Shown: piece after piece, positions 1 through 64,000 of the stretch
Layout of the letters: each line of letters begins with the position of its first letter
Position numbering within the stretch: the first letter of the stretch is position 1
Translations under genes and position numbers: made by a program
From: Vicugna vicugna
Lineage: Eukaryota
Length of the DNA stretch: 64,000 nucleotides
Direction: 5' to 3'
NCBI GenBank assembly: GCA_013265495.1
Contig: MU059537.1
Coordinates: 2,294,001 to 2,358,000 of the forward strand
The notes under the pieces: generated by a model
What the model was told of the DNA's origin: nothing
Seen by the model: the letters and a program-made list of their open reading frames with translations, nothing else
The model's database searches: none

Positions 1-130
1 GTTTGTTCGCTCATTCATTCATTCGTTATTCTGCACTGCGCCTTGTATCAGCTGTCTTCCTGGAGTCACGCCATTCATTCCATAGGCATTTATTTACCCA
101 GTGACTGCCAGCATGCCCTGTGCGTGCGCT
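1..130 (-). mobile_element. L2 3' end
   Basis: (ttca)n tail reverse complement plus catttatttacccagtgactgccagcatgccctg. Confidence 0.5.
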
Positions 131-531
131 GCAGTGCTGGGTGCTGGGGGCACCACCATCAACCAGGGGCAGCCGAACAGGTGCAGTGAGTGGTGCCGTG
201 CGGGTGAGGGGGGGAGGACATCGGGGAGGCCCCTCCCGCAGACTCGGGCCGGGAGGTGACACTGTGGCTGCTCCAAATGAGGCGTTAGACAACAAGGGAG
301 GAGAAACAAGGGTTCCTGGACAGGGAAGAGCGAAGAGAAGGAGCTTGCGGGCCCCAGCGAGCAGACGCTCTAGAACCCCCTTTATTTGCTTCCCATGTTA
401 CCTCCGCTAAGCCAGAGGGCCTTGGGGGGCTGCACTGCAGGAGGTGGAGAGCGCACGCCCCTCCTCCTGACCCCCAGAAGTGCCTACTCACCGAGGGCCC
501 ACTGAGCACAGGCGCCGTGTTCTTTCCACAG

Positions 532-594
532 GGAGAGGCGGGGCTCCCAGGTTCTCCGGGATTCCCAGGCGTGCAGGGAGAGAAAGGAGAACAG
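532..594 (+). CDS. COL22A1: COL22A1 exon (window exon 1, 63 nt): GEAGLPGSPGFPGVQGEKGEQ
   Basis: ttctttccacag|GGAGAG...GAACAG|gtgagt; 7 Gly-X-Y triplets. Confidence 0.95.
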
Positions 595-1059
595 GTGAGT
601 GGTGGCAGCTTCTTCCCAGCAAGGCCGCCCTGCCTGTGCCCGTGGAGAGCAGCCCCCTTTGTTGTCTGAGACCTTGGGGGATGGGTGACCCTTTTGGCTG
701 GGATTAGCGCATATTTCCCCAGCATTTACAGAAGAGAGAGGGAAGGGGGTCAGGCTGCTGTGGTCCATGAACTGGAACAAAAGGCCAGTGGCCGAGGGGT
801 CTCCCTGGAAAGGGTGGAGCATCTCCAGGTGATATTTTTGGGAACAGGGTGGGTGGCGTCATTTGTCAGGTGCCCAGTGGAGAATTAGAGGCTTCGTGTT
901 TAACTGACAGGACACCCCTTGGACTTGGCCTTAGCCATGTCAGGGCAGGTCGGGGAGAAAAAAAGTATTTTGCCCAAGGTCCCAGTGCCCTTACCTGGAA
1001 GAGGCCGTCATTACACTCAGTTGAGTTCTCATGTTTCCTAATTTCATCTTTCTCTGTAG

Positions 1060-1113
1060 GGAGAGAAGGGGGAGCGGGGGCTCCCGGGACTGAAAGGTGA
1101 CCGAGGAGAAAAG
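1060..1113 (+). CDS. COL22A1: COL22A1 exon (2, 54 nt): GEKGERGLPGLKGDRGEK
   Basis: tttctctgtag|GGAGAG...GAAAAG|gtagga. Confidence 0.95.
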
Positions 1114-1599
1114 GTAGGACTGCTGCTGTCACCCTGGCCATCAACCCTACGAGCCGCAGAGCCTCCCCTCCATAGTTTGTGTGCACTGTCTGCAGTGAGC
1201 GCCATTCTCGGAGTCAGAGAGGTGGCCTGGGTTACAGTCCTGGTTCCACCCGATGTGAGCATCTTATTTGACCTCGCTGTGCCTCCCTTGCTGGCCTGAA
1301 AGTGGTTCCACTAATATAGGCCGGTATCCACAGGCAGCTGGTTCCAGGAGCCCCTGCAGATACCCAGATCCATGGATGCTCAAGACTCCTATTTAAAATG
1401 GTGGCATATGAGGAATAGCGGACCCCTCGGGAGGCGGGGCTGACTGTACCTCTCCCCAAGGGGTTTAGTAAAGCATAGGTACTCCCCTGCTTGGGGAGTG
1501 AGTTCCTGCGGGCTCGCTGTGCGCCAGGCCCTTGGGAAGCACTGCACGGGTAGTGACTCAGGTGATCCGCATGGCAGTCCAGAGAGGGGTCATGTTAGC

Positions 1600-1730
1600 A
1601 GCAATGCCCCAGTTTTCAGATGAGGAAGCTGAGGCACAGAAGACCAAGCTGCCTTCCCGGAGCTGCGGGGATGGAGGGCGGTCGGGTCAAGACCTGAACC
1701 TCAGTCTGGGCCCAGCGTCCTGGCTCCTGG
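1600..1730 (-). mobile_element. MIR SINE
   Basis: Core ccccagttttcagatgaggaagctgaggcacaga. Confidence 0.65.
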
Positions 1731-3709
1731 CAGAACCACACCTCACACGGGCCTGGCCCGAGGCGGAGTTGGGGCCTGAGGAATGGTCACCGCCCGAAGG
1801 GCGCCCCCCACCGCCCTCACCCCTCTCCCCAACGGTGCTGTCAGCTTGTTCTCCCAAGTGCGCACTTTCTTCCCCTGCAGTGTCCTGCTCTCCTTCTGCC
1901 CTGACTCCCATCCCCCTCTGCCCGGCTTTGTTCTGGGCGGACCTGCCATCTGTATATAAATAGAGATCCTGGAATGGGCAGGGCTTTGGTGGGTGAGCCA
2001 TCAGACCTGCTGCTTTCCTGGGCATTTTCACTTGAGAAACTCATTTCCGGGCTGCGGAGGAGTCAGTGAGACCATTAAGCCCCTTTCGTTGCTTTGGCAG
2101 AATCGCCGGGGCCACGGCAGAATCACAGTCAGGCTTCCAAAGACTGTTCTGCTTTTCTTTTCCTCCAGAGAAATATGTAATAATAGACCATTCTGGTTTT
2201 AAAAAAATCTAAAACAAGACATTAAAGCCGCATTGCCCCGGCTGACTGCCTGTGCATCCTGGCCTCAGCTCTCCTGTCCACGCCCTCCCTCCCGCCTGCT
2301 GTGAGCATTTTGGCTCCAGGGCGTCTTGGAAAGTAGATGTGATATGACTTCCCATCAGCTGGGGCCTAGAGAGTTAAACCACGGAGAGGCTGGGATGGGA
2401 GCCCAGGCTGGTCACCTTAACTCCAAAACTCACAGACCCTTCTGCAGCCGAGCCTCGGTCTCCAAGTCAGAGAGCTGCCCGGGCCCTACCCCGTTGGCCC
2501 CCGACCCTTCCTTCACTCCGCAGCCCTGGGGGTGGGGGGCAGTCTCGAGGCCCTCGGGGTTGGAGACCCGTCTCTCCCCCGTCCTCTTCTTGTTTACGTC
2601 TGTTCGTACGTTTCACTGGGAAAGACCCTCAGCTCTGAGCTTTGAGTCCTTTGGACTTTTTAACACAGGATCAGTAGATTTAGATGAGACTGGTTCTGGA
2701 GCGTGAGGTTAAAAGTGTCAGGGAGAGAGCTGGGTAAACTCAGATAACGCAGGTAGCACTGAGGAAGGATCTTTCTCTCCGAAGCACCTGGAACAGTCAG
2801 GGGAATGCTGCTCAGTGTCTAAGGGCTTGAATTCTGAGTCTAAAACCAGGGTGAGCCGTTTGCTGGCTGTGAGACTGTGGGCAGGAGCTGTTCGTTCGTT
2901 TGTCCACTGATAACCACGTGTGGACCCGGGCCTGCAACAGGCCTGACCCTGGGTTGCTGGGAACACAGCTGGGCGTAGACATCCATGTGCTGACACCGTG
3001 GTGGCTCACGTGGTTCGACAGGCTTTGGGGACCATTCCTCCTGCGTGGAGCAGCCCAGGGACCTCCTTTCCTCAGGGAAAATGCGGTAACAGTTTCCTCC
3101 TTGTTGCGCCTCTGCTGAAGATGACTTCACTCAGGTCCCCGTATGATGCTGGGAGCTGTATGTACTGGTATCATTATTTTGCAAAGAGAAAAACAAGCCA
3201 ATAGAGGTAAAATAATGTACAAAATGGTAGAGTTAGGTTTCAAGCTCAGGTGATTCAACTCCCCAGCCTGTGCTGTTCACAGGAATGCAATGTTGGTCCC
3301 CCAGCCCCCTGAGAAGAGCCTGTCCCCTTCAGAGAGGGTGGGGCAGGGCCCAGGGGGGCCTGTAAGGGGGCTCAGGTCTTTGCGCTCCAGCGCAGCTTGG
3401 GGTGTTTGCTGCAACAGGTGGGGAGTCACCCAAGTGTCATCAGCAGGCAGATGGACAGTGGATCAGTGTTCCCACGCGCACCATGCAGGAGTGCAGAGTG
3501 ATGTAAATGGCCTGCAGCAACACACGGCAGCGTAGACACTTCTCACAACACGAGGCTTCGTATACCTGAAATATTTTATAATTCAGGATCAGTCTGTCTT
3601 ATCAAGATTGATGCTGGTGGGTGATTCTGTTGTCTGGGGCGAGGTGTCCCAGGACGAACAGGGTTGGGGGCAGGGTTAATTGTAGTTTATTTTCTATTTC
3701 TTCATCTAG

Positions 3710-3751
3710 GGTGATGCTGGCCCAGCCGGCCCCCCTGGCTCACCTGGAACT
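3710..3751 (+). CDS. COL22A1: COL22A1 exon (3, 42 nt): GDAGPAGPPGSPGT
   Basis: ttcttcatctag|GGTGAT...GGAACT|gtaagt; end of a collagenous segment. Confidence 0.94.
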
Positions 3752-4149
3752 GTAAGTGACCCTTCTCCTCCTTTGAATTCCTGGGGCACTGGGATGTCCC
3801 CTCCCTCCACACATACCGCTTAGTCGCAAACATCGTTTCAAGGGAGTTTGCCAATAGCTAGACCTGTTCCGAGGTCTCATAACCCAAAAATGCATAAGCT
3901 CCTCTGAGAACCACCTCGTGTTCATTGACTGACTTTATTCAGCAATTACAGTTACTGTTTGTCCGAACATTGACTAGATGCTGAGAATCCACACCTGCCT
4001 ATTGCTTGTGGGGAAACAGAGGTCCAGAGACAGGAAGCAGCTTGTCCGGGGTCAGGCTTCAGGGTGGACGTACAGCCCTAACTCGTGCCTCCGCCGTCCT
4101 CGGGTCTGAGGCTGGGCATCGTGAGTTGGTGTTGAGCAGTGAGTGAGGG

Positions 4150-4375
4150 CCAGGGCTTTGGAGCTGGAAACAAGTGGGTTTGAACCCCAGCTGCGCCATT
4201 CACCAGCACTCACCAGCGCTGTGGTCTTAGATATGTTGCTCAATGTCAGAAACTAGGTCTTCTCAGCTGTCAAGAAAAATGTTCTACCCAGCCAGCTTGC
4301 ACATTTATAGTGAAAATTAACTGAAATAATGTCAGATATATAGCTCGGTTTCTGGTACATAATAAACACTAAATT
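4150..4375 (+). mobile_element. MIR SINE
   Basis: gggtttgaaccccagctgcgccatt...tctggtacataataaacactaaa. Confidence 0.5.
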
Positions 4376-4879
4376 TTTTAAAAACCTGTATAAGTATGTG
4401 AACATATTCGGCATGCTTTTTTTCATTTGAATGTTCCTTCCAAGCCTGGATGTTCTATGCTTTGATCAGATGAGTTCGGGGAAGGTGGACATGGCTCCGG
4501 GTGCTGGCCATGACCGGGGCAAGTAGAGGTTGGTGGTTAGGAGCCAGAGCAGGGGCCTGCCTGGAGGGCAGGAGATAGAAGAGCCTGAACACCCAGAAGT
4601 CCTGCGTGCGGTGCATTAGAGAGCTGTGCTCTGTGGTTTCTATGTGTGTTAATCATGATTCCTCAACTCGGTCTCCTCCTGACACACACGCCCATCAGCA
4701 CGAGACCGACCATTCCGTGAAGATGTGGCAAGAATCTCAGAATCATGTGTAGAGTCGAAACTGGTCGTGTACAGTTTTTTGTTTATTTAACACAGGCAGG
4801 CACGCAGAGAGATGAGCGCCGCTGCCTGGTGAGAGCACGTTGGTGCACTTACTTGAGAAGTTCCTTGGTGTTAACATAT

Positions 4880-5540
4880 CATGAAGTGTCTGCCCGTTAG
4901 TTTAGAGAGTCTCTTTCTTGGCATCTCTCCTAAGAAAACTACTTGCATTGTGTTTTTTAAAAACTTACAAAAATTTACATTGTGGTGTTACTTAGAATGA
5001 AAAATTACAGGCAGCCTGCATGACCAGAAGCAAAGAATAACTAGCCCACAGGATAGCCATATTATGGAATCCTACTTCATTAAAATAAATATGCTGTGTG
5101 TACGGCTTTAAAAAGATACCAGTACTCAGGAAAGATAAAGTGGAAAGAGCGATCGGTGAATTACGGCGCGTGTCAAGGTTAGCATGGCTGCTGCCCACGC
5201 ACGATGCCAGCCCCTGCTCCCGCGTTTGCTGGCTGGGGGGACTTCGTTAAGTAGTTTCCTTCTCTGTCCTTCGTTTTTCTTATGAATGAAGCAGGGCAAA
5301 AACAGATCAGCGACCTCTCAGACTTCCCGTGAAGAACATATAAGTTAATACGTGGAAACAACCATCGGTAACAATGCTCGCCGTTACTGTTCGTGTAACT
5401 CTCACACAAAGTCGTGCGTCTCCGCACATTTATAATTGTATGGAAATATATACAAATGGGTCTGAAAATATCTAAACTGGAGAACAGGAGACGGGGAGGT
5501 AAGGTTAGGAAATCTCTTTTTTTCCTTCTGTTTTGAATTC
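4880..5540. mobile_element. Degraded L1ME-like fragments
   Basis: AT-rich block with ggcatctctcctaagaaaa and tattatggaatcctacttcattaaaat motifs; orientation and limits uncertain. Confidence 0.35.
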
Positions 5541-6490
5541 ATTGTGTTTTTTACTAGAATCCATGATATCCTTTTGTCCATTCATTTTTACTTGAGCTCC
5601 GGCTGTGAGCCGGGCATTGGCAAAGTTTGGACCCTGTGGGGCTTACAGACTAGCCAGGAAGATAAACTCTAGTCACATAGTGCCCCAGATAAACATATCT
5701 TGCAAATTATAGTAAACGCATTCACAGAAAAGGGCAGCGTGCATGCCACGGGGTCTAATTTATATTTGAGTGGTGGGAGCGAGGGGGACCTTCAAAGACA
5801 CGATGTTCAAACTGAAGCCCCACAGGATGGGCTTAGTCAGTTAGATCAAGGGAGGAGGCGAGCGTGTTCCAAGCCAGAGGAGCAGCCTGCGCGAAAAAGC
5901 GTTGGGGCTGGAGAAAGCACGAGGCCTGGGAAGCATTCAGTGCTGCGTGGAAGGAGGGCCACGCAGGGGCCAGTCCGCGGGGTGTTCATCTGCCAAGACA
6001 GAGTTCATATCTGCTGAGCTCTCTGTCCCCAGAGCTGCACTCCTGCAGCTGGCGTCCTCCTCACCTGCGTCGAAGCCAGTAGATGCTGAAAGTGAAAAGG
6101 GGACTGGTTAGGGACCCAGCCATCCCGGCCGGCCCTGATGATTTGCATGAACGATTGCATTTCGGCCTCACCACACCCTGAGCAGAGAACATCCATCCCC
6201 TCCTTACCACTGAGAGCGCAGAAGCTGCTCGCTGTCTGAGGGCACCCAGTGTCAGGTGGGGGCGATGGGATCTGAGCTTGGGCCGCGGGCCTCGAGTTTC
6301 CACCTCTAACCACTGTGCTTTCCTGACTTCATAAATCCTCAGGGGCTTTAAAGGAATGTGTGATCCTAATTGTCGAAACAGTACTCATTGGAGGAACCCT
6401 TGGGGCTGCGTTCTCCACTTGGTAAATCTCTCAGAGGCAAGCTTTTGAAATGAATTCACGTTTTCCCAATTTCTGTGGTTTCCTTTTCAG

Positions 6491-6523
6491 ACATCCCTCT
6501 TCACGCCACACCCGAGACTGCCA
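6491..6523 (+). CDS. COL22A1: COL22A1 exon (4, 33 nt, non-collagenous interruption): TSLFTPHPRLP
   Basis: tccttttcag|ACATCC...CTGCCA|gtaagt; matches recalled human TSLFTPHPRMP. Confidence 0.92.
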
Positions 6524-8166
6524 GTAAGTAGCAGTGGCCCCATGTCCCCCCAGGGTGCTGCCTGGTATCCCCCCAGCCTGGCTCACTATGTCCGCAGGTG
6601 CTCTGGGAGCTGGGCTGGGCTGCATCCTGACTGTCAGCGCCACGTGCGAGTCACGTGCCAGACCTTGTCCTGGCAGCCAGTGGGGATCGGGCCCTGCAAG
6701 GAACCGGCTCCACGTCAGGCAGGACGTTCCAGGGGGGCCTGGGGGTTGTCTCCCAGTAGCCAAGGGCAGAGGCCAGCCCTCTCTTTGGGTCAAGCTCCGC
6801 TTCACTACCTGGAGGGGCTGGTGGCTCCCAGGAGGACAGGATCTCGTGACTTTCAGAAGATGAAAGAGCAGAGCAGACAGCTGCTGTGGGTGTCAGCAGT
6901 GAGGGGACCCGGGACTGGAGGGGACAGGTCTAAGAGGGGCTGCTCAGAGGACACGGAGTGCTGAGCTGGCTTGGGGGTGTGGCTGATGGCGGGAGAGCTT
7001 ATGGCTTCTTGTGAAGACACAAACACGAGACAGAAAAGGAAGGTCACCGCGGCTGCAGCCTCTAGGAACCCTGCCCTACGCCTCCCATGAGCGGCTCCAG
7101 TGACAACGAGCATGTTCAGGATGGCTGGTACCCTTGACAACACCGAGGGCAGCAGACTCGCCTCCCTTGTTCGTTTGCTCTCGGCCGCACTTCTCCGGCA
7201 TGAGGACTTGCTCCGCTGCACCACGCGCGGCGGCCCAGAGGCTTGTGTGGGGAATCCTCCTCCGCGTTTTCACCACTGAGTAGACACGGCCTCCGAAGCT
7301 AAGACGCATCCTGTGTACAGTGGGAAAGAACAGAGTAGGAGGGAAGAGCGAGCTGGTGCCAAAATCATCCAGGAGCCGGGGGATGTTGAGCTGCTTTGGA
7401 GGAAGAGCTGGGAGGAAGCGGGGGCAGGAGGGCCTGCCCCTGGGCAGTGCGGGCTGCAGGGGGGCTGGGAGATGCCTGTGGAAGGGGTGGGCTCGGGGCC
7501 CTGGCTGTGTCCTCTCCTGTCTCAGAGGAAGGGCTCGAAGGGTCAGGGCACCAGAGCATCCAGCGCGGCAGGCGGGGTGCAGGCGCCACTCCCACATCCC
7601 TGAGGGCTGCAGATGCGCCATGTCACAGACGATGGCGCCTGGCTCAGAGGAGTGAAGTGCCTTGCAAAGGGCCCTCCTGAGATAGGAACTGAGATGAAGT
7701 TTTCGGCCACAAGGCCCTGGAGGAGCCGCTGTCCCCACCCGCTGCTGAGGTTCAAGCCCCGCCCCGTGGGTGGCACCAGCCCCCATCACACTGCCCCACC
7801 GCCTCTGGCCTCCAGAGCCACATCCACCTCACAGTGCTTCCCACTCCTCCATCCTCTGAGTCTCCCTCCCTCAGGCCCACCCTGAGCCCCTAAAGCCTGG
7901 GGCAAGTCTGCATATCCAGCCTGTCCTTAAAGGAATTGCTCCATACAGGATGATTTCCAAGGTGTTCCCCTGGAGAGGCAGCTGAGTTGGAGCCTGGGGC
8001 CTGTCCAGCCTCCCCTTTGAATCCCAGTGGTGACCCCTTCCTACAGGGTCTGAGCTTTGCAGAAACCAAGAAGCCGTTTTCAGATGCAAAGCAAGGGGAT
8101 TGTGTCCATGAAAAAAAAAAAGATTCATTGTGGATTATTGCATGAATTCCTCTGGGGCCTGGCCTC

Positions 8167-8180
8167 ATTGCCATGGTAAC
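8167..8180. promoter_or_regulatory. RFX X-box-like site
   Basis: ATTGCCATGGTAAC, 13/14 match to GTTRCCATGGYAAC. Confidence 0.4.
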
Positions 8181-10783
8181 CATGTTTGTATTGATGGTTT
8201 TTAAAGATGTTCTTCTGTTTGACTTCTCCCTGTTCCCAGCTGTGTGCCTTTGAGTCCCTGCACAGAGGGAGGGGCCGGGAGACTTAGATGGGCGGCGAAG
8301 TTTGCGGCACAATTAAGAAGGGAAACAGAAAGGGGGAGGGGGTCGGGAAGGAGAGCCCCAAACCCTTCTGCTCCAGGATCGCAACGTCTCCAGGGGATGT
8401 CGGGCACCACACAGGGGTGGGGGGCTCGAGGCGGTGTGGGGCTGGCAGTTTGTGAGAACAGAGCAGGGACTGCTAGGTGGGTGCAGGTGTGGAGAGGGCA
8501 CAGGAGAGAGGGCCCATCCCTTACGGGAGGAAGGAGGGGCAGGCGGCCTCTGCTTGGAGAAGTGGCAGCTGAGAGGTCAGGTGGGGCTTCGTCACTGGGA
8601 GGCTCGCAGGTGATTCAGAAGCAGCCACCATGGGAAGGCCGCCGAACTGCACCCCCTCAGCCTGAGAGGGGTCCCAGGACGCCCAGCCAGTGCCCTGCGT
8701 TTGCTGACCCCAGGGGAGGATTTGGCTTGGCTGCCATCACCGGTAGGGGGCAGTCGGAGGAGAATGAAGCCAGTTGAGCTCACCCATTCCGCATTCAGCA
8801 GCCGTTAGTCATCATCTGCTGTGCACCCACGAGAAGCCTCTGCCTCTGGGCTCCCGGGCCCCGGGTGGATAATGAGCATCTTGCCTGAGTCCCCAGGGCC
8901 CCTCCTCTGGCCTGGCCTGAGCCTGCCCCTGCCAGCCCCAGCGTGCAGGCTTCTCTCCTGTGTGTCACCTGAATCCACCCCGTAAGCCCTTCTGTCTTCA
9001 CGGATTGTGTCTCCAGAGACTTGAGGCCCAGGCAAAGAATTTTGCAAATCCCCCCACGGGAAATTTTCTTGGAGGAAGTAAGAATATTGTTTGGTGACTG
9101 GAGCCAGAGTGTGCTCTTCTCAGCTGGTGGGAAATGGAGATTCTGGAAGAAGGCATGAGCGCGCGCCTGTAACCTCTTCTGTGTCGGCAGCACGAAGCCC
9201 TCTGCAAGAGCAGTCATTTACTCCAGTCACAGCTCTCCTATGGGGACCACACAGATTTCACTCGACAGGTGATGCAGAGAGAGTGGGGACCGCAGCCCCG
9301 GGCCATGCAGACACTAACTCTGCGATCAGTGATGAGGTTGTGGGAGGCCAGGCAGGAGCCTCTGGGGCAGGGACTCCGAAACCTGCCCACGTGTGGGTAC
9401 AGGAAGCGCCGTGGGACCCACAAAGGGCTGCGGCCGTCTGTACTGCTGCTTCTCCGATGAAAGGCTTAGGACTAGCTCGCCCCAGGCTCCCCAGCTCAGA
9501 TGGTAGACTGCCTTCTGGAACCTTCCAGGGTCCTCTCCAGACCTCCTGGTCTCCACAGCCTTTGCCTTCAAACTCCCTACCTGCACAGGACCCCCTTCTA
9601 CACTCAGGGCAAATGCTCATCCCTTCTCTCTGGGCCTTTCTGCAGACGGGGAGCCCAGTGTCTCCCTAAGCAGCCCACCGCCCTCTGGAGGCTCCTTTAG
9701 TGAGACCCAGGCCTGGCCCTTCTGCTGCGCGTGCTGGCTGTTCCTCTGCTCTCCCCAAAGAGCCCGCAGACACCTGCGCGTGCCCTTTGTTAGTGCATCC
9801 TCATCCTGTGTGAAACAGGGAACCGCTACCCATTTTGCAGATCTAGACACTAAGGTCACTGTGGGCCAATACTTTGCCCGAGGTTACAGGGCTGGCGAGC
9901 TGGAGACCTGGCATTCCAGGCCAGTCTGTGTGGTCCGCGGTCTACTGTCCCCATGGTGTCCCCATCCCACATGCTGGCCCTAGAGCCGCGGGAAGGCAGG
10001 GACCTGAGCCCTTCCAAGTCTGCCTTTGTTACAGTGTCTTGTCTGCCCACCTTCTCCCCGTCACCTGTGAAGAGCAGGGTGGGGGTCTCCTGTCCCTCCA
10101 GCCTTCCTGGGAGGTATGAGGGGAGCCCTGGGTGTGGCACCAGTGGATGAGGAGAAGGACCGATCCCTCCCCCATGAGATTGTCCCATCCCAGGAGCCCC
10201 GACGCTATGTACTCCTTCCCAGCCCATGCCCGTCTCTTCTGTAGCAAAAGTTAGAAACGCCATTTTGTCCATGAGAGTCCAATGTTCGGTTCCCATTCTG
10301 TCCCCGAAGGGCTGGATCTGTTGAACAAAGCCCCTTCCTCAGCTTCTCCATCAAGACAAGAAAGGGGTTGGGTCAGGGGGCCGAGAAAGACCCTTCTTCC
10401 TCCCTGCATCCTTCCCACTGGTCACTGATGGGCTCCCGCTAGCCAGGCTCTGGGCTGGGGGGACAGGAATCAGACCACACAGAGAAGTCGGCTGCTGTGG
10501 TGCCCGGTGCCGAGGGGGAGAAAGACTGATGTGCGAGCCTGCAACAGCAGGGCTTGGCCCAGCTCAGGAGTCATTCTCCCTGAAGAAGGCGTTCTTGACC
10601 TTAGATCTGAAGGATGAGTAAGGCTCTGTCGGAGTCTAGTGGCGTCTGGCTGGAGGGGAGAGGCCCCAGGCCTAGGGGCAGCCCGGGGAGGACGGGTCTG
10701 GAGCCTTGCAGGACGGGAAGGCCCGTGTGGCGGGTCTGGGAGCGGGCTGAGTGCGTCTGTACTCTGTGCTTCTCTGCCAACAG

Positions 10784-10837
10784 GGAGAGCCAGGGCCCAA
10801 AGGAGAGAAGGGCGATCCCGGTGCGCCTGGGGACCTG
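10784..10837 (+). CDS. COL22A1: COL22A1 exon (5, 54 nt): GEPGPKGEKGDPGAPGDL
   Basis: ctctgccaacag|GGAGAG...GACCTG|gtgagt. Confidence 0.95.
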
Positions 10838-11112
10838 GTGAGTGCCCTGTGCTCGGCCCCACACCCCTGCTCCACGCGCCTCCCTCTGTGCGGCTGGTTT
10901 CCCTGAGACAGGATGCTGAGGGCAGAGCAGCTGCAGGTCTGAACTGCGCACAGGAGCCCTGCTGAACCAAATGAGGCCCCTTCCTCATCCCTCATGGGTC
11001 CAAGGACACCCCCCCGTGGATCTCAAATTATGCCCATTGCACGTGTCCAGGCCTCCCCCACCTGCCCAAAGCGAGGGGTTATCCGGTCCACTGATGGGTT
11101 GTTTCATTGCAG

Positions 11113-11166
11113 GGACCACAGGGTCATCCTGGAGAACTGGGGCCTCGGGGACCCACTGGACCACCG
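11113..11166 (+). CDS. COL22A1: COL22A1 exon (6, 54 nt): GPQGHPGELGPRGPTGPP
   Basis: tttcattgcag|GGACCA...CCACCG|gtaaga. Confidence 0.95.
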
Positions 11167-11942
11167 GTAAGAAAACCCTCTGTCCCCCTGTTGCCTCGAA
11201 ATCCCCACAGCTTCTCCATCTCCTGCTGGCCCTTCTCACCTGTCATTCCCGGAGTGTCCACCAGGGGCGCTGCTGGGACTGCATGAGTCCAGGGCCTTGG
11301 GGCTGAGAGGGCCCCACAAAGTGCCCCAAAACGCAGCGCACGGCGCCGGGTCCTGCCTCTGGGCCCCTGGGTGTCGTTTAGGCGAGCTCGGTTCCAGCCA
11401 CGCCTTCCCTCCCCAGCTCAGTGCCGTCAGGCTGGTGGTGCTCAGCTCCAGGGCTGTCCCTGGCTCCCTAAGGCTTTTCAGACGCAGGCAGCCCCTTCCT
11501 TCCCGCCAGCCATGACTGGCGGCTCCAGTTTAAATGACACCTGGAGTGTGTTGGCATTTTGACTGTATTTTCTGCAGCTTTGGCTTCTTAACTGGGCTCT
11601 TTGTTGGGCAGTGGCTCATGCTCTCCGAGAGTTTCCCTGGGAACGACCCGTCAGGGCTCAGACCCCATGGGGCCCTGGGCTGGCTGTGTGCACCTGGCCT
11701 GGCCTGGCCCTGAGCCTCGTTTACGTAAAGATGAAGGGTTGGTACTGATCCCTGTGTCCTGGGGGTGGGGAAGATGGCCAGCGGAGGCCTGGAGGTGTGA
11801 TTCTGCACCTTTAAACCCTGCCCCCTGCCCTCTCGGTTTGGATCACCTGATTCTGATGTTAAGTTCTCCCTGACCTCCCTGCACAGGGCTGAGGACAGCA
11901 TTGCCTGCGGTGTCCCACCACCACATTTTATTTCCTCTGCAG

Positions 11943-11996
11943 GGTGCCAGGGGCCAAGAAGGTGCACAGGGGACGCCCGGAGCAGCTGGGAACCCC
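11943..11996 (+). CDS. COL22A1: COL22A1 exon (7, 54 nt): GARGQEGAQGTPGAAGNP
   Basis: tttcctctgcag|GGTGCC...AACCCC|gtgagt. Confidence 0.95.
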
Positions 11997-12381
11997 GTGA
12001 GTCCTCATGCGCCACCTGGCCCCCCCACCCCGGGGTCCCACGGGAGGGAGCCTGGGCCGAGCACCTGCCCCTGGGCTCCCAGCTCTCAGCTGACTGTGAG
12101 CAAGGGGCCAGGAAGGTGCAGTCCACACTGGAGGGCTGGCCAGGGCTGGGGCCTTCTGAGCAGTGAGGACCAGAGAACATCTCCACAGCGCTCCCAGCAC
12201 CTTGGGGCTTTGTCCACGTGCCAGCCCACGAAGGGAATCGCCTGCCGCACAAACACGGGTGATCCACATGTGGACACACATGGACGCTCTTTCCCAGATG
12301 GGTTTGACACTCCCGGAAGTGTGCCCACGTGCACAGCCGCACCCGCACATTCGGAAACCCGGGTGCCCACATACAGTGATG

Positions 12382-12418
12382 CACGCACACGCGCACACAC
12401 ACACGCGCACACACACAC
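12382..12418. repeat. Imperfect (CA/CG)n microsatellite
   Basis: cacgcacacgcgcacacacacacgcgcacacacacac. Confidence 0.85.
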
Positions 12419-12902
12419 CCCTGATGCAGTTCCAGCCAACCCAGGAAGACACACAGACCTTCGTTAGACCAGGGTGTCTTTCTCTGCGACTCCGATCTGG
12501 ACGGTCTGCTCCATTTTCAGTGTTTCCTTTGCCCCATGCACTTCGGATAGAGGCCAGACGTCACCTAGACCCTCGTGCACGTTAGATCCTGGCTTCCTCT
12601 GTGCCTGCCCCCGACAGACACCACCTCTGCCTCCCCCGTGCCTTGGTCTTGAGGAGCTTCCTAGCATCCTCCTGCCTCCTGCCTCCCACCGCTGGGCCAG
12701 AGTCTCACTCACTTGAGGCTTGGCTGGTAGAGGCGCTGCAGCACTCAGGCAGGGGTTTATCTCACCTGTTGGGGGAGTTTCAGGTTAGAAACGTTTCTGG
12801 CAAGTCAGGGGGAACAGAGTGGAGGTGGGTTTGGAGAGAGCCTGGGGCGACTGCTTGCAGCCAACACGCTGGCCTTTCTAACCTCCTTCCATCTCTGAAC
12901 AG

Positions 12903-12947
12903 GGCGCTCCTGGACCTGCAGGTCCCAGTGGCCCCCCAGGAAGTGCG
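12903..12947 (+). CDS. COL22A1: COL22A1 exon (8, 45 nt): GAPGPAGPSGPPGSA
   Basis: ccatctctgaacag|GGCGCT...AGTGCG|gtgagt. Confidence 0.93.
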
Positions 12948-14092
12948 GTGAGTTATCAGGGTGGGGGGAGAGGGCAGGGACACCAAAACTGGTTGTGGGT
13001 CCACCGTGCCCACCCCCCGAGTTAGCTCACTATCCTCCAGGAAGCTTGGGGGTGTAGGCATCCTTGCTCCCATTTCACAGTTGGGGAAATTGATGTCCCA
13101 CGGAGTCACCTGGAAAGTTACCAGCCTGAAGCTCTGGGTAGCTCGTGAGGTCTCCAGGTGGCCAGCGAGGCGGCTGTAACTGCTGAAAGCCACGAGCACC
13201 ACCGATGCTGGAGTCAGCGTCAGAGGTGCCTTAGAAGGGGCAGAAGCTGAAGGGGCCCTGGCTGTTGGGATGCCCAGGTTCTCACCCCGGCTCTGTCGCT
13301 CACGGGCTGTGGGCCCCTGCCTGGGGCCCCTGGGGGCCTCTGCTTTTCTGTCTTCAAAACGGAGAGAGCGCGCTGTGGTGGTTCACCTATAACATCCCGC
13401 TGCACTGGAAGCATGGACACCGCCTCTCCCACGTGGGCCCCACGGGGCCTGCTAAGGGACCAGCCTGAAGGTCTCTAAACACTGATTTCAGTTTAACATG
13501 TGCAATAAAACGCCCAGTGGCGTCAGGTCAAGGGCAGCGGAGAGTTGCTCTAAAATAGGTTGAGGTCAGTCCTGTTCAGCCATCAACCTCCATGTGAAGA
13601 ATCACAGCAGTTTGGAAGACAGACCCTGGGCGTAGCCACAGGCCAGGCACCGCTCTCGGTGCTTTGCACGTGTCAGCTCATGAGTCATCCCCTCCCTGGC
13701 GGGGGCGTTATTACCGCCCCGTTTTACGCAGGAGGGAGCAGGCACGGGGAGACTGACCTGCCGCTCACGGTTGCCATGATCCTGCTGTGACGTCGCCGGA
13801 GTCACGTCGCCCTCCCCACTGAGTGTGTGCCACAGACTTCCGGGAGCAACGCTGCTTCCCTTTGCCGAGGGTTTCCTCTGGCTTTTAGAGACTTTATTGC
13901 CCGGCCCCATGACACGTGGCCAGAAGCTCCTCCGCCACCAGAAGCAGCCCTGAACGATGGTGTACAAGTGCCCCAGCTCCTTCACCCCGGTGGAGCCGCT
14001 CTGAGCACGTGCCTTCATTGGTCCCCAGAGCCCCCGCAGGACTGAGCTCCAGTTACATGAATGTGTCACTACCTGCCTGTCCTCCGCTCTCT

Positions 14093-14108
14093 CCCCCCCC
14101 CCCCCCCC
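14093..14108. repeat. C16 homopolymer
   Basis: 16 consecutive C. Confidence 0.9.
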
Positions 14109-14558
14109 TGGTGCCTGCCTGGGGCCCTTAACTGGTGCACGCGTGGAGCACTTGCACCTGAGCCTTGTCTCAAAAGCCAACCTCCAGGGGGCTCTGAAGA
14201 CACAGGTGGAGCAGGTCTCTGATGCCGAGGCTGGGTTCTTAGGTCACCCTCGTCCTCCCCGGGTTCCTCTCGGAGCCAGGCCCTGCCTGCCCTTTGAGAG
14301 CTACAACCCAGGGCAGGCAGAGCGTCTGGAAGCCCACACCTGGGTGTTGGGAGCTCTGATGTGCAAGGCCATGTGAGCAGACGGGAGGAACAGCAAAGGC
14401 AGGCGGGGAGGAGACAGCAGCAAGGAATTTAAGTCAGGAGTCGGGGACAGTGGGGCTGGAGCTGTTGTGGACCAAAAAGGGGCCTTTTCGCCCTCTTCTG
14501 GAGGCTGTGAGCCTCTAGACAAGGTCATTCACCTTGTCAATAACCTTTCTCTCTTCAG

Positions 14559-14612
14559 GGCCCCCCTGGCATCAGAGGCCCCCCTGGGAAGGATGGCGAG
14601 CGCGGGGAGAAG
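14559..14612 (+). CDS. COL22A1: COL22A1 exon (9, 54 nt): GPPGIRGPPGKDGERGEK
   Basis: ttctctcttcag|GGCCCC...GAGAAG|gtaaga. Confidence 0.95.
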
Positions 14613-14799
14613 GTAAGACACGGTGTGGTCCCTCGGCTCACAGTGGCTCTTCTCAACATCTAGAGAAGAAGGGACGGAGGCAGCTTCTCAGCTCAGCCCT
14701 GACTCGGGACCCAGGAGTCAGAAGGGCTTTCTGAGTAGAGGGAGGGAGGGAGGAGGCCCTGCCGTCATCTCCTTTAACCCGCGCAGCAGACCTGTGTGT

Positions 14800-14920
14800 C
14801 GGGCGGATCCCCATTTGACAGAGGTGGAGACTGAGGCTCTGAGAGATCTGTTCATTCGTCCTGCATCCTGTAGCTGCTGAGCCTCAGACCCAGGTCTGTC
14901 TGACTCCAGATCTCATTTCC
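14800..14920 (-). mobile_element. MIR SINE
   Basis: ccccatttgacagaggtggagactgaggctctgagag...gacccaggtctgtctgactccaga. Confidence 0.6.
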
Positions 14921-15094
14921 TCTCAGTTCAGTGCACCAGCGTAACCGTCCCACGCCTGTGTGCACAGTTAAACCGTCCCGGGCTATGAGCGTTCTTCACT
15001 AAGAAGAGAGATTTCCCCAACACACGCACAGAAGCCACCAACACCCAGGGCCAGAGATGGAGGCTCCAGGGCCTTTTGAAACCTTTCAGGAGGA

Positions 15095-15245
15095 GTCTCA
15101 GACATTTACTCTGACTTCTGCTGTACTGGCCTCTGGTGGGTGAGACCAGAGATTCTGCTAAAAGTCTTACAGCCACAGGACAGCACCCCCTTCTCAACAC
15201 AGACTATCCACCCCGATGTCAGTAGCGCCAAGGTTGAGAAGCCTG
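15095..15245 (+). mobile_element. MER20 (hAT-Charlie) partial
   Basis: ctggcctctggtgggtgagaccagagattctgctaaaa...caggacagcaccccc...gatgtcagtagcgccaaggttgagaagcctg resembles the MER20 3' half. Confidence 0.7.
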
Positions 15246-15254
15246 GACCTCGGG

Positions 15255-15370
15255 CACCCTCTGGCACCCGAATGTCCTCACCTGTAAAATGGGGAGGACA
15301 ACTCATTGGTCGTGGGTGGTGAGGATTAACTGAAGCGTTGATGTATCGAAGGCGGCTGAGAGCAGGTGGT
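15255..15370 (+). mobile_element. MIR SINE
   Basis: cctcacctgtaaaatgggga...gtgaggattaactga. Confidence 0.6.
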
Positions 15371-16782
15371 GCCGGGAGCCGGTGGTCAGTGTCCCGCGCT
15401 CCCCGTGCGGACTTCCACACCCAAGGACAGGTACCTCAGCCTCCCCCAACCCTAACGCGCCGTGCACAGCGGCCACTCCCACACTCCAGTGTCTGAGCCT
15501 GACACGGACCCCTCCCAGTCCACTGTGCCTGGAACCTTTAAAAGGAGCGGCCATTTTATGTTTTCTGTTTTGGCGAGATGTAACAAGACTGGATGTAAAC
15601 GTTTGCATTTTGGTCTGAAGGCTCAGCTTTAAAGTGCGTACCTCAGAGGAGAGCATGGTTTATTGTGGAGAAGAATGATCAGCCAGCCTGTGGGTAATGT
15701 CCTGGGTTCTTGGAGCGTTCGTTCACCACGAGCTCAGTAACAACCCCTGTGTGACGCACGTGCTCATTTCTCCCTAAGACCCCCTCAGGCTGCAGCAGCG
15801 AGAGCGGAGCGAGGGAGGAAACTGGGCCCGTCTGTTCTGCCTTGATTATGCCGTGTCTGCGGGGCTGGGCTCCCTCCTAGGACACAAGTAGGGCTCTGGC
15901 CACTGAGAGGGAGTTGAGGGGGGTGAGAAGAGGTTTCTGAGGACCAGCTGAGCAGAGACTAGAAGGTCAGTGCATTGTTGGCTCACTCAGCCTCTAGGGG
16001 GAGCCAAACACCGCTTCTCAGCCGAGCAGACACCCAGGCTGAGGTCCAAGACCCAGGGCTGCATTTGGAAGGGGACCTCCGATGCTCTGCACAGTGGGAA
16101 GCATCCCTGACGCAGGACGTGCCCTTTCTGTCTCACTGTCCAGTGGCTGGCCTGACGCTTGGGGAAGCCAGTCCTGCCCTGGGCTTGCTTTGGCCCTCCT
16201 TGGGACGTCACACCTCACGTCACCTCTGCAGCAGGAGTGTCTAGAGACAACCGGGGTGCAGCTTAGGCCCACGGGAGCCCTGCCCGGGAGGCGTTCCTGT
16301 GGCTCACGTCGTTCCCCCAGCACTGCGGTCCGCAGCCAGGGCTGCCACGGGGCCCCTGGCTTTGTGGTCAGAAAGGGTGAGCAGACTCGAAGCCCAGCTC
16401 CCTCCCGAATCAGGTCCTGGCTCGCACACGCACGCTCTCTCTCCCCACTTTGGAGCCCCACGCTGTGCGTGTTCCCGTCGCTGAAGGCCTGCCGCGTGAG
16501 GAGGGTTAGCTTTAGTCCGCAGAGCTCCAAGGTGGAATGTCAGACGTCTGGGAGATTTCAGAGAAGGTTGTTTTAGCTGAATGTAAAGACACATGATGTA
16601 ATGAGACTGCCCAATAAAGGGATGAACAGACCTGGGAGGTGGTGAGCTCTCTGCTCTCAAAGGAGTCCAAGCAGAAATGGGAGGAGGCCTGCCCGTGAGA
16701 GCCACGCCTGACGGTTTCCTGCAGAGGGCAAAGGCTGGACTAGAAGACTGCTAATGTCCTTCCCAGTTCCTTGTTCCTTGGC

Positions 16783-17165
16783 GTATAGTCTGTTAAAGCC
16801 ACCGTAACAGAGGACCACAAACTGGAGCCTTAAGCAGCAGACGCTCACCGTCTCACCGTGCTCCCCGTGTCTGGAAGCCCCGAGTCGCGGGGTCAGCAGG
16901 GTTGGCTCCTCCTGGGGCTGCAAGGGAAGGCTCTCCCCCAGGCGTCTCTCCTTGGATTGCTGATGGCTGTCTTCTCCCTGCGTCTTCACTTCCTGTGCGC
17001 ACGTCTGTGTCCACGTCTCTGTGTCTTATGAGGACACCAGGCCAGCCCGGCTTAGATTCTGTGCTGCGCCAGCGGGACCTCGTCTTAACTGATTACATCT
17101 TCTAAATGGAGTTCCCGGGGGTTAGGGCTTTGGCGTGTGAATTCTGGGGGACACGCAGTACCGTC
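16783..17165 (-). mobile_element. MLT1B/C/D-type MaLR LTR
   Basis: gccaccgtaacagaggaccacaaactgg...gatggctgtcttctccctg...ttatgaggacaccag...gggttagggctt...gaattctgggggacac. Confidence 0.75.
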
Positions 17166-17310
17166 CAGCTCTCTCCGCCCTCAGAGGGGGTGGGCTTTCT
17201 CAGACGGCATCACTGGGAAGCTTCCCAACCCCATTCAGGTTCGTTCGCCACCGAGAAGCTTACTGTCTGCATGTCATTGATCCTGGACACTTGTCTGCTT
17301 TGCTCTCCAG

Positions 17311-17415
17311 GGAGCCGTGGGAGAAGAAGGGAGCCCAGGGCCAGCTGGCCCCAGGGGCGACCCCGGAGCCCCTGGGCTCCCCGGGCCACCTGGAAAAGGG
17401 AAAGATGGAGAGCCG
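17311..17415 (+). CDS. COL22A1: COL22A1 exon (10, 105 nt): GAVGEEGSPGPAGPRGDPGAPGLPGPPGKGKDGEP
   Basis: tttgctctccag|GGAGCC...GAGCCG|gtaagt; contains the GK-GKD triplet imperfection and an RGD. Confidence 0.96.
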
Positions 17416-17927
17416 GTAAGTGTCCTGTCCAGGGATTTCTGTGCCCATGACGACCGGGCACAGAGAAAAGAAAAAAAAAGGCTCACTGGCCCAATTTTGC
17501 AGAACCTGAGTCTTAGCCATTGAAAGTGTGTGGTCGGGAAGGGGGCACTGTGTGGGGAGACAGCTTGCTCCAGTGCATTCAGACCAGGGCAGCACTGGCC
17601 TGCATGGCCTGCTTGCTGTGTGTCAGGCTCCAGCCCAGATGCTGGGGACACAGGGTTAAAGTCTGTGATGTTGAGATGCTCCTGAGACAGTGAAGCAAAC
17701 AGCAAGCCAGAGCTCGGGCAGCCCTGGGGCTTCTCCATCTGTGTAAGTCTGGGCTAACCTCACATAGGAAATGGCGTTGGTGCTGAAAGTCAAAGTTGAG
17801 AAGAAATGATATTTTAGACAAAACAGCAGAGTGGGTGTTCGAGACAGATTGTACCTGCAAATGCATGCGGTGTTACGTGCAAGGAGGCTTGCGAACATTT
17901 TAGTATGTCCTCCACGTGAAGTGAGAC

Positions 17928-18240
17928 GTGTTAGTAAATTTTGCTGCAGTAACAAAGAAACTGAAATCTCAGTGGCTTTTGACCCTTAACAGAAGGCCCT
18001 TGTGTTACATGTTGATGTCCGTTGGGTTGAGCCCTGGGGCCCTGCCCCACTTGTCTTCTCAGCCCCAGGCTGAAGAAGAGGTCCATGGCCCTGCCAGCCA
18101 CGTGTTCCTCACGGAGGAGACGCACGATGACTCTTAAAGCGTCTGTGGGTGTGATCCGCATCACATCCGCTCGTGCCGTTGGCCAAAGCAAGCCTCGTGG
18201 CCAAGCCCAGCACCAGTGGGGCAGGCACGTTCACTCCCCC
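17928..18240 (-). mobile_element. Old MLT1 (J/K-like) LTR fragment
   Basis: tttgctgcagtaacaaag...aaatctcagtggctt...catcacatccgctcgtgccgttggccaaagcaagcctcgtggccaagccc. Confidence 0.55.
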
Positions 18241-18725
18241 GTGGGACGTCTTGCTAGTCCGCTGGCAGTGGGTGGGCATGTGGATCCTCTCACAGGAAGG
18301 GAAGAGTTGGGGCCAGTAATGAAATCTTCCTCATTGGCCAGTGCCCACTCTGAGCCAGGTTCTGTCCTGACTCTGAACACAGTGATGATGGTGGCTTTGT
18401 CATTCTCAAAAGCTCACGACCTCATAGAGTGGGACAGATGGACCTAAGTTCGAGTCAGAACAACCCCCTACCTGTGTGACCTTGGAAAAATGACTGAAAT
18501 TCGCTGTGCCTGAATCTTTAACCCTAGATGTGAATTTCCTTTTGCCCTAAAACATGAGTGATCCTGGCATCTACCTCCCAAGGGCTAAGTGACATGGTAC
18601 ACATAAACCCTTAGCGTGTGGCTCTCAGCCAGCTTTTGTTGTACTAGCTAGTGTGGCATTTTCTGCGTACCAGGCACTGAGCACGCCGTCCTTCATCCTC
18701 GTGTCTACGCTGAGAAGTGAGAAGT

Positions 18726-19085
18726 TGTTTTAGTCCATTTGGGCTGCTATAAGGAAACGCCATAAACTGGTGTCTTATGAACAGCAGAAATCTGAGTATC
18801 ACAGTTCTGGAGGCTGGAGGTCCAGGATCAGGGCATCAGCACGGCCGGGTTCTGGTGGGAGCCCTCTCCTGGTCACACACTGCCGGTTTCTTGCTGTGTC
18901 CTCGGGTCGTGAAAGGGGCAGGGAATCTCTATGGAACCTCTTCAGTAGGGCACTAATCCCGTTCAGAGGGCTCCACCCTCGTGACCTAATCGCCCTCAAA
19001 GGGCCCACCTCCTAACACCATCACAGTGGGCATTAGGGTTTAACATGCAAATTCTGGGGGGAGACCAACATTCAGACCAGAGGCA
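18726..19085 (-). mobile_element. MLT1A-type MaLR LTR
   Basis: tgttttagtccatttgggctgctataa...cacagttctggaggctggaggtcc...cattcagaccagaggca follows the reverse complement of the recalled MLT1A consensus end to end. Confidence 0.85.
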
Positions 19086-19695
19086 TTATTAAGCCTGTTT
19101 TATAGATGGGAGGTGTGAGGTTCAGAGAGGAGATTCACTTGCCAAAACAAAGTCACATGGCCAGAGTGGGAGAGCTTGGCCATTAACCCACAAGGGCCCG
19201 GACCTCCCTTCTCCCTGCACTCTGGCTCTTCCAGCCAGTACTTCCAGTGGTAGATTGTGGTTTGAATGCAGGCCGTGTGCACTGCATCAGCAGTTGAAGA
19301 CTTTGCCCGCTGGCTCCTCCAGGTCTTGACAGCACGGGAAATGAGGAAGAGATCAGTCTTTGGAATCGGGTGAAGCCCTACCTTGAAACCTGAAATCTGG
19401 CCTTGCCCTTTCTGAAGGAGTCTGCAAAATAAGACTCTTTAGTAGGAAAGCAAACAGGGAGAGATGGAGGAACTTGCTCAAGGTCACACAGAGCTGGCAG
19501 GTGGCAGGCAGAACTCACACCCAAGCGCCTCGGGTCTCAAAAGCAGGTGGTCTGCTTTGTGCCAGACACATCGTGGTGAGAGTCCCGGTCATCTGTGGCT
19601 CCCACAGCATAGGGTGCGCACAGCTGGCCACGTGCTGGATGGGGAAATGCTCGCTTATCGTCCCCTGACTGTCCTCTTACCATTCATTTCCCCAG

Positions 19696-19740
19696 GGGCT
19701 TCGTGGACCACCTGGGCTACCTGGGCTTCTAGGAACCAAG
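19696..19740 (+). CDS. COL22A1: COL22A1 exon (11, 45 nt): [15 protein letters not shown]
   Basis: catttccccag|GGGCTT...ACCAAG|gtgagt. Confidence 0.95.
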
Positions 19741-20327
19741 GTGAGTATTTATGCAGCAAACTGTGGGCACCATGGGTTCCACATAGAAAGGGGCCGTGCA
19801 AAATTTAATGGTAAGAATCTCTGGTCACCTCAGTTTTCTTCCATGTTTCTCATTTTCCACCCATCTCAAGGTTCTGTGACTCTAAACTGTGACATTGAAG
19901 TAGTTTCCACACAATTGGTGCTTAATAGAGCAACATGATCACAGAGCATGTGGTTTTTGTTGTGTATTAAAGGCTTGTTTTCAATGACATCCAGGATGCG
20001 GGACTCAAGGCCCCAGGAATCATTGCCGTGTCTACGTTTAACTTGTTTGCTCCATGACTTTTTCTGCTGTTCAGGCAGGTGACCTGTGTGAACGCACTGA
20101 GCTTGCACTGACTGAGGTCAGAGGGAGGCTAGTGTGCAGTCCCCTGATGGCGTTCATGTTTGTTGTTCATGATCAAAGGAAAAAGAAATGAGAACGTTCT
20201 TTGAGTGATCTAAGCAAATGTTTGGCAGCTCCCTAGTTTCTGAGGAGAAAAAAAAATGGAAACAACTTTGCCTGGATTTGAAGGCACATCAGGTAGTTCC
20301 TTGTGCCTGGAGCAGTGAGTGCTTGCA

Positions 20328-20378
20328 GGGCAGTGGGCGCGTGCGGGGCGGTGGGCACGTGCGGGTGGGCGTGTGTGG
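20328..20378. repeat. 18-bp GC-rich tandem repeat (2 copies plus partial)
   Basis: gggcagtgggcgcgtgcg / gggcggtgggcacgtgcg (16/18), then ggtgggcgtgtgtgg. Confidence 0.75.
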
Positions 20379-21193
20379 AGGAGCAGGAAGCAGCACCCAG
20401 GTTCTGGAGGACCCTGCGAATTAACAGCCGACTGAAGGTGTTTGTCAGAGGTTCCTCTGTGACTCAGTGAGCCCAGCGCCTGACTGGCAGCCTCCTGTGC
20501 TCTCAGGTTTCCCCCGAGAGTAGGACCTTCCAGATCTAGAAGAAATAAATTGCCTCTTAGAAGAAAGGAAGGCAAGGACACGGGAAATGGGGTAATGAGA
20601 AAGTGGCTTAAGATGTCCTTTCTCTTACGATAATTACTTATGAGGGTGATAAGTATCTCCCAGGCAGAGTTTAGGAAAAAGTGATTTAACACAAATGGAA
20701 ATGATTGCCTGGCCTCACGGTTGCCTAGTCACAGGTACTCACTCTGTAAATATTAGTGATCCTTGTCGCTAGATCACCCCGCGGAGTCTGCCTTAGGGTT
20801 GCAGCAAGAAGGTGGGGATCTAGAGAGGCCTGACTCACCCGTCGGCTCGCTGTTGGAGAGAGGAAGCGCAAGGGGAGTTGGGGGGCAGCCCTGCCAAGCG
20901 GAGCCAGGCTGAGAGCCCGGGTGAGGCGAGCGGAGGGCCGGGCCGTGGGGTCCCGTTGACCAGCTAGTTTCAACTCCGGGGGCTCCTAGTCAGTCACGCT
21001 GTCCCTTTGGCCAAAGGAGTCCTCTTTTTAAAATGTGGGATGTGTAAACATGACCCTTTCAGTGTTAGTATTGTAAATATTTGTTTCTAAGTTAGAATGT
21101 AGTTTAAAGGTTTCCATAATTAACTGGCGCTGGGAAGGTGAGTTGGGATTCAGAGGTCTTTAGCTGTAGAACTGAGAGCTCCTGGGGAGAAAA

Positions 21194-21218
21194 GGAGGGA
21201 GGGAGGGAGGGAGGGAGG
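21194..21218 (+). repeat. (GGGA)5 microsatellite, canonical G-quadruplex pattern
   Basis: ggagggagggagggagggagggagg. Confidence 0.85.
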
Positions 21219-22189
21219 CAGAGACACAGAGGGTGACCCCTGAGAGTGGTCAGCCCTGTTCCTTGCCCAGGTGCTGTCCCTGGTGCTGACTGAACACACC
21301 TGGGGAACCAAGGGAGGGAGCCATATAAAGGTTGTTAGGGGCACCTGGGTAGCCCTTCCTAATTAACAACTACAGGAAGACATGTAAAGATGCCTTTCCT
21401 TCTCTTGGGTGGCACTTGTTTCCTAGCAAAATGAGCAGGCTTTGCCTTCATACAGAACTGGGTTAGGATCCTAGCTCAGCTGCCTACAAGATAGATGACT
21501 TGAAGGCTAGTGGCTCATTCTTTCTGAGACTGTCCCTTCTCTGTATAAAGGAATAAAGCATATTTAACCCCCAAAGGGCTCCTGCAGATAAGTGTTCTGA
21601 TGGCACATGGTGGTTGTTCAGTAAATGTCATTCTCCTTCCACGACCTCACTCATTTCTTCCCTGAACACTGTTGAACTGGCCCAGAATGTCTTGCAGCCA
21701 AAACAGTTACTGCAGTCAGTATTACAGATTATAGCTCATGTGCCCCCTTTTTTCTAGTTGAGCCCTCTTGGTTTTGCTAACAGAGCATTAAGGTCTTTTG
21801 CTCTTTTCTTGAAGCCATTTTCTAAAAGTTTCAGTCCATTAAGCCGCGAAGTGTAGTTCCGGGGCAGGCAGGGAATGTTAGCATCGCAATGGGCCTTAAA
21901 CACACAAAGGGAGCTGAGCCTGGCTACCCAGCTGCAGAGATCAATCAGTGACTCAGATTCCTGCAGGCTGGGAGGTGTCTTTTATTATGCTCCTTTCTCA
22001 GTAGAAAGTTGATTTTGGTCAAAAGTAGAATTCAGTACCTGACAAGACGTGAGTGACGATAGATCCATTCATTCTGGCATTCAGGAATTTGCTATTAAAG
22101 GGCTGTGGCAGGCCCTAAACTCGGCCCTGTGGATGGAAAAGTGTATGGATTTTGTACTGAAGGTAGGGGCTGACTCCTTTTAAGTACTT

Positions 22190-22500
22190 GACAAATGTTT
22201 ATTGGATTAATAAATGAATGAGTGGATAGTTTCTTCTTTAAGACACTTACATAGAAGTCAGAGAGTCAGACAGACAAAATGGGAGGGCAGAGTGTGTTAT
22301 GATTAATGAAGATACATACAAATTTCTTCAAGAGGACAGAGAGGAGGGCAGGCAGAGGTGGGTTTATGGGAATGGAATGACGGGGCCAAGTCCTAATTGG
22401 GGGGTGAGTGTTTGGAAGCTTAGAACCTGGAGGAAAGAACGTCCCCACAAGGGGAAGAGCATGTGCAGGAAGCAGGGATGTGAATGGATACCCTGGAAGA
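22190..22500. mobile_element. L2 fragments (tail at 22190-22230, antisense piece 22330-22500)
   Basis: aaatgtttattggattaataaatgaatgagtg; ggaagagcatgtgcaggaagcagg. Confidence 0.45.
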
Positions 22501-22904
22501 ATACAAACTCAGTCATCGGTGTGGTGTAACTTGCAGTAGTTAGGGTTTCCTGCTGTGCATGAAGCAAAGCCTTGGGAAGAAGAAGGGAGCCAAGCCGAAA
22601 CAGAAAATGGTAGGGAGAAAACCTATGTCAGGTGTCTAAAGAGACATGAGTACAGAACGTCATGGGTTTCTCTGATGTTTATGTGTGCGTAGTTTATTCT
22701 CTGTCTTCTAGTTCTGTTGATAAAACATAATAATGTACTTACAGTACCCCATGGTATATAGTCTCTTACCTTGTAAATGAGTCTACATAAAGTACATGGG
22801 AATTTGGTAGAGTGTTCATCCCCCCCCACCAATTGATGAAGGTCTTAAGGTGCAGAGAGGTTATGAGACTTATCCAAGGTCACAGGACCAGACTGACATT
22901 GGCC

Positions 22905-23820
22905 TGTTACCAGCCAAACTCAGGACCACTTGCCTGACGCACCGCAAAACTGATCCACTGACAGCGGGTTGTGGCGAAGGAAAAGTACAGCGCTCACTTG
23001 CAGGGCGCCAAGCAAGGAGAATGGGCGGCTAGTGCCCAAGAAGTCTGAATCCCCAGTGGCTTTCAGACAAGGGTTTTTAAAGGCAACTTTAGAGTGAGGG
23101 TTGCAGGGTGTGTGACCAGCTCACAGACATTCTTCTGATTAGTTGATGGTGAGGTAACAGGGTGATGTGTCAGGAATCTTAATCGTCAGCCTTCTGGTCC
23201 CAGCTAGCCTGGGGTCTCCATGCTTGTGGTCAGAGGTAGTTACCGTCCTCTAATGGGGGGGGGCGTCTCAGTTTCTGCAGAACAGCTCACAGGTGTGCAT
23301 CAGATTGTTGTGTACCCCTTGAGAAACTAGGAGGCCTGGGACTCTGTTTTCTTGCTGGACTGTTGCTTTCTTTACCATAACTCTTCTTGCTTAACTACCT
23401 TTCCTCTATTTCTGCATTCCCTCACTTCCCTAGTTAGTAACTGCTTGAGTCTGCTCTTTGGAATTCCGGGAAGGCCAGACAAGAAGCGGGGACACAGAGG
23501 GGCTTGTACCTGGGGAGGCCCCTCAGGGTCCTGCTCAGTTGCAGCCCCCCCTTTTCTCTGATACTCCTCCATCCTGAGGGGAACAGAGGCAGGACAAGAA
23601 TGGGGATAAAGTTTTGGATAGATGGGTTAGTCGTAAACTCAGCAGGGGAACTTGGTATCAGTCCGAAGACTGGACGTGTAGTCACCTGCTGGCCGGTTTG
23701 CAATCTTCCCTCCTGGTCCTCTCACTGGTGTGGGGTGCTGGTGAGGGATCCAGCACTGGTCATGTTCATTCTTAGTTCATTGCTCTTTTTCCATATTTGC
23801 CTTGTTCTTTGACTTCCTTC
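22905..23820 (-). mobile_element. ERV1-type 3' LTR (22905-23543) with polypurine tract and a remnant of internal sequence
   Basis: TG...CA termini. On the minus strand the tract AGAGAAAAGGGGGGGC directly precedes the LTR start TGCAACTGAGCAGGACC, which defines a 3' LTR. The internal boundary near 23820 is approximate. Confidence 0.75.
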
Positions 23821-25101
23821 CTCCCCCGCCCTCCCCGTTGCATGCAGGTCAGGTTTGCTGGCAGCCCCAAGCGTCTCGTATGCCCCAGAATCAGCCGTAG
23901 CACAATGTTCTACAGAAACAGACCGCCCATCTGGGACTCTGAAGAGAATTTCACAGGGGCTCTTTTCAGAGATGAGGGTTGGACAGACGGATGCTGTAGC
24001 TCTCGGGGGGCGTGGCTGCCGTGGGCCTGGAGGGATGCAGGAGAGAGACCACATTACCAGAGTCTAGTGAGAGCTTTGGGTTTGGTTGCATCTCTTTTGT
24101 GAGAACTTCACAAGCCCTGTTCAGGTTTCTTTTCCGAACTTAACACTGAGTATTGAAAGTGGGCAGGGCTCGTGACTGAGTCATCTTTGGTCCTGGGACC
24201 TAGACTGCAGCTTGCAGCGAACAAACAACAAACATGAGTTGGCCAGATGCATGGCTTACGTCGTCATGCAAGCAGCAGTCACGCTGCAGGACAAACAAGT
24301 CACGGCAAGAAGATCTGACCGTTCTGCTGTCCCTCTGCAGAAAATGGCAAATGGGGTCCCTTCCCTTTTCCCGTCTTTCCTCCTCCTTTTTCTCTTCCTC
24401 CAAAGTGCAGAATGACAGGCGCACGACAGCAGCAGCACCCACAGCAGCTCACCCGCGTGGCCGCTGCCAGGCGCTCCTTTAGTGCGCGCGGCGTCCGCTG
24501 GCCCGCTGCTGCCCACCTGTCGTGTAAGGGAGGAAACTAACGGTCAGGAAACTTGTCCCTCTCTTAAGCCAGCCGTTACTAAGAACTTACACCCACGCGA
24601 TCTCAGCCACCGTGCTTGAGGGCAGAGGCTATAGTTTAATCATTCCTGCCCCTCCCAACTCCTGGAAAAGTGACCCACAAAATGTAGGTACTTGGCAAAT
24701 TATTGGTGCAACGATAAATTAATGTATTGGTGACATGGGGACTGAATAGAAATGTGGGTACATGGTCAAATTTGGGGTGTGTCCAGGATGGGACATAATG
24801 AAGTCTGGAGAAAGCACAGAAAACTTGGAATTGTGGTCATATATTGGGGGGGTGCATATTGCTGTGATCACAGTTGGGGCATCACGACTGGGGCACAGTC
24901 AGCCCTGTTGGTGGCCATGGTCCATGCCTGCTGGACTGGCAGGGACGACGGGCTGCTGGGGTGAACTTTAGAGTGTGCAGAATCCGGGAATGCTGCCAGA
25001 TGGGGAGTGCAGTCTGGACCATGGGAGGAGCACCGTTCCTCCATACCCTGGCTCTCTCTTTCCCGGCACTGACTGCTTGATTTCATGTTTTCTCTTTCTA
25101 G

Positions 25102-25179
25102 GGAGACCGCGGTGCACCTGGGACCCCTGGCTCTCCTGGCAGCCGCGGAGACCCGGGCGTTGGGGCTGCTGGCCCTCCT
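25102..25179 (+). CDS. COL22A1: COL22A1 exon (12, 78 nt): GDRGAPGTPGSPGSRGDPGVGAAGPP
   Basis: ttctctttctag|GGAGAC...CCTCCT|gtgagt; GV-GAA imperfection and an RGD. Confidence 0.95.
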
Positions 25180-26639
25180 GTGAGTCCTTACTCATCCAGC
25201 ACTTCCTTGCTTTCAGGGCACACAGTCGTTCCGTGCTGGCTCCCAAAGGAAGGTGCTGCCTGGGCCCTACTGCAGGGACACTCCTTGTCCAGCTAACACA
25301 GTGGTGGCCCCTGATGTCTGCTCAGTCAGGGTGTAGGCCTGTCCACAGTGGCTGCTATTGTTACTAAAACTTGGTGTACTTCTTATGGGAATAAGGTTTG
25401 TGGGGAGACCAAGACTTGTCTGATTCAAAGAGGAGTGAGAGAACAAAAGTCGTTAAAATTGAAAAAGAAAAAAGGGCTCACTGACCAAACTTTGCAAAAC
25501 CTGAGTCATAGCCAGTGAACTGGGACTGGCTGGGGAGGGGTGTGATGTGGGAGAAGCAGCATGCTTGCATGCGTTTCAGGCAGAAACGAGTTCATGACCC
25601 CTCTTCCTCCAGTTAACATACAGATGAGAACACAGAATCAAGAAAGGCTTTTATCCCCAGTGATGGGGTCTCCTCACTGGCAGTTCTGAACCCCCTACAC
25701 CCGCCCACTGGGGTGAGCTGGCAGACTCCCCAGAGGGCTGCAGCCTGGCGTGGCCCTGTCATCATTTCACTGGTCTCTCCATGTCCCAGTCCACTCCCTG
25801 AGGGTTCATCTACCGAGCCCTTCCTCGGGAAGCCGGGCCACCTCCCGCTCCAGAGCCACCCAACGTCGCCCATGAAATATGCTCCTACCCGAGTGATGCC
25901 ACTGGTAAAGTGATTGGCTGGCTCCAGCCAAGGGGCTGTAAATCAACTGTTCAGTGTCCTTCCTCCACCTCAGTTATTAAAAGCTTCCGTGGTGGGTGAA
26001 ACCTTATTGAATTTTCATAAATCCTGTCTTTGGCCAGTAGCCTAGGCTGCTTCCTAATGGCCCGGCCATCTGCGATGAGGGTTCAGGGCTGTGCTGCGAG
26101 CAGGCATGCGGAGACGGTGGAGGAGGGCGAGGGCGGACGTGAGTTCGGACGGGAAGCAGGGCCCATTTGCAGGAGGCCTGCCGTTTGCTGAGTGCTGAGG
26201 GCTGAGTCCAGAAGCATCCACACGCTCAGTCCTCCAGGCCTGTGAAAGCTGGTTTGCTCCTTGGTGAAGGCTGGGATTCTACAGAAGCATCTCCTGAGAA
26301 CAGGATTCAAGGACAAGGAGTCTGTTTGGGAAAGTAGCTCAGCCATCACCCCTCCGGGAGAGGCAGCCTCCAGTGGCACCTGCCCCCCTCCACCCTGGAG
26401 ACCGATTGGTGCAGACACAGAGCTGTGCTGAGAAAGGGGTGACACAGCGGGGGCTTGTGTGCCAGCTCCTGTTGGGCGTGGGTCGCACACAGCCCTGGGG
26501 AGCTGCCCTGCACGCCGGCCGAACGTCCCCTTGTGGCTACAGGAAGCCCTGGGCAGCACCTGCAGCAAGCAGCTGCCTGGTGGGAGCGTGCCAGGGAGTT
26601 AGGAGGGGCCCCCGACGGTGTCTGCTTCATCAGCGTCTT

Positions 26640-26740
26640 TCAGGTAAACATTCTGAGGTTCAGAAGGTGAAGTGACTTGGCCGATGTCCCGTAGCTGGGC
26701 CAGGGCCAGGGCTGGGACACAGAGCTCTTCCTACCTCCTC
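26640..26740 (-). mobile_element. MIR SINE
   Basis: ctgaggttcagaaggtgaagtgacttggccgatgtcccgtagct. Confidence 0.55.
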
Positions 26741-27699
26741 CAAAGTCAGGTCTCTTCCTCTGTTTCACCTCGCCTGTGGCTGCGGCAGGACGGGCAGGAT
26801 TGTTCATTTCTGTCACATTCTCACGTTGAGGATGGAGTCTCCTCGTCCTTCCTCCCGCGGTGCTCTGCTTGCTCCAGGGCCTCTGGCTTCCCGTAGCAGC
26901 ACCGACTCCCTGGAAGGGAGCCCAGGGCTTTCGCTGCCAGTGCTGTGCACATCACCGCGCAGGGGCGTGGACGGGGAGGCCGTTCTTTGGTGTTTTGGCC
27001 TCCCGCTCCAAGATGTTAACCAAAAAATCCCTTTAATCTTCAGATGCCTCTGATCTTCCTTAAGCAGCGTCCGAAATGCTTGAAAATGACCCAGTTCCGC
27101 CTGAGGGCAGATCTAAGCGCCAGAGACCCCCGCTGACCCTCAGAGCCTAAGGTCTGCAAGGGCAGGGCTCCTTCTGGCAGCCTGCGTCGGTCTGAGCAGT
27201 GGTTTCCTCGTGGGCCAGCGGGCTGGGGGGGACTACATCATGGTAATATCGCCGGAGACACCTGGTGCCCTGCCTCTGACCTTCGGGTGTCATGAGAGTC
27301 CTCCCCCGACACCTCCCTCAGCCTTTGCCACCTAAAACTGCCCTTCCTCTCTCCAGGCCTTTGCCTCCCGCTCTGAGATCACTTGCTCTGGCAGCTTGCT
27401 TTGCTCAGGCACTGAGGGTCCCCATACAGACGCCACCAGCCCTTAGGAGCCCTGCGGCCTGGCAGAGGACAGAAGCTTGGGGCTGAGCATGTGCAGTAAC
27501 ACACATCAGCCCCCCGAGGGGGGTGGCTTCCACTGCCCCTCTTCCCGGGAGTGACCGAAATGAAAGCCACTGAAAGCTGCAGTGATCGTGATCACAGCTC
27601 GCGTCGCCCCTCCGCGCAGGGCAGCGCGTCTGTCTCCTCATTTAGCTCGTGGGCGCCCTCTCATTTACTTCTCCCAGCAGCCCTCCCAGGCAGCTCCTA

Positions 27700-27800
27700 G
27701 TCTCCCTTTCATTTTACAAATGAGGAAAAGCACTTAAGAGATGTGGCGCTTGCCTGAAGTCACAGCTGGGACGTGGAGGAGCGAGGACTGGGTGCCAGCA
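27700..27800 (-). mobile_element. MIR SINE
   Basis: cattttacaaatgaggaaaa...cttgcctgaagtcacagct. Confidence 0.6.
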
Positions 27801-28639
27801 TTCTAGCTCTGAGCAGGCGCCCAGAGGACGGAAGTTCGCGTTTACACGGCCCTTCCTGGCGCCGGCGTCGTCCCCACGCGGCCTGCCCCTCAGCTGTGAC
27901 CCGCAAGCCCAGCAGCTGCCTGCGTCCCTGTCTCATCTGCCGGCTCAGTCCGATTCCCTCGGTTCTAAGAGCCAGGGAGCCCCCTGCTGGCCCAGGAATG
28001 AGGCTGAGCAGTTTCCCTTCGACAGGGGCACGTGCAGCCAAGCAGCCCCACCGGCCGGGCTGCTGCGGGACACCCGGTGTCTCTCGGTGGTTACGCCCCG
28101 GCCGACACCCGGGGCCTGGGCAGGCTTCATTCGCTGACTTGGGCTCTTGTCCTGTTCCATGCACGGAGCCAGATCCCGGGGGGCTCGGGGTGGGGGCGCA
28201 GCACAGACCCCAGGGCAGGGCAGGGCTCCGTGTATAACCAGCAGCTCGGTATCCCCACCGTGGCTTTTAGTCCCGGGATTCTTCTGCTGATGGAAAGAAA
28301 AAGGATTTTAAATAAGTTCCTACTCTCACTTCTGGTTGGGAACTCTCTATCTCAGCACGGCCTTTGGCTGCTCCTAGTAATAGTTCCGGAGGCACGCTGA
28401 GCGCCGTGCATGCCCTCCAGGCCCCTGCGAGGCCCGACGTGCTCTGGCTCACCCTCCCTGGGGTCCTGCGAGCTTGTGCTGGCATCATCGCTGGCTCACA
28501 GATGAGGGGGCCCAGAAGCGGGCCTGGCTCACGTGGCTAAGCCACCCCAGAGCCCAGCACAGAGCCCGCCCGGTACCCTGCGCCCTTCAGGAAAAAGACG
28601 TGGGGATAAAATGCACTGTGTTCTCAGATAGCTGTCCGT

Positions 28640-29500
28640 CGGAGTTATGGGGCGAGGGGGTCAGCTTTCAAATTTCTCTCAATATAAACTGCAGTTCTTT
28701 AGTTGACAAAAGAAGACTTATTTTATTGTTTGGTCTCACAGAGCTTCCCACGGTCTGGACTTAGCTCGTGGACCAGTTTAGTCTGCTGCTGTGTCCCTGT
28801 GTTTCTTACCCATCCGTACATGGGCCTCAAGGCTCGATGACTCAGGTTTGATCTCTTTGGCAAGACTTCACAGAGGGTGTGTTCTTCCACAGGAAGCATA
28901 GGATGTCTGGGGGGCTCTTGTTGTGAAGTTCACACCCTTTGATGTCCAGAGCTTAGATCGCTTAGCGCATCAAGACTTGCAAATTGATGCTATTCTGGTT
29001 CAATCGGTTCCTTTTTATGTGTTAGTTAGAATATTTCTATACAGAAAAGACGCTCCCTCGTTTGGATTTGGATACCCAGTGGGACAGTCCGCGTGGAAGG
29101 CAGAATAGAAGAGCTGGTCTTTGCCTTTTGATTATTTTCAAATAACGACTTGAAAATCTTACAAAGATGGCATCTTGCAAAGATGATGGATGAGGCGGTT
29201 TTGTTTTCTGTCAGTCATTCCAAACTCCTGGATTTAAACACGTTTGATCTGATTTAATGTTGCAGGTGTTCTTCCTTTTGATGCTCAGATTGTCGTATTT
29301 TAGGCAGACGGGAGCCCATGCAGGTTGACCCGAAGTGTTTCTGACACCAGCCCAGCAGCCGCTGACGGTGTCCTTGCTCTGTGGAAGGACAGGATGTCCC
29401 GATCCGTTTCTGTTCCTCACCCAGATCTGGGGTCAGTCGTCTCTCCAAGGCGCTGTAGTTCCTTTTAGTGGAAATGGTATCAAAGACCAAAATATGTGTT
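28640..29500 (-). mobile_element. Old L1 (L1MC/ME) 3' region
   Basis: ttctccaaggcgctgtagttccttttagtggaaatggtatcaaagaccaa and caggaagcataggatgtctgg resemble recalled L1MC/ME 3' UTR. Confidence 0.6.
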
Positions 29501-31462
29501 TTAGGTAATGCGACTCCTGAGCAAACCCATCAGAGGGTGTAATCTTGGAACAGAGGGTTGTTAGTCTTGAAAACATGCCCAGGCTTCGGATTTAGGAAGG
29601 GCATCGATCGGGAAGCCACCCTGCGACCCCTCCTCCGCAACACACTCCTCTGTCTCCTCAAAGTATAGCAGCAACTGCCGCGGGAGTGCCTCTCACGGGC
29701 CAGGCTCTGGGCTGGTTCTCTCCTTAGGTGTGTCCTCTTACTTCTGATCACACGAAGCGAGGGGCTCGCCAGCTCTGTGTCAGGATCGGGCAGACTGAAG
29801 TGCGGAGAGACTGAGGCCAAACAGCTGATAACTGGCAAAGCTAAGATTTGATAGGAGGACTTTTTTGACAACAAAACCCACCCTTTACCTGTAGATTTTA
29901 TATCAAATGACATAAGAGAGGGATTCGGAGTTCAGTCTAATGAAACAATTAAACTCTGGAGATGGATTGTTGGGTTTAATTTGGAAACAGGAGGTGCCAG
30001 CAATAGACCATCGCTCTGCCGCGTCCTTGGGGATAAGTGTGCAGTCTCCGTAAGGAACGACTGTGAAAGGAACGGAATTCGGACGTGTGCGCCCTGGCCC
30101 CTGCATCCCGCTGGCCTACAACTTGACAGAGCAGTGGGAACTAACGGGGAGAAGGGACGTGTGAGTCATGTGGACCCCAGGGGGGTTCTGAGTCCATTTT
30201 CTTACCTGCTTGGCTTAGGCCTCTTGAGGTGTCCCCTACCTTCTTGAGTGCTCAGCTGTGCACTTAAAATGCTTGTTTTATTCTGTCAGGCAGCTCTGGG
30301 ACACATGAGACTGGCAGGCTTTTAGGTGTCCTGGTCTGTCGCGCTGCCGGAAGCCTGTGTCTTGGTCTGAAATCTCTCCTCCCTCTTGGGATGCCCTCGG
30401 GAGTTCTCACGGGCCCTGCCACAGGGGCACACAGATGCACTGGGCTGCGAGCTGGTGGTGGGGCTGCCGCCCCTGGCGAGTGACTCCGATGTGGCTTGGG
30501 CAGGTCCTTTGTCTCCTTCAGGCCTTTGACCATCAGTGAAAAGGAAGGGTGATAATAAGTGATTTTCAAGTTCTCTTCATACCATCCAATTGTAAGTTTA
30601 GTGGAGTGCCGTCCGTTTGCTGTGCTCTGCTGTGTCCGGACGACGCACGGGGCTGTGCTGAGGACTGGAGGGAGCACGTGAGCACGGAGCTGAGTGCCCC
30701 CAAGGCAGCGCATGGTCCATTCAGCAGAGGGCACAGAAGGGCCAGGAACACTGGGTGGTCCATCCTAAACAGGGTGCACCCGGGGGCTAGAGACCACTTC
30801 TAACCAGCCTCCTGGGGGAGGCCAGGGATGACTTTCCTAGGGTGCTGACATCTAAATTGAGAACCAGATGTGACCAGGCAGAGAGGCAGAGCACAGTGTA
30901 GCAAAGGCTCAGGGCAGGGACAGTCCTCTCACTGCAGGACCTGGAACTGTAACACTAATGTCACAAGAAGGAATGCATGTTAAGTGCAAAATCTGGAAGC
31001 CGAATCGTAGGCTGGTCACACTTGAAGGATGACAGATCCATACCTGTGTGTGTGTGCGTGCATGTGTGACCCACGTGCAGGAGTGAGGAGGGACACCGTG
31101 CAGCATCAGGCAAGCAGGCCACCCAGGGAGTCTGGTCCTGAGTGCCGCCCCCCCCCCATCCCGAGCAGGAATACAGCATGAGGATGTTGGGATGCTGGGT
31201 CCCAGAGCTAGACACAGGCCCAGTGCGTGCCAGGAGGGGGTGGCACCAGTTCAGGGGCAAATGCAGAAGGTTCCAGTGAAATCTCCATGTGCAGCATCAG
31301 TGGGCGGTGGTGAGAGGGTGTGACCCTGTGGCTTAAAGGTGGGAGGAGGTCAGCAGTTCCTTTTAGGACAATTAAAGACCAAGCTCAGAAGTAGGCACTG
31401 CAGCATGTTCACGTAACTACCCCATTTCCATTTCGCTTGCTCACCTGTTTGTTTGCTTTTAG

Positions 31463-31498
31463 GGCCCTTCTGGACCGCCAGGAGAGAAAGGGCCTCCG
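31463..31498 (+). CDS. COL22A1: COL22A1 exon (13, 36 nt): GPSGPPGEKGPP
   Basis: tttgcttttag|GGCCCT...CCTCCG|gtacag; weak donor but the frame is continuous with neighbours. Confidence 0.9.
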
Positions 31499-32364
31499 GT
31501 ACAGTATGATTTAAATACGGGGCTGGGTTTTGAGGGCGGAAATTATGTTCTAATGAAAGCGGTTTTAAATTGGAGTGTCCAGAAGGCAGACGAGTTTCAA
31601 AAAAATCCCTAACATGAAACTGGGCAAAGTCTCCAAAATGTGAGCCCTGACCTATGGGCTGGCGGGGTCTCCCAGGGCCGGGAGCGTGCGCGGTGCTGGG
31701 CGGGTGGAGGCTGCCTTTGCTCCCCGCCGTCTCTGCTTCCAGACGGGCAGTCGTGGTTTAAGGAGCGTAATCAACCTGCCCGAGGAGCTAGCTGTGCATC
31801 GTGGCTTCCCCACCCCAGCCGCGCAGCCACGAGCAGGGGAGGGCTCCCTTAGCCTGGAAGGCGGGGGAAGAGGCGGGGAAGTGCCCCAGGAAGTCAGATC
31901 CTTCATGAGATGATTTGTGCCAATTTCTGGTACTGTCTGGAAATTTTCAGCAGAATGAGAATGATTTTCCTATAAAAAATAATCACCGTCAGCTGCGTGC
32001 TGAGCTCTGTGCTGGGCCGGCCCCCCAGCCCCCGGGGCCGGTTATCCACACGGCGCAGGGGGGTGGGCAGGACCGGAGCTCAGGCCCGTTTCGCTGCAGG
32101 AGCTGCCTCTCCACTCCAGAAAGCTGCCTGGGCAGTCCGGCTCACAGGGAGGGCTTTCCAGAGCGTCCCCAGGTGCACTTGGCGTGTCCACCTGCATATG
32201 CGCAGTAAAGTGTGTGACTCTGACCCGCCTGCTCCCTGGCACACGCATTACATCAGCTTCCCCAGAGCAGCAGGCCGTCTGTGCAAGGAGAGCCCCCCCA
32301 GGGAAGGCGGCACTTGTTTTGCTTAAACTGATGGGGGTGGGTGTCATCTTCTCTTTTTCTTCAG

Positions 32365-32418
32365 GGATCTCGAGGCCCCCCTGGATTCCCAGGCCCCCAG
32401 GGACCAGCCGGCCAGGAT
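32365..32418 (+). CDS. COL22A1: COL22A1 exon (14, 54 nt): GSRGPPGFPGPQGPAGQD
   Basis: tttttcttcag|GGATCT...CAGGAT|gtgagt. Confidence 0.95.
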
Positions 32419-33594
32419 GTGAGTAAAGGCGGCAGTGCAGGCCAGTCCAGGTCCTCCAGACCCCCCGGGAGCCCCCTCCGCTGTCTCCGGCCTCCTGGAA
32501 CCAGGACGCCCCGGGAGGAGCTGTCCTGCCCCACTAACCCCTGCCCCTTTCCCGTGTTTTCTTCTTCTGTTCGTTGTGACTCACAATCTTGTATTGCCTA
32601 GTTTCACTTCTCTTGCTTTTGTGTTATGCTTTCAGAAACCTGTAAGCTCCTGGGTACCCCATCACTGTCTCCTGTCATTTTGTCAGTGTTCTTACATACC
32701 TAGCTGGTCAGTTCTGCTCAAATCAGGCACGAGCTTCTCCATGGACTTGTTCCCAACCTGTCCCTGTAAGGGCTTCTCCCTTCAAGGGAGCTCTGCACAC
32801 TCACCTGATGCTCACTGAGGACGTGTGCCTCCCCACTTATGTGACAGTGTTAATCACCTCTCATCTTTATGGCCTGACTTTTGTTCAGTTAGATCTGAGC
32901 TCTAGAAGGTAGGAACCATGTGTCTCAGGCATCCTTGATGCTTCACAGAGTGGCAGGTACACAGAAGTTGCTCCATACAGACTCCCTGAAACGGTTTAAT
33001 GACGACCACGAGTCCTCATGGAGCAAAGACGTCTGGCGCCGCTATGCAGTGGTACTTGCTGCGTCCCTCCATCTTTCCATCTCTGTAGTTCGGCTTCACA
33101 TAAGTAGGAACAATAAACTGTCCTCCCCTTCCCTTCCTTAGGTTCTGTTTCAGAGAAGAAAGTTGCCCTCTAAATCCCGCCTCCAAATACTTGACTTTAC
33201 CTGCCCCACTCGCAGGGTTACATTCTTACAGCCAGTTCAGCAGAACCCTCCTCTTTTTCAAAGCCACTCCTTCCACTTGTGTTTGGGAAAGGATGGAGAA
33301 ATTTGAGATAAATGTGTGTCCGTGCATGAGTTGTTTTGGGTTTTGTGTTTCAGATAGGAGCTAATAAGGGGAGTAGCTTACTGTTTGGAACATTTGCCAC
33401 AGTTAAATATTTCCTGAGAAGCTTTGGGTATTCAGCTGAGACTGGAAACCGTGAATTGTTACTGGTGCCAGTCTCCACGGTTGGGTTATTTTTCCCCCTG
33501 AGTTACAGATACAGATGCTGGGAGAGGGGGTGGGCAGAGCGGATCAGCATTATGTGCTTCGCACAGTTAATGTTTTCTTTCTTTCTTTTCTTAG

Positions 33595-33639
33595 GGTGTA
33601 CCAGGAAATCCAGGAGAGAGAGGGCCTCCTGGCAAACCA
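33595..33639 (+). CDS. COL22A1: COL22A1 exon (15, 45 nt): GVPGNPGERGPPGKP
   Basis: ttcttttcttag|GGTGTA...AAACCA|gtatgt. Confidence 0.95.
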
Positions 33640-36600
33640 GTATGTCATCTAACTGTTCTGAATGAATATTGACCATCAGTCAGGGACCCAGCCAGAGTAA
33701 AATACAACTCGGATGGTCCCAGAGACTTTAAAAAGGGGGCTTTTTACAAAGCTGCGGGCAGAGGGAACTATTCAGAGATGCTGTGATGCTCAGAGATAAA
33801 CCACAGAGATGCCAGTGCCACCTGCTGCTTATCTTCAGAGCAGAGAGAGAGGGTGGGGGGAAGGGGCTGCCAGATAGGAGCTGTGGTTGTGGGTTCAGAG
33901 CCATCGCAGGACGCCTGGCCACCGCCCACCCCCCGTACCCCCTCCCCAATCTCTTGCTGTGTGTCTCATTGGTCCAGCTCGCCTGTGGGGCGGGCAGCAG
34001 GCAGGCGAGCCTCGTGATACGTCCCCAGGGTGCAGCCTCCGGGGCCTGGGGGAGGACAGAGAAGGAAGGACGGTGTTTTGGGGTGAGCAGACGGGCAGTA
34101 GCAGTGTTCATGGCAAGGTCCCGACCAGCCCTTGCCCTGCCCTTTAGTTCAGTAATGTCCGTACCTCTTGGTTTCCCCTCGTTGTAGTAAAAGAGACATT
34201 CTCTCCTCTCTCCCTGTGAGAGCAGCTGTGCTGCAACAGGCTGAGCAGAAACGGACAGCCCTGAGTGTCTGGTCCCGGGCCGTGGGGCCGCGCTCCAGCC
34301 CGCGGTTCCTCGTGCGCGGTAGAGTCACCTTCTAGGAACACCCACCCCACCCCAATTAACTCAGCAACACCAGAGAAGCCCCAAAGGCTCCGCCAAGGAA
34401 CCAGGCACAGGGCGGCCCTCCGGGGAGGGATGATGAAGAGGGACAGGTCTGGGTGAGCGAGGAGGCAGCGTGAGGATACAGGAGAAACGAGTCCACTGAA
34501 AGGTGCTACCCGAGGTGGGAGAGACAGTGGCAGTCACGACGCAGGAGGCTCAGGCCTCAAGGCTGCTTTCAGAAACCATTATGCAGAATCTTCACTGCAA
34601 GATGGATCTGAAAGGCCATCCGGCTCCTCTGTGAGCCTGGCTGCTGCAAGTTTCAGACAAGGACCCAAGGCACGGGGCCCCCGAGGCTTGAGCCTCTCTG
34701 CCTTCGGGGCCCAGGCTACGGGGCACATCAGAGACCCCGAGGGGTGGCCTGGTCCTCCTCGAAGGGTCCTGAGACCGTTCCCTGAAGGCCTTCTAGTGGG
34801 AGGAGTGAAAGGTCCTGCTGGAGGGTAGGGACAGCTTACTCACACCCTCCTCCTCTTCTGTGGAGTCAGATTTACAGCAGCCAAATTAACCTCACAGAAT
34901 CCACCTCGTTACCCAAGTGCAAGGCCCTGGTGCAGCGGCTGGAAGAGGAAGGTTCAGGCCAGAGGCTGAAGAGGATTCAGACGACTCCTGCCAAGTCTAG
35001 ACCCTGACACCCCTGCCAAGAGAATTAAGCCAGCAGCGTCCAGCTGGCAGTGTGGACTAACCGTGACGTCTGACAGCTGGTCGCCGGCAGAGCAGACTGA
35101 GAGAAGTAGAGACAGACAGAGAGGAGGTCTGTTTTTGACCACCTTCAAATTCACTGCACACACAAACCCCCCGAATGGTCCCAGGGACGGCAGGGGAGCC
35201 CTCAGGGTCTCTATCTCACTAATCGGATGAGTCGTGTTTTCAGGGGTCCCAAGACTCCCCTCAGGCTCTCTGACTCACCAGGAGGACTCCAGGACTCAGG
35301 AGAGCGCCTCCACTCAGGACTGTGGTTTCTCACAGAGAAAGGATGCAGGTGAAGGTCAGCACAGGGGCGAGATGCTTAGGGCAGCGTCCCTGAGCGACGA
35401 GGCCCCTCCCCCAGGGAGCCGGCGCGGGCAGCCCTCGCTCCTCCCGGCGCTCACATGTCAGCAGAGGCACGTGGGTGACAAGTGCTCTGGAAAGCACCAA
35501 GTGTCGCCACTGAGGGTCGCTCCCCCAAACCTTGGTGTGCAGGTCACGTAGACGTGGCGAGCCTGCACGGCTGGCCTTGGTCTCCGTCTCCAGCCCTCCC
35601 AGGGGCCAGACTGATACCCCATGGCCCAGGCCCCCGCCATAGGTTTGGTCGTTAGCATAAGCCACCTGCCCGGCCCAAGACCCTGGCGAACAGAGGCACT
35701 GTTCTCAGGCAGGGCGTTCGTTAGGAGCCAGCAAGGGCCGAGCCTTTGTTTGGCACGGGCAGGGTTTGGGCAGCCCAGGCCTGCTGAGTTACCCCTTCCT
35801 GCAGCCATCACCCCTCGGTGGAGATGGGGGCCCAGAGTGTCTCTCCAGCCCTGCGCCCAGGGAATTCCCGCGCCAGGAGCCCCCTTGCTGGGCTTGGTTC
35901 TCCAGAAGCAGAGCCTCTGGTGGGGATTCCCGTGTCAGCGAGTGAGCCAGGGGAGCCCTGCCGGGGTTGGAGAAAGCAGGACGGGGTAGCGGAAAGGTAG
36001 TCAAGGATGTGGGTTCAGCGTGAATCTGCCCTCAGCCTGATCCCGTGGGGAGCTCAGGTGTGGACGGCACCGCACAACTGGCCCATCTTGAGTCAAGAAG
36101 CTGCCCCTCTTCACCTCCGGGTCAGTCCGTAGTGGGCTGTGTGACCTCCCCGGCCTTCCCGGCTGGCGCTCCAGGCAGCTGGCGGCACCCGGGAGGGGAG
36201 AAGGAGCCAGCAGGGCGCGGGCGCGGACTTCTGCACCCCAGCGCTTCCCGCTGCTGATTCCCTGCGCTCAGCATCCACCCGCCAGGTGGGGCCCGCTCCT
36301 CAGAGGCGAGCACAGCACTCGCTCTGCATCCTGTGTCCACGTTCAGGAGGCCACCGTCCCCACACCAGCCTTGCTCCTGTGTATCCAGACCTATCTTGTG
36401 GGGCCTACAGAAGGGGGTCACAACAGACGTTAATTATCTCCAAGGCCACGCTGCCCCTGGACAGAAATTCACCCCTCGTTCTCTCTCCTTTTGAAACTGA
36501 CGTCCAGCCCTGCTGCTCACTCTAATTATGCAAAGGGCTTACGTGACAACATAAAAATGTCCCAAAGAACACAGTGCCAGCACTGTGAAAAGTGTCCCAG

Positions 36601-37996
36601 TTTGGACTGTATGATTCATGTTACTAACTTCCCAGGGAAAATAAAAAACTTCAGAAGGAAACCCCTCCGCCCCCGTTTAAAGTTCTAATCGATCAGCATT
36701 GCACAGGTCAGCCTTCCTCCCGAGGGTCGGTCTCAGGTAACTGAGGACACTCTCGGTTTCGTCTTCAGCAGTTGTGACCTAAGTGAGCTCTCCCTGCAGG
36801 GCTGGTCGTCCCTTCAGCACGTCCAGACCCAACTCCAGCCCCGGCCTCTCCTGGGCCTCCTACCCTTGTGGTAGTCGGGGGGGTTGGTCGAACACTTGAG
36901 CAAACAGACGTACGCCCAGCCTCTGCCGAGTTATCCTGCACAAACATACCCAAAGCCGCTGTCACATGGCTCTATTTAGCTGCAGGATGCGGCAGGAGCC
37001 CTGTGGGGTCAGGAGAGGAGGCAGCCAGGAAAACAGTCTTGGTTTCAGCCTCCGTAAGGCGCTAGACTGGACTCATACTTCATTAACCGGAACTCAGATT
37101 TATTCAGAAGAAATCAGCCACCAGCAGTCCGAGTGTGGCCGCAGGCTCCCCCATTCTAGAGGAATGTCGACCCCTTCCCTCTGGAGAACGGGTTCTCCGG
37201 GACTCCTTTTCCAGTACAAAATTTAGAAGTTTGCAAAGTAGCACGCCAGTCTCCAGTTCTTCTGAGAATCCTTTCTTCCCTTTAGGGTTTGCCTTTTAAT
37301 TTCCATTTTCCTTCCCAGCTTTGTGTCCCTTACACCCCAGTATGAACCCAGCCCTCCATTCCATCTTGGGCTCCAGGTTGGCCCCGTCGTGATGTACCAC
37401 ATCCCAGCTCACCGTTGTGAACGTGAATTCAGTGACCTGCAGACCCCGCACTCCTTCAGAGGCTCTGCGATTACGCCTGACTTCTGAAATCTTTCTGAAG
37501 TTAGAGACTTACTTCTGACTCGTGATGACGAATGAAGTTCAAAATGCTGTTTTACCTGGGACAGCTAAAGAAGTTACTTGAAATTCATACTAGATTGTGA
37601 ATGACTGATAGTGACAGCTGTTACCCATCTGGGGAATACAGGAGGGTCGGCCCCCTTTGTCTTCTACAGTACCCATAGGACCTGTTGGTGTAGAGGGCAG
37701 TGTGGAGGAGGGACCACCAGGAGAAGAGAAGGGACCAGTGCAGGGAGCCTGGGGACCAGAAAGGCTGATGTTAGCTAGACTCAGGACCGGCAGTCTGTGC
37801 AGTCGCTGGCTCAGCGGAGTCTTCCCGTGGCTCCCGGCGTGGGGTGTGGACCGGGCTGCTTGCATCCTGTGCATGGCGTGGCCATGTCACGTGGCACAGC
37901 TTGCACTGTGAAGGCTGCGCACTGCCTGGAGGAGCACAGGGTATACAGAGTGTGGGCATGTGTGTATGTCTGTATTTATTTATTTTTCTTTGACAG

Positions 37997-38044
37997 GGAC
38001 CCTCTCCACTACTGTCTCCAGGGGACGTAAATCTCTTGGTTAAG
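37997..38044 (+). CDS. COL22A1: COL22A1 exon (16, 48 nt, mostly non-collagenous): GPSPLLSPGDVNLLVK
   Basis: tttttctttgacag|GGACCC...GTTAAG|gtaaaa; matches recalled human GLSSLLSPGDINLLAK. Confidence 0.92.
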
Positions 38045-38206
38045 GTAAAATCATAAAATAAATGTGCATGCGTTGTGAAACTGGTCTTGAGGGGATTGGG
38101 GATTTCAGTAACGTGCTCTTTTTTGTGTCTGAACCACTGTGTTAAGAATATTAACAGTAATAGCAACACTGGCTGAGACCTCACCGTGTGTCAGCGATGG
38201 GCTAAA

Positions 38207-38413
38207 TGCACTGTCCAGGGCAGCAGCCACTGGCCACGTGTGTCAATTTAAATTTAAGATAACTAAAATTAAGTGCAATGAACAGTTCCAGTCCTCGGTC
38301 GCACTAGTCGCATTCCAAGTACTTAATCACCACACGTGGCTAGTGGCTGTTTCACAGGACAGTGCAGATACGGCGGATTTCTGTCGTCGCAGAAGGTCCT
38401 CTGGGCAGGGCTG
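38207..38413 (-). mobile_element. MER3/MER33 (hAT-Charlie) element
   Basis: Internal palindromic arms gcactgtcc...agccactggccacgtg / cacgtggctagtggct...ggacagtgcag around an AT-rich core. Confidence 0.8.
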
Positions 38414-40966
38414 TGCTAAACACTCCGTGGGTGTCTCTTACTTACTGTCCACAGTTACTCTCTGATATTGGTACTGCTTCTGTTTTTGCTTTACTTGGTG
38501 GAAACCTGAGACACCATGAGGGTCAGTGACTTTCTGGGAGTGGAATCCACGCCCCACGGCTTCCAGTGGCTGGCCTGGCCCCCCGCAGGACTGCCTCCTC
38601 GAGCTCTCAGAGAGGGGCGTGGGCAGGGTCAGCCAGGTCGGGCGGGGGCCTCTGGCATGAGGTCCGGAGTGCAGGCGCGGGGGGCTGGAGCCCGTGGCCG
38701 GGGTGAGTTCAGACCTGAGTGCAGACTCAGCTCATTTTCAGGACCACGTGCACTTTGCACGAGCAGCAGGCGCCCTGAGCTGAGCGTGACTCTGCTGAGA
38801 CAGGGCGGAGAAAGCTGCGTGCCCAGGACCCTGGCCGAGGACCTCTGATCTTAAATAGAGGAGACCCGGGAGAGGCTGTGAGCCTGACAGAGACAGGAGA
38901 AGACTCGTGTTCCAGGAGGAGCAGTCCTGCTGCCGCGGGTGTGGAGGACCCTTTTGCTGCCTCTGTTTCCAGCCTTTGTCTTCACTCTGGGTGAAGCTTG
39001 GCACTGGATTTTGTGTGATCAGCCCCTTCCTCACTTCCTGTATTCTGAAGACCACTTGGGTGGTGTCAGAAAACACCTGGTTCTTGCATGAAAACGGGAG
39101 GAGAAGAAAAGGGAGAAGAAAAGCTCCTCAGAAGCCGGGACGTGTGATCCTCTGCACGTCGAGCTGCCCTGAGGCAAAGTCATACTTTGTGTTCAAGATG
39201 CGCAGCAGTGGGGCGGTCTTTCCTGATTGTTACTGACAAGAGGGAGGTTTGGTTTTTCTTTCACAACCAGGACGTGGCAAGAAATCATTGTCTATTGATT
39301 TAAGCCTTATTTATTACAGGCTTTTATAGCCTTGATGATTTTTTCTTAATTTCCGCCCCAATGAAAGGCACTGGGTTTGCATCAGCCCCTTTGCCCCCAC
39401 CGAAGGATTTCAACGCAGGGTGTCCCAGTCTTCAGGGCAGTGATGACAGCAGTGAGTCCTGCATGGGTTAAGACCGTTCTTCATGGCTGCAGCCCTGAGA
39501 AGGGCACTTAGTCGAATCAGTACTTCTTACCTGCTGAAGGATGCAGCTGTGCTCATCAGAGCAGCCAGGAACCACGGAGGTCGCGTGAGCGCCTACGTGC
39601 AGGGCAGCGCCTGGAATTCCTTGGTCCTGTGGAGTGTGCTTTGCCTGGAAACCCTGTAGACGGGCGCCTGGGCCATGTGGGTTTGCTCAGGTCTGCCGTA
39701 GCTCCCTGTTGTGTAATCGCCTGTTGCCACGTTGCTGATGTGGGTTAAAGCTGATGGTCTGGTCCAGGTGGCTGTGGACAGGCCCCTCCCTTGCTGAGGA
39801 TGCATCCTTTACTACAGAACACTTACCCCATTCTGAGAGTTGGAAAACTGCCTGGGTAGGAAGTTCAGCTTTAAGGAACTTGCGTAGCTGGAGCTGTGCC
39901 CAGGGAGGCCGTCCTCAGGGCTTCCCCGTGAGATGGTTCCCCAGGATAAGCATTACTGCATCCAGTGGCCGCAGACACCCCAGTGGGCGGGCGCTGTTAC
40001 TAGCCGCATTTGACAGAGCAGGAGGCCGGGCACAGGTGGGCCAGTCGCCTGTTGAAGGTAACAGAGCTGGACGGTGGCAGAGCCGAGTCTCAAACCCAGT
40101 GAGACCAACTCCGAACCCTTGTGCTTATCCCTTCTGCCATCCACCTTCACCTCTGCCTGAGTCTGAGCTTCCTGACAGCTCCCTGATGACGTGCAGGCAG
40201 TAGCGAGTTCCTTGTCTGTTACCCAGAGGTTTGAAATGCAGGCTCCACAGCCCTTCAGCAGGAGTGTGCAGTGAGGGGGCAGGAGTCCAGCAGGGGCTTG
40301 GGTCAGGTGATCGGGAGGTGATTTCTGCACCTGAGAAGCAGCGGTGGTTTTCTCCCATGTGGTAGAGACGGCAGTTCCTCCCGTTATAAGCATTTTAGGA
40401 GCGCTTGCTTGGTGTGCCATGCCTCACCACACAGAACAACACGGCCGGCTGGGTTTGCTGAGGGCGCCGCAGGCGAAGGGCAGGGGGTGGGGGTGAGAGG
40501 GGTTGCGTCTGCAGATTACGCATAGGGGACCTGGCAACGTGCTAGATGCGCCACAGGCCTGCTCCGTTTAAACTCCACGACTGTACCCTAAGGTCGGAGA
40601 ATGAGCCTTGTCAGCTGGTGTAGAAATAGACTAGTGGGGACTAAGTGGCCTGTCTGGGATGACCCGGTGACATGGAAGAGGTGGGGATCAGTGCTGAGGA
40701 GCAAGGGCATCTGATGTGCAGGTGCGACAAGGGGACAGACTCGGAGGGAAACGGCGGCTGAACCCACAGTGACTCACGGGGCGGCAGACACTCGTGCTCC
40801 CACCGGGGGCCCAGCTCGGCAGCAGGCAGGCAGCCCTCGTTACTCATTCTCTGACCTCACACGTGAGGAGGCTGCGGCTGGGAGAGGTGAAGCCGTGGGC
40901 CCGAGTGGCAGAGGCTTCCGTGTGGTCTGAGCAAGCCCGCCTGGTTGGAAGTAGAGCCCGGTCTAG

Positions 40967-41500
40967 TGATGGAGAGTGGGGTTTTCCCCCTACACCCCCT
41001 CTGGGGCTCTTGTGGCTGGACTAATGAGAAAGGTGACACAGGACAGATTAGTGGGAGGAAAAGCAACAGGTTTTAATTCATGCACGTGGAGTTGTCTTAG
41101 AAATGGGACCTAAGAAGTGGCCAAAACTGGCAGCTTTTATACTTTTTGGACAAAGAAACAGTGTGTGTGTGTGAGGAACTGGCAGGGAAAAGAAGCTTAG
41201 GCTTCGGGCGATTCATCAGTGAAGAACCTGAGCGGAGCTTGGGCTCGGGGCCGTGAATTAAAATCAGGAGGTTTGTTTACACCGGCTTCTCGGCCCTGGA
41301 TGCCCTGTCTCTGGCAGTGAAGGTGTCCCACCTCCAAATGCGGGCAGTGCGCGTTTCACGTGAGAGATTTATCTCCTGCTCTCAGGGTGACAGAGAGAAG
41401 GGTCACTGTCCCGCCTGCATTGGCCATTTCTTGAGTCACTTTAATTCAAAATCAATATGCCATTGAGACATATTTGAGGGCAGCCTGCCCTGGGTCAATA
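40967..41500 (-). mobile_element. ERV1 solo LTR, MER34-like
   Basis: 534 bp flanked by the 4-bp direct repeat CTAG (40963-40966 and 41501-41504). The minus-strand start (aatatgtctcaatggcatattgattttgaattaaag) resembles recalled MER34-family U3. Minus-strand TATAAAA at 41141-41135 and ATTAAA at 41077-41072. Confidence 0.8.
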
Positions 41501-43651
41501 CTAGTCTCAAGACATTCCAGGCAGCCCAGGGTCAAGAGGAACTGGGGACCCCAGGACCCCAGGCGCCCAAGTGAGGGTGGGTAGGACAGCGGCGGGGTGG
41601 GGGCTGGCCTTGCCCTGTGCTCGCTGGGTTCCAGGGCCGGGTCAGTATGCTAAGTCCAGCCCCCTCGCTGGTGAGTCTGTGGGCTGCGGTGGGGCTGCAC
41701 TGGTCTTCAGTGAACAATCCTGCACAGAAATTGGGACTAAGACACAGTCAGCCTGAGAGTTATCCACGACGGAAGCTGAAAAGAGAGAGTCGAAACCAGT
41801 GAGATGAGTTACTCAGATATGCCGCTTTGTGCTCTGGACCTCACTGCAGAGGGTGGTTCCCCATCACTCTGTGTCCCGCACATCCAACAAAATCTCAGTG
41901 GCCCAAGCTCCCGCAGCCACCAGGCTAGCTCCGCTCCCGTGCAGCCTCTGTCCACTCTGCTGCATGTCGTGGATGTGTCTCATTTTGAAGAACTATAAGA
42001 GAAGGTCTGGGGATACGTGAGTTCCTCCCACGTCTGCCATGCCTCCAAACAAAAGGCAGCAGCGAAAACATTTGATGCTCCTCACCCTTCCCCTAAAAAT
42101 TCAGCCAGCTTCTGGAACCACCTGCTAAGGAAGATGGCCCTGGATGCCAGCAGGTCACTGGTCGGTCAGTCGGGTCGGCTGGCTCACCCACTGACGGAAC
42201 TCATGCTCTGCAGTAGGTTATTTGCTCTGAATTGGATGCATAAAGACTCTACCTCTGTTCTCGGAGAGTCACACTTTCCTTTTCTTGGTGGGGAGGGCAT
42301 GGAGCTATAAACAGACCACATCAACAGTGGGTCACGTGCTGCCACAGCGGGAATTCCTGGGTCCGTGGAAGCAGGAACACACCCCCAGTTCTTCGGGGAC
42401 GTCCTGGAGGAGGACACAGCTGAAGAGTCTGCAGAGACTGAGCAGGAGTGAGCTTGTCAAAGGAAGGTAGACTGTTCAAAGTTGCTTTTTTGATGGAAAA
42501 AGCCCGTCCATCCTGCATTAGACACCAAGATGAATGCCAGGTCGCCTGAAAGCTCACCTCACTGAATGTGAACACGTGCACCTTGTCCTACAGGACACTC
42601 TGCAGGTGGCTCCAGGGCAGCATCCCAGAGGCCCTTGTCAGTGTGTGTGTTGCGTGTCCGTGGGTGCCGCGGGACCAAGAGCCCTCAGGATGCGTGCTCC
42701 TGTGGTCTCAGAGCGGAGAGGCACGGTGCCTGACAGAGTGGTTGCTTTGCAAGTAAATGCTCTTTCATTGAGGGAGCGGCTGAGTGAACACATGAATGAA
42801 TAGAAATAGCCAAGTGCACTGGGAAGGAGCTGACACCTTCATCAAAAGGAGAGAGTGGGGGAGGAAGAGAGGGAAGGTTAGCGAGAAGGCCGTGGAGGGA
42901 GCGACCCAAGCCCCTGGGGGGTGAGACGGGCAGGGGTGTGGTCAAGCCCGTGAGTTTTATTTGGTGTTTGCTGTGCTCCAGGCTGTAAGATCTGGGGATG
43001 ACACAGACAAGTTAGAAAACCTGTTCCCTGGGCTGAGAGCTTTACATTCACTCTGGGGACTTGCCTGCCTCAAAGAAGGAGAGCAAAGCTCCTTTCCAGG
43101 GAACATTTGTGAAATGCCCACTGTGGGCAGAGAGGAATGCCAGGCCTGGGGAGGTTCGCATGTGCCAGGCAGCAGAGTCCTGAGGGCGGGCACCTGTTGC
43201 TTTCTTTGTCTTGCTGCTTTGTTCAGGAACCACTTGGGCAAACCCATGAGACCGAGGACGCAGCTCCGGCTTTGTTTTGTCTCTAGCCTTAGGGACAGGG
43301 CGTGCTATTGTAAACAATCCTGAGTGTTTGCATTAAACCTGTACTGTGAGTATCTCCAGATGTTCACAGATACTGGTACATGCACTTTTGACATCTTTGT
43401 CTTGGGCTGTGTTTCAGCCGTTTGGCCAGAAGCAGGGAGAAATGGGGTAGTAATCCAGATATATCAGCACTGAAATCTAATTTAGGACTAAGAGAAAAAT
43501 GCAAAGCTTGACACAAGCTATTTGGGTAATGACTCAACCCACCTGTTTGCTCTTTCCTCATTTGCTGGCTTCCTCCTGTCTGGAGAGGAGGAGCTCTGGG
43601 CCACCTTTTGTTTTGCCAGTAACTGTATCATGTGTTTGCTCTTTCTTTCAG

Positions 43652-43765
43652 GACATGTGCAATGACTGCCCCCCTGGTCCCCCGGGCCTCCCTGGTCTGC
43701 CAGGTTTTAAAGGGGACAAAGGTCTCCCAGGAAAGCCAGGGAGAGAAGGCGCAGAAGGGAAGAAG
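43652..43765 (+). CDS. COL22A1: COL22A1 exon (17, 114 nt): [38 protein letters not shown]
   Basis: ctttctttcag|GACATG...AAGAAG|gtaagg; CxxC cysteine pair preceding the next COL segment. Confidence 0.97.
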
Positions 43766-44109
43766 GTAAGGAGAAAATAGGAAACAGTTTTTACCATTGC
43801 ATCATCTTGGAGACCCCAGAGTTGCCTCGCTGGTACACGGGAGGGTTCTACTCAGGGGTGTGGCTGTGGGGGCAGAGGTCACTGGGGTCGTCTTGGGGAC
43901 TGGCTAGCACGCCAGCTAGCACGGTAGCGGTGGGTCATGCCCATGAACGCATAGCCGCGCTCCCGTCGCCACCACTCGTCTGCCCCCTTAGCTCACACAC
44001 GCTGGGGGTGGGAAGGGGACAGGGAAATCTCAGTGGGAAATCAGTGACTAGATGTGTAAGGGGGTGGCTTGCTGGTAACTCTGGGTGTGGGCTCCAAACA
44101 CGCATTCTT

Positions 44110-44386
44110 TTTTTTTTGTGGAAGTGTAGTTGATTTACAATGTTAGTTTCAGGTGTACAGCAAAGCGATTCAGTTATACATATACATACATATATTTTCA
44201 GATCCCTTTCCATTATAACTTATTACAAGAAATTAACTCTACTTCGCTGTGCTGTACAGTAGGTCCTTGTTGTTTATCTATGTTATATGTGGTGTGTATC
44301 TGTTAATCCCAAACTCCTAATTTATCCCCCGTCCCACTTTCCCCCTTGGTAACCACAGTTTGTTTTTATGTCTGAGTCTGTTCTGG
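44110..44386 (-). mobile_element. 5'-truncated L1 3' end (cetartiodactyl type) with poly(A) and 17-bp TSD
   Basis: T-run followed by gaagtgtagttgatttacaatgttagtttcaggtgtacagcaaag...ggtaaccacagtttg, the characteristic artiodactyl L1 3' UTR. TSD tccaaacacgcattctt (44093-44109) and tccagacactcattctt (44387-44403), 15/17 identical. Confidence 0.9.
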
Positions 44387-44419
44387 TCCAGACACTCATT
44401 CTTGTTGTTGATGCTACAG

Positions 44420-44473
44420 GGAGATGCTGGTCCCAGAGGCCTCCCAGGGCCCCCAGGAATAGCTGGACCACAG
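44420..44473 (+). CDS. COL22A1: COL22A1 exon (18, 54 nt): GDAGPRGLPGPPGIAGPQ
   Basis: gttgatgctacag|GGAGAT...CCACAG|gtcagt. Confidence 0.95.
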
Positions 44474-47344
44474 GTCAGTGAGCCTTCATAAAACTGTGTA
44501 CAATTATTCTGCTCACCTCACTGGGTAACCTGAGTTTGAGGACGAGTGACGTCCAGTGTAGAGGAATGATGGTTCTAAAATCAGAAAACTCACTCACTAT
44601 TGTTAAAAGCAAGGAAGCAAACAGAAATACTGTGGTGTGACAGCCACCTGTCGGGTATCCGGGTGGAGAACCACCAGGTCACCCAGGCCCTGGCTGGCGG
44701 GTCACCACATCTAGCGTTTGCTGTTGTCTGATAGACTTTGAAGTTTCGTAGGGTCTTGACAAACCCGACACTACTGCTTCACAAACTGCGGGCATCAGGT
44801 CTCAGTGTTGCTGGAACGAGAGACTGCCCTGGTGCAGCGTTAGGTTAAGAGACTGCACAAAGCATAGCTGCCTCGGGGCTATTAACTGAGTCTTACCCTC
44901 CCTTTCTGGGGTCATAGGTGGTGGCTGAACTCCTCGCTGAAGGACTCTGCAGGTGGGGAATTTCAACTGAGCCTTAAGTATGCAGTCTTCGCTGTCAGCT
45001 TGCCGGCTGCTGGGTGCTGCCCCTGCCAGGGAATGGCCTTTATTCAGGGAAACAAAAGCAAATCAATTAAACAGATAAGGAGTTCCCTCCACTAAGTAGG
45101 AGTTATTTTCTCTATCAGCCCAGCCCCGCTTGAAGTGCTGATGTCTTGGGACAATGGCTCTGCCTTTGTTCTTCTATAATTCCCTTCAAGGGAGATTTGT
45201 TCCTTTACATAATCAAGAGAAAGCCAAAGAAAGCTTCCATCCAGAGAAAGAACACAAATTAATGCTGTATCTGAGAGACAGGGGTTTGCTTCTCCACTTG
45301 GGAGTCCATGGCGACCTTGAGAAGTTCTCAGGGTTCACTTGCAGAATGAACTCCCAGGGAGCTGCAGCCAGTAGGTGAGATACCTGGTGTGCTAAGAGCT
45401 AAGGCCAGTTTACCTGCTTTAAGTACTACCTCCTGCAAAGGTCAGCATCATCCTGGGAGGCAGAGATACTGTTCCACCTTACAGACTAGGAAACTAGAGT
45501 TTGGCAAGATTAAGTGCTAGAATTATGAAACTAGTGGGTGGTATAGCCAAGGTGATCCCTACTATGCCCCACGGTAGTAGCCTGCTGTTAGACCCCAGCA
45601 ACGCTACCTCCAGCGCCAGCACCAAGGACAGCTCCCAAGGAGGGCAAAGCTAAGCTGCCTCTGGTAATGATCCTGTAACAGCTTCCCCTTACGACCGCCT
45701 GTTGTTGGGAGAATGAGTTGCAGAGGACTCACCGGCTTGCCTTGGTTCTTGGCTTCAAGCTCAAACCTGTCTCTGTGCTCTTGGTTCATCCGAAGCCAAT
45801 CTCCAGGAAACAGAACAGAGGACTGTTTCGTTTCCTTTCTGCTGAATTTCACTTATCGCTGCCAGACCTGGGGGCACGAAGATGAATTTGTAAATTGAAA
45901 ATGCTACTCATAATGGAGCATCTATGGTCACTGTTAATGTCCTTTTATAACCAAAGGTCCTGGGTGGCCACTGGTCACATGCATCATCAGGAAGGTTTGA
46001 TTTGCTTGTTTGCAGCTTGTGATCCAGCATCTGGGAAACCAGCTTCCCTAAGATTTGTCTTGCAGATTTACAGCTGTTCCCTCTGGCTGCCGGGTCTGGG
46101 GAGGTCACTGACATCATCAACTGCAGAGCTCCGATCTAGAGCTTTCAGACCGCATAGACACTGACTCTACGGGTTAGGGTCTGAGGTAGTGGCTGCTGTT
46201 TGATTATGAGCCATGTAGAGGAAGAAGAAGCAAGATGGTAATCAGAACATGATTTTCTGGACACATAATTTTCTGCAGAGTCAGATGTTAAAGCCTCTTC
46301 CAGTTTGACTATTCTGTCCTTCACGAAAAACATGGTTTTCTTCTCACCCACATGTGCACCAGTCATGTAACGGGAGCTGTAGGACTGGAGACACTAAATG
46401 AGCAGAAGCCCCCGCTTGGAGCCCACGAGTCTGGGAGGCAGAGTCATACCTCCTCTGCCAGAAAAGGTCCTGGAATCCCATTCTGCCCAGAAGGCAGCCC
46501 AAAGCCATTTAGTCCATGCTGTCTTCAGGAGAGAAGTCTTTTCACCTACAGCTGCCTTGATCCTGGAAGGTTCTCACCAAGCATGGCCTTGAACAGCTCC
46601 CTTCCAAGTCAGGAGGTATAGAGTTAGGTCAGATATGGGCCATGCCTTTTAGGGCCTGATGTGCTGGAGAAGAAAGACCTACAAGGTCACCTGGTAAGCG
46701 GGGTGGCCGTCTGCTTTAGTGAATTAGCTTTGTACAAAACAAAACAAACTTCTGACGTCTTTTTAACTGGAGGTAGTTTGTAGCTTGGAACAAGGGGCCC
46801 TGTAGTTAGGCTCCTCCCTTCCTGCAGAACCTGGGAGATGGGGTTTCATTTTCCTTGATGATTACATTTCAAAACAATGTTCCCAGGTCCTTGAGAAAGA
46901 CTTTCCTGGGACCTAGAGCTGGCAAAAGGCTTATTTAGCTTTGGAAAAGGCTTACATACATTTCAAAGCGACAGAGAAAGAACTCACAGTGATGAGTTTT
47001 CTAAAGTAAATGCTCTAATAAAAGGGGTGTGGTGGGAGTTCCTTCCCTGATTTTCAACAGGAAAAACAAAACCCTAACAGTCGATCCTCAGTAAACATCT
47101 GCTGAAGAGAACCGAGATAGCCAAGTAGCAAACTAGTAATGACCCTGGGATGTGGGCTCCAGAGGGGCAGGTTGTTTTTTTTGTTTCTAATCTGTCTTTG
47201 ATGGCTGTATTCTCTGTGCATAGAATGGTTCCCAGAGCATGATCAATCAGACTCTAAATCCGGCGATCTGCACATCATAAAACCAGTGGGACAAGGCGTC
47301 ACAACCTAGGAAAATAACCAGGAAAGTAACCTGGTCAGAGCAGG

Positions 47345-47545
47345 CAGTTTGGATACTGACAGATCTGGATTTGATGCCACATCTTGTTTTTTATTAGCTC
47401 TGTGACCTCAGACGAATGACTTAACCTCTCTGGTCTTCAGGTTTCTTACTAATACACTCTGATAATAACCTCTACGTCAAGCAGTCGTCTTGGCTAAATG
47501 AGATAACATAGACTAGTAAATGTTGTTTTGCACCAGCTCGGGATA
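47345..47545 (+). mobile_element. MIR SINE
   Basis: attagctctgtgacctcagacgaatgacttaacctctctgg...aaatgagataac. Confidence 0.6.
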
Positions 47546-48524
47546 TAAACAAAGAAAAACATGGAATGAGATCTCATGCGAAAGCCCTGGCAGAGTGCCC
47601 GGCAGAGTAGGGGCTCTGTAAATGTCAGCCCTCTTTTCTGGAAGGAAGTGAGTCAGGCTTGGGTGTGGCCGTGTTTGTGCTGATTCCCAGCTGCGGTGGA
47701 GGAGACAAGGACAACTGTGGCCAGCCTTGAGCTGCTGACATTTTAGTTGTTAGATGAGGGTTGAAACCACTCTAAGGCCAAACTGAGGGCTGGAAATTGA
47801 AAGAAAACCATTTACTTTTAAGGCAATTGTCCTTAATGTCAGAGAACCAGTGTGCTGTTCTATGTCACTGCTTTTCGTTGAAATTACAAAGTGGCTGCAG
47901 ACAGTGTGCTGGCTTTATCGACTTTAAAACAGTAGAAATAATCACATGCAGACATGTTGGAATAAATGCTCTTCCCCTCTGAACCTACTGCTTTTCTCCT
48001 CTAAACAACAGCACTTGGCGCTCTGCAGGCACGAGATCACCTAACCATCACGGTACACTGCAGGGGGGCAGCCAGCGTGCTGTTCGGTAGTCACTGTCCC
48101 CATGAACTGCTGATGTGGTACCACAGTCGGGATGGGAAGAGGGTGGGTGTGATGTTTCAGTGAGAGAACTGTCGGGTTCTGGAGCTGGAAGGACCTTCAT
48201 AGATTGACATACACCCCTATCCTTCATTTACCGGATGAACAGAGTGAAGAAAGAGCATAATCTTCTGCAAGCCGCAAAGACAAGGGATGCCGGGCCTGGC
48301 ACCAGAGCCAGGGCGGCTAACCCCCAGTGACTTCTTCTACTGCGTAGTGCATTCTTTTAAAGGAACTGGGATGTTTTTGTTTAATAGCATTTTACTGAAA
48401 TACACTTGTTAGCATGGGAAACATGGGGCCAAATAGGTGACCATTAAGATAGATTGGAACCTTTGAATATTACTTTGAGTTGGTCTGTGAAACTATAATT
48501 TTGGTAGGTTGCACGTGGTGTCTT

Positions 48525-48645
48525 GATGACTGTGATGATGAAGATAATGATGATGATGTGAGGAGGAGGGGGCGGTAGTGGTGCTGGGGGTGAGCGATGT
48601 GGTGACGGTGGTGACGAGGAGGAGGGGGCGGTGGTGGTGCTGGTC
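48525..48645. repeat. (GAT/GGT/GGA) low-complexity tract containing a 28-bp direct repeat
   Basis: gaggaggagggggcggt(a/g)gtggtgctgg at 48560-48587 and 48616-48643 (27/28). Confidence 0.8.
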
Positions 48646-49154
48646 TACTCTGCGATGCCCACAGACACCGTGTTGACTCTGCTCCTTTCCTTCCCACACT
48701 TGTAACATCCCAGTTTCCTCCTAACTGACCCCATCTCTTCATCCTGGACCTTCTAGCCCACCCTGCACCGCAGCCTGAGGCACCCTCCTGAAGCCTAGGG
48801 TGGTCCTACATCCTTCTGCTGGTTTCCAGAGCCTACAAGTAAATTCAGATTCTCGGGCTAACACAAAAGATTGTCAGTGAAGTGGGCTCTGCCTGGATCC
48901 CCAGCCCCATTTTCTGCTGATCCCATCCTGCCCCCTACAGCCCAGTTAAGCCATTGCACCAACAGTCCCTCAACCAGGCCTAACTGTTCTCATCTGCTGA
49001 CATCCTGCCTGGCCTGCAGCACCGTCTTGACAAGAGACTAATGAAGAATGAGTGATTGAATAAGTGGAAGGATGTAATGCCAAAATTTTTCTTTTGCAAG
49101 GTAAGCTCTAGCCAGATTTTCAGTAATGGTCCTTCTTTCTTTTTTTCTCCTAAG

Positions 49155-49208
49155 GGAAGTAAAGGAGAGCGTGGTGCAGATGGTGAGACTGGGCAGAAAG
49201 GCGATCAG
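49155..49208 (+). CDS. COL22A1: COL22A1 exon (19, 54 nt): GSKGERGADGETGQKGDQ
   Basis: ttttctcctaag|GGAAGT...GATCAG|gtaaaa. Confidence 0.95.
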
Positions 49209-49519
49209 GTAAAAACTTATTTTATGAGGAACCATCCACCCTGAAGAAACATCACTGTTTTTCCTAGGTAACTTTTATTCCCAGATCCCCAAATTCATTT
49301 CTGAAATCATTTCTTGCCTCTTCTTTGTCTTCGGTAGGATTTTTTAAAATCATGTTTTTGTGGTTTCCACCTTGGTTCACTGGCACACTCCCCTTCCCCC
49401 ATTATCTGAGGACCCTGTCTTGTCATTTCTTTAAAAAAATGTTTTAAAATGTGCTCGTTCAGAGCTTCTTGCTCACTGAGATGGTGGTCATTCATCACAA
49501 AATGCCAAATGCCCCTTCT

Positions 49520-50000
49520 TGCCTCCCGCGAGACTCCCCCGTGCTGCAGCCGAGAGCTTCGCAGACCCCCTCCCCGCTGGGGCCGCTCCTCCCGGGGCCT
49601 CGGGGGGCGCCGCTGACCTTGACGTGCTGCGCCGCCTCGCGCCGAGCGCGGCTCCCGTCCAGCCCGGGGCGCCGCCGCCGCTCACCCCGCAGCGCCGCTG
49701 CTCAGCCGCTAGCGGCCTTCCTGCACTCAGACTGGCTGTGGTGCTTGGGCTGTGCTGCTGCCACTCCTTCCCCGCTTTGCTTTTCCTTCCCTCCTCCCGC
49801 CTCGCCTTCCTCCTTCCTTCTGAGCCTTCCGTCCGTCTCAGTGGGCGCCCCGCGCTGGCGCCGCCCCGGGCTCTGCGATGCGGGGCGAGTAACGCGCGAA
49901 CCCGGCCTCACTTACCGGAGGGGGCGGGGCGCGCGAGCGGAGGCGCGGCGGCGGTGCCATCAGAGCTGCGCGCAAGGTCGGAACGACAGACTCGGCTAGA
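49520..50000 (-). promoter_or_regulatory. Intronic CpG island with promoter motifs and two antisense 5' splice sites
   Basis: About 60 CpGs in about 480 bp by hand count, with AT-rich flanks. GC box GGGGCGGGGC at 49921-49930 and TCCCGCGAGA at 49524-49533 (one mismatch to the BANP motif TCTCGCGAGA). Minus-strand donors CCG|GTAAGT (49916/49915) and GGG|GTGAGC (49686/49685). Confidence 0.8.
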
Positions 50001-50369
50001 GTTCCGTCTGTATCTTGAAAAACAACGTGTGTTTGGGTTATTCTTATAGGAGGGAGTTGTCAACGGCAGTGCTTCTCTGCTGAGCGTCACTGCAGCTTGT
50101 GTTTCCCTGCGGAGGGATGGGGGGGACTCAGGAGAATCACTTCTTTCATGGTGGTTTGTTCGCTTTTATAACATTGCTGTGCTAAGCTAAACGTGAGACG
50201 CGGTGCACTCTGCCCTGTAGCCGGTGTGGCTCATCCTGTAATACACGTGGACTCCTCTCCACGTGGGGACATGAATCTCTTATAATAACTGTAATAGGTT
50301 CATAGATTCTGTCGTTCAGTTAACCTAACAGTTTCCATTGTGGATATAAATGGTGTGTGCATGTATTTA

Positions 50370-50620
50370 TTTGTTTTAAATTTTCGCTGTGGGATACTTC
50401 AAACGTACATAAAAAGAAGAGAGTGTAATAAAAAGTGTCCGCCTGGCACTTGTCACCCAGGCACAGCGCCCTCCAGCTCTGGGGCCACTCCTCTGTCCCT
50501 CTGTACCCTTCACCGCTTCCCCCACACCTGCTTCCTCCACATCATTGTGAAGCAGATCCAGGTCCAGGATAGGTTTGGTTTTGTAAGCACTGTTAGATAC
50601 TTCCTCAACCACCTACTGAA
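50370..50620 (-). mobile_element. Old L1 (L1MC/ME) 3' end
   Basis: ttcaaacgtacataaaaagaagagagtgtaataa...gtcacccag...gaagcagatccag. Confidence 0.5.
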
Positions 50621-50764
50621 ATACATAAAAGTATGTATCTCCAGGGTTGTTATCTGAGTTAGAAGATAGATTCTGGCTTGTTGTCTGAAAGTGAAAAACT
50701 TCACTTTTCATAAGTGAAAAGCTTTTTACGAATCATTTAAAAGAATTGCTTTGTGTTTTCCTAG

Positions 50765-50818
50765 GGTCATCCAGGAGTTCCAGGTTTCATGGGGCCCCCA
50801 GGGAACCCAGGGCCACCG
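50765..50818 (+). CDS. COL22A1: COL22A1 exon (20, 54 nt): GHPGVPGFMGPPGNPGPP
   Basis: tgttttcctag|GGTCAT...CCACCG|gtaagt. Confidence 0.96.
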
Positions 50819-51544
50819 GTAAGTAATTATTTTTAATCCCTTCCTCTTTTGGCCTTGTCATCAGTACACACGTCCACACTCACTGGAGGTGCTGTCACCT
50901 TGACGTACCTCTTATTTGAAAGATTGGGCTGACCTGAGAGGTGTCCAGGGGTGAACTGGAAGTGCAGTCCCAGAGGCATGTGGAGTGAGCACGGAGGGTC
51001 TTGAGCAGCATTGAGGGACAGTGTAATTAGAATGCTCCTGGGATGGGAGGCTTTGGAAGGGATGGACAGGATCGACTTACTATTCTTTATCCAGCTTGGG
51101 AGGGGGGAGTTGGGGATAATTCCAAGGTTAGAATCTTAGGTAAGAAATGGAGAAGCAACTGTCCCTCTCCCATAGAAACCTGTCCCATAGTAAGAGGCTC
51201 TGGGAATCACAGGGTGTTTATGCAAGCTCAGACTTGCTTGGATTTACTATAATTGATAACAGTAATAATAACTACGGATTATTATTACTGTGCAGCATGA
51301 CTATTTTCAACAGTTCATTCATTAGCATTCTAAGGCCCTTGTTATCAGTGTATCTGCAACCACCATAGTATCACCCCATTTATTCCCCTGCCCCACCCCA
51401 CCCCCCAGGGCAAGTGTTCTCCTTGCTCTTAGAGTGGCCGTGGTGCTGATGTTGACTGATGCTCTTCTCAGCAACCTTGCCTCCCTTTGGTCTAGGCGGC
51501 CCACGGGTTACTCTTGTCCCTCCTCTGCTCGGTCCGCTGTGGTG

Positions 51545-51568
51545 GTTACCCGCGGTAGCCATGGTAAC
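51545..51568. promoter_or_regulatory. Tandem overlapping RFX X-box-like sites
   Basis: GTTACC-CGC-GGTAGC overlapping GTAGCC-AT-GGTAAC; each has one mismatch to the GTTRCC-n-GGYAAC palindrome. Confidence 0.5.
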
Positions 51569-53249
51569 GGGCTGTGGGAATTAGCATCCTCACCAAGCCA
51601 GGCCTGGTCCCCTGGCGTTTCCCATGGGTTCTTCAGGAGCCCTGGTCTCCCAGACCTTGCAGAGAAGGGGTCACTGGTAATGGCTAAAGGACCCTGAAAG
51701 GGAACCTGCTTCAGATAGGGACCAGCCTGTCGTAAATAATGAAGGATCGTGAAGTTAGAATGTATGAAATTAAGCTTGCTGTGTCTCCTTTTCAACGGCG
51801 TCTAGTTGGCTACTAATTGTAACTATGTGTTAATTCTTAAAATAAATCAAGTTGTTTTAAGTGTATTTTTTTCAATAAAATCATGAGAACATGAAACAAC
51901 ATCTTTCAGTTCATGACAGATTTTTCCACCAAAATCGTGGAAAGGTAAATCGTCTACAAAAGTATTGAAGCTTTCCGAGTTGCCCACAGAGCCTGCCCGA
52001 GATCGCTCATGTTCAGCTCATTCCATCCCCCTCTTTCTAGTGCCTTTGCTGTTAACATCCTTTTCAGTTTCTCGGCCTCAGGTCTTAACTGTTCCAACTC
52101 TGCCGTCTGCACATTTGTGAATGACCTGGTAGGGAAATGATCCGTTTGCTATCGTTTGATTTTGTGAAATTCTGCATATGTTTCAAAATGTGTAATTTCA
52201 TGCAGGGAATTTCTTTGCACTGTGTTTGTGTGTGTTACTGGATTTTGTGGCATCTGATCCGCAAAGAGAAAGACTGATCAAGATGGCAGCAGTACCGATA
52301 GCGGGAAAAGGCATCGGCGTGAAGTGAGGAAGGGACATTTGAGAGGGAAATACTAGCATATAAAAAAGCCCGGTTCTTGAATGACTCATTTCATACCATG
52401 ATGGCTGTAGCTTCCCTGCACAGCCAAGCAGCTGAAGAGCTCATAAAAAGTACTGAGTTAAAGCCCCATCCTCTTCCCACCCTGGTAGCTCCAAAGCCTA
52501 AAACACATCCCAGCCCAAGTGGAGCCCTGTTCTCTTCCCGTTGGGAGCTGCCGCGACTTCGAACTCTGATGACAACAGTAGCAAATGGCTTATTCTCCTG
52601 TTTGATGACGAATCTGAGATTCACAGTCACAAGCAGAAGCCAGCTTGTCTGCCTCCAGCTGGTTGGTGTGTTCTTTCAGCACCAGGCAGATGTGTATGAG
52701 CTTCCACTTTGTGCCCTGCCTTGGACTGTTAACTGCCCTTGGGAATAGACGCTGAGTCAGCTGCCCACTCAGGGTTAGGGGTCAGCCATGCAATAGGAAC
52801 TCAAGAGCAGGAAATGACCACTCTTCATCATTCATGCATTGTTTTTTGAGTGTTTATTGTGTGTTAGATAGCGATGCCAACAGACAAAGCTCCTTTCTTT
52901 GGTAGTCTATTTTCTGGTGCTCAGTCTGCATTCTTCTTCCAGGTAAAACCCTTACCCTGTTTCTAACCTGCTGGTTTAGCTAGATTCCAGAGTCCAGGAT
53001 GCCAGAAGCTTTCGGCAAAATTACGTAGAAGAATCCAGGTTAGGAGTAGAAGCTCGATTGTTCCGTTAGGTTTGGACTAGATGTGTGATTTTCCTTTGCA
53101 GCAGCCCAGGTACAGGGAAACACAAACCTTGTAGGCCGTTTGTTTAAATATTATCAACATCTTTTTGTTTCATGAACTTTTACTGGGTCATCACCTAGTG
53201 AAAGGCATGGAGGCAAATCAGACTGCATCTTGTCTCCAGGATTTGTTTT

Positions 53250-53390
53250 ACATGAAAATTAAGACACTTCTCCTTCAGCTATACCAAGTTTCTTTGAGGT
53301 CTAAGACCACCGTCTGGTCATTTCTGTATCCCTAAACCTTTGCCAGCACCTGGTACAACATAGGAGCCCAATAAGTGTAGGTAAAATGAC
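53250..53390 (+). mobile_element. L2 3' end
   Basis: ctttgagg...tctgtatccct...agcacctggtacaacataggagcccaataagtgt. Confidence 0.55.
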
Positions 53391-53957
53391 TACAGACTGC
53401 TGGAAAGGTATCAGTGAAGTGCTGTGAGAGCTTGCTTGTTCGTTATCCCGTGTCTAGTTCTTGTCTGCAGTTTCCTGGTCTTGGGTTGGCCAACAGACAC
53501 ACTGAGAAGACCACTGTCACGAGACTTAGGATGATGGAGAGCCCTTTGTGGAGATCTCCTAACGTGGCCTGGTGCGGGCTCACTCTGTGTGTGTGTTACC
53601 TGACTGAGTTCTCTCAACAACTCAGGTTACATAGGTGCTGCCTTTTTTCTTTTTCTCTGTTTCACAAAGGAACTGAGGTGCAGAGGAGTGAAATAACTTC
53701 CCTAGGGCCACACAGCTAGTCAGCAGGGACCCAGGACGCCGACCCAGGAGCTCTGGCTCTGGGAGGGTGTGCCCCTCGCTGGTGCCCTCTGTCCCATGCT
53801 AAGCACGTTGGAGGAAGTGCCTCGTTTACCCCCCACCTCCATGTGGCATGGGCAGTAAGGAAACCGAAGCATGGTGGCCTCATGCCACTCGATCAAAGCA
53901 AGTAGGAAGCAACGTATTGGCTAGTCTAAGGGGCCTCTGCCTGCATCACCCGGCCAG

Positions 53958-54270
53958 CGAGCATTCATCTAGTCAAGAAATACTGAGTGTGCACTATTTC
54001 CAAGGCATCGTTTTTGTTCCCAATAAACAAATAAGGTGATAAACACTAAGATGTCAAATGGAAGTAAAGGCTACAGGAAAATAAAAACAGAAAAGGGTGG
54101 TGAGAAGCAGGGACATTCAGTTTTAGATCTGGAAGGCAGAAAATGTCTCACTGAGAAGCTGACACCTGAGTCACAACGTGGAGGAAGGCAGCATATGAGC
54201 CCTGACACATGGAGGGTTAGACTACTGGCGGTAGGAACAGCATGTGCAAGAGCCCTGGGGCAGAAGCACG
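53958..54270 (-). mobile_element. L2 3' region
   Basis: cattcatctagtcaagaaatactgagtgtgcactatttccaaggc...ggaacagcatgtgcaagagccctgggg. Confidence 0.65.
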
Positions 54271-54401
54271 TCTGGGGCTCACTTCACACCACTTACCTGT
54301 GTAGAACTCCTCTCCCCTTTATCTATATGTACATCTCTTTATCCCTGAGTTGATACAAGCAACTGTCTTCTTTATCTCCCTAGAAGATAAATCTAATTGT
54401 T

Positions 54402-54439
54402 TGTTTCTTGTTGTCTGCCCTGTTTCTTGTTGTCTGCCC
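54402..54439. repeat. Perfect 19-bp tandem duplication
   Basis: tgtttcttgttgtctgccc x2. Confidence 0.9.
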
Positions 54440-54757
54440 TGAAATGTTCCCTGATGTTAGCTGAAAATGTCTACTCTGAAGGGAGACCATTTACTCTTGT
54501 CTTGTGGATAATGGGCTGGTGAATGCTTTGACCTTTCATGAAACGTGGCTGCTGTCCTCCCAACATCTTTGTATTCCCAGAGGCTATCCCAGCCTGATGC
54601 GGAGGGCAGAAGCATCTCGGGAGTACTTGAACGGTTTAGGCAGCTGGGAAGGGGCACAGGATACAAGATCTGTGCGTTGCCTCACATGCAAAGAGGAGGT
54701 GCTAAAGATCTCTGTTCAGTACACAACAAACCGGCTTTCTGCTTTACCATCCTTTAG

Positions 54758-54811
54758 GGAGCAGATGGAATTGCGGGAGCTGCTGGACCGCCAGGAATCC
54801 AAGGACCCCCA
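54758..54811 (+). CDS. COL22A1: COL22A1 exon (21, 54 nt): GADGIAGAAGPPGIQGPP
   Basis: ccatcctttag|GGAGCA...CCCCCA|gtaagt. Confidence 0.96.
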
Positions 54812-55479
54812 GTAAGTTCCTCAGTGGATGGGATCCACCTTCAGTTTGTGTTTGGACCTTCCCAGAACCCCAAGAGTTTGCCCTGGTCGCCCCTGCCTCC
54901 TGCGGCTCACATCCCCAGGGTTTATGCACCGCTGGTTACTACGGGAGGGGTTAATTTCCCTTAGAGCCCTGGTTACCTTGCCTCTGAAATGAAGGCTTGG
55001 ATGAAATGACCTAGCAATCTGTGATTCCAGGATTCAGTTTGCAACCAGTTCAAACTGGCCCAAGGTTTAACCCCATCTCTCTATTCCTGTTCAGTGCAGT
55101 TTCCATCTGAAACAGGCACAGGCAAGCAGAAGGTGTTGGTGCTAAGCCATCCTGAGCCTGTGGTGGGAGCCAGGCAGCATGTCAGACAGGAGGTAGCCAC
55201 TGTTATCCAGTTGTTCAAAAAGCAGAGTGAAATTAAGAAAGAGGAAGTCACAGGTCAAGGTACTGAAACCACACAGGTGGAGCTGGTTGAAACCCGAGGC
55301 TTTTATCTCAAAAACCAGCACTGTATTCATTGCATGAAGCTGCCAGGACCACTCTTGGTTTCAACACCATAAAGCCAAGGTGAACCTCAGTTTGGCAGGC
55401 ATGTGCTCACTGTCACTACATGCATGTTCCCCTAAAGGAATATATGGTCCATTATCTCATCTGACTGCCCCATCACGAG

Positions 55480-55600
55480 GATTATCTCCATTTTATAAAT
55501 AAAGAAACTGGGCATCAGGGAAGTGAAACTACCAGTTCAAGGCCACATGGTGAGGAGATGTCGGAGCCAGCTGCCAGCCCTGCTCTACAGGAATCCCAGC
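55480..55600 (-). mobile_element. MIR SINE
   Basis: tatctccattttataaataaagaaactggg...caaggccacatgg. Confidence 0.55.
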
Positions 55601-56829
55601 ATCACGTTCTAGGTAGGGCTATTGCTAGCAAACAGGTCAACTCTGCCTTGGTGTCTCTGGACCCTGGGGTCAAGAGCACTTTAGGGATCACCCAGGACAT
55701 CTTCCTCCTCCTACTCAGATGGGGAAGTCAAGGTCTGGTGGGTGAGGTGACTCATTCAAGGACAGATAGGAAATTGATATCCAAGTTGGGAATTCAGTCA
55801 GTTTGAAAATTCCCATTTCAGCATTCCTTCTATTACTCCACATTGACCCTCTGTGTTGGAGGGTTGGGTTAGGGACTGGAGGGATGTTAAATTTGAAAAA
55901 TAAGAGACATGTGGTTCTCTCTACGATCATCGTCTGGTCAATCCTTTGGAAGCAGCCCACCTAGAAGTCCCAGGATGAATAAAATACAAACCATACTGCA
56001 GGTAGCTTTTTATTGATTCTCAGACAGAAAACGATTTCCCCGATAAAAACTAATGGACCGTTTGCCCAAGCAGAATAAGATGTAGGGCCCAGATGTAAAT
56101 CATTGTATTCCTAGGAATTAAACTACGTTTAATAAGACATTGATTCTGTCCTGGCGAGTTATGACTGTGCTTGAAGCTGTCCGTGGTCCTGATATTTCAC
56201 CATTAACATCCATCCAGAATATAGCAGAAGTTTCCTTAGCACAAATGAGTGTCAGTAGTTAAAAAGCAGAAGTAAAGAAAGTTAAATGGGGCATAGGAAA
56301 AAAAAAAAAGAAAAAGAAAAAAGTACACACAAAAATCTAAAACATTTCCATTGCATTTTGAATTAAACCATAAAAATTGTTTGCCAGTTTTTTTGCCTTA
56401 CACTGAAGGCCCTCATTTTTATTTCTATTCCCCTGAATGGAGTCTCGTCATTTTCTTGTAAAAAGAACATCCACCCATTTACTATTTGTTGCTTTTTTAA
56501 AGGGTGGTTTGAGTATATATCAACACTTGTGAAGCAATTTGAATGTAGAATCCTAGTTTGTTAGGATTTTTTTGCTAATCTTTTATAGCTGTCTTGCGGT
56601 ACAGCTAACAGCTATCTATTTATTTAGATAGTGAGTGTCTCATCTTTATCTATTTTCAATGTCTTAATTTGCATAAAAAGATCATTCTTTTTCCGCCTAA
56701 GTTTCATTGGGTTACCTAATGAATAATTAAATTATATAATTTCCATAGCAAACAAGTTGTGAAAGCAGGTTTAGGAACAACCATACTGACTCCTTATTGA
56801 GTCTTCAGTTCACCAGATGGGAACAAAAA

Positions 56830-57010
56830 ATAATCTAGACAGTAAATAGTTTAGTCTTATGGGCTATATGATCTCTGTTGCAAATATTCATCTCTGCCAT
56901 GGAAAGGTGACACAGCCACAGAAAATGTGTACACTAACAGTCAAGACTGTGTTCTGGTAAAACTTTATTTGCAAAAACAGGCTGAGAGCTGGAGCTTGCT
57001 ACCTCCTATC
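56830..57010 (+). mobile_element. MER58A (hAT-Charlie)
   Basis: agacagtaaatagtttag...tctctgttgcaaatattca...ctgtgttctggtaaaactttatttgcaaaaacaggc. Confidence 0.7.
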
Positions 57011-58527
57011 CCAGATCACTAGTGTTTCCATACTAGGATATTTGAAATAATGAGCATCCAAGAAGGAATCTAGGAAGCTCTGTTATCAATATTTAAAAAT
57101 TCCTAATGGTGATGGAATTTTGGCCAAAGTTGACCAAAAATCCACCTTTTTTATTAATGTGTTTGCAGATATTTGAGATATGGGGGAGGGTAAACATTTT
57201 TTGTTTTATTATTATTATTTCGCACCAGTGTAAGTGGCAGTATGTATAAACAATCCCGAATATTATGCAACAAAAGTCTACAGAGATGCAGGTTATGTCA
57301 AATTATTATCAATGCAAATGCATAAACACAGCGTTTCATTTTTAAAAAATTAAGAGCAGCCACTCAACGTGGATATGCAGAGTGAAGATACTTTTGAGAA
57401 AAGGTTTTCACAAACCAGTGGTGAACCTAAAACATTGTCCTTTCTTCATCAGTTCCCAAGGGTCTATGACAAAAAATTCTCAGTACCTTAATGATATGAT
57501 AGTGATATCTTTCATTTTCTTTACATATGGAAATAAAATTCAGTTACTTCAGTTTTTATTGAGTGTAACTAGTGCTTAATAAAGGAAGTGTTTTTTTGTC
57601 CCCTGATTGGACCTTTATATGACCATACATAAACTCTCTATAAATCTGAAATAAATATCAAAATTACTTGCTTTTGCTTTTCTTCGGAGGGGATAAAGTC
57701 ACAACCTTTAAGAACATCTCATTTTGTGTGGCATATGGATTAGAATGTGAAAACCTGACATCAGCATTTTTTATTACGAAAGAAACTGGCAGGGAATTAT
57801 AAGTTACCAGGAATTCTAAAATGTTCCTGGTAGAGACACAAGATGATATGAAAATGCCCGTCATGATAAAAATGATTTCATCTGATTTAGAAGCTCTGGT
57901 TGACAGTGATGTGTGTTTTTGGTGAATAAAATGGGAAATGAATTAGTAATTAATGCAGTTTTGTAAACACAATCTGTCAAGGTGGATTTCATGGGGGAAA
58001 GGGATACTAAGAGCGACCACTGATGGTAAAAAGTTTGCGGACCTCTGGATAAGAGGGCCATAGTAACAAAACCGCCCATTACACGCGTCCCAGTCAGTTC
58101 TTTACTTGTGTTGAATCCTGTGTACGGAACACCTGCGGGTGCTGTGGTCAGTGCTGTCAGCAGGGTCCTGAGTCTCAGGCAGTTTGGGGACAAAGTGCAG
58201 AGTTGGATCTTGACCCAGATCTTGTGGACCCCAAAGCTCCAATATCTTCTTCCCATTGTGCCTCCCAATCTCTAGTTCTCCCTGAGTCCATATAATAAGG
58301 CCAGGATGAGTCCCAGTGTGCACACCAGCCGGCACATTTATGCTCTGTCCAGGGTGCCTCCCTGCCCTGCAGGAGGCGATGCCTGGGAAGCAGCAAGGTG
58401 GGCTGGAGCATCTGCCGCTCCTCGCTGAGGCTCCTCCACCCCACGAGACCAGTTCTGGGTGAGATCACTTACTTACAGAGAGCTAGTCCCAGAGAGCTAA
58501 TGGTGCTTTGTGTCTTGGATCTTTTAG

Positions 58528-58581
58528 GGGAAAGAAGGTCCTCCAGGCCCCCAAGGCCCCTCTGGATTACCTGGCATCCCA
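58528..58581 (+). CDS. COL22A1: COL22A1 exon (22, 54 nt): GKEGPPGPQGPSGLPGIP
   Basis: ggatcttttag|GGGAAA...ATCCCA|gtaagt. Confidence 0.96.
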
Positions 58582-59149
58582 GTAAGTGGCATTTAAAAAA
58601 ATCTAGTTTCTTTACTACAAAAATAAGCAAAGAAAACTATATTGCACCGTTGTTAAAGCAAAGAGTGTTCGCTAGAGGACTTCTTGGCATTACAGAAAAC
58701 TAGAAGAAAAATAATCACTAACCAAAGCCAGTCTTAGTCTCATTCTTCTTTTATGTTTATATTTGTCGTTTACTTACCTAAATAAAATTTTCATCTCTCT
58801 CTACACACGCACTTGTCAATCAACACACCATATACATACATAACTGTAGTAAGTAATTGTGGTAATAGAAACATTTTCTATCTTCCACACTGGCATTAAA
58901 TGCTCATAAATTTTACATACACTCTACCCAAAAGGGTACCATAATATATATGATTCTGTTGACTTACAAATCTTATAACTGTTTTAAAAATCTACAGTAG
59001 GTTATTTTACATGCCTAGCAGTTTTCTTCTTTCTGTAGCATGGTCCCCCAAAGTATGACCTACTTGACAGAGTACAATAATATCTCAGGTGCTTGATACG
59101 TACTGCAAAATTTCTCTCCACAAATGTTGTTCTGGGTTTTTCAATTTAT

Positions 59150-59480
59150 TACACTTCTCAGTCGGGTCAGACTCTCCAGTACCTTAGCAGTAAGGCTCCA
59201 GAGAGCCCACACGCTGCCTCCTTCGTTGAGAAGAGATCCTCGCGTGGCTCCAGGTCTGGTGTGTGCTCCCTGCTGGGGCCTCTACTGGCCACAGCCCCAC
59301 CCCGGCCCGCCACGGTGCATTCTTTTGTTCCCACCATACTGGCTTCCTTTTGGTCTCTAGAACACTCTGCATCCTCTCCTCTCGAGGCCACTGGGCCTTT
59401 GCACGTGTTTTTCTGTCCACCCAGAATGCCTTCTTGTCACCTCTTTCACTAGTTGATGCCTCTCCCTTCTGCTTGGACAA
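59150..59480 (+). mobile_element. L2 fragment
   Basis: ccatactggcttcctt...ctagaacac...gggcctttgcacgtg...cccagaatgccttc. Confidence 0.6.
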
Positions 59481-60883
59481 AAAGAGCCATGATAGCTTTC
59501 ACACCTTGTCCGAAGTGGTACTCCTGCTGCTCCCAGGAGCCAGGTCTGCCCCAGAAATCCCCGCAGGGTCTTCTACCAGCCTCCAGCCTCCAGCCTGAGT
59601 CGCAGCTCTCCTTCCTGCGGTGTCTGGTTGTGTTGGCTTTCTCTTCTGTGCACGAGTCTCCTGACCATCCTCCCCGCTGCTCCATGCACAGGGAGACACG
59701 GTTCCTGAAGTTCAACTCTTAATTGAAAAGATCATTACTGCCTGGCCTCCAGGTCAGCCCAGCTAGTTTATCTGGTGTTAACGTGGTTATGCCGGGAGCA
59801 GGCTTCATAAAGAGCTGTGGGTGCACACTGAGTGTTGGCTAGCAGCCCGGATGGTCAATAAACTTAGGTAACTGTCTATGACGGCTTCCCACCGGTGCCG
59901 GGGCGCTGCCATTAAAGGCACTGACAAGGACCACTGCACCTTCCCTGAGCGCCTGGGGCAGCGGGAGCACCTGCACTACTGGTGTGGTTCATCAACGCTG
60001 GGTTTGTTAGCGTTGCAGGTGGAAGCACTGATCCAGAGCTGCCTAGTGACTCTGCCGGGGGGGGCTGGCCACCTCTCTCTGGGAGAGGGACCCCTAAGGA
60101 GCTGAGGATGTTAGCAGCTTGCCCGAGGTCACATGTGTAGTCGGTGCCAGCGGGATTCAGACTTCCCAGTTTCCCCTCTGCCTTGCCACCTGTTGCTTTC
60201 TTTCCCTGGAACCCATTCAACCCCGGTGGCCCAGAATTGGAACTTAAGTCTGTGTGAGGTCACAGTCATTGTACGGAACTGTCTCTCCCGTCTGCACAGG
60301 GTCCTAAAGAGTTGTGGTCTCTGAGGAAGACGTGGGGCAGAGAGGGTCTTATTTAGAGCAAGAGGTGGACCAGTAGGAGGGGAAACAGGTGAGGGATTAT
60401 AGCTGGATTCCATGGAAAGCAATATGACATGCTCATGGTCTTCCTATAGTCTAGACATGACCCTTACTGTCACTCACGGAGCCCCTCCTGTGTTCCAGGA
60501 ACTAAGGGCTCTCCTGCATGGCCCTCAGTGTCCTCGTCATCTTCTCAGAAGCCACACCCTCACTCCTCATGGCCATGGTCAAGTCAACCCAGGATACCCA
60601 GAGAGGAGCCCTGTTGTCCTAAGTCTGACCTCGTGGAGAAGTCCAGTGGGGGCTTCTTTCCATCAGTGACAATAATAATGATGCGACTGTAACGGACGGC
60701 TTTTCCACGCGCGCCAGGCACTGACCAGAGACCCACGCCAGGACCGTGGTGTCGGGGACGAACCGGGAGATGCGAACGGTTCTGTCTGCTGCACTTCAGT
60801 GTTGCTGTGCTCTAGGCAAACAGGCGTCCTTCCCTCCGTCCTAGCGTCTTTAGCCAGAGAACTAATTCAAGTTTCTCTTGCAG

Positions 60884-60937
60884 GGAGAAGAAGGCAAAGA
60901 GGGCAGGGATGGAAAACCAGGGCCCCCCGGAGACCCG
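60884..60937 (+). CDS. COL22A1: COL22A1 exon (23, 54 nt): GEEGKEGRDGKPGPPGDP
   Basis: tttctcttgcag|GGAGAA...GACCCG|gtaagg. Confidence 0.96.
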
Positions 60938-61099
60938 GTAAGGGACTCTTAAGTGTCTCTTCATTTTACACACCAAATCAGTCGTTTCTCAGAAACAGCA
61001 ACGATGTGTCCGGAGCCGCTTTGACCTGGGCACAGTGAGAGTTATTTTCTATGCATCACTTCATTTACTTCCCCCCGGAACCTGCCAGGCGAACACTGC

Positions 61100-61200
61100 T
61101 GTGCCCATTTTACAGCTGGGGAAACTGAGCTTCAGGGAGTGGAATTGTGGGCCCTTAGTCACATGATGGGCTGGTGACGGAATCGTGACCCTCACCCGGG
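61100..61200 (-). mobile_element. MIR SINE
   Basis: cccattttacagctggggaaactgagcttcagggag...gtcacatg. Confidence 0.6.
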
Positions 61201-62129
61201 ACTCCTGTCCCTCCTCCCTCTCTCTTCATTTTTTTTTTTAACTCCTCCTGCAGCCTCAATGCTATTGATGTAGGAAGGGAGATGAGCAGGTAGACAGTGG
61301 CTGGAGTAGAAAGGTGGTGTCTGAAAAGCCTGTTAAACCCACAGAAGCCCGAGCGTCACCTGCCAGCTCCCGGGGGTGTGAGTTGGCCTTTTCTGCAACT
61401 TTGGCCTAGAGTTTTTGTTTTTTCTTTATCTTTAATGTCAGCTGCCTGGGCCACACAGTGAGATGGACCGTGTGTTGTTGAGGTCCTGGCAGCTGTCGGC
61501 TGGAGGTGGTCAGGGATGTCTACGGACTCACCCCTACAGCCTCACAGCAATCCTTCCTTAGGACGGCTGGTCCTTCTTGACTGGATCTGGGCTCCGTGAT
61601 GGTGAAGCTTCACTTCCTAGCAGCTCTGAGCTGTGGAGCCCCACCATCGAGGGGAAGATGGAAGGTGGCGTCTGGGGCTTAGAGACCCAGGTCCTCCCCA
61701 GTGCCCACCGGTAGGATGTAGGCCCCCAGTGATGGGGGCCCCCGACAGATACCAGGCAGCTGCGAGCCGGAGTGAGGACATTTTCTAGATACTGACATGG
61801 GGCTTCTCCAAGATGTCTTGATAGGTAAAAAAGCAAGGGGACAGGGCAGTGTGTTTAACTAGCCCTATTTTATATGAAAATGGGTCTGGGTATTCTTCTA
61901 GTGTTTACATAAAGAAACAATGGGAGACTCCAAAGATACCAAGAAACGTAGTTACCATCCACGGAGGTAACTGAGGTTGGGTGGTTCTGAGCAGAAGGGA
62001 CTTGTGGATGCGAAAGCAACTTTGTACTCCTTGGTGTGTTTATTGTCATCTTTTTAATGTTTGGTGCCCTGTGCATGCAGTGCTTACTGATAAAATTAAA
62101 TTAAAATATTTTATGCTTAAATTATGACC

Positions 62130-62330
62130 ACAGCCAGAAAAAGAAACTGGCTTTGGATGCTGGCTCCGCTCCATACAGGCTTTGTGACCTGGTGTGAGTC
62201 ACAGAGCATCTCAGGGCTTCCGTTTCACTTCCGATAGAATGAGACTACTCGTGGCAACTGCTGGAGCTTCTGGAGAATCAAACGACGTGAGAAAGTGGTT
62301 AAACACCTCGGGCTTATCTAACTGGTAGTT
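62130..62330 (+). mobile_element. MIR SINE
   Basis: tgtgacctggtgtgagtcac...ctcagggcttccgtttcacttccgatagaatgag. Confidence 0.5.
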
Positions 62331-62789
62331 AATTTAGTGAGTTGCTTTTTCCAGCTGCCCTGGTTTTAACTCTGGGTGAGGTTAGAGCTGTGGGGCCCAT
62401 GGAACCACTGAGTGGAAGCACGTAAAGGTTTCTACAGCGAGCTTTGTGCAGCCATAACTGTTATGACTTATTCTGCATCTTATGCAACTTGCCAGAAGCA
62501 CCTTCTTTATCATTTTTCACGGGTGGCCAGATGCTGAAACCGGAATTCACTGCTGAGAGAAAAGGAAAGAGCTTACAGCAGCGAGCAAAGTGGAACCTCG
62601 TCTAAGCTGCTGAAGGCTGACGCCCAGCAGAGCACTCCCCTGGTGGCCAGGTGGCAGGTCGCCAGGTGGAGAACGTGGGAAGGGAGAGAGGGGCAGACAT
62701 GCCCACCGTGGCTGACGGCGACCGCGTGTGCACCGAGGGCCGGGGTGCTGAGTGCCTCGTTAGATTCTCCGGTGTGATTCCCAGAAGAA

Positions 62790-62910
62790 CCCGACGGGGT
62801 GTGGGTATCACTGTTGGCCCAGATGAGGAACTAAGGCCCAGAGAGGTTAGGTAGGCTGGCAGAGGTCACTAAGCTGGTAAATGGAGCATCCAGGACTCGC
62901 ATCCTGAAGG
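62790..62910 (-). mobile_element. MIR SINE
   Basis: cagatgaggaactaaggcccagagaggttaggtaggctggcagaggtcac. Confidence 0.6.
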
Positions 62911-63869
62911 CTGCCCTTGGGGCTCAGCCCCGCAGAATCGGTCTATTTGTGGAAGATCCTTTCCAGACAGACCTGGCCCTGGCATTGGGCACAGACCAAG
63001 GTAAGACCAGGGCTGTTCTGGGTGAGCAGTGGGTAAGTCAGCACTTGAGAAGGCAGGGCTGGTTCTGCTGCAAGAGGAGGGGGCTCGGCAGCTCCCACCC
63101 GGTGGGCATCCCAGATCTCACCAGTCTGTTCATGCTGGGGGCTCAGCGTGGGGCCTTCCTGACTTTATCACTCTGAGCTGCTGGGAGGGAAGTTGGCACA
63201 GGAATGAATGGCATCAGAATCCCCTAAGAGCAGACCTGGACACCAAGATTTGGAGGCAGATGGAGTATTTGGGAGGTGACCGAGGAGCACAGACGGAGTG
63301 AGGAAATGGAACAAGGAGAGAAGGAAAGCCACCAGCAGGCTGGTGAGCCAGACATTCCACTGGGCAGCTTGAGCCCACAGCCCCCGGAGCCCATCTGGGC
63401 GTGTGTGAGGAACACGCCTGCACCGCTGCTCCCAGCCCTACCGAGGCACCAGGAGGCTGGGGAATTTATCATCAACATCAAGCCTTTTTGACGGAAGATT
63501 GCTTGTGGAGGCATGAACTCCCATGCACTTGGGCCTCAGACACTTCAAAGTCAAGCACCCCGAGGGCCATTCTGTGCACAGCCTTCTGCCTGAGCAGGGG
63601 CTGCTCCGCAGAGTGACGGGAGCCCTCCCGGGAGCCGGGGAGGGGCGGCCGGGAAACGGCACTGGCTGCGGGGAGTGGGCGGTCACTTTCCACTCTGACT
63701 TACTCCTCTAACTTCCTGTAGGTTAGGGACACGGGAGGAGCGCCAGGCAGGTAGTAGCTAGGCAGACAGATGCTGGATGGGTGGAGAGAGACACAGATAG
63801 AATGGTGAGGAAGGCAGCTTTTAGAGTTTCCTGTTGCATCATTTTTAATAAGAGACATTTGAGCATCAG

Positions 63870-63970
63870 CTATAGTGTAGGGTGAAGTATGGAGGCTCTG
63901 CAGCCAAAATGCCTGCCTTAGAACCCCAGCTTTGTGACCTTGAGCAGGTCACTTAACCTCTCTGTGCCTT
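63870..63970 (+). mobile_element. MIR SINE 5' part
   Basis: ctctgcagcc...gtgaccttgagcaggtcacttaacctctctgtgcct. Confidence 0.7.
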
Positions 63971-64000
63971 CGAGCTTTGCCTGGAGAACAGAAGCGCTTC

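Follow-up and report, generated by a model that had tools for sequence, protein, structure and literature searches.

Location and composition of a CpG island in COL22A1

The window (the whole stretch of Vicugna vicugna DNA that was analysed, 64,000 nucleotides) contains exons of a gene that we take to be COL22A1, the name used in the original prediction. The VWA exon and the C-terminal motif of this gene were located on the contig, and its span runs from a promoter-like region at about contig 2,169,700 to the last coding motif at 2,381,600. The likely true promoter region (contig 2169650-2170100) is a weaker island, with 31 CpG in 450 bp and an observed/expected ratio (o/e) of 0.70. Within the window, two 54-nt exons, neither of which has a rise in GC3 (6/18 and 8/18), enclose a host intron of 1556 bp (49209-50764) that lies about 174 kb past the promoter-like region. 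A CpG island occupies part of this intron and starts 312 bp past the exon end at 49208 (Table 1). The original prediction had placed it 310 bp downstream of exon 19; the distance holds, but the exon number is not that of the gene's own numbering, and the exon lies about 82% along COL22A1.

The island core contains 63 CpG in 481 bp, in agreement with the roughly 60 in 480 bp predicted, with a GC content of 0.74 and a CpG o/e of 0.97. None of the other 500-bp bins of the window holds more than 32 CpG, about half the island's count. Among the 480-bp segments of the surrounding 664 kb (median 11 CpG, 99th percentile 33), the island comes third with 64 CpG. Ahead of it are the COL22A1 VWA exon (71 CpG) and, with 81 CpG, a promoter-like island at contig 2,427,600. 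The abrupt AT-rich borders that had been described were found on the left, where GC rises from 0.45 to 0.85 within 80 bp, but not on the right, where the core passes into a 300-bp shore. The core lies above the thresholds for orphan islands (GC >55%, o/e >0.65, several hundred bp), the shore extending it by 300 bp, and the island is intragenic, away from the start and the coding exons of COL22A1. The island itself is clearly more than chance, and 49520-50000 is a real, single-copy orphan intragenic CpG island in camelid COL22A1. From the retention of CpGs, we infer that the island is hypomethylated in the germ line.

Upstream of COL22A1, at a distance of about 180 kb, there are two further islands (contig 1989750-1990600, 67 CpG; contig 1993950-1994700, 56 CpG) separated by 4 kb, and no gene was identified with them.

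Table 1. Features in and around the host intron (window positions; a dot marks features without strand; chance figures refer to dinucleotide shuffles)
Feature	Position	Strand	Remarks
COL22A1 Gly-X-Y exon GSKGERGADGETGQKGDQ, upstream of host intron	49155..49208	+	54 nt
Candidate poly(A) site	49230..49279	-	AATAAA 49279-49274, A-run and CA about 18 nt on, then GU-rich tract
CpG island core	49520..50000	.	Two GC peaks flanking purine/pyrimidine tract
TCCCGCGAGA	49524..49533	+	One base off BANP/ZBTB33-type palindrome; about 3% of shuffles
E2F-type TCCCGC	within 49524..49533; second copy 49795		
Moderate candidate splice donor GGG/GTGAGC (49686)	49680..49688	-	Score 7.0
Purine-rich tract, 5'UTR-like	49761..49845	-	Plus strand 41 C, 29 T, 12 G, 3 A
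Strong candidate splice donor CCG/GTAAGT (49916)	49910..49918	-	Score 10.3
GC box GGGGCGGGGC	49921..49930	+	About 3% of shuffles
TGCGCGCA palindrome	49967..49974	.	NRF1 half-sites, full NRF1 site absent; about 3% of shuffles
CpG-retaining shore, minus-strand upstream side	50001..50300	.	GC 0.49, 12 CpG, o/e 0.69
MYB-type site	50061		In shore
CACGTG E-boxes (two)	50244, 50260		In shore
Strong candidate splice acceptor (next base 50106)	50107..50126	-	Score 11.5
COL22A1 Gly-X-Y exon GHPGVPGFMGPPGNPGPP, downstream of host intron	50765..50818	+	54 nt

Presence of the island in DNA and RNA sequencing runs

Fourteen of the 24 listed runs, all of them DNA runs (five organism labels, six studies), contained 0.80-1.00 of 54 island words; two of these are possible sources. 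Three DNA rows not marked as source contained 0.96 of the words, whereas misjoins at the two visible edges would have brought the expected share down to 0.89, and the island is hardly an assembly error.

The best listed RNA-seq run, labelled reproductive system, contained 0.20 of the words, close to the 0.21-0.23 that a single candidate exon is expected to yield. In the five remaining RNA-type rows listed, the shares were 0.17-0.04, small values that were left out of the evidence. The share of 0.20, which comes from one study, could be due to DNA carry-over or to COL22A1 pre-mRNA. The housekeeping-type motifs would suggest broad activity, but the shares in the six listed RNA-type rows fall from 0.20 to 0.04, a pattern that gives no support to a promoter of housekeeping type active in many tissues.

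Promoter-type motifs and antisense-directed signals

The GC box, TCCCGCGAGA and TGCGCGCA were all found where the original prediction had placed them. The chance figures given for these motifs in Table 1 were obtained from 3000 dinucleotide shuffles and refer to motifs selected post hoc, and the names BANP/ZBTB33, E2F and MYB are our own assignments. The ZFP57 motif TGCCGC was found 0 times on both strands of 48900-50800. At 51548-51570 of the window, 1.5 kb from the island, there is a near-perfect X-box-like palindrome, presumably RFX-type, in a patch with 8 CpG in 140 bp; RFX factors are regulators in testis and cilia.

Both minus-strand donors are present at 49916 and 49686 as predicted, and the sense strand has weak donors only: scored with a matrix made from textbook frequencies, the top plus-strand donor within the island reaches 4.4 (4.4-5.7 in and near the island), compared to 10.3 and 7.0 on the minus strand. 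Two such donors on one strand occurred in 1.2% of 3000 dinucleotide shuffles (P 0.012) and the top donor alone in 4.1%; across the surrounding 664 kb, donors matching the top one are found at 0.08 per 480 bp per strand. The COL22A1 exon donor at 50816-50824 (plus strand) has the same 9-mer as the antisense donor at 49910-49918, which is taken as a coincidence, there being no wider similarity. The minus-strand acceptor, which the original prediction did not mention, scores within the range of COL22A1's own flanking acceptors (11.5 vs 13.2 and 10.5). If it is used, 50106-49916 could be an internal exon of 191 nt, and the predicted exon 1a would then belong to a transcript starting further on.

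Two signals that the original prediction had not drawn on, GC skew and a poly(A) site, agree with this direction. The sign of the GC skew flips at about 49,916, with G:C of 116:176 to the left and 100:60 to the right (P 0.0005 and 0.002, respectively), and 3.2% of 474 gene-body bins are equally skewed. The skew continues into the non-island left flank (-0.26), and the purine tract supplies much of it. The candidate poly(A) site at 49279 would end an unspliced antisense RNA of about 750 nt inside the host intron; on the plus-strand side, an AATAAA lies at 50427. Further AATAAA sites in COL22A1 introns lie upstream of the island at 47,017 and 47,961. Directional signals (U1 sites, a G-rich sense strand and a poly(A) site) are thus found together on one strand, with a significance that is modest and partly post hoc. 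The predicted antisense promoter is partly supported, by its composition, donor asymmetry, skew switch and poly(A) signal, and the antisense-promoter reading is plausible.

None of 87 long minus-strand frames, reaching about 450 kb downstream, matched Pfam. These comprised all 77 frames of at least 150 aa within single loci and 10 of the window's longer frames. The nested antisense gene that had been proposed was not borne out by this screen, a nested retrogene was rejected, and any antisense transcript is probably non-coding because of the lack of a Pfam match in these frames. A structured RNA or snoRNA, considered for a UGAUGA...CUGA-like stretch at about 49,460-49,500, was rejected with 0 Rfam matches at E 1.

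Search for a parent locus

The original prediction had offered a captured copy of another gene's promoter as an alternative and had proposed a BLASTN search for the parent. In the animal's own genome, searches with the island and with the whole intron (E 10) found this locus only, and a 36-mer with three mismatches, two island sub-pieces and two six-frame searches, each with a translated frame, returned only the island itself; the remaining matches had E values of 0.06 or worse and could not be aligned as DNA. A control DNA search with a CpG-rich LTR gave 58 matches, most at 65-75% identity, implying that a single parent at 85% identity or more would very likely have been detected, if assembled. 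No second copy was thus found by a search sensitive to 65-75% identity, and the captured promoter copy is not supported. In the surrounding 664 kb, a duplication of the island was sought and only pyrimidine-tract matches of about 40 nt were found.

Upstream of the promoter-like region of COL22A1, at a distance of about 22 kb, an LTR-like element at contig 2147150-2147750 is CpG-rich (39 CpG in 480 bp) and carries a YY1-type motif; it has 57 other matches in the genome, mostly 65-75% identical, an identity which indicates that the element is old, yet CpG-retaining.

On re-examination of the edges, no target-site duplication (TSD) or poly(A) tail was found, as had been noted before. No TSD is perfect, and 11 flank matches of 10-12 nt with at most one mismatch are about the chance level for AT-rich flanks. 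A match to an L1 5' UTR or an ERV, which the original prediction had named as grounds for dropping the promoter interpretation, was not found when the island was compared with 10 L1 loci with 5' ends and 19 LTR loci of this genome. Elsewhere in the window there are an L1 3' end at 44107-44380, which we take to be artiodactyl-type, and LTR-like pieces at 41000-41500 and 46650-47070, identified by eye; no repeated SINE was found in the 64 kb by self-BLAST.

None of eight island reading frames matched Pfam, two island frames had no protein relative in word-indexed searches, and island frames were not found in viral or metagenome contigs. Five matches in a search of 1.8 billion protein sequences were tandem-repeat proteins and were judged spurious. 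Of 2,033 human intronic islands that mouse lacks, only 104 could be traced to a parent at another locus (PMC4122923), so that parentless islands are the rule.

Comparison with mouse

Judged from their coordinates and matching spacing, two mouse chr15 islands presumably correspond to the promoter of Fam135b and the VWA exon of Col22a1. The mouse CAP-seq data, as far as the available part of PMC2944787 goes, place the first at a promoter (71.558 Mb) and the second, which is methylated in blood, in a gene body (71.837 Mb), and have no island between the two. The spacing of these flanking islands is 278 kb in mouse vs 237 kb here, and the mouse equivalent of the COL22A1 island would fall at about 71.66 Mb of chr15. 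No island was found in this matching interval in the available CAP-seq list, the identity of the mouse genes being presumed. Absence in mouse alone cannot separate a camelid gain from a rodent loss.

No paper was found in the literature linking COL22A1 to an intragenic island or a nested antisense RNA. The available part of PMC8964427 has a trans-correlation only and nothing on a COL22A1 intragenic island, and the supplements of PMC4122923 and PMC7470969, in the parts at hand, do not name COL22A1, neither of them being a full island list.

Origin of the island and proposed mechanism

The promoter and captured-copy alternatives of the original prediction did not include growth in place by GC-biased gene conversion (gBGC), although this is published for many islands. 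According to the available parts of these papers, orphan islands are mostly species-specific and many overlap gBGC tracts (PMC11170920), gBGC produced many new islands of about 300 bp in dog (PMC4350167), and many mammals that retain PRDM9 also have active hotspots linked to hypomethylation, camelids not being mentioned (PMC11161765).

A fossil sequence under the island was searched for with a matrix tolerant of W-to-S changes, with which simulated controls gave 167, 168 and 54 bits against a background of about 40. An L1 fossil was rejected (10 L1 loci; 37.9 bits vs 37.5-43.7 in six shuffles), and no fossil from the 664 kb of neighbouring DNA was found (45.5 bits vs 35-48 in five shuffles). 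A resemblance to MIR seen by eye at 49,873-49,935 was rejected with an in-genome profile of 212 copies (18.3 bits vs 19.2 +/- 1.8 in 60 shuffles), and an apparent likeness of 50,395-50,600 to L1M did not hold up. Growth in place is the likely reading, reached by exclusion and base rate. An SSXRD exon, presumably of PRDM9/PRDM7 type as judged from its peptide, is open at G000:C4951:30966-31058, with no visible break in that exon.

We tentatively prefer, at a little under an even chance, a lineage-restricted orphan intragenic island that was built in place by gBGC at a germline-unmethylated site and fires antisense in a tissue-restricted manner. Germ-line hypomethylation would be required for the retention of CpGs, and PRDM9-independent recombination at hypomethylated sites would bring a repair bias that replaces A/T by G/C and adds CpGs along a stretch of a few hundred bases. 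The unmethylated CpG-dense DNA, together with the GC-box, E2F- and MYB-type sites, would give open chromatin and a Pol II start at about 49,900-50,010, firing in some tissues, perhaps reproductive ones. The U1 sites at 49916 and 49686 would favour the minus direction, and the non-coding RNA would end at the AATAAA at 49,279 (about 49,255) or splice onward into COL22A1. In tissues with an active promoter, interference could reduce COL22A1 transcripts or cut them short; where COL22A1 is strongly transcribed, the island would tend to be methylated and off.

Judged from sequence, the predicted role of the island is that of a weak, tissue-restricted promoter that fires backwards into COL22A1, a common type of element in mammals, and an effect on COL22A1 is possible, by analogy throughout. 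In the available text of the respective papers, 42-60% of orphan islands carry promoter marks, which are tissue-restricted (PMC2944787), the activity of intragenic islands is correlated with premature termination in the host gene (PMC7470969), and H13/Mcts2 combines an intragenic island with early host-transcript termination (PMC13309782). Against growth by gBGC, GC3 is not raised in the flanking exons, and a conversion tract would hardly be expected to end as abruptly as the island does on its left.

Alternative explanations

The island may instead be a neutral GC peak, that is, a germline-unmethylated hotspot inflated by gBGC without a productive promoter, its donors and motifs being by-products of high GC. 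Each motif is expected by chance at about 3% and was picked post hoc, top-grade donors are found nearby at the density given above, the listed RNA rows contain at most 0.20 of the words, and the size is like that of the dog gBGC islands (available part of PMC4350167). However, the donor pair, the skew switch at the first donor and the poly(A) site agree in direction, and about half of orphan islands show initiation (available part of PMC2944787); we regard the neutral peak as unlikely, but as a reading to be taken seriously. An older, conserved antisense lncRNA promoter, common to laurasiatherians or to all placentals but missing, or eroded of its CpGs, in mouse, would account for the well-formed promoter anatomy, the large number of CpGs (in the available part of PMC11170920, islands found in several species are usually richer in CpG than those of a single species) and the near-identity across five organism labels. 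It is rather improbable given that the mouse interval lacks an island in the list available, that the literature search found no paper tying COL22A1 to such an island or RNA, and that most orphan islands are species-specific in the same part of PMC11170920.

We consider it quite improbable that the promoter and first exons of another gene were copied here by way of DNA or RNA, with the parent lost, diverged or missing from the assembly. The sharp left edge and the housekeeping-promoter look with two first-exon donors would fit such a copy, but DNA, pattern and six-frame searches gave no parent, there is no TSD or tail, three frames had no protein relative and eight no Pfam match, the 5' exons of a housekeeping parent would be expected in many RNA runs, whereas the listed shares drop to 0.04, and the proportion of islands with a parent elsewhere in PMC4122923, as far as available, is small (104/2,033). 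GC-rich promoters can be missing from assemblies, and the parent could be one of these. A regulatory island, being either a sense internal start of a short COL22A1 RNA or an enhancer for the promoter island 84 kb downstream (presumably FAM135B), is very unlikely. The next COL22A1 exon has an in-frame Met, but the plus-strand donors have low scores (4.4-5.7) and there is an AATAAA further on, at 50427; an enhancer is in keeping with the enrichment of orphan islands at enhancers with species-specific activity in the available part of PMC11170920. An assembly misjoin bringing a foreign promoter into the intron is scarcely credible, as the words contained at 0.96 in independent DNA runs span both visible edges and the contig is 6.1 Mb long, has 25 N over 464 kb and shows the exons in regular order.

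An extension of the preferred reading, a camelid-born promoter with a spliced antisense RNA in reproductive tissue, a COL22A1 cut short and a new oocyte-derived methylation mark without a retrotransposed parent, is highly doubtful. By synteny, the island presumably lies next to the KCNK9/TRAPPC9/PEG13 imprinted region.

Significance and comparison with known systems

The island is one more intragenic member, apparently lineage-restricted, of a class that numbers thousands, and it draws attention to a predicted non-coding start within camelid COL22A1 that is probably absent from annotations. The island lies in a short intron between two conserved exons, which makes the ancestral state easy to recover. 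If the island was written over ordinary intron and yields a spliced antisense RNA, it would provide a clean single-locus test of gBGC alone creating a directional promoter that affects a host gene; if a promoter or an imprint was born in place, it would be a dateable case without a retrotransposed parent.

Like the orphan and intragenic islands of PMC2944787 and PMC7470969, as described in the parts available, the COL22A1 island is CpG-dense, in a gene body, far from an annotated start, equipped with promoter-type motifs and likely tissue-restricted. In PMC2944787, as available, non-methylation, H3K4me3 and initiation are known for such islands, whereas the COL22A1 island is known from its sequence and has no counterpart listed in the matching mouse interval. 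It resembles the species-specific and gBGC islands of PMC11170920, PMC4350167 and PMC11161765, within the available portions, in being a few hundred bases long, single copy, marked by a GC step and apparently lineage-restricted. It differs from a plain gBGC GC peak in adding directional promoter signals, and it has no fossil repeat with which substitutions could be polarised.

With the retrocopy islands of RB1/PPP1R26P1 (PMC4122923) and H13/Mcts2 (PMC13309782), as far as their available descriptions go, the COL22A1 island has in common an intronic position, absence in mouse and a possible disturbance of host elongation or polyadenylation, but no parent gene, retrogene body, TSD or tail was found for it. 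The COL22A1 island further differs from retrocopy islands in being antisense, without a ZFP57 motif and with no sign of imprinting. Herc3/Nap1l5 is reportedly another retrocopy-derived intronic island. PEG13 in TRAPPC9 is an intronic island promoter of an antisense non-coding RNA, with a conserved maternal germline DMR and a long unspliced RNA. Unlike PEG13, the COL22A1 island has no TGCCGC motifs and no counterpart in the mouse list; it shares with PEG13 the intronic island, the promoter of an antisense non-coding RNA (a candidate here) and, presumably, the same syntenic neighbourhood.
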